Positions 1-64,000 of a stretch of DNA of 64,000 nucleotides are shown here, piece after piece (the stretch's first letter is position 1; every line of letters begins with the position of its first letter). The DNA is from Paramoeba atlantica. Its lineage: Eukaryota; Protista; Discosea. The notes under the pieces are model-generated. The model was not told where the DNA came from, did no database searches, and was given only the letters and a program-made list of their open reading frames with translations. The stretch covers positions 1 to 64,000 of the forward strand of contig CDRNVI010000168.1 in the NCBI GenBank assembly GCA_977017575.1, read 5' to 3'. A program made the translations under genes and the position numbers.

Positions 1-1009
1 TATCTAATTTATTAGAAAAAGAAAATGACAAACTTTTGTGAGCATAAGACATTGTGTTAATTAATTTTCCATCAACTGTAAAATCAAGAGTTCTGCAAAA
101 AAAAAATGAGCAAGATTTCGTGAGAATTCCAACAACAGAAGAAAATTGTAATGACAGAAAAAGAAATTTCAACAATCAAAATCAAAATCAAATTCAAAAT
201 CAAAATCAAAATCAAATTTAAAATCAAAATCAAAATCAAAATCAAAATTAAAATCAAAATCAAAAAAGAAAAAGAAAAGAAAAACTTTTTCGCCAAATCA
301 AGAACCAACTCAAAAGAATTCATCTGTTCCCAAACAGCAGGATATTTCTCCAGTAGAATAGGAGCACCACCAATTGTTGTTGATTTAATTGCTATTTCTC
401 CTTGTTTGAAAAGACAATCTTTTTCTGTTTCTGAATCTAGACCTACTGCTCCTGTGAAGAGAGAGGAGATTGTGAGAGAGGGAAAGGAGAAAAAGAGAAA
501 GTGGAAGAAAAAGAGAAAGGGACCTATGACAGCGCATGGATTGATCCCAAGTTTGAAAGAAAAAGTCTGTTGGTGTGTCTATTTTTTTTTTTTCCTTTTC
601 ATTATTGTGAAATAAAAAAAGAAGGAAAAATGGTCAAAGAGAGAAAGAGTGGAAAAAAGAAAAAGAAAAAGAAAAAGAAAGAGAAAAAGAAAAAGAGAAA
701 CATCATCAAATGAGTAGATGTGAGGGAAGAAAAGATTTGCTGGACCAGGAGGGAAAAAAGCTTTCAATTCTCCACTTTCTTGATTAATTGAATATTCGAT
801 TTTTTGATGAGAAAGTTCTACCTTTTTTGTGGGAATGAGAAAGAGAGAGGAGAGAGAGAGAAAGGAGACGAGAGAAAGGAGATGAAGAAAGGAGATGAGA
901 GAAAGGAGATGAGAGAAACGAGAAAGAGAAAAGGAAAAACATTGAATTCTGAAGTGACAAGAGGGTCTGAGTGGTCCAGAGAGGACCATGTGGAATTACC
1001 ATTTGCCAT
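1..1009 (-). CDS. Multi-exon hypothetical protein, SPRY/B30.2-like; 3' end runs off the window
   Basis: GT-AG exons join as MANGNSTW...EFN / VELSHQK...SFDD / TFSFKLGINPCAVIG / AVGLDSE...FELVLDLAK / TLDFTVDGKLINNVLC. The segment VLDLAKxTLDFTVDG resembles the SPRY LDLxxGTLxFxxNG strand. Confidence 0.4.
176..265. repeat. (AAAATC)n hexamer microsatellite inside an intron
   Basis: Direct tandem AAAATC/AAATTC units. Confidence 0.9.
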
Positions 1010-1258
1010 TAGGAAGAGAAAGAGGGGGCAGAGAGAGAAAAGGAGAGAGAGAAAAAGAAAGAGAAAGAACAAAAACAAAACCTTGAAATAAACGAAGAAA
1101 ATTACGACTCCTCCTCTTCTCTCCTTTTTCTTTTTCTTTTTTGCCACGTTCACCACAACCACCCAACCGTTTTTTCTGATGTGAACCTTTCTTCTCTCTC
1201 TCTCCTCTCCTCTCCTCTCCTCTCCTCTTCTTCTCTCCAAAAACAACAACAACAAAAA

Positions 1259-2602
1259 ATGTTCCCTTTCGCTACCCTCTTCTTCTTCCACCTCCTCCTC
1301 CTCCTCCTCTTCCCCCTCTCTTCCCAACAACAACAATTCCAACAACAACAACAACAACACTTCCAACAATTCCAAAAAGAAGAAGAAGTTTTCGAAGCAC
1401 ACAACTACTCAACAAACTGCTTCAGACGCCCCCCAATCAACGAAACAAAAGCAGAATTCATTCTCATTCATGTCGGAAAAGCAGGAGGAACAACACTAGT
1501 AAACGCCCTCTCTCCTCTCTTTAACTTTGTATCCGATTACCATCTCTGCTCTCCCTCTCTCTCAGATGTAAAAGGGAGGCCAGTTTTGATTACAACTCGA
1601 GACCCCATTTCCAGAACTCTTTCTATTTGGAGATGGAGAAAGTATAAATGTGCAATCCGTCCAACTTGTTTTGGTTCTCCTCGTGGTCTCTTTGAATGCT
1701 TCCCCTTTCTGAATGACTTTCTCATCGCAAGAGGAAACTTACCAAGAAACAATACAGAAAATTCCCCTCCTTTATCACATCGCTGTCTCCAATTCGCACT
1801 CTCCCCCCTCGTCGCATCAAACCATTGGCAATGTGACCATCGATGGCATCTCCGAAAGTTTGACGACAACTTCATCAACACCAATGTTTTCCCTGTTCGC
1901 CAATCCAACTTAAAAGATGATTTCTATTATTTCTGTCGATATTATAAGTTTGATCGAAGGAAATGTTTCAAAGCGAAAATAGCTCTGAGTGTTCGCCATT
2001 CGAATATGGATTATCCAACCGTTCCAAAAGATTATTATCTCTCTGATGAAGCAAGGAAATATTTGGAGTTTGAGTTGAAAGAGGAAATTGAAATGTATAA
2101 TCGTCTCGTTGACATTGTGGATAAGAAAATTCAAACGATTCTTCCTCAGCTTGAAGCGGATCAGAGAATTGTCGAAGAGGAAAGGTTACGGGTTGAGGCA
2201 GAGAAAAAGAAAAAAGAGGAAGAGAGATTAAAAAAAGAGGAAGAAAAACAACGAAAAGAAGAAGAAAAAAGGAAAAAAGAAGAAGAGAAAAAAACAAAAG
2301 AAGAACAGAGAAAGATTCAAAATGAAATTAAAATGAGAAAGGAGGCAGAAAAACTGAGAAAATTAGGATTGTCACCTATTGAGATCCAACAAATGCAATC
2401 AAAACAACTCCAACAAATACAAAGAGAAGAGAATTTTCAGAAAAGAAAAGAAGAAAGTCTGTTAAAAAGGATGGAAAGAGAAGTAATGAAGAAGAAAGAA
2501 AAGAGAGTGGTAACGCATGAAGAGTTGGAAAAGAAGTTGGGCCACAGTAAACAATTAGTTGCGTCGCTTGGGAGGATTGGGAAGAAAGTGAACAAAATTT
2601 AA
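1259..2602 (+). CDS. Intronless sulfotransferase-family protein with signal/anchor peptide, poly-Q and charged coiled-coil tail
   Basis: PAPS-binding motifs IHVGKAGGTTL (5'PSB) and TRDPISRTLSIW (3'PB); hydrophobic N-terminus from ATG 1259; E/K-rich C-terminus. Confidence 0.8.
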   Translation: MFPFATLFFFHLLLLLLFPLSSQQQQFQQQQQQHFQQFQKEEEVFEAHNYSTNCFRRPPINETKAEFILIHVGKAGGTTLVNALSPLFNFVSDYHLCSPSLSDVKGRPVLITTRDPISRTLSIWRWRKYKCAIRPTCFGSPRGLFECFPFLNDFLIARGNLPRNNTENSPPLSHRCLQFALSPLVASNHWQCDHRWHLRKFDDNFINTNVFPVRQSNLKDDFYYFCRYYKFDRRKCFKAKIALSVRHSNMDYPTVPKDYYLSDEARKYLEFELKEEIEMYNRLVDIVDKKIQTILPQLEADQRIVEEERLRVEAEKKKKEEERLKKEEEKQRKEEEKRKKEEEKKTKEEQRKIQNEIKMRKEAEKLRKLGLSPIEIQQMQSKQLQQIQREENFQKRKEESLLKRMEREVMKKKEKRVVTHEELEKKLGHSKQLVASLGRIGKKVNKI

Positions 2603-3015
2603 CTTTTTTTAAATTTCAAAAAATATTTTAACAATAATAAAAATTTAATTTAAAATTGTTTCTCTATGGGAAAACAATGAAGAATAACAAAGGAGAAATA
2701 ATAATTGTCCAATGAACAAAAATACCTCAAAGAGGTAAAAACCAATGACTAAAGAATAACAATCCAATCATTCTCGAATACAGTTTCGAAACATTTCTTC
2801 CCCTCCTCCCCGGTTGTCAAAATGATCAAACTTCTCCAAAAGCTCTGCAAACGAAAAAGAAAGAACTTTCCGACCTTGGGTCGGTTCCAACTCGACCTTG
2901 AGTCTTTTGCAAATCGACCTTTTTCTTTTTTCGTTTTTTTCGCGAAGGAGAGAAGAGAAAAGAAGAAAGAGAAGAGAGAAGAAGAGAAGAAAAAGAGAGG
3001 AAAGAGAGAGAGAGA

Positions 3016-6000
3016 ATGGATAAGAAGAGGAAAAGAGAAGATGATGCTTTTCGATCTTTGACTTTTGGTGTTCGTTTTGATAAAGGAGAACACGCAAAAG
3101 AAATGAAAACATTTCAGGTCTTTTCAAAAACTTTTCGAGAAAAGAGGAGAAAGAAGAGAAGAAGAAAGAAAAGAGAAAAGAGAAAAAGAGAAAAAAAGAA
3201 GTGGTTCTGAAAGTTTTACAGAAAGAAAAAGAAGAAGTTTCAATTTCTGCTCCAAAAAAAACGAAACAAAAGAAAAAGAAAAAGAAGAAATCTTCTCCTT
3301 TTGCTCAAGTTCCTTTCTTTCTCTTCTTTCTCTTTCTTTCTCTGTTACTTCTTTCATCTCTTTCTATCTTTCATCTCCTTCTTTCTTTCATCTCTTTCTT
3401 TCATCTCTCTTTTCTTTCTTTCATCTCATTCTTTCATCTCTCTCTTTCTTTCATCTCTTTCTATCTTTCATCTCCTTCTCTTTCATCTCCTTCTTTCTTT
3501 CATCTCTTTCTTTCATCTCTCTTTTCTTTTTGGGTTTTTATTAATTTTTACATTTGATAGTTGATGGCTCTTCATCGAATTAAAATAGAAGGAGAAGAAT
3601 CCCCAAAATTGTTCCAAAATTTTTCTGAACTTGCCGTAGAAAGGTGATTTTTTTCTTTTTCTTTCTCTTTTTCTTCTTTTTCTTCTTTTTTTTCTTTTTT
3701 CTTTTTCTTTTTCTTTTTCTTTTTCTCTTTTTCTTTTTCTCTTTTTCTTTCTCTTTTTCTCTTTCTCTTTCTCTTTCTCTCTTCTCTTTTTCTTTTTCTT
3801 TTTCTCTCTCTTCCTCTTTCTCCTCTCTTTCTCCTCTCTTTCTCCTCTCCTCTCACCAAATCTCTCTCTCTCCTTTAGACCATACGCTCTCCCCCTAATC
3901 GAAAACCTAAAAAACATGAAAATCAAAGAACCATCACCAATTCAAATGGCAGCAATCCCCTCTCTCTTATCAAAGAGAGAGGTTTTTGGGATTGCTCCTA
4001 CCGGTTCTGGGAAGACTGTTGCTTTCTCTTTTCCAATTATTTTGGATTTATTGGTTTTTTTTATTTATTTTTAATTTATTTTTATTTTTGTTTATTTTTA
4101 TTTAATTATTTATTTATTTTTATTTTATTTTATTTCTTTTTAATTTATTTTTTTTTTTAATTTTATGGCAGCAATCCCCTCTCTCTTATCAAATAGAGAG
4201 GTTTTTGGGATTGCTCCTACTGGTTCTGGGAAAACTGTTGCTTTTTCTTTTCCAATTATTTTGGATTTGTTAGTAGTTATTTTTATTTTTATTTTTATTT
4301 TTATTTTTATTTAATTATTTAATTATTTTTATTTTATTTCTTTTATTTCTTTTATTTCTTTATGGGAGCAATCCCTCTCTCTCTTATCAAAGAGAGAGGT
4401 TTTTGGGATTGCTCCTACTGGTTCTGGGAAGACTGTTGCTTTTTCTTTCCCAGTTATTCTTGATTTATTAGTTTTTTATTTTTTTTTATTTTTATTTATT
4501 TATTTATTTTTATTTTATTTCTTATTTTATTTTTTTCTTTCTTTCTTTTTTTTGTTTAAAAGGAGAAGATTTTTAATTTTTTTTTTGTGCAGAAACAAAA
4601 AGAAGAAAAAGAAAAACCAAAAGGAATTCAAGGGGTTTTGATTGCCCCAACAAGAGAATTATCTCAACAACTTTATCGTGAAATGGAACAATTGTGTGAT
4701 GGCCTTGATATTAATGTTTTTCTTTTTCTTTTTCTTTTTTCTTTTTCTTTTTTCTTTTTCTTTTTTCTTTTTCTTTTTCTTTTTCTTTTTTCTCTTCTCT
4801 TTCTTTTTCTTATCTCTTTTGAAAATTATTTCTTCTTTTTCTAGCTCTTATTTTTGACAAAAATTACGTCTCGAGCATTTCTCAAATCCAAACCTCCCCC
4901 AGGTTTCTTCTCTTCTTTTCTTCTTTTCTTTTCTCTTTTCTTTTTCAGAACTAAACAGAGAATGAAAAAGTAAAAAAGATTTTTTTTTTGATTTTTCAAA
5001 AGAGAAACTAATTTTTACAATAGAAACCGAGATTTTAATCTCAACACCAATGCGAATTTTCAAACTTTTAAAAGATGATAAATTTAGTTTTGTTTTTTTT
5101 TTCTTTTTTCTTTTTTCTTATTTGTGAAAAAAATTAAAAACAAAATAATAGAAATATCGTTGGAAAATGCGAAATATTTGGTACTTGATGAAGCTGACAA
5201 ACTTTTTGAAGGAAGCTTTCTTTCCCAAATTGATGAAATCATTGCTTCTTGTACAAACTCAGAGATACAAAGAGGATTATTTAGTGCCACTCTCCCAACA
5301 CAGGTTCTCTCTCTCGTCTCCCTCTTTTCTCTCTTTTTGAGAATTTCTTCTTTCTTTTCTTTTTTTCCTTTCTTTTTTCATTCTCTCTTTTTTATTGAGT
5401 CACTTTTTTTTTTTGAAGGTTGAAGATCTTGGAAGAAGTTTTCTTCGAAATCCTGTGAGAGTAATGGTTGGAGCAAAGAACACAGCCACATCAACAATTG
5501 ACCAAAAATTACACTTTGTTGGAAGAGAAGAAGGTTTTTTTTTTAAATTTTATTTTTGTTTTTCCACAGTTTTTTTTTTTTGAAAAAAAGTTATTTTTCA
5601 GGAAAAATTCTTGCAATCAAACAACTTATCTCAAGTGGAGATCTCCCTCTTCCTTGTCTCCTTTTTGTCCAATCCAAAGAAAGGGCCATCCAACTCTATC
5701 AAGAACTCAAACTCGAAAAATTGCGAGTTGATGTTGTCACAGCTGATCGTCCTCAGCCACAAAGAGATAGAATTGTGAAGAAATTGCGGATGGGCTTGAT
5801 TTGGATCTTGGTGACTACTGATCTTATGGCTCGGGGAATGGATTTTAAAGGTTTGTCTCAAGAGAAGTGGGGATTTTTGTTGTGGGGGGTGTTGTTGTGA
5901 ATGGTTGTGATTTGTTTTTATAGGATATTGTGAAAAGAATAACATGCAGAGTCAGATTATGAAAATCTTGTTTTTTTTATTCCCCTCTGACTTTAGATTT

Positions 6001-6470
6001 TTAGGTGTTAATTGTGTTGTTAATTTTGATTTCCCCCAAACTGTTGCACAATATATCCACAGAGTTGGGAGAACAGGAAGAGCTGGGCATTCTGGTGTTG
6101 CGATTACACTCTTTACCGAAAATGATTCTCCAAATTTAAGTCTTTTTTCTCTTTCTCTTTTTCCCCAAAAATTCAATTATTATTATTATTTTTTCTGACT
6201 CATTTGCCGTGTGTAGGGATGATTGCAAATGTTGTGAAGCAATCTGGAGGACAAGTTGCAGATTGGATGTTGGCAATGCCAAAACTTTCAAAAACAAAGA
6301 AGAAAGTATTAGCTGTTCATCCGCCAGAAAGGAAGGATTTAAGAGAAGGAGAGAGGAGAAGGAAGAAGAGAAAAATGATGAAAACATCAAAGAAAAAGAA
6401 AGAGGAAGAAAAAGAAGAGGAGGAAGAAGGGGAAGAGGAAGAGGAAATGGAAGATGAAGAGGCTGAATAA
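3016..6470 (+). CDS. DDX52: DEAD-box RNA helicase ROK1/DDX52, multi-exon
   Basis: [59 protein letters not shown] across GT-AG introns; N-terminal [11 protein letters not shown] and C-terminal [16 protein letters not shown] are ROK1-like. Confidence 0.92.
3946..4470 (+). repeat. Three tandem copies of the DDX52 motif-I exon end plus 5' splice site
   Basis: Copies at 3946-4053, 4165-4272 and 4362-4470, each followed by GT and a T-rich tract. Confidence 0.9.
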
Positions 6471-6930
6471 TTTTTTCTGAGGATCAGAAAGAAATGTCCA
6501 ATCAAAATAAACAATTGAAAAAGGAGAAAAAGAACAAAACAGCTCAAAGATTTTTGACCCAGTGGTTGGAAAAGGCAACTGGAAGAAATGATATTGCAGG
6601 CTCCCAAAAAAAAGTGAAAAAAAAAATTTTGAAGAGAAGAAAAAAAAAGAATGAAAACAGTGGTGAAACACATGAACACAACACAAAACACCATTTATCT
6701 GTCTTCTCCACAATTTCAGCAGAACATCTCCATACGGAATGACAAGAAAAACAACAACAATCTTTCTCCGTTTGAGACAAATGGTACTCTCCTTCCTGAA
6801 GAAAAAGAACTTGAATGACATTGTGTTTTTTTCTCTTTTCAATTGGTGGAATTTAATAATTAAGAAACACCCTTCTTCTTGAGTGTCTGAGGTTTCTTTG
6901 TCTTGAGTTTTTGAAATGTTGGACAGAATT

Positions 6931-7856
6931 TTAAGAAACCGCACGTTTTGGTCCAGAATGAGGAAGTGGAGCTTTTCTTGCTGCACGAAACACATTGTCA
7001 ACTCCTTCACCAGTCAAAGCAGAACATTCCATGTATGGAATTGAAAGTTTCTCAGCAAGTTTCTTCCCTTCTTCAAAAGTGATTGGATGTTGTGAGGATT
7101 GAGCTTTTTCAAACAAAATTTAGTTTCAGTTTTTGGAAAAGAATTCAAAAAAAAAAATGACCAAGTTTTTTTTGGATTTCCTTATTTTCTCTCAAATCAC
7201 ATTTCAATGCAACAAGAATTTTTCTTGCATTTGGACGATGACGTTTTACCTGTAAAACACAATAAAAAGATCATCAACCCATTTCCATTCTCTTGGTGTT
7301 TCAATGATTCAAAAACACAAGAACCTCAGGAATCCACTTACTACTGATATTGTCCAAACTGGGTGGTGAAAGAACAGAAAAGCAAAGTAAAAAACAATTT
7401 GCTCCAATATAACTCAATGGTCGAAGTCTAAAAACACAGAAATATTTACAAAAAGAATAGAGAACCATGTAAAAGTGAAGAATAAAGAGTTTGGACCACC
7501 TGTCATAATCTTCCTGTCCAGGAGTGTCAAATATCCACTGCTTTTTCTCATTGTCCTGATGATCCACTATTCAAAGATTCAGGGGTTGGAAGACCTTCAA
7601 ATTCCATTTTCTTGATTTACCATAATCTGTGGGGAGATAGTCTTCAGGGAAGTGATCTTCGACTTCTCGAATGACCAAACAAGTCTTCCCTTTTCGAATT
7701 TGAATGAGAGATCCAAGAAAGAGAATCAGAAGAAAGAATCAGAAAAAGAATAATACCAACAGCCCCATCACCAACAACAACAATCTTACAAAGACCTTCA
7801 GGCCATATCTCCTCTTCTTCTTCCTTTTGATTTCTTTTTGATCTCCCAACACCCAT
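6931..7856 (-). CDS. Rho/Rac-like small GTPase copy A, 6 exons, Met-Gly start, no CAAX
   Basis: [44 protein letters not shown]; ends ...HSGPKRAVS*. Confidence 0.88.
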
Positions 7857-8064
7857 CTGTCAGATAGCTCCCAAACGAGAAGAGAGAAAGAACAAGAACA
7901 GAGAAACAAAAAGAACAAAGTGAAAAAAAAAGCGGAAAAAAGTTTGATTTCAAGATTTTTGTGATCATCATAATCAAATTGAACTCCAAAAGTTCAAAAA
8001 GGGAGGATGGCTTTCTGTGTTTGACATTCTTTGTCTTTGAGTTTTTGATATGTTGGACACAATT

Positions 8065-8991
8065 TCAAGAAACCGCACGTTTTGGTCCAGAATGAGGAAG
8101 TGGAGCTTTTCTTGCTGCACGAAACACATTATCAACTCCCTCACCAGTCAAAGCAGAACATTCCATGTATGGAATTGAAAGTTTCTCAGCAAGTTCTTTC
8201 CCTTCTTCAAAAGTGATTGGATGTTGTGAGGATCGAGCTTTTTCAAACAAAATAATTTAGTTCCAGTTTTTGGGAAAGAATTCAAAAAAAAAAAATAACC
8301 AAGTTTTTCTTGGATTTCCTTATCTTCTCTCAAATCACATTTCAATGCAACAAGAATTTTTCTTGCTTTTGGACAATGATGTTCCACCTAGAAAACACAA
8401 AAATAAAAAAAACGTCAAACTATTTCCATTCTCTTGGTGTTTCAATGATTCAAAAACACAAGAACCTCAGGAATCCACAGACTACCGATATTTTCCAAAC
8501 TGGATGGTGAAACAACAGAAAAGCAAAGTAAAAAACAATTTGCTCCAGGATAACTCAATGGTCGAATTCTAAAAACACAGAAATATTACAAAAAGAATAG
8601 AGAACCATGTAAAAGTGAAGAATAAAAGAGATTTTGGACCACCTGCAATAATCTTCTTGTCCAGCAGTGTCAAATATCCACTGCTTTTTCTCATTGTCCT
8701 GATGATAATCTAATCAAAATCAGTGAATATTCAGAGGTTGGAAGACCTTCAAATTCCATTTTCTTAATTTACCATAAACTGTGGGGATATATTCTTTAGG
8801 GAAACAATCTTCAACTTCTCGAAAGACCAAAGAAGTCTTCCCTTTTCGAATTTGAATGAGAGATCCAAGAAAGAATCAGAAGAAAGAACCAGAAAAAGAA
8901 TATTACCAACAGTTCCATCACCAACAACAACAATCTTACAAAGACCATAAGCCCATATCTCCTCTTCTTCCTTTGAGCACCGAACACCCAT
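8065..8991 (-). CDS. Rho/Rac-like small GTPase copy B, 6 exons, Met-Gly start, no CAAX
   Basis: MGVRCS..., [44 protein letters not shown]; same intron positions as copy A. Confidence 0.88.
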
Positions 8992-9249
8992 CTGTCAGAT
9001 AGCTCCCAAGCGAGAAGAGAGAGAGAAAGAACAAGAACAGAGAAACAAAAGAACAAAGTGAAAAAAAGCGAAAAAGTTTGATTTTTGTGAGAATCATCAG
9101 CCCGAACTCCAAAAGCTGAAACAACACTCCTTTGATCTCCAGATTTCTCAGAAGCGAAAAAATCCGACCAAATTCTCTCAGATTTTTCTTTTTCTTTTTC
9201 TTGCTTTTCGTTTCTTTTTCTTCTTGCTTTTCGTTTTTTTTTTCCTTCG

Positions 9250-9676
9250 CGATTGTGGAGCTGAGTGACGGAGAGGGAGAGGAACAGAAGCCAAGAATTT
9301 TAGTGAATTGTGAGTGGGTTATTCTTCGGTTAAAGTCAGAGACATCAAAAATAATTATTCTTCTTAGATCTAAGAAACCTTTCTGACTTCTTCTACCTTT
9401 TTGATGGATTCCTTTATTTACCTCGAAAAGAGCTTTCTCGAGAAATGGATTGGTTCTGTTGATGGAATTGAAGGAAAGTGTTTGGCAATTTGGGTTATTC
9501 AGAGTGATCAGAAGATGAAAGATATTCTGTCCGAGAAATTTCGTTTGGCAGAAAGAAATTGTGAATGGTGTTGGGATTGTACGCAACCTGACGAGGAGAG
9601 GGATATCTTCTTTCGAATTTGCCAATTTTTTGAAGAGAACACACAACAAAATCAGCTCAAACCAGCAAAGGGGTGA
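9250..9676 (+). pseudogene. Possible highly degenerate small-GTPase-like fragment; the two frames cannot be joined cleanly
   Basis: ELSDGEGEEQ loosely recalls WDTAGQEE; a second frame gives SFIYLEKSFLEKWIGSV...DIFFRICQFF...LKPAKG*. The splice combinations tried create stops. Confidence 0.25.
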
Positions 9677-10011
9677 CACAAGATTTTTTTGAATCAGAAC
9701 GAACTACAAAAGCTCAAAAAGGAGAGAGAGTGGCTTATTCCTGTGTTTGACATTCTTTGGGGCTTTGGGTTTTCCATTACCATTATCACGGAATCTCCAT
9801 GTTCCACAACTGCCAACAGATTGAGACAATAACGAGCCTCATGCTCCGAAACTTTGAATACCCACCATTTCCTTTCTACCCCGCCAAACGCAAATGAAAA
9901 CACTCTTTTGAGAATCAAATGAAAATAGTCTTCTCTTCTTGTGTTTACTTTTTTTGACTTTTCTTTTTATTATTTTTGGAAAAAAATAATGTGTGTTGTT
10001 GTATTGGGAAG

Positions 10012-13000
10012 TTAAAAGGGAGAAATATCACCAGTAACAACCCAATGACCAACAGCAGTCGCTCCAACCAAAAATGAGAGAATTCCAAAACCAAATTTCT
10101 TCAAATAAAAGGAAATAACTGCTGCTTCTCCAATTGATCCAACTTTGAAAGCACAACGAGAAACTCCTCCATGGAATGCACCATGTTCAAAAAGTTGGAA
10201 TGGATTCACCAAAGGATACTTTTCAACGAGAAAAAAAAAGGAGAAAAAGGAGAAAGAGAGGGAAGGAGATGAGAATAAAGAACAAATTGACTCCAAAAAG
10301 AAAAAAGAAAAAAACACAACTCAAGAGTTAAAAAAAAATTGAAAGAAAAAAACCTGAGGATGAGAAGCAGATTTGACATTTCTGACATCATGCAACAACA
10401 AAATACCCATCACAGCATTTGAAGTTTCCTATTTTGTTTTCGTGTGAAAAAAAAAGAACACATTTTGGAATCACAAAACAAACAAACAAAAGAGAAGAAA
10501 GGAAAGAGGAGAGAGAGGAGAGAGGAGACCTGGTACATCACTTCAAGAGGAGGGAAAAGATGGAATCCACCATAAGCTGCTGCAAACTGAGCATTGTGAA
10601 CAACAGATTTTGTTGCTGTTGATGGAGCCACATTGGAACAAGCCACATGACCTTCTTCACGAGCAACAACAACTCTCCAATGCTGTGAAAAGAGTCATAT
10701 TTTTTCATGTGTTTCAAAAATTTAAAAAATAAAAATAAAAAAAGAACATTCATTTTCATCTTATCTCTCTCTTCCATTTCATCCATCATCACAAAATTTT
10801 AAAATGAAAGAAAAGAAAAAAAAGAAAGAAAAGAAAAAACCTGAAGACGTTTAGCAAGTGCATAATTAGGTCCTTGAGCTGCAACAATCCCATCAACAAG
10901 ATATATTTCTTGTCCATCTTGAGTTTTGACTGGAGCAATTTGATTCTTTTTCAAAATCTGTTTTCCCAAACAAAGAAAAACAAAGAAAAGGAGAGAACAA
11001 GAACGAGAGAATGAGAGAATGAGAGAACGAGAAAAAGGGAAAGGGAGTGAGAACCAACAAAATAAGAAAAGAAAAGAAGAAATTATTTGAAAAGAAAGAG
11101 AGAAAAAAACATTTCCAAATCCCAAAAAGCGGAAAAGACTTTGCCAAAGAGGAACTTTCGTTGCATTTCTTCCCATTTCATCATGAGCTTCCTATTTTTA
11201 TTCACAAAAAATATTAAAATCAATTGTAAAATACCACACACACACCCCCCCCCAAAAAAAAGTCAACAAAAAGAAAAAAGAAAAAAAAAAAAAGAAAAAA
11301 AAAAGAAAAAAAAAATAACCTTTGGAATAACATGAACATCAGTTGGAGTGCACAAAAATGCAACAGAAGTTTGTTTGTGGTATTTACAAACTCTTTCAAT
11401 GATTCCATCACAAGCAACAGATAACTATGAATCAATCAGATTTTTCACAACACATAACAAAAAAATCTTTCTTTTTCAAAGAATTAGAAAGGGTGAAAAA
11501 AATAGAATCATCTTTTCAAAAAACCTGAACATGTAAAGCACCATCCAAATAAGTGTAATTTCCAATTGTAACTCCTCCCTCATATTTCAATGAAGTCAAC
11601 CATCTTGCAATCTCAGGTGTATCTTTCAATAAGTCAGCACCTGCACACCCATACATCTCTTCACTATCCTCCCCCAAAACTTTATCAGATTTGTATGGGA
11701 ATGTCATACTTCCACATGATTTCTTGACTCTGTTGATCAATTTCTTCCAAATAAAGTCTCGGTTCAAATCTACACAAATTCAAAAAAAAAAAACGATATG
11801 TTAGAGGAAAGAAAGAAAGAAAGAAAAAGAAAGAAAAAGAAAGAAAGAAAAAGAAAAACCAATTGCTACAATGTGAGCACCATGTTGAAGGAGAAATTCA
11901 AGTGGACCCATTGCTGATGTTGCTCCAAGAAGAATAAAAGTATGGTCTGAAAGATCAAGCCACTTTTAAAAAAATCAAAAGGATTAATTTCTTGATCCAA
12001 CAAAAAGAAAGAAAGAAAGAAAGAAAAAGAAAAAAACCTCAGGATGATCAACACAAGCTCGAATAGCATCAGCAGCACTTTGTTCAATTGTTCCATATTC
12101 CACCCAAACATCTAATTGGTTCAAAAGTTGTTTTCCTTTCAAAACAGTTTCATCATCACGGTAGGTGTAATAAGGTCGAGGAGCACCAAACTTTTGTCTT
12201 CTTGATCCTCCATAAGGGACTTCAACCTTTTGTAATGATTGATGAGTGAGTGAAAGACATAAAGAAAAAGGGGGGAGGGGGGAATAAAGGGGAGGAGAAA
12301 GAGGAGAAAGAAGGAAAAGAGGGAAAAGGAAACAAACAAAAGAAAGAAAGAAAAAATACCTCAGCATGTTTGGGTTGTGGGAGTTCACCTTTCACAAAAC
12401 CAGTTCGATAAATGAGTTTACTAATTTCAAAAATCAATTTAGTTTGTTATTGTTAATTTTAACTTCACAAAGAATAAAATCATTTTTGGTAAAATATGAA
12501 AGAAAATCAAAAAAAAAACCCATTATCCATAGCTTTTGCGAAAGATGTTGTCTTTCCATCTTGAATGAATTCAAAAGAGTTTTGAGCAACTTCTAATCCA
12601 TCCTAAAATTCCAATAAATTATCAAAAAAAAATATTCCTTTCTTTGTTTTGAAGAAAGAGAGAGAGAGAGAGGAAAAAGAGAGATTAAAAACCTTTGCAA
12701 TCTTGAAAGCATTTTCAGGAGATTCTAAACATTTTCGAACATTGTTCACGATGTGTCTTCCATATCCAAATCTCCATTTCTTCTCTCTTCTCACCTGTAC
12801 AAGTTTCAATTCAGTGTTTATTGAACATTTCAAAGAGTTCAAAGTATCCTTTTTGAAAAAAAAAAAAAAAGAGACCTTTTCAGCAAGTTCAGCATCAACT
12901 GCTTCAATTGACCCTGCAAAGATGACCTTCGAGGAAAAAAGAGAAAGAATATATCAAAAAAAAGAGAAAAGGAAAAGTCAAAAATAGAAAATGATTCACA

Positions 13001-14519
13001 GACCTTATTGGTCTGAGTTGTTGCACGTTCACCAGTTTTCTCGTTTGTAACAGGCCAAACCAAACCAGCTGGAGGAGGAGCCTTACGACCAGATCGCTAT
13101 TTCCCATTGTTAAAGAACGATTAAAAAAGAAAAAAAAAGAGGAATAATACAGAACTCATTCAAACAAGTAAAAAAACAAAGAATCAACAAACCTCTCGAT
13201 TAGCATAAGCACGTTTCCTTTGACCAAACATATTCATAATCATATACGGTCCTCCAACAATATAAATAGACAAGAAAACGAGAGACACTCGATAGAAGAA
13301 TGGGTTTTGTTCAGACAATCGAGGCAATGAGTTGTAAACCGCAAAAATTTCTCCACTGCAAAAATAAAACAGTCATTAAATGTCAGAAAAAGAACAAAAA
13401 TAGTAAGTTATCGAGAAATCGATCAATCATTCTTCTTTTTCTCTCTTTTTCATCCCATTTTGCTCCACCCTCCTCCAAAAATGAAAAGAAAGAAAAACCT
13501 AATGCCAGTTGGATAAAGAATCATGAACAAAGAATATCTCAAAAAGAACAAAAGTCCAGGGATTTTATCAGATGAAGTCAAAGTTGCAAAAACATAGAAC
13601 AAATAACGAGGGATCTCAACAAAAGACCAACTTCCAATCAACATATACAAAGACCAATGTTCTTTTTTGAAGGAAATAAAAAGTTTTAAAAATCCATGAC
13701 ACTCAACAATAGAGAGAACAAATCAAGAGAACAAAAACCTTGAGATGCAGGACTTGGAGAAAGATAGGCCCACACAACAAACACACGACCCCCAACCTAT
13801 CACAAAGAAAATCAATCATTTTGATTCCATATTTGTTTTAATAATCAAAGAATAAGAAAAAAATAGATCAAAAAAAAAGGAAGAAAAGGAATAGAAGAAA
13901 GAAAGATGAAAGAAGAACAAAACCTGGATAAAAGTTGTGAGAAGAGGAGAACGAACCAATCCAAACAACGAGTGAAAAATTTCCAAAGTTGCTGCAGTTT
14001 GGACCACTTTAAGAGGAAACTCAACTTGTTCTAAAAGAGAAATTAGACCAAGAAAAAGAGAAATAATGGTATTCAAGAAAAGAGAAGAAATGCCACACTA
14101 CAAGAAGGAATTTCACTCTAAATCAAAGGAACCAAACAAAAAGAGGAAAGAAAAAAAAACACAAAACCAATTCATAAAAGTTAGGAAAAAACAAACAAAA
14201 GAAAATAAAAAAGGAAGAGGTAAAAAAATAACAAAAACCATAAAACACTCAGCAAGTCCTTTGTCCGCTGGACCCCACCAAACGAACCACAACCAAAGAG
14301 AAAACAGAAAGGAGAAAGGAGAAAAGACAAAAGACAAAAGACAAAAGACAAAAAGACAAAAAGACAAAGAGAAAGAGAAAAACCATAAAACTCAGCAGGA
14401 GGATCAGGTCCTTGTCCACTGGACCCCATCAAATGAACCACAACCAAAGAGAAAACAAACCCCCATCCCACACACGAAACCAAATTGTACAAAATCAAAT
14501 ACAATTGGAGAATCCCCAT
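10012..14519 (-). CDS. HACD: HACD/PTPLA 3-hydroxyacyl-CoA dehydratase fused to an SDR/Rossmann-like domain, copy 1 (about 19 exons, roughly 770 aa by hand count)
   Basis: YLILYNLVS, QTAATLEIFH, SWSFVEIPRY, RYSLFMILYPTGISGE, MFGQRKR continue without a stop via intron 13097-13192 into GLVWPV..., LLGATSAMGP, GPNYALAKRLQ, SNVAPSTAT, FHGGVSRC and a hydrophobic tail. Confidence 0.85.
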
Positions 14520-15053
14520 CTTTGAAAAAACCTCTTTTCTTCTCTTTCTCTCTCTCTCTGACTTTTCTCACCAACAAACCAAAACCAAACTCTTCCAAAA
14601 AGAAAAAGAAAAAGAAAAGTGAAAAGGAAAGGGACCTTCAGCTCTTTTCGGAAAAAGAAAGAAAGAGAAAGGAGAGAGAGAAAGGAGGGTGTGTCAGTCC
14701 ATGACGCGATCGAGGTTTTTTCTTTGAGATTGTTTTTTCCTCCTCTCCGAAAAGGAAGAGAAATCTTTTTTCACTTCTTGACAAAAGAGAGGAAAGATTT
14801 TGATTTCATTTTTTCTTTTTGGCCAAAAAAAAATTGAGATCGATCTTTCTTGGAGCAAGAGTTCGAGATTCGGTGCGAATGGAAAAAAAAAGGACCAAGA
14901 CAAAACTCAATAAAACTCTTTTATACTTTATTTGGTATTTTTTTGTACTTTTTCAACCCATAAACGGAAATATTACAACGCAAACAAAAAAGTGAAAATG
15001 AATATTTTATTATTCAAACTTCACCACTTTTCAAAGAAAGAAACAAACGTTGT

Positions 15054-15548
15054 TCAGGCACTTTCAGTACAACCATCCCCCTGCTGACTGCTTTTCGCCA
15101 AAAGACTAAGAAATCCTCCATAATCACCATAAAGATCAATCTGAATTGCCTTGTCTCCTGCGAAGACGAGTTTCATGCAGAAAGTATTAATCGAATTTTC
15201 TCCGTTTGGCAGAGTACCAGTGTACACTCCATCTAAATGAACTCTGGACCCATCACTACTCTCAAAATAGTCAGTCAGATAGGTACGAAAATCTCCACCC
15301 TTTGGGAACCAAACATCCATCTCCGAGGTCAAACTATCAACACCAACAGAATATCGTCCATTAGATCGAGGAGCAAAATGTTGGTTGAATTGAACATTCT
15401 CATCTGCCAACTGGCTATTGGACTTCCGGCTGTTTTTCGCTCCGAGCTCGTTGACCCATTTTCGGACTTGATTTGCATGGGAACCGTCGTCGTCGCAAGA
15501 AGAGAGGGCCACCAGACCAAGGAAGAAGATAACGAGAAAAGTTTTCAT
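15054..15548 (-). CDS. Secreted SnoaL/NTF2-like protein, intronless, 164 aa
   Basis: ATG start and signal peptide MKTFLVIFFLGLVALSSC; alpha/beta pattern (ADENVQF...GVDSL...DFRTYLTDYF...VHLDGVYTGT...LVFAGDKAIQIDLYGD) typical of SnoaL-like folds. Confidence 0.65.
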   Translation of the reverse strand: MKTFLVIFFLGLVALSSCDDDGSHANQVRKWVNELGAKNSRKSNSQLADENVQFNQHFAPRSNGRYSVGVDSLTSEMDVWFPKGGDFRTYLTDYFESSDGSRVHLDGVYTGTLPNGENSINTFCMKLVFAGDKAIQIDLYGDYGGFLSLLAKSSQQGDGCTESA

Positions 15549-15850
15549 TTTTGAAAAAGGTTATTTGTGAAAGAGTTTTCGTTCGTGAACGTGACACTTG
15601 CTTTCCAACAAACCGAATAGAAAAAACAAAAAAAGAGAATTCTGCCCAAAAAAAAGAGAGAGTGTCCCAAGGATCAAATTAGGAAAATGTCAAATTTGGA
15701 CTTTTCAGGCCATCAAAAAAATCGAAGTTCATTCATTGAGCGAACAGCCTGAGGAAAAATGAAAACAAGTCTTCTTGTGTTTACTTTTTTTGTCTTTTCT
15801 TTTTATTATTTTTGGAAAAAAAAAATGATGTGTGTTGTTATATTGGGAAG

Positions 15851-18800
15851 TTAAAAGGGAGAAATATCACCAGTAACAACCCAATGACCAACAGCAGTCG
15901 CTCCAACCAAAAATGAGAGAATTCCAAAACCAAATTTCTTCAAATAAAAGGAAATAACTGCTGCTTCTCCAATTGATCCAACCTTGAAAGCACAACGAGA
16001 AACTCCTCCATGGAATGCACCATGTTCAAAAAGTTGGAATGGATTCACCAAAGGATACTTTTCAACGAGAAAAAGGAGAAAAAGGAAAAAGGAGGGGGGG
16101 TGGAAAGAGAGGAGATCAGAATAAAGAACAAATTTACTCCAAAAAGAAAAAAACACAATTCAAGAATTTTAAAAAAAATAATTAAAAGAAAAAAAAAACC
16201 TGAGGATGAGAAGCAGATTTAACATTTCTGACATCATGCAACAACAAAATACCCATCACAGCATTTGAAGTTTCCTATTTTGTTTTCGTGTGAAAAAAAA
16301 AGAACACATTTTGGAATCACAAAACAAACAAACAAAAGAGAAGAAAGGAAAGAGGAGAGAGAGGAGAGAGGAGACCTGGTACATCACTTCAAGAGGAGGG
16401 AAAAGATGGAATCCACCATAAGCTGCTGCAAACTGAGCATTGTGAACAACAGATTTTGTTGCTGTTGATGGAGCCACATTGGAACAAGCCACATGACCTT
16501 CTTCACGAGCAACAACAACTCTCCAATGCTGTGAAAAGAGTCATATTTTTTCATGTGTTAAAAAAATTTAAAAAATAAAAATAAAAAAGAACTTTCATTT
16601 TCATCTTATCTCTCTCTTCCATTTCATCCATCATCACAAAACTTTTAAAAAAAAAGAAAAAAAGAAAGAAAAGAAAAAACCTGAAGACGTTTAGCAAGTG
16701 CATAATTAGGTCCTTGAGCTGCAACAATTCCATCAACAAGATACATTTCTTGTCCATCTTGAGTTTTGACTGGAGCAATTTGATTCTTTTTCAAAATCTG
16801 TTTTCCCAAACAAAAAAAAACAAAGAAAAGGAGAGAGGGAAAAGGGAGTGAGAACCAACAAAATAAGAAAAGAAAAGAAGAAATTATTTGAAAAGAAAGA
16901 GAGAAAAAAACATTTCCAAATCCCAAAAAGCGGAAAAGACTTTGCCAAAGAGGAACTTTCGCTGCATTTCTTCCCATTTCATCATGAGCTTCCTATTTTT
17001 ATTCACAAAAAATATTAAAATCAATTGTAAAATACCACACACACCCCCCCCCCCCAAAAAAAAAGTCAACAAAAAGAAAAAAGAAAAAAAAAGAAAAAAA
17101 AAGAAAAAAAAAAAGAAAAAAAAATAACCTTTGGAATAACATGAACATCAGTTGGAGTGCACAAAAATGCAACAGAGGTTTGTTTGTGGTATTTACAAAC
17201 TCTTTCAATGATTCCATCACAAGCAACAGATAACTATGAATCAATCAGATTTTTCACAACACAACACAACACACATAACAAAAAAAATCTTTCTTTTTCA
17301 AAGAATTAGAAAGGGTGAAAAAAATAGAATCATCTTTTCAAAAAACCTGAACATGTAAAGCACCATCCAAATAAGTGTAATTTCCAATTGTAACTCCTCC
17401 CTCATATTTCAATGAAGTCAACCATCTTGCAATCTCAGGAGTATCTTTCAATAAGTCAGCACCTGCACACCCATACATCTCTTCGCTATCCTCCCCCAAA
17501 ACTTTATCAGATTTGTATGGGAATGTCATACTTCCACATGATTTCTTGACTCTGTTGATCAATTTCTTCCAAATAAAGTCTCGGTTCAAATCTACACAAA
17601 TTTAAAAAAACAATATGTTAGAGGAAAGAAAGAAAAAGAAAGAAAAAGAAAGAAAAAGAAAGAAAGAAAAAGAAAAACCAATTGCTACAATGTGAGCACC
17701 ATGTTGAAGGAGAAATTCAAGTGGACCCATTGCTGATGTTGCTCCAAGAAGAATAAAAGTATGGTCTGAAAGATCAAGCCACTTTTAAAAAAATCAAAAG
17801 GATTAATTTCTTGATACAACAAAAAGAAAGAAAGAAAGAAAGAAAAAGAAAAAAACCTCAGGATGATCAACACAAGCTCGAATAGCATCAGCAGCACTTT
17901 GTTCAATTGTTCCATATTCCACCCAAACATCTAATTGGTTCAAAAGTTGTTTTCCTTTCAAAACAGTTTCATCATCACGATAGGTGTAATAAGGTCGAGG
18001 AGCACCAGACTTTTGTCTTCTTGATCCTCCATAAGGGACTTCAACCTTTTGTAATGATTGGTGAGTGAGTGAAAGACATGAAAAAAGAAAGGGGAAGGGG
18101 GGAATAAAGGGGGGAATAAAGGGGAGGAGAAAGAGGAGAAAGAGGGGAAAGAGGGAAAAGGAAACAAACAAAAGAAAGAAAGAAAAAAAATACCTCAGCA
18201 TGTTTGGGTTGTGGGAGTTCACCTTTCACAAAACCAGTTCGATAAATGAGTTTACTAATTTCAAAAATCAATTTCATTTTTGGTAAAATATGAAAGAAAA
18301 TCAAAAAAAAAACCCATTATCCATAGCTTTTGCGAAAGATGTTGTCTTTCCATCTTGAATGAATTCAAAAGAGTTTTGAGCAACTTCTAATCCATCCTAA
18401 AATTCCAATAAATTATCAAAAAAAATGCTCTTTTCTTTGTTTTGAAGAAAGAGAGAGAGAGAGAGAGAGAGAGGAAAAAGAGAGATTAAAAACCTTTGCA
18501 ATCTTGAAAGCATTTTCAGGAGATTCTAAACATTTTCGAACATTGTTCACGATGTGTCTTCCATATCCAAATCTCCATTTCTTCTCTCTTCTCACCTGTA
18601 CAAGTTTCAATTCAGTGTTTATTGAATATTTCAAAGAGTTCAAAGTATCCTTTTTGAAAAAAAAAAAAGAGAGACCTTTTCAGCAAGTTCAGCATCAACT
18701 GCTTCAATTGACCCTGCAAAGATGACCTTCGAGGAAAAAAGAGAAAGAATATATCAAAAAAAAAAAGAGAAAGGAAAAATAAAAAATAGAAATTGATTCA

Positions 18801-20336
18801 CAGACCTTATTGGTCTGAGTTGTTGCACGTTCACCAGTTTTCTCGTTTGTAACAGGCCAAACCAAACCAGCAGGAGGAGGAGCCTTACGACCAGATCGCT
18901 ATTTCCCATTGTTAAAAAACGATTAAAAAAGAAAAAAAAAGAGGAATACTAAAGATAAATCCAACAGAACTAATTCAAACAAGGAAAAAAACAAAGAATC
19001 AACAAACCTCTCGATTAGCATAAGCACGTTTCCTTTGACCAAACATATTCATAATCATATACGGTCCTCCAACAAGATAAAGAGACAATAAAACAAGAGT
19101 AAATCGATAGAAGAATGGGTTTTGTTCAGACAATCGAGGCAATGAGTTGAAAATCACAAAAATTTCTCCACTGCAAAAATAAAACAGTCATTAAATGTCA
19201 GAAAAAGAACAAAAATAGTAAGTTCTCAAGAAATCGATCAATCATTCTTCTTTTTCTCTCTTTTTCATCCCATTTTGCTCCACCCTCCTCCAAAAATGAA
19301 AAGAAAGAAAACCTAATGCCAGTTGGATAAAGAATCATGAACAAAGAATATCTCAAAAAGAACAAAAGTCCAGGGATTTTATCAGATGAAGTCAAAGTTG
19401 CAAAAACATAGAACAAATAACGAGGAATCTCAACAAAAGACCAACTTCCAATCAACAAATACAAAGACCAATGTTCTTTTTTGAAGGAAACAAAATTTAA
19501 AAGAGGAAAAGGGATCAAAAGTTCGAGAACCAATAAAAGCACAACAACCCAAAGCACATCAACAATAGAGAGATATCAAATAAAGAGAACAAAAACCTTG
19601 AGATGCAGGACTTGGAGAAAGATAGGCCCACACAACAACCAAACGAGACCCAACCTATCCCCAAAGAAGAATCAGTCATTTTGGTTCAATTTTTTTCATT
19701 AACAAGAAGAAACAAGAAACCTGAATAATATTTGTAACAACAGGAGAACGAACAAAGCCAAGCAACGAGTGAAAAATTTCCAAAGTTGCTGCAGTTTGGA
19801 TCACTTTAAGAGGAAATCCAACTTGCTCTAAAAAAAAAAGGGAAAAGGTTTTGATCAAGAAAGAAAAAGAAGGAGAAGAAAAAATTCTCTCAAGATTAAA
19901 TGAACCACACAAACAGAGAGAAAACAGAAGGAAAAAAGAAAGAATAAGAAATAAACATCAAATCGAGAGGTTGTCCATTTGACCCACAAAAAAGAAAGAA
20001 AAAAAAAACATAAAAAACGCGAAAATCAATCAGGTCCATTGGACATTTCCATGTAGATAACTCAAAGAACCCCACAAAGAAAGTAAAACAAAAAAAAAAA
20101 AAACTAAAAAACAAGAAAGATGAAGACGTCGTTGGATATGAACCGCTCATCAAATAAAACACAAATAATAACAAATCAAAAGAAAGAGAAAAAGAAAAAC
20201 CATAAAACTCAACAGCAGGATCAGGTCCTTGTCCATTGACTCCCATCAAATGAACGACAAACAAATAGAAAAGGTACGCCCAGCCAGCAGCCGAAACCAA
20301 ATTGTACAAAATAAGATACAATTGGATAACTCCCAT
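15851..20336 (-). CDS. HACD: HACD::SDR-like fusion, copy 2
   Basis: Same exon structure as copy 1; fusion intron 18899-19007; C-terminal exons nearly identical. Confidence 0.85.
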
Positions 20337-20521
20337 CTTTGAATAAATCTCTTTTTTCTCTCAAATACGAACCGAACACAACAAGAAAAGAAAGAGAAAG
20401 ACAAGCGAAGAGCGCCACAGAAAAAAAAAAAAAAAAGAAAAGCGGAAAAGGGAGGATGTTTTTTCAGATGTTTTTAAATAACTTTTTTGATTTTTCAAAG
20501 GTAAAAAAGGATTTCGACGCG

Positions 20522-21889
20522 TCAGTCCATGACGCGGTCAAGAATCTCTTGTTTCGAGGGTTTTGGCAGGAATTGAGGAGGTTTTTCTATCTCTTTGTTA
20601 ATTTCAAGGAGTTCTTTTAATGCCTGAATGAGGAGAGCATTTACGGGCATAATTCTCTTTCCAGGATCAAATTCAGCTGGAACAAATCGATACTGTAAGT
20701 TCATTTGGTAGGTCAGAGCTGTAAACATGGAAGGAGCACTCAATCCAATCTCAATGACCCCCATCATTGAAGGACTGCAAATGAGATTTGACATGGCAGC
20801 ACCGTGTGCAACAATTACCAAGTCGTATTTGTTGAAGAGAAGACAATTCCCAACGAAAGATTTGTTATATGGAGAAGGATCATACTCATAATAAGTGATT
20901 GAAATCTTTCCTTTTTCTGAGGATGGCATATTCGACGTCGCAATCCCTTTTTTGACTGCCTTAATAACTGCAGATGGGTCAACAAATGAACGAATGGCAC
21001 CTGGAGGTCGGTCATAAATCAAAATCGATTGGTAATAGGGTGAATGGCGATGATGATGGACACTCGAAGGGTGTGTTTTGATGAGAGTGTTGTTATTGTT
21101 GTGGGGAGTTCTGCTGAGTGTTGGAGTGTAAGTCCCATTTTTTTTCAAGAATTGATGAAGAAAGAGGCGAAAAGTCGAGACTGTCGCAGGTGAATCAAAC
21201 CAAGCACCACAATGCCCAATATTTTCTTGTCGGAGAAAAACACAGTTCCGTCTGGTGACCGCTGAAAATTTCAAACTTTTTTTGATTTCTTTTCCTTTTT
21301 CATTAAAAGGGAGATGAACCTGTATCCAAAAAAGTATAAACGATTAGAATTAATAAGAGAATGAAGAACAAGTCAAATGTGAGAACATCACAATACATTC
21401 CATTTTTAATTTAAAAAGAAAAAAAGGAAACTCTTTTTGGGAAAACCTAACCTTCAGATTAAGCTTAGGCTGAAAAAAGGAGACGATGCCATCAAGGAGT
21501 GGTTGGTAATAATGTCTCCAAACGGTGAGCCTCTTTCGGTCATATTGGCAATAAACAAGATTTGTTGTTGGTCGAGTCGTCGTGGAAAAGGTGCTCCAGG
21601 TCTTCCCTTTCATTGTTTCTTTGGACATTGAAAGTTTTCGAAGGTATGAAAACATCGAGGTAAAAGACATTTGGAGATGACCAAGTGCTGCTTTGTCTTC
21701 AAGAAGGAAAGCTTCTTCATGAGATTGAGAGTGAATATGAATATCGAACGAACTGATCAAATCATGGATAGGCTTGCCTTGAATCCTCATCGGAGGAGCC
21801 CAATCATAGGGATCAGAGTCAGCATCAGCACCACAACAAGACGAAAAAAGAAAACCCACAAAAAAAAAGTGAAGGAAAGTCCATCTCAT
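20522..21889 (-). CDS. Glycosyltransferase family 61 (DUF563)-like protein, one intron
   Basis: Signal/anchor MRWTFLHFFFVGFLF; C-terminal DLVIVAHGAAMSNLICSPSMMGVIEI is the GT61 HGA-x-x-N signature; intron LNLK|VHLPF is in frame. Confidence 0.75.
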
Positions 21890-22262
21890 CGCTACATGAG
21901 GGGCGGTTTGGAGACAGGAAAAGGAGGAGAAGAGAAGAGAAACGGAAAACAAAAGAAGAAAGAGCGAAGGGAACTGGGAGTGATGACACAAAAAGGGGCG
22001 GACGCGTTCAAGCAAAGGTTTTTCGCAAGGTTGTTTGATGGTTGCCAAAAAAAAAAAAAAAAATCCAAGAAAAAACTTCTCATCTTCACCGAAAATGTAG
22101 TGCAGTCTTTTTGTCTATTTTTATTATTGGAGTTTTGTTCAAAAGAGTTGCATTTATTTTTCTGAAGAAAATCCCCGCTTTTTTCTTTCTTTTTTCTTTT
22201 TTCACACTTTTCTTTTTGGGTGAGTGGACAAGAAGAGCAACCGTTGCTTTTGTTTGGGACCA

Positions 22263-24455
22263 ATGGCTCGTTTATTATTCTTCGCGTTCGTCTTCTCTCT
22301 GTTCTTTGTCTTTGCATCTTTTTCAGATGCTCCTTCGGATCTCTCTTTGAATGTTCGAGCGAAAAAGGGTGTGGATGATTTTTCGGATCCAGAAACTATC
22401 GCTGATAGCGATCTTCCGACTCCTTCTCCAGCCCCAGCCCCCTCGCCAAATCCGGTCCCTTCGCCAGTCCCTTCTCCAAATCCAGTTCCCTCTCCAAACC
22501 CAGTTCCCTCTCCAAACCCAGTTCCCTCTCCAAACCCAGTCCCCTCTCCAAACCCCGTCCCTTCACCAAATCCAGTCCCCTCTCCAAACCCAGTCCCCTC
22601 TCCAAACCCCGTCCCTTCACCAAATCCAGTTCCCTCTCCTAATCCAGTTCCCTCTCCTAACCCAGTTCCCTCTCCAAACCCTGTCCCTTCACCAAATCCA
22701 GTTCCCTCTCCAAACCCAGTCCCCTCTCCAAACCCTGTTCCCTCTCCTAACCCTGTCCCTTCACCAAATCCAGTTCCTTCACCAAATCCAGTTCCCTCTC
22801 CTAATCCAGTTCCCTCTCCAAACCCTGTTCCCTCTCCTAATCCTGTTCCCTCTCCAAACCCCGTCCCTTCACCAAATCCAGTTCCCTCTCCTAATCCAGT
22901 TCCCTCTCCAAACCCCGTCCCTTCACCAAATCCAGTCCCCTCTCCTAACCCTGTTCCTTCTCCTAACCCAGTCCCCTCTCCTAACCCTGTTCCTTCTCCA
23001 AACCCTGTTCCTTCTCCAAACCCTGTTCCCTCTCCTAATCCAGTCCCCTCTCCTAACCCTGTTCCCTCTCCTAACCCAGTCCCCTCTCCTAACCCTGTTC
23101 CTTCTCCTAACCCTGTTCCTTCTCCTAACCCTGTTCCTTCTCCTAACCCTGTTCCTTCTCCAAATCCAGTCCCCTCTCCTAACCCTGTTCCCTCTCCTAA
23201 TCCAGTCCCCTCTCCTAATCCAGTCCCCTCTCCTAACCCAGTTCCCTCTCCTAACCCAGTTCCCTCTCCTAACCCTGTTCCTTCTCCTAACCCTGTTCCT
23301 TCTCCTAACCCTGTTCCTTCTCCAAATCCAGTCCCCTCTCCTAACCCTGTTCCCTCTCCTAACCCAGTCCCCTCTCCTAACCCTGTTCCTTCTCCAAATC
23401 CAGTCCCCTCTCCTAATCCAGTCCCCTCTCCTAACCCTGTTCCCTCTCCTAACCCTGTTCCCTCAGTCGTTCCTTCTCCTAATCCAATTCCTTCTCCTAA
23501 TCCAGTTCCCTCAGTCGTTCCCTCCCCTAACCCAGTTCCCTCTCCTAACCCTGTTCCCTCTCCTAACCCTGTTCCCTCTCCTAACCCTGTTCCCTCAGTC
23601 GTTCCTTCTCCTAATCCAGTTCCCTCTCCTAATCCAGTTCCCTCAGTCGTTCCCTCCCCTAACCCAGTTCCCTCCCCTAACCCAGTTCCCTCCCCTAATC
23701 CAGTTCCCTCAATCGTTCCTTCTCCTAACCCAGTCCCCTCTCCTAATCCTGTCCCCTCAGTCGTTCCTTCTCCAAATCCTGTTCCCTCCCCTAACCCAGT
23801 TCTCAATCCTTCTCCTGCTCCAAATCCATCTCCAGTTCCAAATCTTTCACCAATCCCAAGTCCCTCTACAGCCCCAAATCCTTCTCCAGCTCCCAACCCT
23901 TCTCCAGCTCCAGTTTCTGTCCCCACTCCCATTTTCTTTGGAATTCCCTCTCCAACCCCTTCCCCTCCTCCTACCCCTTCTCCAAACCCTTCTCCAGTCC
24001 CAAACCCTTCTCCAGTCCCAAACCCTTCCCCAAACCCTTCTCCAGTCATGAATCCTTCTCCAGTCCCCAACCCTTCTCCAAACCCTTCTCCAGTCCCAAA
24101 CCCTTCCCCCAACCCTTCTCTAAACCCTTCCCCCAACCCTTCTCCTGTCCCGAATCCTTCTCCAGTCCCCAATCCTTCTCCAGCCCCCAACCCCTCTCCC
24201 TCACCTCCTCCCTCTCCCTCACCTCCACCCTCTCCCTCTCCTCCTCCATCTCCTTCTCCTCCTCCCACTCCCAAGCCAAAGAACAATAGCCACGCTTGGT
24301 TGATTGTTGTGATTGTTTTGGCCTGTTTGGTTGGTTTGGCAATTATTATTGGTATTGTTACATTTATTATCACTTCTTCAAAGAGGAGTGATGGTTATGA
24401 ATTGCTTGGAGAAGGGACACCTGGGGATGATGATCAGTTGATCTTGAATCCTTGA
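22263..24455 (+). CDS. Type I membrane protein with a long (PSPNPV)n extensin/mucin-like stalk
   Basis: Signal peptide MARLLFFAFVFSLFFVFA; about 70 hexapeptide units with third-position variation; TM AWLIVVIVLACLVGLAIIIGIVTFII; tail containing YELL. Confidence 0.85.
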   Translation: MARLLFFAFVFSLFFVFASFSDAPSDLSLNVRAKKGVDDFSDPETIADSDLPTPSPAPAPSPNPVPSPVPSPNPVPSPNPVPSPNPVPSPNPVPSPNPVPSPNPVPSPNPVPSPNPVPSPNPVPSPNPVPSPNPVPSPNPVPSPNPVPSPNPVPSPNPVPSPNPVPSPNPVPSPNPVPSPNPVPSPNPVPSPNPVPSPNPVPSPNPVPSPNPVPSPNPVPSPNPVPSPNPVPSPNPVPSPNPVPSPNPVPSPNPVPSPNPVPSPNPVPSPNPVPSPNPVPSPNPVPSPNPVPSPNPVPSPNPVPSPNPVPSPNPVPSPNPVPSPNPVPSPNPVPSPNPVPSPNPVPSPNPVPSPNPVPSPNPVPSPNPVPSPNPVPSPNPVPSPNPVPSPNPVPSPNPVPSVVPSPNPIPSPNPVPSVVPSPNPVPSPNPVPSPNPVPSPNPVPSVVPSPNPVPSPNPVPSVVPSPNPVPSPNPVPSPNPVPSIVPSPNPVPSPNPVPSVVPSPNPVPSPNPVLNPSPAPNPSPVPNLSPIPSPSTAPNPSPAPNPSPAPVSVPTPIFFGIPSPTPSPPPTPSPNPSPVPNPSPVPNPSPNPSPVMNPSPVPNPSPNPSPVPNPSPNPSLNPSPNPSPVPNPSPVPNPSPAPNPSPSPPPSPSPPPSPSPPPSPSPPPTPKPKNNSHAWLIVVIVLACLVGLAIIIGIVTFIITSSKRSDGYELLGEGTPGDDDQLILNP
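22440..23800 (+). repeat. 18-bp coding minisatellite (CCNTCNCCNAAYCCNGTN)
   Basis: Direct tandem units encoding PSPNPV, with occasional PSVV insertions. Confidence 0.95.
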
Positions 24456-24662
24456 AAAAGGATATTGAGAGTAAAGATATTTTTTTTCAACTATTCCAAT
24501 TCATTTTTCAATTTTTTTTTTTTGAACCCCCAAAATTATCAAAAAATTTGAGAGAGAGAAACTAAAGAGAGGAGGGATTCTTTGTTTTGTTTTGAGAGAA
24601 ACAATAGAAGAAAATAGGATGCTGATTTGGAGATATTGGTCCTTTGATTCATAAAGTGTTAC

Positions 24663-25082
24663 TCAACGAGCCTTTTTAATGTTCATCCCTCCACCACAAC
24701 GTAAGAGAGAATAAAGTTCCAGATGTCCTCGAGACTTTGCAATTTGGGATGGCGTTGAAAAAGGGGCAAGTAAAGTTCGATCTGCCCCTGCATCCACTAA
24801 GATTACTGCACATTCATAATGTCCATGAAAAGCTGCATGGTGAAGGGGTGACCACTTTGAAGAGGACCCAATTTGGTTGACAAACGCTCCCTTTTTAATC
24901 AAGAGTTTGATACATTCAGGTTGATTATTTCTGGCTGCATGAATAAGGAGAGTTGCTCCATCATACTCTCCATTGATTGGGGCTCCTTGGTTCAAAAAAT
25001 TGTTTAAGATTTCAGTGTTTCCAGTTATGACTCCCTCAAGAATTGTTGAAGGTTTAACAGCCTTTGTCGAACGGGCACCCAT
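24663..25082 (-). CDS. Small ankyrin-repeat protein, 139 aa, Met-Gly start
   Basis: GATLLIHAARNNQPECIKLLIKKGA and WSPLHHAAFHGHYECAVILVDAGAD; starts MGARST, ends GGGMNIKKAR*. Confidence 0.85.
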   Translation of the reverse strand: MGARSTKAVKPSTILEGVITGNTEILNNFLNQGAPINGEYDGATLLIHAARNNQPECIKLLIKKGAFVNQIGSSSKWSPLHHAAFHGHYECAVILVDAGADRTLLAPFSTPSQIAKSRGHLELYSLLRCGGGMNIKKAR

Positions 25083-25368
25083 GTGGCTGCAAACGAGCGA
25101 TAAGATTGTTGGTTTCTGGTGCCGAGCAAACCGCCTTTTTTGAAAAAGAAAGAAAAAGAAATGAGTTCGGTGAAGAAATTTTGGATCGTTGGGAGAAAAC
25201 AAGAGGGAGGAAATTATTTTTGGGAGTTTTATTGTTTGTTGTGTTCTGGGAAAATTTCTTTTGTTAGGTTCTCCTTGATTTTTTTCTTCTTTTTCTTTTT
25301 TTTCAACAAATAGAGAAGAAGAGAAAAGAATCCCCTCCCCCTCCATCCATAGTCCGAAAAAAATCAAC

Positions 25369-26358
25369 TCAAGCCAACAACTTTTGATCTTTGAGGTAGT
25401 CCAAAATAATTTGAACAGATTCTTCAATGGACTTTTCTGGAACAAGAACCAACTCTGCATTTTCTGGTGCTTCGTAGGGGGCACTGATTCCAGTAAAATT
25501 GGGGATCTCTCCTTTTCGAGCTTTTTGATACAACCCTTTTGGATCTCGTTTCTCACATTCCTCGAGGGGGGTATTCACAAAAACTTCGATGAATCGGAGA
25601 GAACGTTCTTCATGTCTGGGAGTGTGTGGAAGAAGAAAAAGAAGTGAATTAATTTTTTGAAAAAAAAAAATCATGAAAAGGAGAGGGGGAGGGAGACAAG
25701 ACAACGACTCTCTCTTTGATTAAAATGAGGGCGAACGAGTCAATGTGATGCTTTGAAAAGAAATCCCAAACCTTTTTCGAATCTTATTTCGATCAGCAGC
25801 ATAAGGGCTGATAAAAGAAGTAATGGAGACTGTTCCTGATTCCGCAAAGAGAAGTGAGACCTCTCCAATTCTTCTGATATTTTCTGTTCGATCCTCAGGA
25901 GAAAATCCCTTTTTATTGAATGGATAATTAGTCCTTGGACTTTGAAACAAAAAGTGAAAGAATGACCCAATTATACAAAATTGAGGGAAATCAATTGAAT
26001 CGAAACCAAAAAAAAAACTGAAAGTTTCAACAAAATAAATAAAATTCAACAAACCAAGTTAGAATTCAATCCAAATCGGACGTTATCTCCGTCAAGTCGA
26101 AATGCATGAACCTTTCGTTGGACAAGAACTTGTTCAAGAGCGCTCGCAATTGTTGACTTTCCAGAACCAGAGAGCCCTGTTCCATTTTGCATTTTTCAAT
26201 TTCTTCTGTGTTTCAGAAAAAAAAAGATTTTTTGGTGGCTGAATAGAAAAACCTGTAAACCACAAAGTACACCCATGGACACCAAGAGACTCCCAACGCT
26301 CTTGGATAGTGAAATTTCCACTGTGCCAATGAATATTTGTTGATTTGGGTTCAGCCAT
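25369..26358 (-). CDS. cysC: Adenylyl-sulfate (APS) kinase, 4 exons
   Basis: [64 protein letters not shown]. Confidence 0.96.
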
Positions 26359-26669
26359 TTGAGAGAATTCCTTTTTACGAACGCGAACCAAAAGAACAAA
26401 AGAAAAGAGTTTGAACAAAAAAGGGAAAGTTCAGAAAATTTAGCGTTTTAGCGCCCCAAATAAGAACCTGAAGAAACCCTTTTTTTCTTTAAATGGTGTT
26501 TTTTTGTATTGATCCCTTTGGGGGGTGTTTTTACAATATTTTTTACTTGAAAAATCACTTTCTTCAAAAGTTAAAAAAAGCAATCGTTTTGAAAAGGTAG
26601 TTTTCTCGCTTTCTCTCTCTCTTTTTTGTTTGTTGTTTGGGAAGGAAGGGAAAAAACACAGACACAATC

Positions 26670-28126
26670 ATGTGGCGAGGGGCTGGGTCGTCGTTTCTTC
26701 AAACGGCAAAGTTCGTTTCATTGAACTCCACAACCAAAACAACTCCATTTTCTTTGGGATTACTCTCCCGTCCTCTTTCTTCTTCCAGTTTGTATGATCA
26801 CAGAAGAATCGCAAATCGAAGCGGTTGGAAAGTTCCGGAAGATGATGATGCAGATCTTTGGGAGTTGCCAAATGAACGACTTGGAAATACTTATGCCCTT
26901 AACTGGTCTCTCAATCGACAATCAATTACTCCCCATGGAGATGCTTTCCATAACTTGTTCCCTCGAGGTCTTCAACAACTCTCTTCTTCCCCTTTGACCA
27001 AAGAAAAAGCGACAACTCTGTCTGATTTCTCCGCCAACAAGACATTGAAAGTGTTTGGAGATGGATTTGGAAATGAATTATCACCATCTGATTTTAAACA
27101 ACTCTTTCGACAAGTTCGGATGCATTTCTCTGATGTTGAGAAACTTTTTGTGACCGATGGGTTTCTTGGTTCGTCTGCTGAATCGAGATTGTCTGCTCGT
27201 TTTGTAACAGATAATGCTGATACATCTCTTTTCCATCACCATAATGTTATTTCTGCTCCAAAGACAAGTCCATTTGATTGGCAATCGCAATTATTTGTCT
27301 ATGTTTTCGACTCTCTCCCTTCTCTTCCTCCTTCATTCCAATCTGTGAATGGTCCTTTTGCTGCTGTTGACTTGGAAGGAGGAAATGTTCTTATTCACTC
27401 TCATGGAAACTTTTCATCTGTTCAAGATCTCCTTTCTTCTGTCTTTGCTCAGATGGTTTCTTCCCCTGATTCTCAATTTGATTTGTTGAATTGTGATGCG
27501 CGCATCTCCCCTAATCGAGAAACCTCTCTTGTTTTTGATGGTGCTTCAAAAGGAAATGGGTTTGGCTCACAAGCTGGTGAATTGTTTGGTTCTAAACAAA
27601 TTATTTTATCTGACAATCAAATCTCTCGAGTTTGGAAAGGCGTAACTTCTTCTTCCTCTCTTCTTTCTCCCTCTCGAGGGGATGTTGTTGTAGACGGAGC
27701 TCTTGCAACCTCCATTCTCCCACAGGGGAATGAAGGAAGTCTTCCTTCTTCAATCTTTATTTTGAATGAAGAGAGTTCAAATGGGCCATTGTCTCGAGTG
27801 AGTAGCTCAGAGGCTTCTCAACTTCTTTCGAAGATGAATGTTGTACGATTTGGGAATGGAGAGAAATTAAACAAACTCCTTTCTTCCGTGAAAGATATTT
27901 TTGTTGTGAATGGTTCTGTTTCGGAAGTGGAATTGAATCAATTGTTTAATAATCCTGTTGTTGTGGAGGTTTTTTTTCTTTTCTTTCTTTTTCCCCTTTT
28001 CTTTCTTGATTCAAAGATTTTAACCCCTTTTTTTCTTTTTTCTTTCTTTTTTTATGATAGTCTCAACAAACTCCAAAACCAAAGAAAGAGGGAAAGAAAA
28101 AGAAATCTTCACCCAAAGCTAAATAA
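26670..28126 (+). CDS. Degenerate ATP-PEPCK-like protein with a predicted mitochondrial presequence, one intron near the 3' end
   Basis: R/S-rich acid-free N-terminus; LFVTDGFLGSS...ARFVTD recalls PEPCK LFVxDxFxG; the position of the kinase P-loop is degenerate (SLVFDGASKG...LFGSKQ). Confidence 0.6.
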
Positions 28127-28198
28127 AACACAGTTGTTTTTAAATATCCAATTTCTTGAAATATTTATTGATTTAGTTTTTTGTTTGTTTGTTTTTTC

Positions 28199-31100
28199 TC
28201 ATCCAAAAAATTTTGAACCAAACTTATTCAACAAACCCCCTCCAACTCCTAACCCATAAGGTCGATCTCCCACAACATTTTTCGTTTTTCCATGTGCTTT
28301 TGCTAAATACGTTTTGCCCTCAAAAATATAAGACAAATGATAAACAGGTAAAAAAATCAATTGATAAGTTGTGTGATGGAATGTACACTGAACAACAATA
28401 TCCTTCACCTTCGTCCCATCTGATTCCCACTCTTTTTTTGCCTTTTCTTTCTCTTCTTTCTTTAGTAGTTCTGCATGGAGACTCCAAACCGCATGCCAAT
28501 CAACCGGTTCCAAAAACTCACTTTGAACAGAAGGAACAAGAGAAGCGGTCGAAAAATCCCAATCCTTTTCTGAAAATTCTTTCTTCCAGCTCACATATTG
28601 ATCTTCCGTCGAACCAAACAACAAAATATTACTATAATTATCTTCTCTTGTTCTTTCTCCTGGTGTCCACACTCCTTGAAGCACTTTGGACCCATCATCT
28701 TTCGTAATTTCGATCGTTTCCAACCACTTTCCAAAATATTGGGTTGTTACACTGGTTGAACAGACCCAAAAAGGATAATAAATTGGATTTACCTCCAAAA
28801 TGTCCATTTTGTTGGTTAGATCTGAGGGAGCAAACCATCTATCACTGAGCCATCGAACCAAAAGACCTCTTGCTTCATCAGCTCGAAATTCAAACGCAGC
28901 CACTCGAGAGGACGCAATCATCGCAGAAGATTTTTCAGAAAGTTTTGCACCACCGAGGGAACAATAGATTGGATCTTTTCCAGACTTCTGGGGATTTAAA
29001 GGTTGAGGTTGGAGTGGTTGGTGCTGATTTTGACTTGGATAGGTCGAAGGAGTTGGTGCGATTGGATGTGCTCCTTGTGAGACGATAGATTGTTGTGAAT
29101 AGCTCTTTGTCATTGGAGGAGGAGCAGAAGAGTTTGGAGCTACTGGAGAGAATGAATTTGGAGGAAATTGATTCTTTTGTCGTTGTTGGGTCATTGGGCT
29201 GTTAGCTACAGGAGCTCCTGGAAGAGGTCGTTGAGGTTGAAGTGGTTGGTTCATCGAAACTGACCGATTCATCGGGCGCATGGGAGCCTGAGCCCCAATT
29301 CCTGGGTTTGGGAGTGGTTGGTTCTGATGTTGTGGAAGCTGACGAGACTGAGGCGGTTGGCTTGGATTGAGTGGTCGTTGTTGGGGTTGTAAAGCTGGAA
29401 GAGACCGGCTGGTATTGGTGGGCTGTGGACTGAGTGGCCCTGAGGGACGATTCCCAAGAGTTGAGGGAGTTGGAGACAGAGGATCGGAAACATTTGGAAG
29501 GGGGCGAGCTCCCGAGTTTGTTGGCTGCTTTGTTTTGACTGAGTCGAGGTATTTTTGAATCTCAATGGCAAGCGCAAAGTTCTTTGGAAGGAAAGAAACT
29601 GCAATGGTACTACGGAAACGGCACACTGGACAAATGTGGGGAGGGGGATTTCGGCTGAGACATTCGAAACAAAATGAATGAGAACAACCTAAGGCTCGAG
29701 GATCGCGTTGAAGTTTTCGACAGACCGGGCAAAATAAAGAAGGAGGGGGAGAGAGGGCGGTGGGGTTGGGATTGAAATTAGAATTGGGATTGGGAGATGG
29801 AGAAGAGTTGGAGTTGGGGTTGAGATGAGATTGGTTTTGTTGATTCATGGCGGGGATATTTGGGTTACTAAGATTTGGATGATTGAGGTTAGTTGGTTGG
29901 TTTTGTCTCATTTGGTTCATTGGAACCTTGGAATTCATCTGTGGAGCAGAGCTCAATGGTCGACTGGGTTGATTCATTGGGGCCTTGGAATTTGGGTGGG
30001 TGGGAGTGGTCGGTAGGTTTCGGTTATACTGGTTCATTGGGACATTTTTGGAAGAAGGTTGATTCATTGGTGTGTATTGATTCATTGGTTGATTTGCTTT
30101 TGGGTTCACTTGAGAGGTTGGTGCTGTCGAGGGAGTTTGTATGGAAGGGGTTGTTGGTGTTGGTCTGGTGGGTTGGGCTCGAGTTGGTGGAGTTGAAGTT
30201 GGAGTTGGTGTCGGTTTTGGAATAGGAGCCGAAGTCGGGTTGGCCACTTGTTGTGTTGTGGGAGCGGTTTTCGGTTGAGCTGAAGGAGGACTTTGGGTTT
30301 CAGTCGTTGAAGAAGAAGAAGAAGGGGTTGAACTTGATCCAGTAAACCACGAAAAAAAACTTGATGCAATTCCTCCACTTTCTTGAGGAGGATCATCTTT
30401 TGGTTTTGACTCTGATAGTTGAGGAGAGATTTCACTTTTTGTTTGAGGGGGTTGTGGTTGGGGTTGTTGAGGCTGTCGTGGTGGTTGTTGTTGGCGGGCT
30501 TGTTGTTGCCCTTGAGGTTGTTGTTGCACTTGAGGCTGATGGGGGTATGGTTGTCGCGTTTGTGATTGAAACGCTTGTGGTTGCTTCTGGGGTTGTGTTA
30601 CTTGAGGATAGCCAGTTGTGGCAGCTGGCGAAGTTTGTTGCCTTGAAGGAAAAGTACTTGGGGTTGAGTGTGGAGTTTGTTGTTGTTGCTGACTATTTCT
30701 TCTTTGGTTTGTGACCGATCGCCTTGGAGGTGGTGACTGGAGTGAGGATGAAGAGCTTTTTCCACTCATTTGTGAAATCTGATCAAAAACCTTGGAATTT
30801 ACAGCAGTCAAACTTTCTTCTGATAAAACTGGTTTCATTGGGGGTGGAGCAGAAGGAGAAGGTCCTGACGGCATTCTTGGGGGTTGGTCTTGAACTAATT
30901 TCGGAGTTGAGGTGCTTGTAGAAGATGGGGGTGAGAGGTTTGCCTTTTTGGGTGATGATTGTTGTTGAGGAGGAGGGGGTGGCTTACGAGAAGGGCGGGT
31001 TTCAGGAATTCGTTCAATGTAGCTCCTCGGAATGAATCCTGTTTTAGTTCCACATGTTGCAAGAACCCAATCTCCATCACTTTCAGAAAAAAATTAAATT

Positions 31101-32210
31101 TAATGTATGTTAAAAAAAAGAAAAAATCAAAAAGAAAAAGAAAAGACCTTTTTGTTTCGCAAATAGAGATATGATCCCCAGACTGAACGGTCAGTTCACT
31201 CGAATCACTTGCATTAAATTGGAACTTTACAAGATATTCAACAGAGGGTGGAGTCGAAGGGGGAGCAGCGGGAGGTGCTTGTTCTTCTTTTTTACTTTTG
31301 ATATGTTCATCAAGGTGACTTTGGATTTGTGCAATACTTTCCCACGTAAACTTCTTTTCACAAAATGGGCATTCAGCAACATTAGGTGGAGGAGAGGTAG
31401 ATGTCTTTGAATCAGAAGGACTAGAAGGAGCAGGGCTCGGAGTAGATGGACTTGAAGTTGAAGAAGGAGGAGAAGGAGAAGGAGAAGGGGAAGGAGAGGG
31501 AGAAGGGGAAGGAGAAGGAGAAGGAGAAGGGGAAGGGGAAGCAGAGGGTGGGGAAAGGTGTGATTTTGTTGAGCTTTGTGAAGGGGGAGTTACATTTGAT
31601 GAAGGAGGAGGGGAAGAGGGTGTTGTTGAAGAAGGAGGAGCTGAAGGAGTTGAAGAAACAGTTGAGGAAGAGGAACTTTGTGGTGAAGATGGAGTCGAGG
31701 AGGATGGTGAAGGAGAAGGAGAAGAAGAAACAGTTGAAGAAATGGAACTTTTTGAAGAATTTTTTGGTAAAGTTTGTGAAGTTTTGGATGAAGGGGGAGG
31801 TGAAGAAGTTGTTGTTGAAGATAAGGAAGAAGAGCTTTTTGAATCAGAAGAGGAAGGAGTTGGAGGAGGAGATGATGGGGAAGAAGAATTTGTCGAAACT
31901 TCAGGTTTACTCTCGTACTCAGAAAGATCAAAAGTAGAATAAGAGTCTTCTGTAATATCAACAGTATCTGGTTGTGGAACATTGGAAAATTCACTCACAA
32001 AGATATCGTCATCGCTACTTTCATCATCATCGGATCCGCTTTCTCCTCCCTAATCAGAAGAATCAATTCAAAAATTCTCTTTCACTCTGGTCAGAAATAA
32101 AAAAAATTGACCTGAAAGAGAGAGTTCGATTTGAGAAATTCTGCGGCCATGAGGATTGAATCTCGATTCCTTGTTGCAAAGGTTGTGTTAAACAATCTCT
32201 TGTCATCCAT
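28199..32210 (-). CDS. Large Pro/Ser/Gln-rich protein: UBZ-like zinc finger, SH3, RING and an uncharacterised C-terminal domain; 3 exons
   Basis: CPFCEKK...HLDEH; FQFNASDSSELTVQSGD...DWVLATCGTKTGFIPRSYIE (SH3 split by an intron); CPVC...CSHSFCFEC...CPVC (RING); C-terminal AFEFRADEAR...RWFAPSDL...YYPFW. Confidence 0.75.
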
Positions 32211-32556
32211 TGTCGATCCCGATTGCCCATCAGTTTCACAAGAGAAAAAACACAGGCTGGAGTTGCGTTTCGGCAAACACAACGAAAGGAAAACGAAAAG
32301 AAAAAGGACGGTGTCCCCGATTCTTTTTATGTCCCTTCATTTTGTGGGTGTTCTTGTTTTGCACCACCCTTTTGTTCAAAGCAAGGTGATGAAAGTTGTC
32401 AGACACAATTTGTTAAAGAGATTGGTCTTTCTTGCTCCGACAAATTGAAATAAAGATGTCCAATGTGGATCATTCTAGATATTTTAGGTAGTTTCTTTGT
32501 TCTTCTCATTGTTTAAGAGACCTTAGATATTCATTTCACACTATGTTTTTTGCGAA

Positions 32557-33456
32557 TTACTGGAGAGTTTGAACAACTGACTTGACAATTTCATATGAAG
32601 CAACATAAATTTCATCGAGGTCAGAGGTGGTGGAAGAGGCAGCACCAAATTTGATCTGTTTTCCGATTGATTGTTGAAGAGAAGATGGAAGAATGAAAGG
32701 TTGATCATCGCAAGGGAGGAGTGTCCGTGCAGGGGCCATTGCACTGAGGTGGATCCATCTAACTCCACTCTGAGTTACAATTTCTTTGACATTCTTCGGA
32801 GAGATCCCCCCTCCACCAATAACTTGGACAACAGATTCTGGTGATTTCTGATTCTCCTCTTTCTCCGCCAACTTTTGAGTATCTCTAATCATGTGAGTCA
32901 TAAGTCGAAGTGTATCAACTCCTTGGAGCGCAGTAGATGCTCCACCACTACTAAGAATTCCGTAAACTTCAAGGGAAAGAGCTGTCTCAACTTCCTTCAC
33001 CGGATCAGAGCAAACATCGATACATCTGTGGATGACAAATCTTTTTTGTTTCCCTCCACTCTGTAGAAGCTGGTTTCGCAAGTCAGAAAGAGCATTTTTG
33101 TCCAATGTCATAATTTCTTCACCTTCTTCTTCCATTCTTGTGATTGAAAGAGCGCCAGTCACGATCCCATCAACTTCTGGGAGAAGAGAAAAAGCTTTGA
33201 TATCTTCTTTCATTGTCTCCAGTTCCGAGTCAGAATAGATGAAACTCCCCGCTCGTGGACGTACCATGACATGAAGTTCGATTCTTTTGGCTTGTTCTTG
33301 AACAAAAGAAATGATGGACTTCACAAGACCCATTGAAGGGGTCAACCCCCCAACTCCTCGAAGTTGAGAACAGATCTCCAAGCGATGTGACCCTCCATTG
33401 ACCGCAGCAATGGCACTGTCTTTTGAATCCACACAAACCTCAACACAAACTTCCAT
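32557..33456 (-). CDS. CUTC: CutC-family copper homeostasis protein, intronless
   Basis: EVCVDS..A..AV.GG.HRLEICS...GGLTPSMG, VMVRPRAGSFIYS, HRCID, ILSSGG, GGGI, IHLSA. Confidence 0.92.
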   Translation of the reverse strand: MEVCVEVCVDSKDSAIAAVNGGSHRLEICSQLRGVGGLTPSMGLVKSIISFVQEQAKRIELHVMVRPRAGSFIYSDSELETMKEDIKAFSLLPEVDGIVTGALSITRMEEEGEEIMTLDKNALSDLRNQLLQSGGKQKRFVIHRCIDVCSDPVKEVETALSLEVYGILSSGGASTALQGVDTLRLMTHMIRDTQKLAEKEENQKSPESVVQVIGGGGISPKNVKEIVTQSGVRWIHLSAMAPARTLLPCDDQPFILPSSLQQSIGKQIKFGAASSTTSDLDEIYVASYEIVKSVVQTLQ

Positions 33457-33765
33457 TTCTGTTCTGAAAAGAATTAAGCTCGAGAGAGAAGGGACGACAG
33501 GGGCTCTCGCTCTTGAGATCTTCGACAACCACACACACGGCAAGAAGAGTTTTTTCAACACAAAAAATTTTCGTTGTGGTCAAAAAGACTCCACCACTCC
33601 AAAAATATTTGACTTTTTATCCTTGAAAGACAATTTTCGATGGTTTTGCGGATGGAGTCCACCAAACACTTTCTTTCTTGAGTCTTCTCTTTGCCTCGAC
33701 AATCGAGAAATTAAAAAACGAGGTTTTTCCTCCTTTCGCTTCTTGTTTGAGTTTTTTTACTTAAT

Positions 33766-36522
33766 TTATTTAGGAACACTGGCAAGTGGAAGTGCCACAA
33801 GGGTAGTCGTCTGGCCAATAGCTTCTCCATAAATCTGTGAAAGATGGTAAGAACAAGAAGATTGAAAAAAAAAAAAGAAGAAAGAAAGGAGAAGGTGGAG
33901 AGGAAGAGAAAAATAAGAAGAAGAAGGGAGAAGAGAGAAAAAAGAGTAACCTGTTTCAGTGCCCGGATAAAAATACTGACCCATGGGTTTCCCCCCTAAT
34001 GAAACGACTTCATCCTGGGTGGTAATATAATCATAGTTGGACGAAATAACATTGTAAACTGCTTCTGGGTCGACGGGGAGTTGAGACAAATACCAACTTG
34101 GTTCGTCGTCGTCTTCAACTTTTTGATGGTAGTTTTCACCAAGCTTCCCCTGATGGTGGGTGGTGGTGGTTAATATATAAACACACTATTTACTAGATAG
34201 AGACTATCATGTCTACACATGTCTTTACGTCATTGTTGACAAAAAGGGGACTTGGGGGTTCGGGCGAGTTTGAAAAAAAAGATACCTTGATGATGGTGTG
34301 GGGGCATGGTTTGGGTACATTAGGAGCTCTGTCTTTCCTGTGTGGGAGTGGACTGTTTTTAATTTATTAGTTAGTTTGAAAACCTCTTCTCTTTTGCAAA
34401 AAAGAGATAAAGAAAAAGAGAAAGAAAAAAATAGAAAAAAAAGAAAAGATAAAAAAAAGGGGAAAAAACCTAGAGCCATTCAAATTCTGAATCAGCCCCA
34501 ACAACTGTGACCCAGTCATAATCGAGTAATCAAAAATGTCGTCAAATGGCATCACCGCCACCACATCATTGTTTGTTTGGACCCCCTAAATCACAAGGGT
34601 GAGAAGAAAAAAGAGAAGAAAAAGAATTGCGGAGAGGAGGGAAAGGAGAAGAAAAGGGGGAGAGGAAGAAAGAAAAAGAAGAGACAGATACCTGATAGAC
34701 ATTATCCCTCAAGGCATAGGCATTTGTGAAGAAATATGGCAAATTATCTGTCGAGAGAGGGAACAGATACTGAGGAATAATTATGTTGATCCACAAGTTC
34801 CAGATCGAGGATACATTCGAGATGTCTGCATATAAATCGTAGTACATTTGAGAACAACCAAGAGGGAAGGTCAGGTTGAGTTTGTTGGAAATGATATTGA
34901 TTTCCTGTAAGAGGAGGTGGTCAAAAAACAAGAACAAGAAAACAGGAACAAGAACAGGGACAAGAAAGAATAAGAAAAAAAAGAGTCTTTCAATTCCAAC
35001 CTCTTTCATCACCTTCCCCTTGTCCGTCAAAAAATTCTCTTCCGTTGTTTGTGAGAGGGTATAAAAATTATCGAGAGTGGTGGGCATAAACATGTACTCA
35101 ACATCCCTCATTTTCTTTGTCTTTGTATCGAATGTAAAGTTCACCAAACCCAAGACCTCAAAATATTTCCCAGCCTCCAATGTGAAGGATTGGTTGTCGT
35201 ACCATTCCTAAAAGGAGGGAGGGAGAAGGTGGAAGGAGGGAAAAGGAAAATTAGAAAATTTGTGGTTGTGAGAGGTTCTGGGAGGGTGGAAAGAAAAAGA
35301 AAATCTTCAAGACAAAGAAGCTCACAAACATAATATAAAATATGACGATGCCCACTGAAAAGAACGAGGGGCTTGTATCTGTGGTAAGAGCGTACGGCCT
35401 GATAGATTGCTTGAATCAGGGTCTCGTTCTCAGAGGGGTCGATGTGGGCAGTCACTACATAAATATCAACATCGGGGACTTGCATTGCCTTGTTGAAAAA
35501 AAGCGAGTTAGGGAGAAGGGAGATGGGTAAAAAGAAAGAGGATGGGTTTTTTTTTTTACCTCAACAAACCAACTCTCCTGAACGGCATCTTCCACAAATG
35601 TCACGAATGTATTGTTTGAATTTTGGGTGAAGTTGTAGATGAACCCCATAACGAGCATTTTGATTCCATACCCCACATCAAGAACACTGTATCTTTCCCC
35701 AATCGGTTGCATATTTTTCTGTTTTTAGATGTATGAGAGGGAGAATGGGGGGAGAATGGGGAGAGAAAGGACTTTCATGTAAGCATTTGAAGTCAAATAT
35801 CTAGGGGGGGGATTTCGATTCCATGATGGGACAAAATTATTCTCCAAATAATCTGCTTGTTGGTCGGCACCAATGTCATGATTTCCAACCTAAGGAAGAA
35901 GGAAAATAAGAAGGGAGAAAAAGGAGAAGAAAGAGAAGAGAAAAGAAAAGAAAAAGAGAAAAGAAGAAAGAAAAGAAAAGAAAGAAAAGAAGATAAGAAA
36001 AAATAAAAAAAAAAAACCGTAAAAGCAGTAAACTCCCTGATCTGCTCGGTCAAATCCCAGATAAACCTGCCATGAACATACGTCTGATCACTAATCCCAG
36101 TCCCCTCCACCAAATCACCAGAGTCAAACAAAAGAAAAATAGTCTTCTCTTCTTCTTTTGATCTGTTTGACACATGTTCAAGGAGAGAGGTGAAGTCTCC
36201 GTAGTCGGTGTTGAGGTTGTCGTCGTGCGGGTGGCCAGCAATCCAACCGTGGATGTCTGTCACTTGCATCATTTGTACGTTGATCTTTTTGTGGAGGAAT
36301 GAATAAGAACAGGAGGAAAGAGGAAAAAAAAAAGAAAAGAAGAGAAGAGAAGAGAAGAACAGGAAAAGAAGCTTCTCTTTCTTTTTGTCTTTTCTTCTCT
36401 TCCGTTCCCTTTTCTTTTTTTCTGAATCTGACAAAAAGAAAAAAAAAAGAAAAAAGAACATGTTCAGCACTGGCATGATAACAGAGAACACACAAGACAA
36501 GACCAATTGCCCAACTCATCAT
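33766..36522 (-). CDS. Secreted calcineurin-like metallophosphoesterase / 5'-nucleotidase (yeast YHR202W-like), multi-exon
   Basis: Signal peptide; TDIHGW, DSGDLVEGTG, GNHDIG, VTAHID, SGHRH, LEAGKY motifs. Confidence 0.85.
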
Positions 36523-38014
36523 CTCAATTATTTTGAGGAGCTCCTTTTTCCTCTGTTTGAGGTAACACAAAATATTTCGAGGGGCGGACTTTGTTTCCTT
36601 TTTCCTCGTTTTTGAATAACACACAAAAATTTTGCTTCCTTTCCCCGCAAGCCCGAAAGGTCAAGAAAAAATCGGAGCTATTTTTGGCTCCCTATTTTCC
36701 CCCTCCTCTTTTTTTTCCAAGACGACCCAAAAAAGAAAAGTGGAAAAATAAACCAGACTTTTCCATTCAAATTCAGGAGGGGGGGAGAAACAAATTCAAA
36801 AATTTGGTTTTCTCCCAAAACCAAACACCGAGATATTGATCAATCTTTGAATTGTGCCATCAAGAATGCTTTTTGCTCTATTTCTGGACCAATTTGATTG
36901 CATAGTTTATTTTCCTTATTCTGACCCTTCAAATGTGATTTTATTTTGTTGACGTCATCCGTTGTTCCCTTCCTTCAGTCTTTGTGTCTTTTATCTGTGC
37001 TTTTATTTGTATGTGTTTCACTGCTGTTGTGTTAATTGTCTCCTTTGACAAAGGTGTGCTTGAAACCTGTTCGTAACAGAAACTGTTCGCGTTTTCCCTT
37101 CCGCGGAAATGTTTGGGTCTTTCCGCGGCTTTTGCATGGAATGATCTTTGCACTTTTCTTTTGTTTTCTCAGCTAACTTCTTCCACCAAACCCCGCCACT
37201 TAACAGGTCATACAGATTTCTCTTCAAATTTTTCTTTCTCCTTCTCTTTTAAAACAAAAGATTTTCCTCAAACCTTTTTTTTTAAACCCAATGAACAACA
37301 CACTGCGAAAAACCTTGTTTGCCCATTTTGAATTTTTTTATTTTTGACACGGAAAGTTTGTCGATTTTCTTTCAAATTCCATAATTTTTTGGCTGAGTAT
37401 TCTCCGTGTTTCTGGGACAATTTTGGTGCAAGAGAATCAATAGATGGTGTGTTGTTGAAGCGAGAAACCAGAATGTCTTGTGGTTCCCAATTTGTCAATT
37501 TGGAATGCCAAACTGGCCAAACCCCGGGTTAGTTTTTTCCAAAAAAAATCTGAAAACTTAAAAAAAAAGAAGAACTAACAAGAAATCTCTTTGGTCCAGA
37601 ATCCAAAAAAAACGTCAGTTTTCGAAATTCTGAAAATCACAATTTTGAAAATCACAAAACCTCATCTCCTCCCAAAAAGATCAAAAAATGAAAAAAAAAA
37701 CAAGAAGACTCCCAAACCAAACCAAAAAAACAAAAACCCGGTCAGTTTTTTCCTCCAAACTTTAAAACAACAGAAAAAGAGCGGAAATCTCTTTGGTCCC
37801 AGAATAGGACCTGCATTTTTTTGATCAACCAATGGGAAACGGACACGTCAGGCTTTTTTTTTGGACATCAATCTGTGACTCCCGACTCGAGAATTGGGAC
37901 GTTTTCTTTGTTTCACCCAAAAACACACCAAAACAAAAATTTTCTCCCGTGATTGGGTCCAATAGCCTGTTTTTGTCTGGGGTGTCGTCTCCCTTTTTTA
38001 TTTTCTGCTCGGAC

Positions 38015-41000
38015 ATGCAGCGTTTCTTTGGGGTGTTTTTTTTTTTGAGTTTCATGTTGAGTGATGTTTTTGCTACTCGTCCTCAACTTGTTGACAAAAG
38101 ACTTTGGTTTGTCAATCGGACAGTTTTAAATTATGAATATGAAGTTGCTGTGGCTCAAATGGAGTTTGACCAAGAAATGTATCTCGCTGGAGGTGGGGAA
38201 TCTTTTCTCTGTGGACTGGCTGAGGAAACTTGTCTCGAAAGAGACTGCGTTCCTTGTGATTGGTCATCACAACAGGTTTTTTTTTTTCCCTGAATTTTCT
38301 TTTTATTTTTTTTTTCAAAAACTGAAACTTTTCTTTTTATTCTTTTATTTTTCAGCCGACAGGTTGTGATAATGTTGAGTGCTGTGGTCCAGCTCAAAAG
38401 GGTGGTGATGCTTGGGATCAAGTGAATGGTTGGTGCGAACCTGCTGCTTCTGATCCTCCTTACCACACTTTGAATTTACATGAACGTTCTGAAGTCTTCT
38501 TCACCGAACCTGGAGCGACTCTTTATTTTCGATTTTTTGTTTCAGAAGAATTTTCTTGCAAGCCGTTTAAACTGAAACTTCGTCCATACTATGGTCAGCC
38601 TGTTGTTTTTCTCTCGAATTTGTATGCTGTTCCAACTCCAGAAAATGCGCAGTGGAGAAAAGGGACAATTCCAGCAACCTGGGGAATTGGTCAAAACAAC
38701 ATGTTAGTGATTTGTCCAGATGTTGCGGATTCTCGATTAGGAACGTACTCTCTTGGGGTTTTTTCTTCGTTGAGTTCGTCTTTTGATGTTGAAATCATTG
38801 TTTCCCCTCAAGACTATCCTTTGGTTCCTCCCCCCGATAGAATCCTTTGTGAAGATGTTCCAGAGAGTGAAATTATTGGTGCACAAGCAGGATCTGAACA
38901 GGAAGTTATCTGTCTCCAGGATACTGAGACCGTCACATTTGATTACGATTCCGTAACCTGGCATCAATTCATTTTACCAATTACTCCAGGCATGTCTTCT
39001 TTTTTTTTTTGTCTCAAATTATTTTTTCTTTTTGAATTTTTTTTCCTCAATCAAGAAGGCACTTTTTTTTTTTAATATTTTTCTTTTTAGTTTTTGTTGT
39101 GTTGTGTTGTTAAACTTTTCTCAATATTTTTATTTTTATCTCCCCACTTTTTTTCCATTATTAATTAATTTTTTCATCCAAAATTTACAGGGTGTCACCA
39201 GGTTTCACTCGCTGCCGTTGCAGAGCCCGATTTCCTTCCAGCTCTCCATTGCCATCCCAGAGACCCTAATTCCCCATTAGCATTTTTCAATTCCCTTAGT
39301 GCACGATGGACCTTGGGACAGAATAGACTGACGTTTTCAATGTGCCCTGATACTGTTACCTATGTGCGATGCGCGATAACTTTTTGGAGGCCAGGGCCAA
39401 CACATGTGATCTTTTCCACAGTTTCCATTCCTGATTCCATTCCTTTAGATCCTAGTGCAAATACTCCTGCTGCGAGTTTTACTTATCAAGAATCTCTGAC
39501 TGCAATCTCCCCAGTTGTCTTTGGGACATCTCAGCCAATGTGTGGAGATTATGGTTCTAGTCGTTGCTGGTATTGGATGGTCCCTTCCCTTGCTGACCCT
39601 TTGATCTTCTGGCCTCCTCCTTCACAATTAACAGTTTTTGACACTGGATCCAATGTCTATGAAGAATATTACAAGAACTCTGTTGCCGAGCCTCTTAAAA
39701 ACACTGTAACTTTCGTTATTGTGATGGCAGCTGAAGGTACCACAATTTTCTCTCGTGATCAATTGGATGAAGTTTCCCTAACGTTCCTCTACCTTACAAA
39801 TGATCTTGGTGAGCCACCTGTTCTTCCCAACAATGCAATTTACCCCGAGGGTGAAAGTGCAGCCTCTCCTGGCCAATATTTACCATCGATTGCAATGTCT
39901 TCCTTCCCTCAACTTGATCTTTCGGAATTGTGTGATCGAACAAGTTATGACCGACTCCAAGTTTCTGTGGATAATGAGCTAGCACAAGTCCTTGAGTCGA
40001 ATTCACTGGACACAATTGAATTTCGTAAAGTTTGTTGTTGTTTTTTTTCTTTTTCTTTCTAAAAAAATAACTCTAACCAACATACACAAAAATCACCAAC
40101 AACCAACAAATACGATATATTTTAATTAACAAACTCAAAAGAAAAACTCAAAAAGAAAGAGGGGAAGCTGTGTGTTTGTTGTGTGTTTGTTGTGTGGGTT
40201 TTGTCTTGACTAATAATATTCTTCTCTGTCTTTTTTTCTCTACCAAATACACAGTATGTTTTGGATATCCTAGGTGCTGGGATTGCTTCGACTTCATGTA
40301 CAGAAGCTGCAATTGAAGCAATGAACACTCAAGTTGAGAGTATCACCTTAGTAGACCAAACTTTTTGTCCTTTTGAATTGGGGACGGAAGAGTATGCAAC
40401 TGATCCTTGCTGTAATGATACTCTGAAGGTTTTTTTTTTGAACACAATATTAATTAATTTATTGATTGTCTCTCTTGTCCCAACTTTTTTCTCATATTTT
40501 TTTCTCTGGTGAAAATAGTCTATTTCCTGTTGTGTTCCATTCACGATCACAGATAATCAAGAGCAGTTTACAACTGCAGATTCTTCAACATGTGGGATCC
40601 CTGAATGTGCTGATACTTATTTTGAAGATTTGGCACGATCTTTAAATCATGTGAAGGATCTTATTCAAGGGTGTTCTTCTGGTGTTAAGGTAATGATTTG
40701 TCAAAATTAGAATTAGAACAAAATGAAATTGTGTCCCTGATATTGAATCTTCTTTTTCCCCACAGAACATTCAATGGGAGTTAGCTTCCGCCACTGAGAA
40801 GCAATTGAATCATGTTGTACGAAGTTGTCTGAATCAAGTCGGCTTAAGAGGTTTTTTCCTTTTTTTTTTTGAATGTTTTTGTTTTTTTCCTCCTCTCCTC
40901 TCTTTAAAAAAATCTTCAAGATGAAAAATATTTCTAATTTTGAATTCTTTCTCTCTTTTTTTTTGATGACCCTCCAGATGATTTCAAGGGAATTGATTGT

Positions 41001-44000
41001 GTGGCTGATTTCGAGTGTGAGGAATGGTCTGGAAGGTGCAATCATCAAACCAAAAAATGTATGTTAGAAACCACATCAGAAGTTGAAGATGCTTACCTTG
41101 AATGTTACATCTCAAAAATGAGTTCGTCGTTGGAAGAATATTTACGGCTGAATGTTCTTCCTCCAGAAGTTGCTGAATCTGCACCTCGTGATTCCGAAGA
41201 GTTTTTTTTGGTGTTAAAAGCTGCAGCTTCAGTGGATGATTGTGTTGCAACGAACGAACCATTAGATATCTTCTTACGATCACGATATGTTTGGACTGCT
41301 CCAATTGCATGCAAAGCCCGGGTTCTTGGTCTTCCTGAAGATGATGTGGAAGGAATCAATGCAGTTTGTCCTGATGGAAATTGTCTTGGAACATTTTGCC
41401 GGGAGAGCTCAGCAAGTTGTTTCCGCAATTGCGAGCCCGCATATGTCTTCCATGAATCATCTGAGGAGTCTGAGTGTCTATCAACTGTTTGTCCAGTAGC
41501 TGATGGCCTTCCTGGTGATGAATGTGTCGGAACCTATTGCCTTTATTGTCCTGGAGGAGAAGATGAAGATTGCATTTATGTTCCTGGTGATCAAGAGTTT
41601 TGTGAGAATACGGTGGCTTGTGAATTGGCGGATGGTGGAGTTGTATTTGGATTGACGGAAGAAGAATGTGATGCCCAAACTGGATCTTGTTCTGTTGATT
41701 GTCCAGGAGAAAGTTGTCGGTCTTTAGATGGTTTGAATGGTGTTTGTTTGGCCACTGTCGGTTCTGAGACTCTTTGTGAAAATTTGAATAGTATTTCTGG
41801 GGTCAATGCCATTTGGTATGAAGATTCTATTTGTGTTGTGAATGCAGAGACTTTGTCCACTTGCACAGAGGTTTCTTTTTCTACTATTTATTCTATTTTT
41901 TCTATTTTTAATTTATGAACAAAAAATTAACTAATTTTTCTTGTTTTTATTTTTTGAAACAGTTATCCTCATTGATTTCTGTTCCAACCAATTGGGAAAC
42001 ATGTGAATCTGTTGAAGTATCATCTTGTAATGGAGAAGAGACATTCCAACGATATTTGAAATGTTTCGTGGACTTATGGCACAGATGTGAATCGCAAGGA
42101 GATTGTGAGAACTCTGGACACTGTGCTGATCGGTTTTGGACAACAATTGTTCAAAGTGCTGAACACCCAATTGATGTCCAGTTTGGAGCGTGTTTTACAT
42201 CTGGACAATTTTTTTCACCTTACAGAGATCCATATTGTTTAGTTACAGAAGAACGGACTGGAATTGGATGTCAAGATCATGTGACGGAAACTCCAGAAGA
42301 GTGTCTCACAGGTGGTGATGTTTGGCGAACATGGCTCACTCCTGCGATGAGTGAAACCGAGTGCAGAAGCAAAGCTTTGGGTCGATATGGTTGTCAACAG
42401 CCAGGAATTGAAGAACATTTAATTTGGTTGGATGATGTAGAGTGTGATTGTCGTGGTGGAGTGTCTGATTATGCATGGGAATGGACTCAAGGAGTTTGGA
42501 TCAATAATGGTGTCTCACGAACGCTTCATTGGAAGGAAGTTGAACCCGTTCAAAAGTACCAATGGACTCCCATGTTATCTTTTAAACTTTTACAAACGTG
42601 GTTGGAAGCGAACGAAGAACAGAGATTATCTTTTGCGGTGAAATCAGAAGTGATCTGTGAGAATGAATATATTTCATCTTCATTGGCTACTGTGGTCTGT
42701 GATTGTTCCTCCAATTCTGATGGTGGTGATTCCCAATGTCATGTCGAAACAAACGAAATGAGTGCTCGTCAAGTAGAACAGTTAGTTGGTGTCACAGGTG
42801 CCTGTGTTGACGAATTATCTTTTGTCAAGGGACCAGTTTCACGAGTTTCTTTTGATTTCGACAGTATCACGACTCGATGCACATTAGTGAACTTATCCAT
42901 TGTTTCAGAAGCTTGGTTTGTTATTCCTCCCCCTCGTCCAAGTATTTCATTTGGATTTGAAGACAAACCTCAACGTGGAATTGTGTTGAACCAAAAAACT
43001 GGTTCAACAGTTGGTGTTCTCCGTGGAGATGGGACGGTTCTCAGTTTTTCGATGTCGTCATATGTGAGATCTTTTTCCGTTTGCCTCCTAGTGAGCGGGA
43101 CAAATATTTCGAAATACCTAATTCCAGATTTTGGTTATTCGAAGAAACCTGTTGGACCCATTTTTCCGCTTGGAATATCGAACCTGAACACAACCTTTGT
43201 GTTTGGTTCTCGGTTTTGGTGTGGGACGATTGATGTTGATGATATCCCTACCGACGGAAACACTATTCGATTGTATCCAATCTCACGAGTCGAAGACTTT
43301 GAAGACGAAGACGAAGAATATACTTCTTTGCAAACACGAGCTTTGATGTACACATTGGGAGTGTGTTATTGTATCTGCTTTGTCTTGCTGGCTTTTTATT
43401 TGATCAACTTCGCTCAAAGCCTCAGGAAAACCACTATGCTTCCGATCATCTCGTTTTTGTTGAGTATTTTGTGTGTGTTCCGTGTTGTCTTCATGTTTGG
43501 ATATCCAAATGCCATTTTCGAAGGAAATGAACTTGCAGAGTTTGTTGTTTTTGAGATTCCAACTTTTCTCCTCTTCAGTGTGGTCATTTGTTCCATCTAT
43601 TTCTGGAAAAAGCTTTCAAGCAGGAAAAAGTTTTTTATTAGTGCCTCTGACAGCTTGCGGTGGGTCGTTATTTTGGGGTTGGTCTTGGTGTGGTCTCTTT
43701 GGGTTATTGTGACAATTATTTACTCTGAGGTTATCCTTGAAGAGGATGGAGAATCACCATGTCCTGGACGAATTGCCCTTTCCTTTGACAAACAAGAAGA
43801 GGATACACGAACAATGACAATAATTTATCAATCGTTGATCATTTTTGTTACATTTGTTTTGGGAGTGGTCTTCTGTTATTATTCCTATCAGTTGGTCAAA
43901 CTGTCGAAGAATGTGACTCGATCAAAACGGTTTGTGCTTGTGATTGGGGGGGTGCTTGTTTTTTCTTTCCTCATTCGAAGTATTCTGTTCATTATTATTT

Positions 44001-44194
44001 TGGCATTGGAGTTCACTTCTTCAGTTTATATGTTCATTACTTTGATGATTACGGAAGTCTTCGTTATCTTCTTCATACAACTCCAATTTAACTTTGCAAC
44101 CTTCAGATCATTAATCGGTGGATCATCAACTGGTTCCATTTCTGGTTCACGAGCAGGAAGGAGTGTGAATGTAACACCTCAAATGGATAGTTAG
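38015..44194 (+). CDS. Large Cys-rich ectodomain 7TM membrane protein (THH1/TOM1/GPR137-like TM region), multi-exon
   Basis: Signal peptide; two similar beta-sandwich segments ending GQNN/GQNR...CPD; many Cys-rich repeats; seven hydrophobic segments after about 43340; Ser/Gly-rich tail. Confidence 0.8.
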
Positions 44195-44515
44195 TGAACT
44201 TTCCTTTTGTCGTCCTATTTTTCTTCAAGAGAGAAAAATAAAGAATATTTCGTTCTCTAATGCCTCAATCTCAAAGAAAGAGAGATAGATATTTTGAAGA
44301 TTTGATTAAATCTCGAGATTGGGCTCGAAATCTGGTTTTGGAGAAGAAAGAAAATTCAATTTTTAGTTGACTGTGTGGAAGCAAACAAACATCGAACAAA
44401 GAATGGCAACCAACAAATTTTTTTGAGGGGTGTGAGCCAGAGAACTAGGAATTCTTTAAACACTTTTTTCAAAAATTGTCATCTCAATATTAATCTTAAT
44501 TTCTGGTCCAAAAAG

Positions 44516-46627
44516 TTAGTTTGGTTCTTTTGGGTCCAAGCGGTTGACCGCTTCAATTGCTTCTTTATCACCTTCTTTTGCAGCAAGTCGAAAATAATGC
44601 AATGCCCTTTCGTGATTTTGCTCAACCCCCCTCCCATTTTCAAAACGATTTGCAAGAATTTTTTGAGAATAAACACTTCCCTTATCAGCTGCGATTGTGT
44701 AATAATAAACAGCCATCCCATCATCTTTCTCCACCCCAACTCCATTTGAAAAACAAAATCCGAGATTTGAAGTTCCTGCAAGGAGACCACCTTCGTGAGC
44801 CATTTTGTAAGTATGATAGGTGAGGAGATTCGATTGGGGCACTCCTTTTCCTTCGTGATAGCACGCTGCCAGCATGTTCATTGCAATAAGATGGCCCTTT
44901 TGGGGGATTGGAAAGAAAAAAAAAGGAGGGGTTAAAAATTAAAAAGGAGAGGAGTCGACCCCAAAATTAAAAGTTGAAAAAAGAGACTTGATCAGCTGCA
45001 AGTTTAAAGTAATGGGCTGCTTTTTTTTCATCAACTTCAACTCCACAAGAGCCACTCTGGTAATCGTACCCAATATTCTTTTGCGATTGAGGCCAACAGT
45101 GTTCATCTGCGAGCTTTGAAAGAAATTAAAAAATGTCATTTTCGAACAAAAAAAGGAGAGAATTGGAAAAGAACTTACCTCCGTCATGATTTTGAAAGCC
45201 TTGGGCTCATCTTTTTCAACCCCAACCCCATCTTCCAAATTTCCTAGTAAAACGAGTTCAATAAAACGAGATTATCACTCATAAATGATAAATGATAAGA
45301 GGTTTGAATCAAATCACCTGCCATATTATTTGTTGCACAAGCAATTCCTTGTTCAGCACCTTTACAATAATATATGAAAGATGTTTCTTTTTCCCCAAAG
45401 TGTTCGAAACAACGACCAACACATCTTTGTGCTAAAGAATTTCCCTACAAGCTCAAATATTATCAATTGTGAAGAATAAGTTCGTTCGAAAAGGAAGAAG
45501 ATTATTGTTTTTTTCAAAAAAATTAAAGTCAAAAATGAAAGAATTCAAATAACCTCATCAGCAAAGGGAAGTAAAATTGGGTTCACTTGATCATAAAAAT
45601 CAGATCCTTTGAGATAAAACCAAATCCCCTTTCCAAACCAAGAACCAGATTCATCAGCAAATTGAGCCCATTTCGGCGCAGCAATTTCAGAAATTTTTGT
45701 CCCAACTCCATCAAAATAACACATCGCAAGAATCGCAGCACAATCTCCATCTATTTTTGAGAATTAATTTTATAATACATCATAATTTCATTCAGTTTTC
45801 ACACTCACACAATCAAAAAATCATTCCTCTCCACAAAAACAAAACAACAGAAAGAAAAGAAAAAGACAATTTGTCTGAATAAACCTGACCAAGCATGATG
45901 AAATGCTGTGAAAAATGCAGAGATATGTTTTTTTTGGTTTAAAAGAGACATGACTTTTGTTGCAATCGGAGATACTTGGGTGGATCCTTTCTTTGAAACT
46001 CCTTTCGATTTTTTCTTTCTTCTCTTTGGTTTTTGTTTTGATTTTCCTTTTTTTTCAGCTTCATCTTCATCTCCTTCTTTTTTGTCTTCTTCTTTGATTT
46101 GTTCTTCTTCCTCTTTTTCTTCCTCTTTTTCTTCACCTTTCTTTTCTTTTCTTTTGATCTGTGTCCTTCGATGAATAGAAAGCTGATCTAACTGGTGTAA
46201 ATGAACGCAGCAACTTTCACATTGTCTTCGACATCCTTCTCCACAATCACAACAAACCATTTTTTGTTCTTCTTCTCCACAAATCTCACACTTTTTCTCT
46301 TCCTCACCCTCATCTTTTCTCTCTTCACCAACCCCATCAACTGCTTCAAGAAGTTCAATCAGAGAATAATTCTTCCCAACAGAAACTGAACATTCTTTCA
46401 TACAAAACGGACAAGAAGGACTTGTTGGAGAGGATAAAATTTGATGCCAACAAGTAGAACAAATCGAATGACCACAATTCAGAGCTACTGGAACGAATGA
46501 TCCTGAGGAAAACTTAATTTTTGGAATCAAAGGACCAAAAAGAGGGAGAGAAGAAAAAAGAAAAACCGTTACACGAGAAGTTTTCAAAGCAAAGGTTACA
46601 CAACCTCCCAGTGGACCTTGGGGCCAT
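44516..46627 (-). CDS. RING - B-box - coiled-coil - Sel1-like repeat protein, copy 1
   Basis: CNLCFENF...LNCGHSICSTC...CPFC; CEICGEE...CCDC...CESCCVHLH...H; Sel1 repeats LGFCFSNGVGVEKDDGMAVYYYTIAADKG. Confidence 0.85.
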
Positions 46628-46994
46628 CTTCCCTTTTTCTCTGGATCAAAACTTTGGGGGAGAAAACAAAGACAAACACACAAACTTTTGTTTCCCTTGC
46701 CTCTCACCGAAAAGGAATTGGGAAAACAAAAGGGAAATTATTAGCGGGAATGAAAACGAGGTTGGCGGTTCGATTCTCGAGCGGAAGTCTTTTTTTATTT
46801 TATTTTTATTCAGTTTGTTGTTGTTTCGTTGGGGGTTGAATCGAAGAAAAAGAGAAAAGTCCTCTCTCTTTCTGTGTCTTAGAATCGAAAGAAAAGAGAA
46901 GAAGAAAAGAAAGAAGTGAGGAAAACGAAAAGAAGAGAAAAAAGAAAGTGAGGTTTTTCTTTTGTGAAAAGAGAAGGGGAAGAGAAGAGATAGA

Positions 46995-49552
46995 ATGGCT
47001 CCAAGGTCGACTGGGCGATTGTGTAATCTTTGTTTCGAAAATTTTTCAGTTGCTGGTTTTGATTTCTTCTCTTTCTCTCTCTTTCTCTTTTTTGATCTCT
47101 TTTTTCTTTTTCTTTCTTGTCTCACTTTGTTGAGAGTGTTGAGTCACCGAAAACAAATTTTCTGTCCTTTTCTTTTCTCTCTTTTCTCCCTTTTTTTTGA
47201 AACTAAATTCCTTTCTTTTCTTTTCTTTCTCCAGGTTCTTTTACACCAATAGCTCTGAATTGCGGTCATTCGATTTGTTCTGATTGTTGGCAACAAGTTT
47301 TATCCTCTCCAACAAATCCTTCTTGTCCGTTTTGTATGAAAGAATGTTCAGTTTCTGTTGGGAAGAATTATTCTCTGATTGAGTTGATTGATGAAATTGA
47401 AGGAGAACAAGAGAAGAAGGAGAGAGTGGGAGAGAAGAGGGGAGAGGGAGAGGGAGAGGGAGAGGAAGAGGAAGAGAGAGAGGAGGGAGAGTGGTGTGAA
47501 GTTTGTGGAGAAGAAGAAGAGAGAATGATTTGTTGTGATTGTAAAGAGGGATTTCGGAGACAATGTGAGAGTTGTTGTCTCCATTTGCATCAGATGGACC
47601 GTTTTTCTTCTCATAGGTGGAAAGAGAGAGCGAAAAGAAAAGGTTTTGATGAGAAAGAGGAGGAGGAAGGTGAGAAAGTGGAAGAAAACAAAGAAGAAGA
47701 GATTAAAGAAGAAGAAGAAGAAAATAAAAAAGAAGAGAATAAAGAAGAGGAAAATAAAGAAGAGAATAAAGAAGAAGTAAAAGAAGAAAAGAAAAAAGGA
47801 AAAAAACAAAAATCAAAGAAAAAGAAGAAAAAAACAAAAGAAGTTTCAAAGAAAGGATCGACACAAATCTCTTCAAATGCAACAAAAATTCTTTCTCTTT
47901 TAAACAAAAGAAAACACAATTCCGCTTTTATGTTATCTTTTCATCATGCTTGGTCAGGTCCTCCCCCTTTTTTTTCTCTCTCTCTTTTTTCTCTTCTTCT
48001 CTTTTCATATCTCTTTCTCACCCCTCTTTCCTTTTTCTCTCCACTCTCTCTCCCTCTCCTTTTCCCCCTCTTTCTCTCCCTCTCCTCTCTCTCTCTCCTC
48101 TCCTCTCTCTCTCTTCTCATTTCTAAAATCACAAAACAAAAAAAAAAGACGGAGATTGCGCAGCACTTCTCGCAATGTGCCATTTCGATGGAATGGGAAC
48201 AAAAATATCACAAGAAATGGCAAAAAAATGGTCCAAATTTGCTTCTGAATCTGGTTCTTGGTTTGGGAAAGGGATTGATTTTTATGTTAATGGTACTGAT
48301 GGTTATAAGGATGCTAATCCCATTTTGATTCCTTTTGCTGATGAGGTTTTTTTGTTTTTTTTTTCTTTTTTTTGTTTCTTTGTTTCTTTGTTTCTTTTTT
48401 TTGTTTTTCTCTTTTTTTTTGTGGGGATTGTTTTTTGGAGAAGTGGGGGGGTTGGTTTTTTTGTCTACTTTTAATTTTGAAGAATTAAATCTTTTCTTTT
48501 CTTTCTTTTCTGATATATTGATCTTCACATTTTAGGGAAATTCTTTGGCGCAGAGATGCGTTGGGAGATGTTTTGAACATTTGGACGAGGAAAAACTTGG
48601 TTTTGAGTATTATTGCAAATCTGCTGAACAAGGGCTTGCCAGTGGTACAAACAATATGGCAGGTTTATTTATTTATTTTTCTTCATTAATTGAATAAAAC
48701 CAAATAGAATGCAAGAAAGAAACTTTTAATGCTAATTTTGAATTGATTTTTGAAACTTTTTTTTTCATTTTTTTTCTTTATTTTTCAGCAAGTCTTGAAG
48801 ATGGTGCTGGAACTGAAAAAGATTACCCTCGAGCTCTCGAAATCATGACAAAGGTAATTCTTTTAAATACTTTCTTTCTTTTAAGAATAATTAATGTTAT
48901 TTTGATGGATTTTTCCGATGAGATTATCTTATTCTTATCTTGATTTAGTTGGCGGAGGAAGTGGGTTGGCCTCAATCTCTCAAGAATCTTGGATATTATT
49001 ACAAATTTGGTACTTGTGGAGTCGAAATTGATTATAAAAAATCAGTTCAATTTCTAAAACCTGCTGTGGATCAAGTATCTTTCTCTTTCTCTTTCTCCTA
49101 CTTTGATCATAATTAATGGTTTTTCTTCTCTTTTTTCTTTTCTCATCCTCCCTTTCGTTTGCTTCTTTCTCTCTTTCAAGGGCCAATTGTATGCAATGAA
49201 TATGTTAGCAGATAGTTACCACGGAGGAAAAGGAGTTACCAAATCTGGGAACCTTGCTTTCTTAACATACAAAATGGCTCACGAAGGAGGACTCCTTTCT
49301 GGAACTTCAAATCTCGGATTTTGTTATGCAAATGGAGTTGGAGTTGAGAAAGATGATGGAATGGCTGTTTATTATTATACTCTTGCTGCTGAGAAAGGGA
49401 GTACTTATTCTCAAAAGAATTTGGCCAAGAGGTTTGAGAGTGGGAGGGGGGTTGAGAAGGATGTTGCACAAGCTTTGCATTATTTTCGGTTGGCTGCTGA
49501 AAAGGGAGATGAAGAATCAAAGGAAGGGGTCAAGAGATTGGAGGGGAATTAG
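46995..49552 (+). CDS. RING - B-box - coiled-coil - Sel1-like repeat protein, copy 2 (inverted paralog)
   Basis: Same N-terminus MAPRSTGRLCNLCFENFS, same intron positions and Sel1 repeats. Confidence 0.85.
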
Positions 49553-49800
49553 AGATTGAGTTGTACAATGATTAGTTTTTTTTTTCTTGGAAAATGTGAA
49601 TTGAGATTTGCGATTTTTGTCTTGTTGAAAAGAGAAATTGTTTATGGAGAGGGATTGGGATTGTTGGTGTTTTTTGTTTGAATGATAGTGGGTTGAAAAA
49701 AGAATGGTTTTGAATAAAATGGTGAATAAAAGTGGAGAGAAATTTGAAGGATTTTGGTTGGTTCACAAATAAGAAGAAGAAAAAACAGATCCTTTTTCTT

Positions 49801-52800
49801 TCAAATGTTATCTTGAAAATGAGCAAAATGAACAGATTGCATCTGAGATCTCGAAAAAGAAGGCAACAATTTAACAAAACGAACTCCTCCCCACTCTACA
49901 GAATCAATCAAAACAGAATATCCAACACTCATATCCACAGCAGAACAAATCAATTGCGTGACAACTTCTGTTTTTGTTTGCGCTTTTGCTTCTGTTGTTC
50001 CTCTTTTTAATTTTTGGACCAATTGTTTTTTGTTGCTCGAAAATGTTAAATTCATTGAAAAGCTTCCGATAAGAGGTGGGGAGAAGGAGAAGGCTGGGGC
50101 TATTCGAGAAACATTGACTTGCGAAAAAGATGCTTTGATTGTTGATTGTTCGACCTTTTCTTTCTTTCTTTTCCAAAAATCGAGATTGAGATCAACTTCA
50201 CACTCTGCTTCCTCCTGAGAGAAACAAAATTTAAAAAAAATAAGAAACAAAAAAATAAAAAAAAAAGAAAACAAAAATAAAGACACACAAAAAAAAACAA
50301 CAAAAAAAAACCAACAAAAAGATTGAAAAAGAAAGAGAAAGAAACCTTTGAATTGAGAAGTTGAAAGCCACTAATAAAGGGGATTTGTAAGCCACCAGCA
50401 CCACTGCGAAGAGATTCAACATATGCCTCTGCAATTCCAAATTCTCTTGTTTCTGTTGAAGAAAAAGATTGTCGAATTCTTTCTGATATTGTTGATTCGT
50501 CGCTCTATTTTTGATTGTTATTATTATTATCATTTTTTGTGATATTTTTTTAAAATTCCAATTGAATGTGATTGAATTAAAATAATTCTTCAACAAATAA
50601 ATAAATGATTAAAAATAATTTTCCCCTCTCTTTTCTTCTTCTATTCTTTTTCCTTTTTGTTTTCTTCTTCTTCTTCTCCTTCCCAACCTTCGAAAGTTGT
50701 TTTTGAGTTAACATCTCATTCCATTGGGAAGTCAGAAAAAGAGAAGAGAAAGTTGGATCTCTTGCTCCAATCGCACTCGCAATTTTGTTATTCCCTCGAC
50801 CTGAAAATTTTGTGATTCATTTTAATATGAATTTAAAAAAAGTGATTCATTTTAAGATAAATATTTCTCTTCTTGTGGGAAAAATGGTCTTTTCAAAATC
50901 AAAAAAAAAAAAGAAAGAGAAGAAAGAGAAAAAGAAAAGACAAGAAATCACCATTATTTGGGAGAGGAATCAAGTAAAATTGGACCATTGGTTTTTCTTG
51001 TTCGATTTTATCTTTTGGCCTTTTTGCGAGCTTGAAAGAAAAGGAAAGGAGAAGAGGAAAAGGAAGAGAGAGAGGAAGAGAAGAGAAAGAGAAGAGAAAG
51101 AAGGAAGAGAGAGAAGAGGAAAGATAGAGAGATGAGAGGAAGCGCGAGAGAGAAGAGAAGAGAAGAGAAAACAAAAAATAGTCAAAAATTTGATTGTCAT
51201 TAAATTATTAAATAAAATTGAGAAAATAAAGAACTCTCTCTTCCTCTTTCTCTCTCTCTCTCTCTCTCTTCTCTCTCTTCTCTCTCTCCTCTCTCTCTCC
51301 TCTCTCTCCTCTCTCTCCTCTCTCTCCTCTCTCTTCTCTCTCTCCTCTCTCCTCTCTCTCCTCTCTCTCCTCTCTCTTCTCTCTCTCCTCTCTCTCTTCT
51401 CTCTTCTCTCTCTCTCCTCTCTCTTCTCTCTCTCTCCTCTCTCTTCTCTCTCTCTCCTCTCTCTCCTCTCTCTCCTCTCTCTCCTCTCTCTCTCCTCTCT
51501 CAAAAACAAACCTTTTTCAAAATAGATCTGAGAATCAAATTGAGAGTATTATCGCCACCAGCAATCGCAATCTTCAAAACATGACCAATTTGACGTTTTT
51601 CTTTTATTATTGCTCCCATTTTTGTGTCCAATTCTTTTTTTTTTGAAATTTTAAAAAGAAATCATTTTTATCTTCTCTTTCTCTTTCTCATTCTCTTTCT
51701 CTTCTCTCCCTTTCTTCTTTCTCTTCTCTTTCTCTCTTCTTTCTCTTCTCTCTTCTTCTTTTTGAACCTGGATTTGCAACTTGCTTCCCATCGACGAAAA
51801 GAGGTTTCAATTTTCTCTTTTTTTCAATTATGTCAAATAAGAAATTCGCTCCAATCATTTTTTCATCAATAATACATAAATTGATCTCTTCTCCTTCTTC
51901 CGCCTGATACAATAAATTTCAAGAAAAAAAGAGAGAGAGAGAAGAGAAGAGGAAAGATTTCAAAGAAAAAATTAATAAATAAAAAAATATAAAAATAAAC
52001 AAAAAGAAAAAATAAAAAAATAAAAAAATAAAAAAATAAAAAAAAGAATAAAAAGAATAATAATAATAAAAACAATAAAAAAACCTCCTCAAGATTCGTC
52101 TCTTTGTATCTAATTTTATCTTTTGATCCTTCTTTCTCTTTCTTTCTCTCTCCCTCTTTCTTTCTCTCTCCCTCTCTCTCTTTCTTTGTCTCAAATTCTT
52201 CTTCAGAGTTTGCACTCAAAGTATCACCATCAAATTGATCTCTCCCAATCTTTTCGAGAGCACTTTTTTAAAAAAGAAAAGAAAATTAATTGTTTGGAAA
52301 TTTTTGTTGAAATGAACTGTCAAAAAATTTAAAAAATAAAGTAAAATAAAAGAAATTAGAAATTTAAATAAATAATTTAAATAAAGAAAAAGAATTTTAA
52401 ATGATCAGAAAAAATTATCTTTTTCTTTTCAAGTCCAAAAACAAAATTATCAAAAATCAAAATTAATACTCTTTTACTCTTCCTTTCTCTCTTTTGTTTC
52501 TTTTTCTCTTTTCTTTTTTAAACCTGGCATCAAGATCGAAATTCCATTCAGTCAAACCTTCATCTTTCGATTCTAAACAACAAAATTCAAATTTTTAAAA
52601 GAAAAAAAGAAAGAAAAAAAGAAGGAAAAAACAGAAAAAAAGAAAAAAAAAAGAAATATTAACCAAAAAAAAAAGAAAAAAAGAAAAAAGAAAAAAAGAA
52701 AAAAGAAAAAAAGAAAAAAGAAAAAAAGAAAAAGAAAAAAACAAGAAAAGAAAAAAAGAAAAAGAAAACCTTTGATAGGAGGAAGAGGAGAACTATCGAA

Positions 52801-55800
52801 TTTACTGTCCCCTTTTGAATGGTGCCTTTCTATATCTAAAATTGTTCCCATCAAAATTTGGAAAATAAAATTCAAAAAAAAGAAGAAAAGAAAAAAGAAA
52901 AGAAAAGAAAAGAAAAGAAAATAAAATAAAATAAAATAAAAAAATAAAAAACAAAAAAAAAGAAAAAGAAAAAGAAAAAAAAGAAAAAAGAAAAAAGAAA
53001 AAAGGAAGCGGAAAAAAGAAAAAAAAAAAAGAAAAAAAAACCTTTGATAAAAGGAAGAGGAGAACTGTTCTCAGCTTTGCTATCTCTCTTAAAAGTTTGT
53101 TTCTTTTTGAATTTGAAACGTTGTTTCTTTTCTTTTTCCGCTTCCTTTTTTTTGTTTTTTTTCATTTTATTTTGTTTTTATTATTTTATTTATTATTATT
53201 TTATTTTATTTTTTCTGAAAATTGGTTGAATTTTCTGTCTTATCATTTTTGGATTTTTTTTGTTTCAATTTTCTAAAGAAATGCTTTTTTGAAATGAAAG
53301 AAAGAGAAAAAAGACCTTTTCCTTTTCTTCTTTTTCTCTGAGTTCTGACCCCATTTTCTCCTTTTTCTTTTGAAAGTGTCCCTTCAAAAAAATCAACATT
53401 CAATCAACACTCCAAAGAAGAAAGAAAAAAAAAGGAAACAAAAAAAAACAAAAAAAAACAAAAAAAAACAAAAAAAAAGAAACAAAAATAGAAATACATC
53501 ATAATTATCTTCATCTTCCAAGTCATCAAGATCAGAATCCGATTCTTCTTCATTTCAAAAAAGAAGAAAACAAAAACAAAAACAGAAACAAAAAAAAGAA
53601 ACAAAAAAAAAAAAGAAATACATCATAATTATCTTCATCTTCCAATTCATCAAGATCAGAATCCGATTCTTCTTCATTTCAAAAGAGAAGAAAACAAAAA
53701 CAAAAAGAAACCAAAAACAAAAACAAAAATAAATTACATCATAATTATCTTCATCTTCCAATTCATCAAGATCAGAATCCGATTCTTCTTCATTTCAAAA
53801 AAGAAGAAAACAGAAAAAGAAAAACAAAAACAAAAAAGAAACAAAAAAATAAATTACATCATAATTATCTTCATCTTCCAATTCATCAAGATCAGAATCC
53901 GATTCTTCTTCATTTCAAAAGAAAAGAAAAACAAAAACAAAAAACAAAAAACAAAAGAAACAAAAAAAGAAAAACATCATAATTATCTTCATCTTCCAAT
54001 TCATCAAGATCAGAATCCGATTCTTCTTCATTTCAAAAAAGAAGAAAACAGAAAAAGAAAAACAAAAACAAAAACAAAAAGAAACAAAAAAAAAGAAATA
54101 CATCATAATTATCTTCATCTTCCAATTCATCAAGATCAGAATCCGATTCTTCTTGATTTCAAAAAAGAAGAAAACAGAAAAAGAAGAAAACAGAAAAAAC
54201 AAAAACAAAAAACATAAACAAAAAACAAAAAAGAAGAAAAAGAAATACATCATAATTATCTTCATCTTCCAATTCATCAAGATCAGAATCCGATTCTTCT
54301 TCATTTCAAAAAAGAAGAAAACAAAAACAAAAACAAAAAACAAAAAAGAAGAAAACAAAAAAAAAAAAAGAAATACATCATAATTATCTTCATCTTCCAA
54401 TTCATCAAGATCAGAATCCGATTCTTCTTCAAGATCCAAAGGTTCGTCCCATTGCTATTTATTTTATTATTATTTTTTTATTTTTATTTTCTTTATTTTA
54501 TTTCTTTTGTTTATTTTATTTATTTTTTATTTTTTTATTTTATTGTATTTATTTTTATTTATTTTATTTTGTTTGATTTATTTTATTTGAATTTCTTTAT
54601 TTTTTTTTATTATTTTTATCCACCAAAATTGAAAAGAGGGAGAGAGAGAAGAAAGAGAAATCAAAGAAAGAAAGCGAAATAAAAGACAAAAAAAGAGAGA
54701 AAAAGAAAGAGAAAGAGAAAGAGAAAGAGAAAGAGAAAGAGAAAGAGAAAAACCTCTTGAGAATCAACTTTGGCTGGATATGAAGCAAATGATGCAGTTA
54801 ACACAGCTAAAAACTCAAAGGTCAAAAAACAGAAAGAAAAAGAAAAAGAGAAAAGAAAAAAGAAAAAAGAAAAAAGAAAAGGAAAAAGAAAAGAAAAAAG
54901 AGAAAAAGAAAAAGAAAGAGAAAAAGAGGGAAAGAAGAAGAGGGAAAGAGAGAGAGGGGAAAAGAGAGAGAGAGAGGAGTAGAGGAGGGTTTGGGGGGGA
55001 GAAGTAAAAAAAAAAAAAAGAGAGAGAGAAACCTCCCAAAACAAAAGAAGGAGAATCAATTTTCTCTCTCTCCTCCCCTTTCCTCCCCTCCCTCTCCCTC
55101 TCCCTCTCCCTCTCCTTCTCCCTCTCTCTCTCTCTCTCCTTCTCCCTCTCTCTCTCTCTTCTCTCTTTCAACTTCAAAGGAAAAGCAGAACTTTTCCTCA
55201 TCTCAGATCCAATAATTTCACTTGGACCATTTTCATAAAAGAAAATCTTTCTTTCTTCAGAAAGAGAAGAAGATTGTAATACTTCGCTCATGTCAACAAC
55301 TCCACTCGCTTGCCAACTGATCCCCCCCTCTCTCTCTCTCTGCTCTCCTCTCTTTCTCTCCTTTTCTTTTTCTTTTTCTTTTTCTTTTTCTTTCTCCTTC
55401 TCTTTCTCTTTCTCTTTTACTTTTTCTTTCTCTTTCTCCTTCTCTTTTACTTTAAAAAGAGTAAGTTTCAATAAATTAATATCAACAGGAGCAAGAATAA
55501 AAGAATGAGAATAAGAGAAAGAAAAGACCCTCTCATCAAAAAACAAATAGCTCCCATCCTCCTTCTTCTGACAACTCGAAAGACAAACACTCTCACAAAA
55601 AAGAACCCTCTCTCTCTCTCTCTCTTTCCCCTCTCTCCTCAAACAAGAAACAACTTTGATATAAAAATCTTGTTCTTCTTCAAGAGAAGAAGGAGGAGAA
55701 TCAAATTTCAGTTCATTCAACTTCATATGACAAACTCTTTCCAAAAGAGATTCTCGATGACCATCTCTGTGGTGATGATGTTTTTCTGTATGCACAACCA

Positions 55801-55828
55801 GTACCCCTCCTCCTTTTCCCCCTTCCAT
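49801..55828 (-). CDS. PACS1: PACS-1/2-like phosphofurin acidic cluster sorting protein, multi-exon
   Basis: N-domain FSFSYSH...NLLKLTL...ASGVVDMSEVLQ; acidic EEESDSDLDE; C-domain LKIAIAGGD, QFYLIPL, IGARDPTFSSLF...W, IAEAYV...IPFIS, LDFW, VLIDSVEWGGVRFVKL, all colinear with PACS motifs as recalled. Confidence 0.75.
51235..51500. repeat. CT/GA low-complexity microsatellite tract in a PACS intron
   Basis: CTCTCTC(C/TT) iterations. Confidence 0.9.
53496..54453 (-). repeat. Eight-unit tandem array of the PACS acidic exon end plus following intron
   Basis: GAAGAAGAATCGGATTCTGATCTTGATGAATTGGAAGATGAAGATAATTATGAT|GT recurs 8 times with a period of about 120-145 bp. Confidence 0.95.
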
Positions 55829-55969
55829 AATTCTCTTTCTCTTTCTTTCTTTCTTTCTCTCTTTCTCCCCTCAAAAAACCCAAAAACAAAATCAAAAACC
55901 AAAAACACAAAAAAGAAACTTCGAATTTTTTTACAAACAGAAAAAGTTTATTTTTGGAAAGAGAAAAAA

Positions 55970-57046
55970 TCAGCCTCTCCAACAAATATTTGGATCATTT
56001 TGAAAAATAATTTGATAATTGTTTGTCTCAAGATCCCTTCTTGTTCCCAAATCAATTTGTTTTGCAGTAGAAGGAACAATATTTCTTTTATCATCTTTTT
56101 CAACCCAAACATAATAACTCATAATCCCAGCAATTGTACAATCAACCTCATCAACTTCATCAACTTGAAAAGTTTGGTCAAAGTGAGGAAGAAAGAGATT
56201 AAATACCTCAGCCCCTTTCTTCTTAAACTTCTTCTTCTCTTCTTCTCCTTCTCCTTCTCCTTCTCCTTCTCCTTCTCCTTCTCCTTCTCCTTCTCCTTCT
56301 CCTTCTCCTTCTCCTTCTCCTTCTTCTCCCCCGCCTCCTTTAACATTGAGCCGCTCTTTCTTCTCACTCGTCACAAGAAACACAGGAAGAAGCTCAGGAC
56401 TCGGTTCAAGAAGATTGGCAGTTGCAAGAATATCTCCAACAAGTTGCTTAGCACGAATTTGTTGCTTTTTGGTATTGTAAGGAAACGTTTGAAAACCCCA
56501 TCCATAAGGATATTCCATCACATCCCCTCCTTTCAAGACATTGATTCTGATTTCATCTCTCCCTTCAATCAAACAACGCTGAACAACAAGAGAAAGGCCT
56601 TGTCGAAAATACCAAATCTCACTGTGAGGACAGAGCTTCTCATGATAAACCCCCATCCCTTCATATTTATCATTTGCAACAACAACACAAGAGTTAAAAG
56701 AAGGGATCGAAAGTTCTTCTGAAAGTTTGTGTTCCCACCCGCCATCTCGTAACAACATCAACCAAAGCTGATCAGGAGCGAGGTAACAAACCGGTTTCCC
56801 CTTTCCCTTTTCTTCTTCAACAAAGATTCGATTGTAGATGGTTCCCACAATGTCGCTCTCCCAATCAACTTGCGACTCTTTCTGAAAGAACTCAGAATAT
56901 TTTTTGGCATCTTCCTTCTTGTAAATAAGAGGGTTGTCAATGGAAACTGGAGGGTCTTGGATGACAAGAGAGATTTTTCCGTCTTGTGTGATGGTGGGGT
57001 TCAGGCGAATATTTTTTCCAAACCACTTCGCATGTTGGGGATCCAT
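55970..57046 (-). CDS. Intronless hypothetical protein, 358 aa, with an (EG)n insert
   Basis: ATG-started long ORF of ordinary composition apart from the GAAGGA repeat at about 56237-56325; no family recognised. Confidence 0.65.
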   Translation of the reverse strand: MDPQHAKWFGKNIRLNPTITQDGKISLVIQDPPVSIDNPLIYKKEDAKKYSEFFQKESQVDWESDIVGTIYNRIFVEEEKGKGKPVCYLAPDQLWLMLLRDGGWEHKLSEELSIPSFNSCVVVANDKYEGMGVYHEKLCPHSEIWYFRQGLSLVVQRCLIEGRDEIRINVLKGGDVMEYPYGWGFQTFPYNTKKQQIRAKQLVGDILATANLLEPSPELLPVFLVTSEKKERLNVKGGGGEEGEGEGEGEGEGEGEGEGEGEGEGEGEEEKKKFKKKGAEVFNLFLPHFDQTFQVDEVDEVDCTIAGIMSYYVWVEKDDKRNIVPSTAKQIDLGTRRDLETNNYQIIFQNDPNICWRG

Positions 57047-57393
57047 TCAGTGAGGAAAAAAGACAAAGGGATCAGTGAAAAGCGAGAAGTTCAACTCAAA
57101 CAAACAATGAGAAGCGAAAAGAGGAAACCGACAAAAACAAGAACTCTTTTTTGCTTTGAAAAAATTCTTTTAGAAGTTCTCTCCTTCACAAACAGATGCT
57201 CTCTCTTCGTGTCACAAAACAGAAGTTCTTAAAAGTCTGCTCTCTCCAAACCAAACCAAACCAAACCAAACCAAACCAACAACAAAAACAAAAACAAAAA
57301 AACAAAAAGGTGTCCCCTTGAATAATAGTGGACACCTTTTTGCTTTTGTTTTTGTTTTTGTTGGACACTCTTCTCTCTCTCCCTCTCAAGAGA

Positions 57394-58844
57394 ATGGACT
57401 TGAAAGATATCCTGACGATCGAACGAGATAGTGAGGCTCCTGGTCTTCTTATCTTGACATTTAATCGTCCCCGTCATGTTTTTTTCTTCCTCTTTTTCAT
57501 TTTCCTTTTTCGAGTTTTGACAATTTTTTGTTTAGCTCAACTCTTTCATCAAAGAACAATTTCAAGCAATTGTTGAAGGGCTTCGGATTGCTTCAGAAGA
57601 TGACGAAGTTGTTGCAGTTCTCTTACTTGGATCTGGCCGATTTTTTTCGTCTCTTTTTTCTTTTTTTTTTGTGAACAATTCTCAATCCTCATCATATTTT
57701 CTTAAAGGTCTGGGATGGACATTAAAACTCAATTCGCAGATATGAACAGTGGCGGTGATCTGGAAACAAGGATCGAGTATAACTCTCTCTCTCTTTCTTC
57801 TTCTTTCCTTTTTTTGTATTATGTGATTAAATATCTTGCAGAAAATCGATCAAAGAGGGAGTTTGGGCGATGTTAGAAGCGCTCATCAATTTCAAAAAAC
57901 CAATCATTGCTGGTTCGCTTTTTTGGATCTTCCTCAATGAACTCAAAATTGAAGAAAAAAGGAAATAGGTGTAAATGGAAAAGCAGTGGGAATTGGAGTA
58001 ACAATGTTGGGGTTGTTTGATTTTGTTTATGCTGTCGAATCAGCCACGTTTCGAACACCTTTCATGGAACTTGCTGTCTGTGCAGAAGGTTTTTTTTATA
58101 TCAATCTCTTCTCTCACATATCCTTCTCTTCTTCTTCTTCTCACAGGAAAGTAAAATTTCAAAATCTCTATTTTATTTAGGTTGCTCTTCTTTCACCTTT
58201 CCTGCACTCATGGGATTATCCAAGGCCAATGAACTCCTTCTTCTTGGGAGAGGTTTTCACTTCTTTTTCTTCCCCTCATTCGTCTCTTTTTGATTGACCC
58301 TGATAATCAACCAACTCCTTTTTTTCATCTTCTTTGTGTGATTTTTTTTTCCAGAAATTGATGCGCAAGAAGCAAAGGATCGAAATCTAGTTGCCCAAGT
58401 ATTCCCTGACTCTGAATTTCACTCAAGAGTGATGACGATCGCTCGCCGTTTAGCTTCACTCCCACCTCAAGCTCTGAGGTTGATATTTTTTCATATTTTG
58501 AAAATTTTTCTCCTCTTTTTTTTTGAAATGGAAAGAATAATCTTTTTCTGAATCGAAAAATACAGAGACACAAAAGAATTAGTCCGAGGACCGATGCGTG
58601 AGAGTCTTCTTGATACGAATAGGCGAGAACTCACATTACTCAAACCAAGGTCGCTATTTTTTTGTCTTTAATCTTGGAATATTTTTGTGTTCAATGATTG
58701 CAATATTTGTCTTCAAAAGTGCAATATTTTTCTGGTTTTCTAAAATTTTGTTCTTTCTCTTCAAGGTTTCTGAGTGAAGAATCAACAAATGCAATCTTCC
58801 AATTCTACCAAAAACTCCAAAAAAAGAAAGCTGCTCGTTTATAA
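57394..58844 (+). CDS. Crotonase-family enoyl-CoA isomerase/hydratase (ECI2-like), peroxisomal, multi-exon
   Basis: [62 protein letters not shown]; ends AARL* (PTS1-like). Confidence 0.9.
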
Positions 58845-58968
58845 ACACAACAAACAAGCTGATTTATCATTTATTTTTCCTTTGGATCCTCACATAATTT
58901 GAAGTTGATTACCACAAAGAAAGTGGGGATTTAAGAAAATAACAAAGGTGTTTGTAAAACTATCTATC

Positions 58969-59412
58969 TCACAAGAAGTGATTGAAAGAAGCTCTCCCCA
59001 AGATAAAGAAAAAGCAGAAGGAAGAAAAAAGGTAAAGAGCGAATCGAAGTGGAATAAAATTGAACGTACAATGCACAACAGAATGTCCAACTCGAAACAA
59101 AAGAAATCCCCAACCCGCATAAACATACCAACCATCAACAAGATGGCTCGAGTACAAGTACAAACAAAGTGCATAAAATAACGCTGGGATCTCAAACAAG
59201 TTCTTCAAATTGTCAGAGGGATTGGCAACATGAGGAGGGGAAAGGCGAGCAAACTCATGTGGGCGGAGTTGGGCATCTTTCAGTTTGTTTCCAAAGATGA
59301 AAGGAAGTCGAGTCGAATACATATAAACCCAAACAATCACTGTGAGCAACATCATCCCAAAAAAGGGGCCAAAGATCAAGGATTGATCAAATTCCAACTG
59401 TGTTCCAACCAT
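58969..59412 (-). CDS. MAPEG-family membrane protein, intronless, bacterial-type
   Basis: IFGPFFGMMLLTVIVWVYMY.TR, NPSDNLKNLFEIPALFY, FRVGHSVVHCTFN. Confidence 0.88.
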   Translation of the reverse strand: MVGTQLEFDQSLIFGPFFGMMLLTVIVWVYMYSTRLPFIFGNKLKDAQLRPHEFARLSPPHVANPSDNLKNLFEIPALFYALCLYLYSSHLVDGWYVYAGWGFLLFRVGHSVVHCTFNFIPLRFALYLFSSFCFFFILGRASFNHFL

Positions 59413-59673
59413 CTTTTCAGTTCTATATTTTCCACGCTCACACGTTCACGTTCTTGCTTCAAGGAAACAAAAATTTCTTGGAAAACGCAGAAACCAAAAT
59501 TAACAACAAACTCAAAAATTCGAAAAATAATCTAAAGGTGGCTTGTTTTCTCTTTTTCCTGTTCTGTTGTGGGGTTGTTTTTATTATTTTATTGGAGGAA
59601 ACCAGTTTATTTTTGTTTAATCAAAGGGAAAAAGTCTCTGTGAGTAATAATTAGAGAGTCAAAAATCATTCAT

Positions 59674-61470
59674 TCATTTTTTGTTCCAAACAATCCACTC
59701 CTCCGGGAGAGTGGTTTGAATCATTTTTGAAAGGTGAGAATACTGAATTTTTTGATTCAATGATCGGGGAAGACTTTCTGATGAAGCTACAATGATCTCT
59801 TGTGGATGTTTGTACTCTGCTAGAGTAGTTGCAAGTGAATCTATAATTCTTTGACAAAGAGATTCAACAGAAAGAAGAGCTCCATTTGATGATGGGACAA
59901 CAACTGCCGTAACAGTACAAGATCTTTCATCTTTTTCAACCCCCAACACAGCAACTTCTTTGACTTCAATGTTCTCGGCAATTCGACTTTCTACCTCATC
60001 AGCCATAACATTCCAACCATGACCAAGAGGGATAACAGAATCTGATCGTCCGTGAAGATAGAGATATCCTTCTTTATCTCGGCTCGCAAGATCTCCAGTC
60101 CGATACCATCTCCCCAGCTCAGGGTCTTGAACGAAAGATTTTTGGTTTGCCTGTGGGTTTTGATAATATCCTTGACATAACATTGGTGTTTGAACAAAGA
60201 GATCACCAACAGACCCAGGCTGTGTTATCTCCTCTCCCGTCGAGCGATCAAGGATCCGAGAAAGAGAAATCCCAGGAGTCTCTCTTCCAACTGAAAGGGC
60301 ATGTGAACACACATCCTCTGGTTGGAGAAGAGAAACTAATCCTGCTTCTGTTGATCCGTAGGCCTCAAAGAGTATGCTCCCAGGGCAATGAGAAAGAAGC
60401 AATTGCGCTATTCTTCTTTTCAGATGTTCATGGCATTTTGCTCCGGTGAGAAGCACTTTCAATCCAGGTCTCGTTTGTTGGAATAACGGTTCAATTTCTT
60501 TTTGAGGTAATGCCAGAATAGCCTGAAAATGTGCAGGAGATAGTGAAATAAAAGATGCTTGTGTTTCAACCAAACCTTTCAGATACTTCAGTGGAGAAGA
60601 TGTATGGCGATCAATTCCGTACCAATCCAAAGGGAGAGGGTGGATAGAAGCTCCTAGATACAAAAAATGATAACAGAAAAAGGCAGGGTTAATTCCATGC
60701 ATAGGCCAGGAGATTAAAGCTGAATCTCGAGAAGTGAGACAAAGATCAGGATGCGTCAGAGCACCAGCACGAATTGACTCCTCAGCATGAAGAACTCCTT
60801 TCGGGACTGAAGTTGTGCCTGATGTATGGAGACAGAGCCAAGGAGTCATACTGGGAGGAGGAGGAGAGTTTTTTGTTTCAAAACATAAATCTTTTGTTGT
60901 TGTCATTGAGGAAGAAGATTGGAGACTATCCCCTCCTTCTCGTTCCTCTTCTTGCATTAAAAAAGATTCATAATCTTCACCAAAAGAAACGACCAGAGGT
61001 GCCTGCCATCCCTCTCCATTTTTCTCTTCTTGTTCTATTTTTTCATCTTTCCCCTGCTGTGTCTCTTCAAATTCAAGTTGTAGTGACGAAAGTGCCTCCC
61101 TCAATCGATCATAACAGATCCCGTTTTCAACAAAAATGACTTTTGGGCTTGAATTTCTAACCACAGGAATCATTTCTAATGGTTGAAGGGTTGGGTTGAC
61201 AGGAGCCACCATGGTTCCTGAGAATAAAGCGGCAAGATAGACTTCCACAGGCTCGATTCGATTGCTACTTAAAAACCCAACAACAAAGCGTTGCTGCTGC
61301 GGATGGGAACAACCTTCTCTCTTTCTTTTTTGGAAGACGTGGGAGAGTCTTTTCGTTCTCTCATAAAGTTCAAGATAAGTCAAAGATCGAAATGAGTCTT
61401 TGATCGCAATTTTCTGAGGTTTTTGGAGAGCGTGGATTCGCAAACATTCTCGCAAGGAAGAAATTGGCAT
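59674..61470 (-). CDS. AMP-dependent acyl-CoA synthetase (class I adenylate-forming enzyme), intronless
   Basis: HTSGTTSVPKGV, FEAYGSTEAG, YRTGDLA, LHGRSD, LPRSLNQKI. Confidence 0.92.
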   Translation of the reverse strand: MPISSLRECLRIHALQKPQKIAIKDSFRSLTYLELYERTKRLSHVFQKRKREGCSHPQQQRFVVGFLSSNRIEPVEVYLAALFSGTMVAPVNPTLQPLEMIPVVRNSSPKVIFVENGICYDRLREALSSLQLEFEETQQGKDEKIEQEEKNGEGWQAPLVVSFGEDYESFLMQEEEREGGDSLQSSSSMTTTKDLCFETKNSPPPPSMTPWLCLHTSGTTSVPKGVLHAEESIRAGALTHPDLCLTSRDSALISWPMHGINPAFFCYHFLYLGASIHPLPLDWYGIDRHTSSPLKYLKGLVETQASFISLSPAHFQAILALPQKEIEPLFQQTRPGLKVLLTGAKCHEHLKRRIAQLLLSHCPGSILFEAYGSTEAGLVSLLQPEDVCSHALSVGRETPGISLSRILDRSTGEEITQPGSVGDLFVQTPMLCQGYYQNPQANQKSFVQDPELGRWYRTGDLASRDKEGYLYLHGRSDSVIPLGHGWNVMADEVESRIAENIEVKEVAVLGVEKDERSCTVTAVVVPSSNGALLSVESLCQRIIDSLATTLAEYKHPQEIIVASSESLPRSLNQKIQYSHLSKMIQTTLPEEWIVWNKK

Positions 61471-61857
61471 GTGTGTCGTTGATTCCTCGAGACCAAATGA
61501 AAATGGGAAAAATGAGAATGATTGAGTGTTCGGTTTGATCGGGTTTTCGGCGAAGGAAATTTTCTCAGAAAGTTGTTCGGCGATTCAGAAAAGTGGATTT
61601 CCGGATTCATTGTTTGTCATGGGAATCTGTCATATTCTGTGGAACATTCAAGACTTCAACGTGTGTTTTGTCACCTCTGCTTCTTTTTCGATTCGCCAAA
61701 CAAAACTTGAGGAAAGTGAAAAAGGAAAACTTTTCGATGCCTTATTTAGATAAAAATGGTATCTTTTCCGCGATATTGTTTTCAGTTTTGTTGTTTCTTG
61801 CCTCGAACGTCTTGTCTTTCCTTTTTCTTTCTTTTTCTCAAAGAGAGAGAAAGTGGA

Positions 61858-62682
61858 ATGGGATTTTCAGCTGGAAGAGTTGTTCAACAGAATGGAAATG
61901 ACCAAAGTGTTCGCCCAATACCTTTCAATGTTTTGTTGAAAGGCGATTCTGGAGTAGGAAAGGTTTTTTTTGTTTTTCTTTCTCTTTCGAGACGTTTTTT
62001 TTTCCAAAAAATCTTTCTATTTATTTCTTTTCTTCATTTTTTAAAATCAAGACTGGTATCTTTTCTCAATGTACAAAGAATCAATTTTCTGAGACTTTTC
62101 AATCAACAATTGGAGTTGATTTTGCGACCAAGACTCTTACCTTCGGAGATTCTTCGTATCTGTTCAAAATTGTATGGAACTTTTCTTTCTTTTGTTTTTC
62201 TTCTTTCTTTTCAATTCTTTTTTTTTCCTTTTTTTTTCCTTTTTTTTCTTGCAGAACGATACAGCAGGACAGGATAGATTTCGAATAATTACAAGTGACC
62301 CACTTTACCGAATAGCGAAAGGAATTATTCTTGTGTATTCTGTCACAAACCGTGCATCATTTAATCATATTCACAATTGGGCTGCTGAAGTAAAAGAACA
62401 ATCACCTTTGAATATCAAAATAATTCTTGTTGGAAATAAGATTGATCTTCAAGATCAACGAGAAGTTCTTTATGATGAAGGAAAGGTTTTTTTCTTTTTT
62501 TTTTTGAATAAATTCTTTAATTTTAGTCTTAAAAATTATTTCTCTTTTAGCAATTAGCAAATGAGCTGGGATTCCAAGGATTCTTTGAAACTTCAGCAAA
62601 ACAAAATGAAAATGTTGAGGAATTGTTCTTAGAGATGGCAAACCAAACATCTTTTGTCAATGTGAAAAGAGCTCGAGATTAA
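61858..62682 (+). CDS. Rab-like small GTPase copy A, 4 exons, no C-terminal Cys
   Basis: GDSGVGKT, STIGVDF, DTAGQDRF, GNKID, ETSAK; starts MGFSAG, ends NVKRARD*. Confidence 0.9.
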
Positions 62683-63096
62683 AAAAAAAAAAAGGGAGGA
62701 AATAACATCAAGAAACCAGATCAAACTTGCCTACCGAATCTGACCCACCAGAATCGGCATTTGTCTTTTTGGCTCAGTGGTTGGTTGAACAGAATCATTT
62801 GCCCAAATGGTGGACCAATTTCTTTTTGAAAAAGTTTTCTATCAATGTTTTGCTGGCTTGACCTCTCTCTCTCTCTTCGATTTAAATATATCAAAGATTG
62901 GTTTTCAATTGGTTTCAGATCTTCTTTTGTTGCTTCGAACACTTTTTTCGACGCCTTAGGCCTGATTTAGATAAAAAGAGTATCTTTTCCGCCAATATTT
63001 TTCTTTGAATTTTCCAACGACAATCGACACGAACTGTTTTTTTGCATTTTGGCAAAACCGCAACAGGGATTGTTTCTCTTTTCTTTTAAAAGAGGA

Positions 63097-63899
63097 ATGG
63101 GTTGTTCAGCTGGAAGAGTTCAACAGAATGGAAATGACCAAATGATCCACAAAATTCGCTCAAAACCTTTCGAAATTTTGTTGTTAGGAGATTCTGGAGT
63201 AGGAAAGGTTTTTCTCTTTGAGTTTTGACAAACAATCTTCTTTTATTTAAATTTTCTTTTTAAAAATCAAGACTGGTCTCTTTTCTCGATGTACAGGGAA
63301 GTTATTTTCTGAGGTTTTTCTTCCTTCAGTTCGACTTGATTATGGGATTAAGAAAGTTACCCAAGGAGATTCTTCGTATCGGTTCAAAATTGTATGGAAC
63401 TTTTCTTTCTTTTGTGTTTTTTTTTCTTATATCTTGTCGATCCTTTTTTTTCTGATTAAAATCCCTGTTTTTTCCAGTGGGATACTGCAGGACAGAAAAG
63501 ATTTCAAGGAGAGAGGGAGAACCTTTTTTCAAGAGCTGAAGGAATTATTCTTGTGTATTCTGTTGCAAATCGTGCATCATTTGATCATATTCATGATTGG
63601 GTTGCTGAAGTAAAAGAACACACACCTCCGAATATCAAAATAATTCTTGTTGGAAATAAGATTGATGTTCACGATCAACGAGTAGTTCTTTGCGATGAAG
63701 GAAAGGTTTTTTTCTTTTTTTTTGAATCGCTTCTTTAATTTTGGTCTTTTTTAAATTCTTGATCTTTTAGCAATTAGCAAATGATCTGGGATTCCAATTC
63801 TTTGAGACTTCAGCAAAACAAAATGAAAGATTTGATGAATTGTTCTTAGGGCTGGTGGGAGAAAGACCTTTCCTCAATGTGAAAAGAGCTGGAGATTAA
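63097..63899 (+). CDS. Rab-like small GTPase copy B, 4 exons, divergent switch I, no C-terminal Cys
   Basis: GDSGVGKT, PSVRLDY, WDTAGQKRF, GNKID, ETSAK; starts MGCSAG, ends NVKRAGD*. Confidence 0.88.
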
Positions 63900-64000
63900 A
63901 AAGGGGAAAAAAACATCAAGGAACGAACCTGATTTCGAAAAAAGGAAATGACTGCCCAAATGGTGGATCAATTTCTTTTTGAAAAAGGTCTCAATCTTGT

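Follow-up and report, generated by a model that had tools for sequence, protein, structure and literature searches.

A HACD dehydratase fused to an SDR-fold domain in Paramoeba atlantica: a candidate bifunctional enzyme of acyl-chain elongation

The 3-hydroxyacyl-CoA dehydratase of endoplasmic reticulum (ER) elongation is known as HACD, PHS1 or PASTICCINO2, and the characterised proteins (yeast, human, and Arabidopsis) are stand-alone, with a length of about 220-360 aa. The canonical ER 3-ketoacyl-CoA reductases, Ifa38/Ybr159w and HSD17B12/KAR, are classical SDRs of roughly 320 aa that are recognised by PF00106, possess an N-terminal anchor, and use NADPH. Ketoreductase and dehydratase are fused or adjacent in MFE-2 (HSD17B4/Fox2), in type I FAS/PKS, and in the FabG4-HtdX operon. 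In MFE-2, an SDR shares one polypeptide with an enzyme that interconverts (3R)-3-hydroxyacyl-CoA and trans-2-enoyl-CoA, the partner being a MaoC hydratase; in type I FAS/PKS, the ketoreductase acts immediately before the dehydratase.

Here, we describe a gene from a 64,000-nt stretch of Paramoeba atlantica DNA (the window, contig CDRNVI010000168.1) whose N-terminal 209 residues share with HACD/PHS1/PASTICCINO2 a whole-length profile match and the spacing of the Tyr and Glu, but in which a second domain of 554 aa follows. The splicing seen for its tandem paralogue, copy 2, shows that HACD and the appended domain form one in-frame fusion. The features are as follows.

14519-10012, minus strand: copy 1 fusion gene, 19 exons, 763 codons, CDS of 2,292 nt, from the ATG at 14519 to the TAA at 10014-10012
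14519-13193, minus strand: HACD/PTPLA half, exons 1-5, 209 codons
14519-14384, 14030-13924, and 13796-13739, minus strand: exons 1, 2, and 3
13661-13499 and 13355-13193, minus strand: exons 4 and 5
13515-13513, minus strand: HACD catalytic-type Tyr, exon 4 (LYPTGI-S-GE)
13351-13349, minus strand: HACD catalytic-type Glu, exon 5, 7 residues from the Tyr, across intron 4
13192-13097, minus strand: junction intron (intron 5), 96 nt, phase 0, GTTTGT...AAATAG, leading from HACD into the appended domain in frame
13096-12038, minus strand: linker and N-terminal subdomain, exons 6-11 (GLVWPVTNEK.., KKWRFGY.., VPYGG.., GTIEQSAADAI)
13096-13004, 12926-12876, 12794-12693, and 12602-12520, minus strand: exons 6, 7, 8, and 9
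12420-12360 and 12226-12038, minus strand: exons 10 and 11
11962-11860, minus strand: exon 12, strand beta1, Gly-rich loop LLGATSAMGP, and strand beta2 (GAHIVAI)
11860 / 11769-11768, minus strand: split codon of the Asp after beta2 (D230)
11769-11525, minus strand: exon 13
11424-11320, minus strand: exon 14, strand beta5 and the LC(T/S)PTD motif with the candidate catalytic Thr/Ser
11191-11111, minus strand: exon 15
10957-10841, minus strand: exon 16, QGPNYALAKRLQ, with Tyr at 10864-10862 and Lys at 10852-10850 (Tyr-x3-Lys)
10682-10530, minus strand: exon 17, strand beta6 and NVAPSTATKSV, counterpart of the SDR N-x-x-P-G-x-x-x-T
10428-10354, minus strand: exon 18
10218-10012, minus strand: exon 19, FHGG motif, amphipathic helix, hydrophobic C-terminal tail, and TAA
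20336-15854, minus strand: copy 2, tandem paralogue with the same 19-exon layout (tblastn with exon peptides)
18899-19007, minus strand: junction intron of copy 2, 109 nt (intron comparison)

All 18 introns in the exon/intron model of copy 1, which was read from the sequence, are of the GT..AG type. The model bears out an earlier note on this DNA, which had placed a phase-0 GT-AG intron at 13097-13192 and read it as in frame; MFGQRKRAYANRE, LLGATSAMGP, NYALAK, NVAPSTAT, and the hydrophobic tail are likewise all present where that note put them, though its estimate of about 530 aa for the appended part should be corrected to 554 aa. Retention of intron 5 brings a stop two codons later (..ANREVC*), and the fusion therefore depends on splicing. 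Upstream of the conserved start of the appended domain, the copy 1 sequence has no in-frame ATG, that is, no alternative start.

Public run X1 contains a spliced contig of 2,204 nt that skips exactly the junction intron (13096 to 13193) and shows ten other predicted splice joints. Since its variants match copy 2 exactly, the contig is assigned to that copy, and the joint equivalent to 13096/13193 is thus shown for copy 2 and not for copy 1 itself. The equivalent intron of copy 2 confirms that the junction is kept between the paralogues. A cDNA-like contig (L118) from a 70%-identical relative stays open in a single frame from the final HACD helix through to the stop codon that ends the appended domain, and together with the copy 2 transcript it establishes the fusion as real and in frame. 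Separately, intron 1 contains a partial duplicate of exon 1, taken from its 3' end (14261-14305, minus strand; 87% identity over 15 aa by tblastn) and shifted by one base relative to the exon. The mRNA seems not to include this duplicate, as the X1 contig splices exon 1 straight to exon 2.

The HACD half was scored exon by exon against PF04387 (curated cut-off of 27 bits), giving 32.8 bits for exon 2 (profile 1-26), 49.9 for exon 4 (48-97), and 22.6 for exon 5 (100-160). It belongs to this family, and the coverage of the profile across exons 2, 4, and 5 agrees with the complete HACD domain reported earlier. Across the 45.7-Mb assembly, only the two fused copies were found to match PF04387, in a search that gave 50.5 and 32.8 bits. 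Residues Y146, P147, G149, and E153 are (nearly) invariant among 60 fused homologues. The Tyr and Glu correspond in number, as had been claimed, to Tyr-149 and Glu-156 of PHS1, with a 7-residue spacing that is nearly invariant in the fused family; both PHS1 residues are reported to be essential (PMC5008698).

The appended domain is matched by no Pfam or NCBIfam model. PF00106, PF13561, and PF08659 match none of 63 family members even at E ≤ 5, and the Gly-loop region finds SDR chains in the PDB at sub-threshold values only (E 0.26-0.94). PF02544 (TECR/Tsc13) has no match in the domain either, and the fold is that of a soluble Rossmann domain, not that of the polytopic steroid-5-alpha-reductases. 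The AlphaFold (AF2) model (pLDDT 94.5, pTM 0.93) is an SDR Rossmann fold with an extra N-terminal subdomain, and all 50 of the best-matching chains in an unbiased structure search of 48,161 chains were SDR-fold, in line with the SDR hallmarks (YxxxK, VxP..T) recognised in the earlier note. Classical SDRs superpose over ~226 residues (model residues 191-512; rmsd 2.6-3.0, Z 15-17), and yeast FAS aligns over 330 residues (model 6-534). The N-terminal subdomain is covered by the alignments of yeast FAS, mycobacterial FAS, PlmKR1, and NRPS KR; the FAS/PKS/NRPS KR chains span the model from 6-33 to 514-557 with Z 16-18.5, but rmsd 3.5-6.6.

The conserved residues of SDRs can be followed along this model. 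Exons 6-11 encode a region homologous to the extreme N-terminus of stand-alone family members. The Gly-rich loop, G208-A-x-S/A-A/E-M-G214-P215, connects strand 203-207 to helix 216-221; G208, A209, G214, and P215 are conserved (G208 and P215 invariantly), and this is an SDR-type loop, though not spaced like the classical TGxxxGxG. D230 occurs in 52/63 sequences of a mixed set and in 70/70 of a bacterial set and, by the rules known for SDRs, suggests NAD(H) and not the NADPH of the canonical cycle. T/S337, at the end of strand 331-336, and P338 are both 100% conserved; this putative catalytic Thr/Ser, assigned from secondary structure only, precedes the Tyr by about 68-69 residues instead of the usual 13 or so because of an insert between beta5 and the Tyr helix. 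Y406 (63/63) and K410 (61/63) sit in helix 400-422, and Tyr-x3-Lys is found in 70/70 bacterial sequences, but that set was retrieved with the motif. Exon 17 contributes the conserved N430, P433, T437, and S439, and the exon 19 helix corresponds to 532-550 of the model. The loop, Asp, Thr/Ser, Tyr-x3-Lys, and N..P..T..S are kept from bacteria to eukaryotes, while the hydrophobic tail, a predicted membrane anchor, occurs in eukaryotic members and is absent from bacterial ones.

Of the described systems, type I FAS/PKS ketoreductases (2uv8_A from yeast FAS alpha, 7tui_A from C. albicans FAS, 4v8l_D from mycobacterial FAS, and PlmKR1, 4hxy_B) appear to have a similar two-subdomain layout, but identity is 9-13% and there is no Pfam KR match. 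Such complex SDRs combine Tyr-x3-Asn with NADPH, whereas the appended domain has Tyr-x3-Lys and an Asp that appears to be of the NAD(H) type; it is also free-standing or HACD-fused, outside a megasynthase, and its substrate would be CoA-bound, not ACP-bound. With Ifa38/HSD17B12 it shares the SDR fold, Tyr-x3-Lys, the predicted ER anchoring, and the proposed reaction; it differs in its length (~550 aa), the lack of a PF00106 match, the extra subdomain, the predicted C-terminal position of the anchor, and an insert of 60 residues that separates strand beta5 from the Tyr helix. The likeness to MFE-2 is one of arrangement, as the partner here is the membrane protein HACD, whose fold is unrelated to that of MaoC, and its SDR portion comes from another, unnamed family.

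The earlier note called for a survey of other protists, and many algae and protists do share the pairing with HACD. Both domain orders exist, and the fusion is present in diatoms, thraustochytrids, a choanoflagellate, a chytrid, and a picoeukaryote, with hundreds of contiguous fused ORFs in the transcriptomes of other eukaryotes. HACD is N-terminal in P0003, P0015 (a Salpingoeca urceolata transcript), P0030, P0055, and most of the 120 matches listed, among which the HACD-first ones include diatoms, Octactis, Hondaea, and Aurantiochytrium. It is C-terminal in P0045, P0020 (on a compact eukaryotic contig), P0091, P0126, and P0078. The tree took in the first four of these and left out P0078; the four form one supported clade within the eukaryotic side, and the domain order has therefore been rearranged at least once. 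Orthologous fusions on record have the same architecture, with an appended domain 45-55% identical to that of P. atlantica, yet databases label them only "dehydratase", and the second domain is neither annotated nor discussed in the records and papers examined. The Aurantiochytrium gene, treated as HACD only, was knocked out and gave poor growth, for which its authors blame lost fatty-acid synthesis (PMC6164183).

Stand-alone bacterial homologues, which the earlier note had suggested, are about 500 aa long and present in at least 592 GTDB species, Acinetobacter among them; their gene neighbourhoods yielded no lipid context. An ESM Atlas fold search retrieved an actinobacterial cluster of 787-aa proteins sharing the whole domain (TM 0.77, 458 residues, rmsd 2.3), with MaoC_dehydratase in 98% of the cluster. 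MaoC performs the same dehydration chemistry with a fold unrelated to HACD. This MaoC fusion was not reproduced by sequence in 401 sampled Actinomycetota genomes.

Elsewhere in the P. atlantica assembly, a search that genes split across exons may escape found neither an ELO nor a FAE1-type condensing enzyme. PF02544 (the steroid-reductase/TECR family) has only two matches, both intronless 268-aa ORFs on contigs of 42% GC, compared with 37% for the contig of the fusion gene. If these ORFs come from the second organism present in the assembly, as they may, no TECR has been detected for the amoeba.

The appended domain is probably the enzyme for a step neighbouring dehydration. That it is a 3-ketoacyl-CoA / (3R)-3-hydroxyacyl-CoA oxidoreductase next to HACD we consider about evenly balanced, and we infer its substrate, cofactor, direction, and any channelling. 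The gene would then encode a single membrane protein that combines two catalytic halves: at the N-terminus an ordinary six-helix HACD, a (3R)-3-hydroxyacyl-CoA dehydratase, from which an 11-residue linker, made by splicing out 13097-13192, would lead into a cytosolic domain of ~550 aa and its hydrophobic tail. That domain, of an SDR-fold family without a name, would pair an N-terminal structural subdomain with a catalytic Rossmann subdomain, as type I FAS/PKS ketoreductases do, and present a putative Thr/Ser-Tyr-Lys catalytic set with the NAD(H)-type Asp after beta2. It would interconvert 3-ketoacyl-CoA and (3R)-3-hydroxyacyl-CoA, the step adjoining dehydration, and the fusion would catalyse, at the ER membrane, a pair of successive steps in the elongation of acyl chains, in the forward or the reverse direction. 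This reading is favoured by the recurrent fusion to HACD, the fold, the conserved catalytic-type residues, the MaoC-bearing Atlas cluster, the finding of PF04387 only in the fused copies, and the known pairing of ketoreductase with dehydratase. Counting against a ketoreductase is the Asp itself, which suggests NAD(H) where the canonical ER enzyme uses NADPH. The long Thr-Tyr spacing, the MaoC fusion that sequence searches did not recover, the bacterial neighbourhoods, and the undetected condensing enzyme also weigh against it.

Enoyl-type SDRs tie with ketoreductases in the structure search (peroxisomal enoyl-CoA reductase 1yxm, Z 16.8; dienoyl-CoA reductase 4fc6, Z 16.7), and because both score level, the fold cannot separate the two. 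The domain might thus be an SDR-type trans-2-enoyl-CoA reductase that takes the HACD product and replaces or supplements TECR/Tsc13, which we regard as unlikely. That step also adjoins dehydration, so the logic of a fusion is equal, and unrelated enzymes have taken over enoyl reduction more often than any other step (FabI/K/L/V), in an amoeba that may be without a detected TECR. The host genome may yet encode a TECR, though, and a strict Tyr-x3-Lys is characteristic of SDRs that act on carbonyls and alcohols, the motif of FabI-type enzymes being Tyr-x6-Lys. The apparent two-subdomain layout, moreover, fits FAS/PKS ketoreductases, and the SDR-plus-hot-dog fusions known to us pair the hydratase with a dehydrogenase, not with an enoyl reductase. 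The pair could also run in the oxidative direction, as in MFE-2, with HACD hydrating trans-2-enoyl-CoA and an NAD+-dependent domain oxidising (3R)-3-hydroxyacyl-CoA to 3-ketoacyl-CoA, so that very-long-chain acyl-CoA would be degraded or remodelled at the ER. Its chemistry and stereochemistry are identical to those of the 3-ketoacyl-CoA oxidoreductase, from which it differs in direction only; the frequency of the NAD(H)-type Asp, the MFE-2-like SDR-plus-MaoC layout of the ESM Atlas cluster, and the undetected condensing enzyme all favour it. We nonetheless hold it to be distinctly improbable, as we know of no role for HACD other than elongation dehydratase and of no thiolase partner at the ER, and the growth defect of the Aurantiochytrium knock-out was attributed to fatty-acid synthesis.

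A substrate outside the acyl-CoA cycle (e.g., a sphingoid, sterol, or aldehyde), or a non-catalytic scaffold carried by HACD, is quite improbable. The family is too distant from any characterised SDR for assignment by sequence, and HACD and ELO-type elongation are missing from the bacteria with the stand-alone form, in which the gene neighbourhoods are uninformative; repeated fusion to HACD specifically, in two orders, and to MaoC by structure search, argues for the same pathway, and the invariant catalytic-type residues speak against a pure scaffold. Wrong joining of HACD to a separate SDR-like gene in the gene model is largely refuted and now scarcely credible: a retained intron 5 would indeed end HACD at ..REVC*, and the transcript comes from copy 2 and not copy 1, but a spliced contig spans the junction, the conserved N-terminus of the second domain lacks an in-frame ATG, the parts are only 96 nt apart, and contiguous fused ORFs are numerous in other eukaryotes.

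Eukaryotes are generally assumed to share one ER elongation cycle of four enzymes, and here its HACD is joined to a previously unannotated reductase-type domain of a family that neither Pfam nor NCBIfam brings to notice. The recurrence in two orders, with an apparent actinobacterial mirror that uses an unrelated dehydratase (by structure search), yields a testable prediction about one of the neighbouring steps. Among the carriers are diatoms and thraustochytrids, which lead the production of long-chain polyunsaturated fatty acids in industry and in nature, and in which the gene has been annotated, and once knocked out, as a simple dehydratase. More tentatively than for the reaction itself, we suggest that the domain represents a hitherto undescribed family of acyl-thioester reductases, of two subdomains and NAD(H) type, that perform an ER elongation step in many protists and algae and the same chemistry in bacteria. 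If so, diatoms, thraustochytrids, prasinophyte-like picoeukaryotes, choanoflagellates, chytrids, and P. atlantica would use it for a reductive step of ER elongation, either substituting for the textbook ketoacyl-CoA or enoyl-CoA reductase or working alongside it. In the hundreds of bacterial species that have the soluble form, Acinetobacter among them, it would serve a pathway not yet recognised; for this orphan protein, the fusion provides a first functional lead.

Two tandem genes in the window join the 3-hydroxyacyl-CoA dehydratase of ER fatty-acid elongation (HACD; Pfam PTPLA, PF04387) to a second, C-terminal domain, and this fusion is not a one-off, as it recurs in public databases. The following features are used throughout.

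14519-10012, minus strand: copy 1 of the fusion gene, ATG to TAA, 19 exons
14240-14310, minus strand: duplicated 3' end of exon 1, inside intron 1 of copy 1
13192-13097, minus strand: intron 5 of copy 1, at the junction of the two halves, 96 nt, phase 0
20336-15854: copy 2, the tandem paralogue, exon structure as in copy 1
18899-19007: junction intron of copy 2
15054-15548, minus strand: intronless ORF of 164 aa between the two fusion genes

Copy 1 was modeled by three-frame translation, and each boundary was inspected. All 18 introns start with GT and end with AG, mostly as GTTTTT...AG; they are 75–353 nt long and AT-rich (GC 27% vs 39% in exons), and the summed exons amount to 2,292 nt, that is, 763 codons and a stop. 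The HACD half comprises exons 1–5 (209 codons), among which exons 2, 4, and 5 singly match PF04387 at profile positions 1–26, 48–97, and 100–160 of 162. Exon 5 ends in ...MFGQRKRAYANRE, and beyond intron 5 the frame opens with RSGRKAPPPAGLVWPVTNEK... and continues for another 554 residues. A retained intron 5 stops the frame two codons later (REVC, then stop); therefore, the fusion depends on splicing. No in-frame ATG that would serve the conserved start of the appended domain was found in the three-frame translation of copy 1. The motifs that the earlier note had picked out are all in place: exon 12 carries LLGATSAMGP, exon 16 NYALAK, exon 17 NVAPSTAT, and exon 19 the hydrophobic tail.

Intron 1 (353 nt) holds a duplicate of the 3' end of exon 1 together with its donor site (..GPADKGLAECFM followed by GTTTTTG). 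It lies one base off the register of exon 1, and the spliced contig of public sequencing run X1 goes from exon 1 to exon 2 directly.

RNA across 13096/13193 had been named as a check on the junction, and the corresponding joint was found for copy 2 in X1, a run guessed to be RNA. A 2,204-nt contig from this run, a copy-2 transcript, aligns to exons only and joins 13096 to 13193, skipping 96 nt (CT..AC on the plus strand). Further joints are 13355 to 13499, 13661 to 13739, 12420 to 12520, 11424 to 11525, 10957 to 11111, 10427 to 10529, and 10218 to 10354, and, after 3-nt shifts, 13796 to 13924 and 12926 to 13004; exon 1 is also joined to exon 2. The contigs of runs X2–X4 read through introns and therefore look like DNA. 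In exons 1, 2, 5, 11, 13, 15, and 16, the variants of the X1 contig coincide exactly with the positions at which the two copies differ and carry the copy-2 letters, so the spliced RNA comes from copy 2, with splice signals identical to those of copy 1. In a relative, whose protein P0001 is 70% identical across the appended domain, the Logan contig L118 (1,796 nt) is a single intronless ORF running from the HACD end, YRISLVILTLYAVGGPYMIQNMFGQRKRAYRNRE, through the appended domain to the stop; this cDNA-like contig gives independent support for the fusion.

The junction was said to be conserved in copy 2, and its intron there is indeed the copy-1 intron sequence with a 13-nt insertion. When 10000–14750 is compared with 15840–20600, exons and introns alike show 97–99% identity between the stop codon and ~13250, beyond which identity drops stepwise to 69–84% across HACD exons 1–3. 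At the level of exon peptides, the appended domain is 96–100% identical and HACD exon 1 is 71% identical. This pattern points to either gene conversion across the 3' part or a partial duplication of more recent date, while the HACD N-termini could diverge freely. In our 45.7-Mb assembly, only the two fused copies match PF04387, exon 13 likewise matches only these two, and no unfused HACD was found by the PF04387 profile search. The ORF lying between the two genes has a signal-peptide-like N-terminus (MKTFLVIFFLGLVALSSC..).

The appended domain belongs to an unnamed, uncharacterised SDR-fold family found in bacteria and many eukaryotic lineages. The window sequence was searched exon by exon, and neither any exon nor any of 63 homologues gave a Pfam match to the domain, even at E<=5; NCBIfam gave none for eukaryotic or bacterial members. 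PDB sequence and profile searches returned nothing significant, with sub-threshold matches of the Gly-loop region to SDRs only, and ESM Atlas feature searches (one exon; the whole domain, named clusters only) returned nothing usable. Homologues were recovered with phmmer using exon 13 alone (81 aa), which found 223 proteins among 1.84 billion representatives, and with a word-based search using the domain of the homologous protein P0055, which found 862 at E<=1e-10.

A survey for the same fusion in other organisms, suggested in the earlier note, found it widely: most eukaryotic matches are proteins of 700–800 aa with an N-terminal PTPLA. Examples include Salpingoeca urceolata (a complete transcript ORF), Octactis speculum, Hondaea fermentalgiana, Aurantiochytrium sp. 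PKUSW7, Ditylum, Stephanodiscus, Cyclotella, and several MMETSP transcriptomes. The order is reversed, with PTPLA last, in five proteins (P0045, P0020, P0091, P0126, and P0078); the gene of P0020 is found on 50-kb intron-poor eukaryotic contigs, flanked by PAN2, Sdh5, and MutL-type genes. In P0045, P0020, and relatives, the first membrane helix of HACD directly continues the terminal amphipathic helix of the domain (..YFLSLVVNFYLGLYN..GGW..); there is no separate tail anchor, and the cytosolic orientation of the domain is retained.

Public databases already contain these orthologous fusions, under the wrong label of a simple dehydratase. The chytrid protein KAJ1565892.1 bears the NCBI name PASTICCINO 2, yet has no PTPLA match in a Pfam scan at E<=0.01. 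Knock-out of the Aurantiochytrium gene (a 2,742-bp unigene) led to poor growth, and the accessible part of that report treats it as a dehydratase only (PMC6164183). Our literature searches found no description of a PTPLA–SDR fusion or of the second domain.

Stand-alone bacterial homologues, mentioned in the earlier note, do exist: when GTDB was scanned at one genome per species for the motif QGPNYx[LF]AK and the matches were confirmed with tblastn, at least 592 loci emerged. They are 35–39% identical across residues 8–530 of the domain and come from many Acinetobacter (including A. baylyi, A. pittii, and A. lwoffii), Myxococcus, Pyxidicoccus, Marinobacter, Aquabacterium, Chloroflexota, and many Actinomycetota; with our profile of the domain (A1), 23–25 of 401 sampled Actinomycetota genomes carry it, in stand-alone form only. 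The bacterial proteins stop soon after the last amphipathic helix, whereas a hydrophobic tail follows in the eukaryotic members, both fused and unfused. A maximum-likelihood analysis of 87 domains, run as a quick search with SH-aLRT support values, splits the bacterial from the eukaryote-type side with 95% support, and the four HACD-last proteins included form one clade (96%) within the eukaryotic side.

The gene neighbours of the bacterial homologues, which the earlier note had also proposed to survey, were uninformative: across 80 loci, their conservation does not extend beyond Acinetobacter (NifU-like, rhomboid, PALP, or PHO4 genes), with no lipid context and no cross-phylum partner. At a few Actinomycetota loci (L050:4060-9166 and L071), the homologue has near-gapless neighbours encoded on its own strand, a PLP-dependent decarboxylase and a thiamine-pyrophosphate enzyme; these neighbours were not seen in other phyla among the 80 loci.

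For structure prediction, residues 18–574 of P0001 served as a stand-in (70% identical) with the 63-sequence alignment, and the model has a mean pLDDT of 94.5 and a pTM of 0.93. The best Foldseek matches in the PDB are the ketoreductase region of fungal fatty acid synthase (FAS) alpha chains, at E 3.6e-5 and weaker; classical SDRs come next. On realignment, the FAS chains reach Z 16.3–18.5 over 315–354 residues (from model residues 1–14 to 530–557), and the classical SDRs reach Z 16–17 over ~226 residues (rmsd 2.6–3.0, model 190–512). A Foldseek-independent search of 48,161 representative chains has only SDR-fold proteins in its top 50, and the chains aligning into the first 190 model residues are yeast FAS, mycobacterial FAS, the polyketide ketoreductase PlmKR1, and an NRPS ketoreductase, so a Rossmann catalytic subdomain is predicted to be preceded by an extra subdomain, as in megasynthase ketoreductases. 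These share the layout, but sequence identity to them is only 9–13%. The SDR assignment in the earlier note is borne out by the predicted fold and not by the Pfam and NCBIfam models.

Conserved residues of the appended domain (position; basis)
Gly-rich loop, G208-A-x-S-A-M-G214-P215: after strand beta1; model secondary structure and alignment
Asp230: immediately following strand beta2; 52/63 (mixed alignment), 70/70 (bacteria)
Thr/Ser337-Pro338: ends strand beta5; predicted secondary structure
Tyr406 (63/63) and Lys410 (61/63): long helix following strand beta5; alignment and predicted secondary structure
Asn430, Pro433, Thr437, and Ser439: after strand beta6; predicted secondary structure

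Bacterial conservation of Tyr and Lys is partly by construction, because that set was retrieved with the Tyr/Lys motif; other positions are unaffected. An unusual 60-residue insert lies between strand beta5 and the Tyr helix in the model. The classical catalytic pair of SDRs that act on carbonyl/alcohol groups is Tyr-x3-Lys, and when beta2 is followed by an acidic residue, NAD(H) is favoured rather than NADP(H).

Within the reach of sequence analysis and structure prediction, the view of the domain as an SDR-like reductase partner of HACD is supported, and both steps flanking dehydration are candidates for it. We lean, with about even confidence, toward the step before, in which the domain would convert 3-ketoacyl to 3-hydroxyacyl, because the domain has a catalytic motif typical of classical ketoreductases and shares its two-subdomain layout with the ketoreductases of FAS/PKS, and because known pairings of an SDR with a hydratase or dehydratase (MFE-2, megasynthases, and the mycobacterial FabG4–HtdX pair) all involve the keto/hydroxy step. 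An enoyl-CoA reductase acting after dehydration (enoyl to acyl) seems rather unlikely; for it speak the peroxisomal enoyl- and dienoyl-CoA reductases, which score level with ketoreductases in the structure search, and the frequency with which this step is taken over by unrelated enzymes. Moreover, the sole two Steroid_dh/TECR-family matches in our assembly (C19:365765-366124 and C43:502192-502551) are near-identical intronless 268-aa ORFs on contigs of differing composition (GC 42% vs 37% in the window).

It is also possible that the two halves work in the oxidative, MFE-2-like direction, as the NAD-type Asp after beta2 would allow. Exon-by-exon searches of our genome, with its short exons, detected neither ELO (PF01151) nor FAE1-type KCS (PF08392) condensing enzymes, a result given no weight because of that search mode. 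Complex prediction for the two halves of P0055, run without supplied alignments, scored 0.00, which carries no weight for or against an interaction. The favoured ketoreductase assignment is a sharp and easily testable prediction.

Three observations tie the appended domain to dehydration: its fusion to HACD in two orders, the failure to find an unfused HACD in the assembly, and its matches in the ESM Atlas. There, a fold search matched a eukaryotic PTPLA cluster (TM 0.92), three bacterial stand-alone clusters (TM 0.83–0.87), and an actinobacterial 787-aa cluster sharing the whole domain (TM 0.77, 458 residues, rmsd 2.3), whose members carry a MaoC dehydratase domain in 98% and a FAS1_DH_region in 44% of cases. 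Although unrelated to HACD in fold, MaoC hot-dog enzymes likewise interconvert (3R)-hydroxyacyl and trans-2-enoyl forms. The A1 search of the 401 Actinomycetota genomes did not reproduce the MaoC fusion, none of the listed matches of a PF13452 scan has an open frame of around 787 aa, and long open frames at four loci contained no Pfam domain; the MaoC fusion therefore stands on a single Atlas row. If that row is true, at least two independent events have joined the appended domain to a dehydratase.
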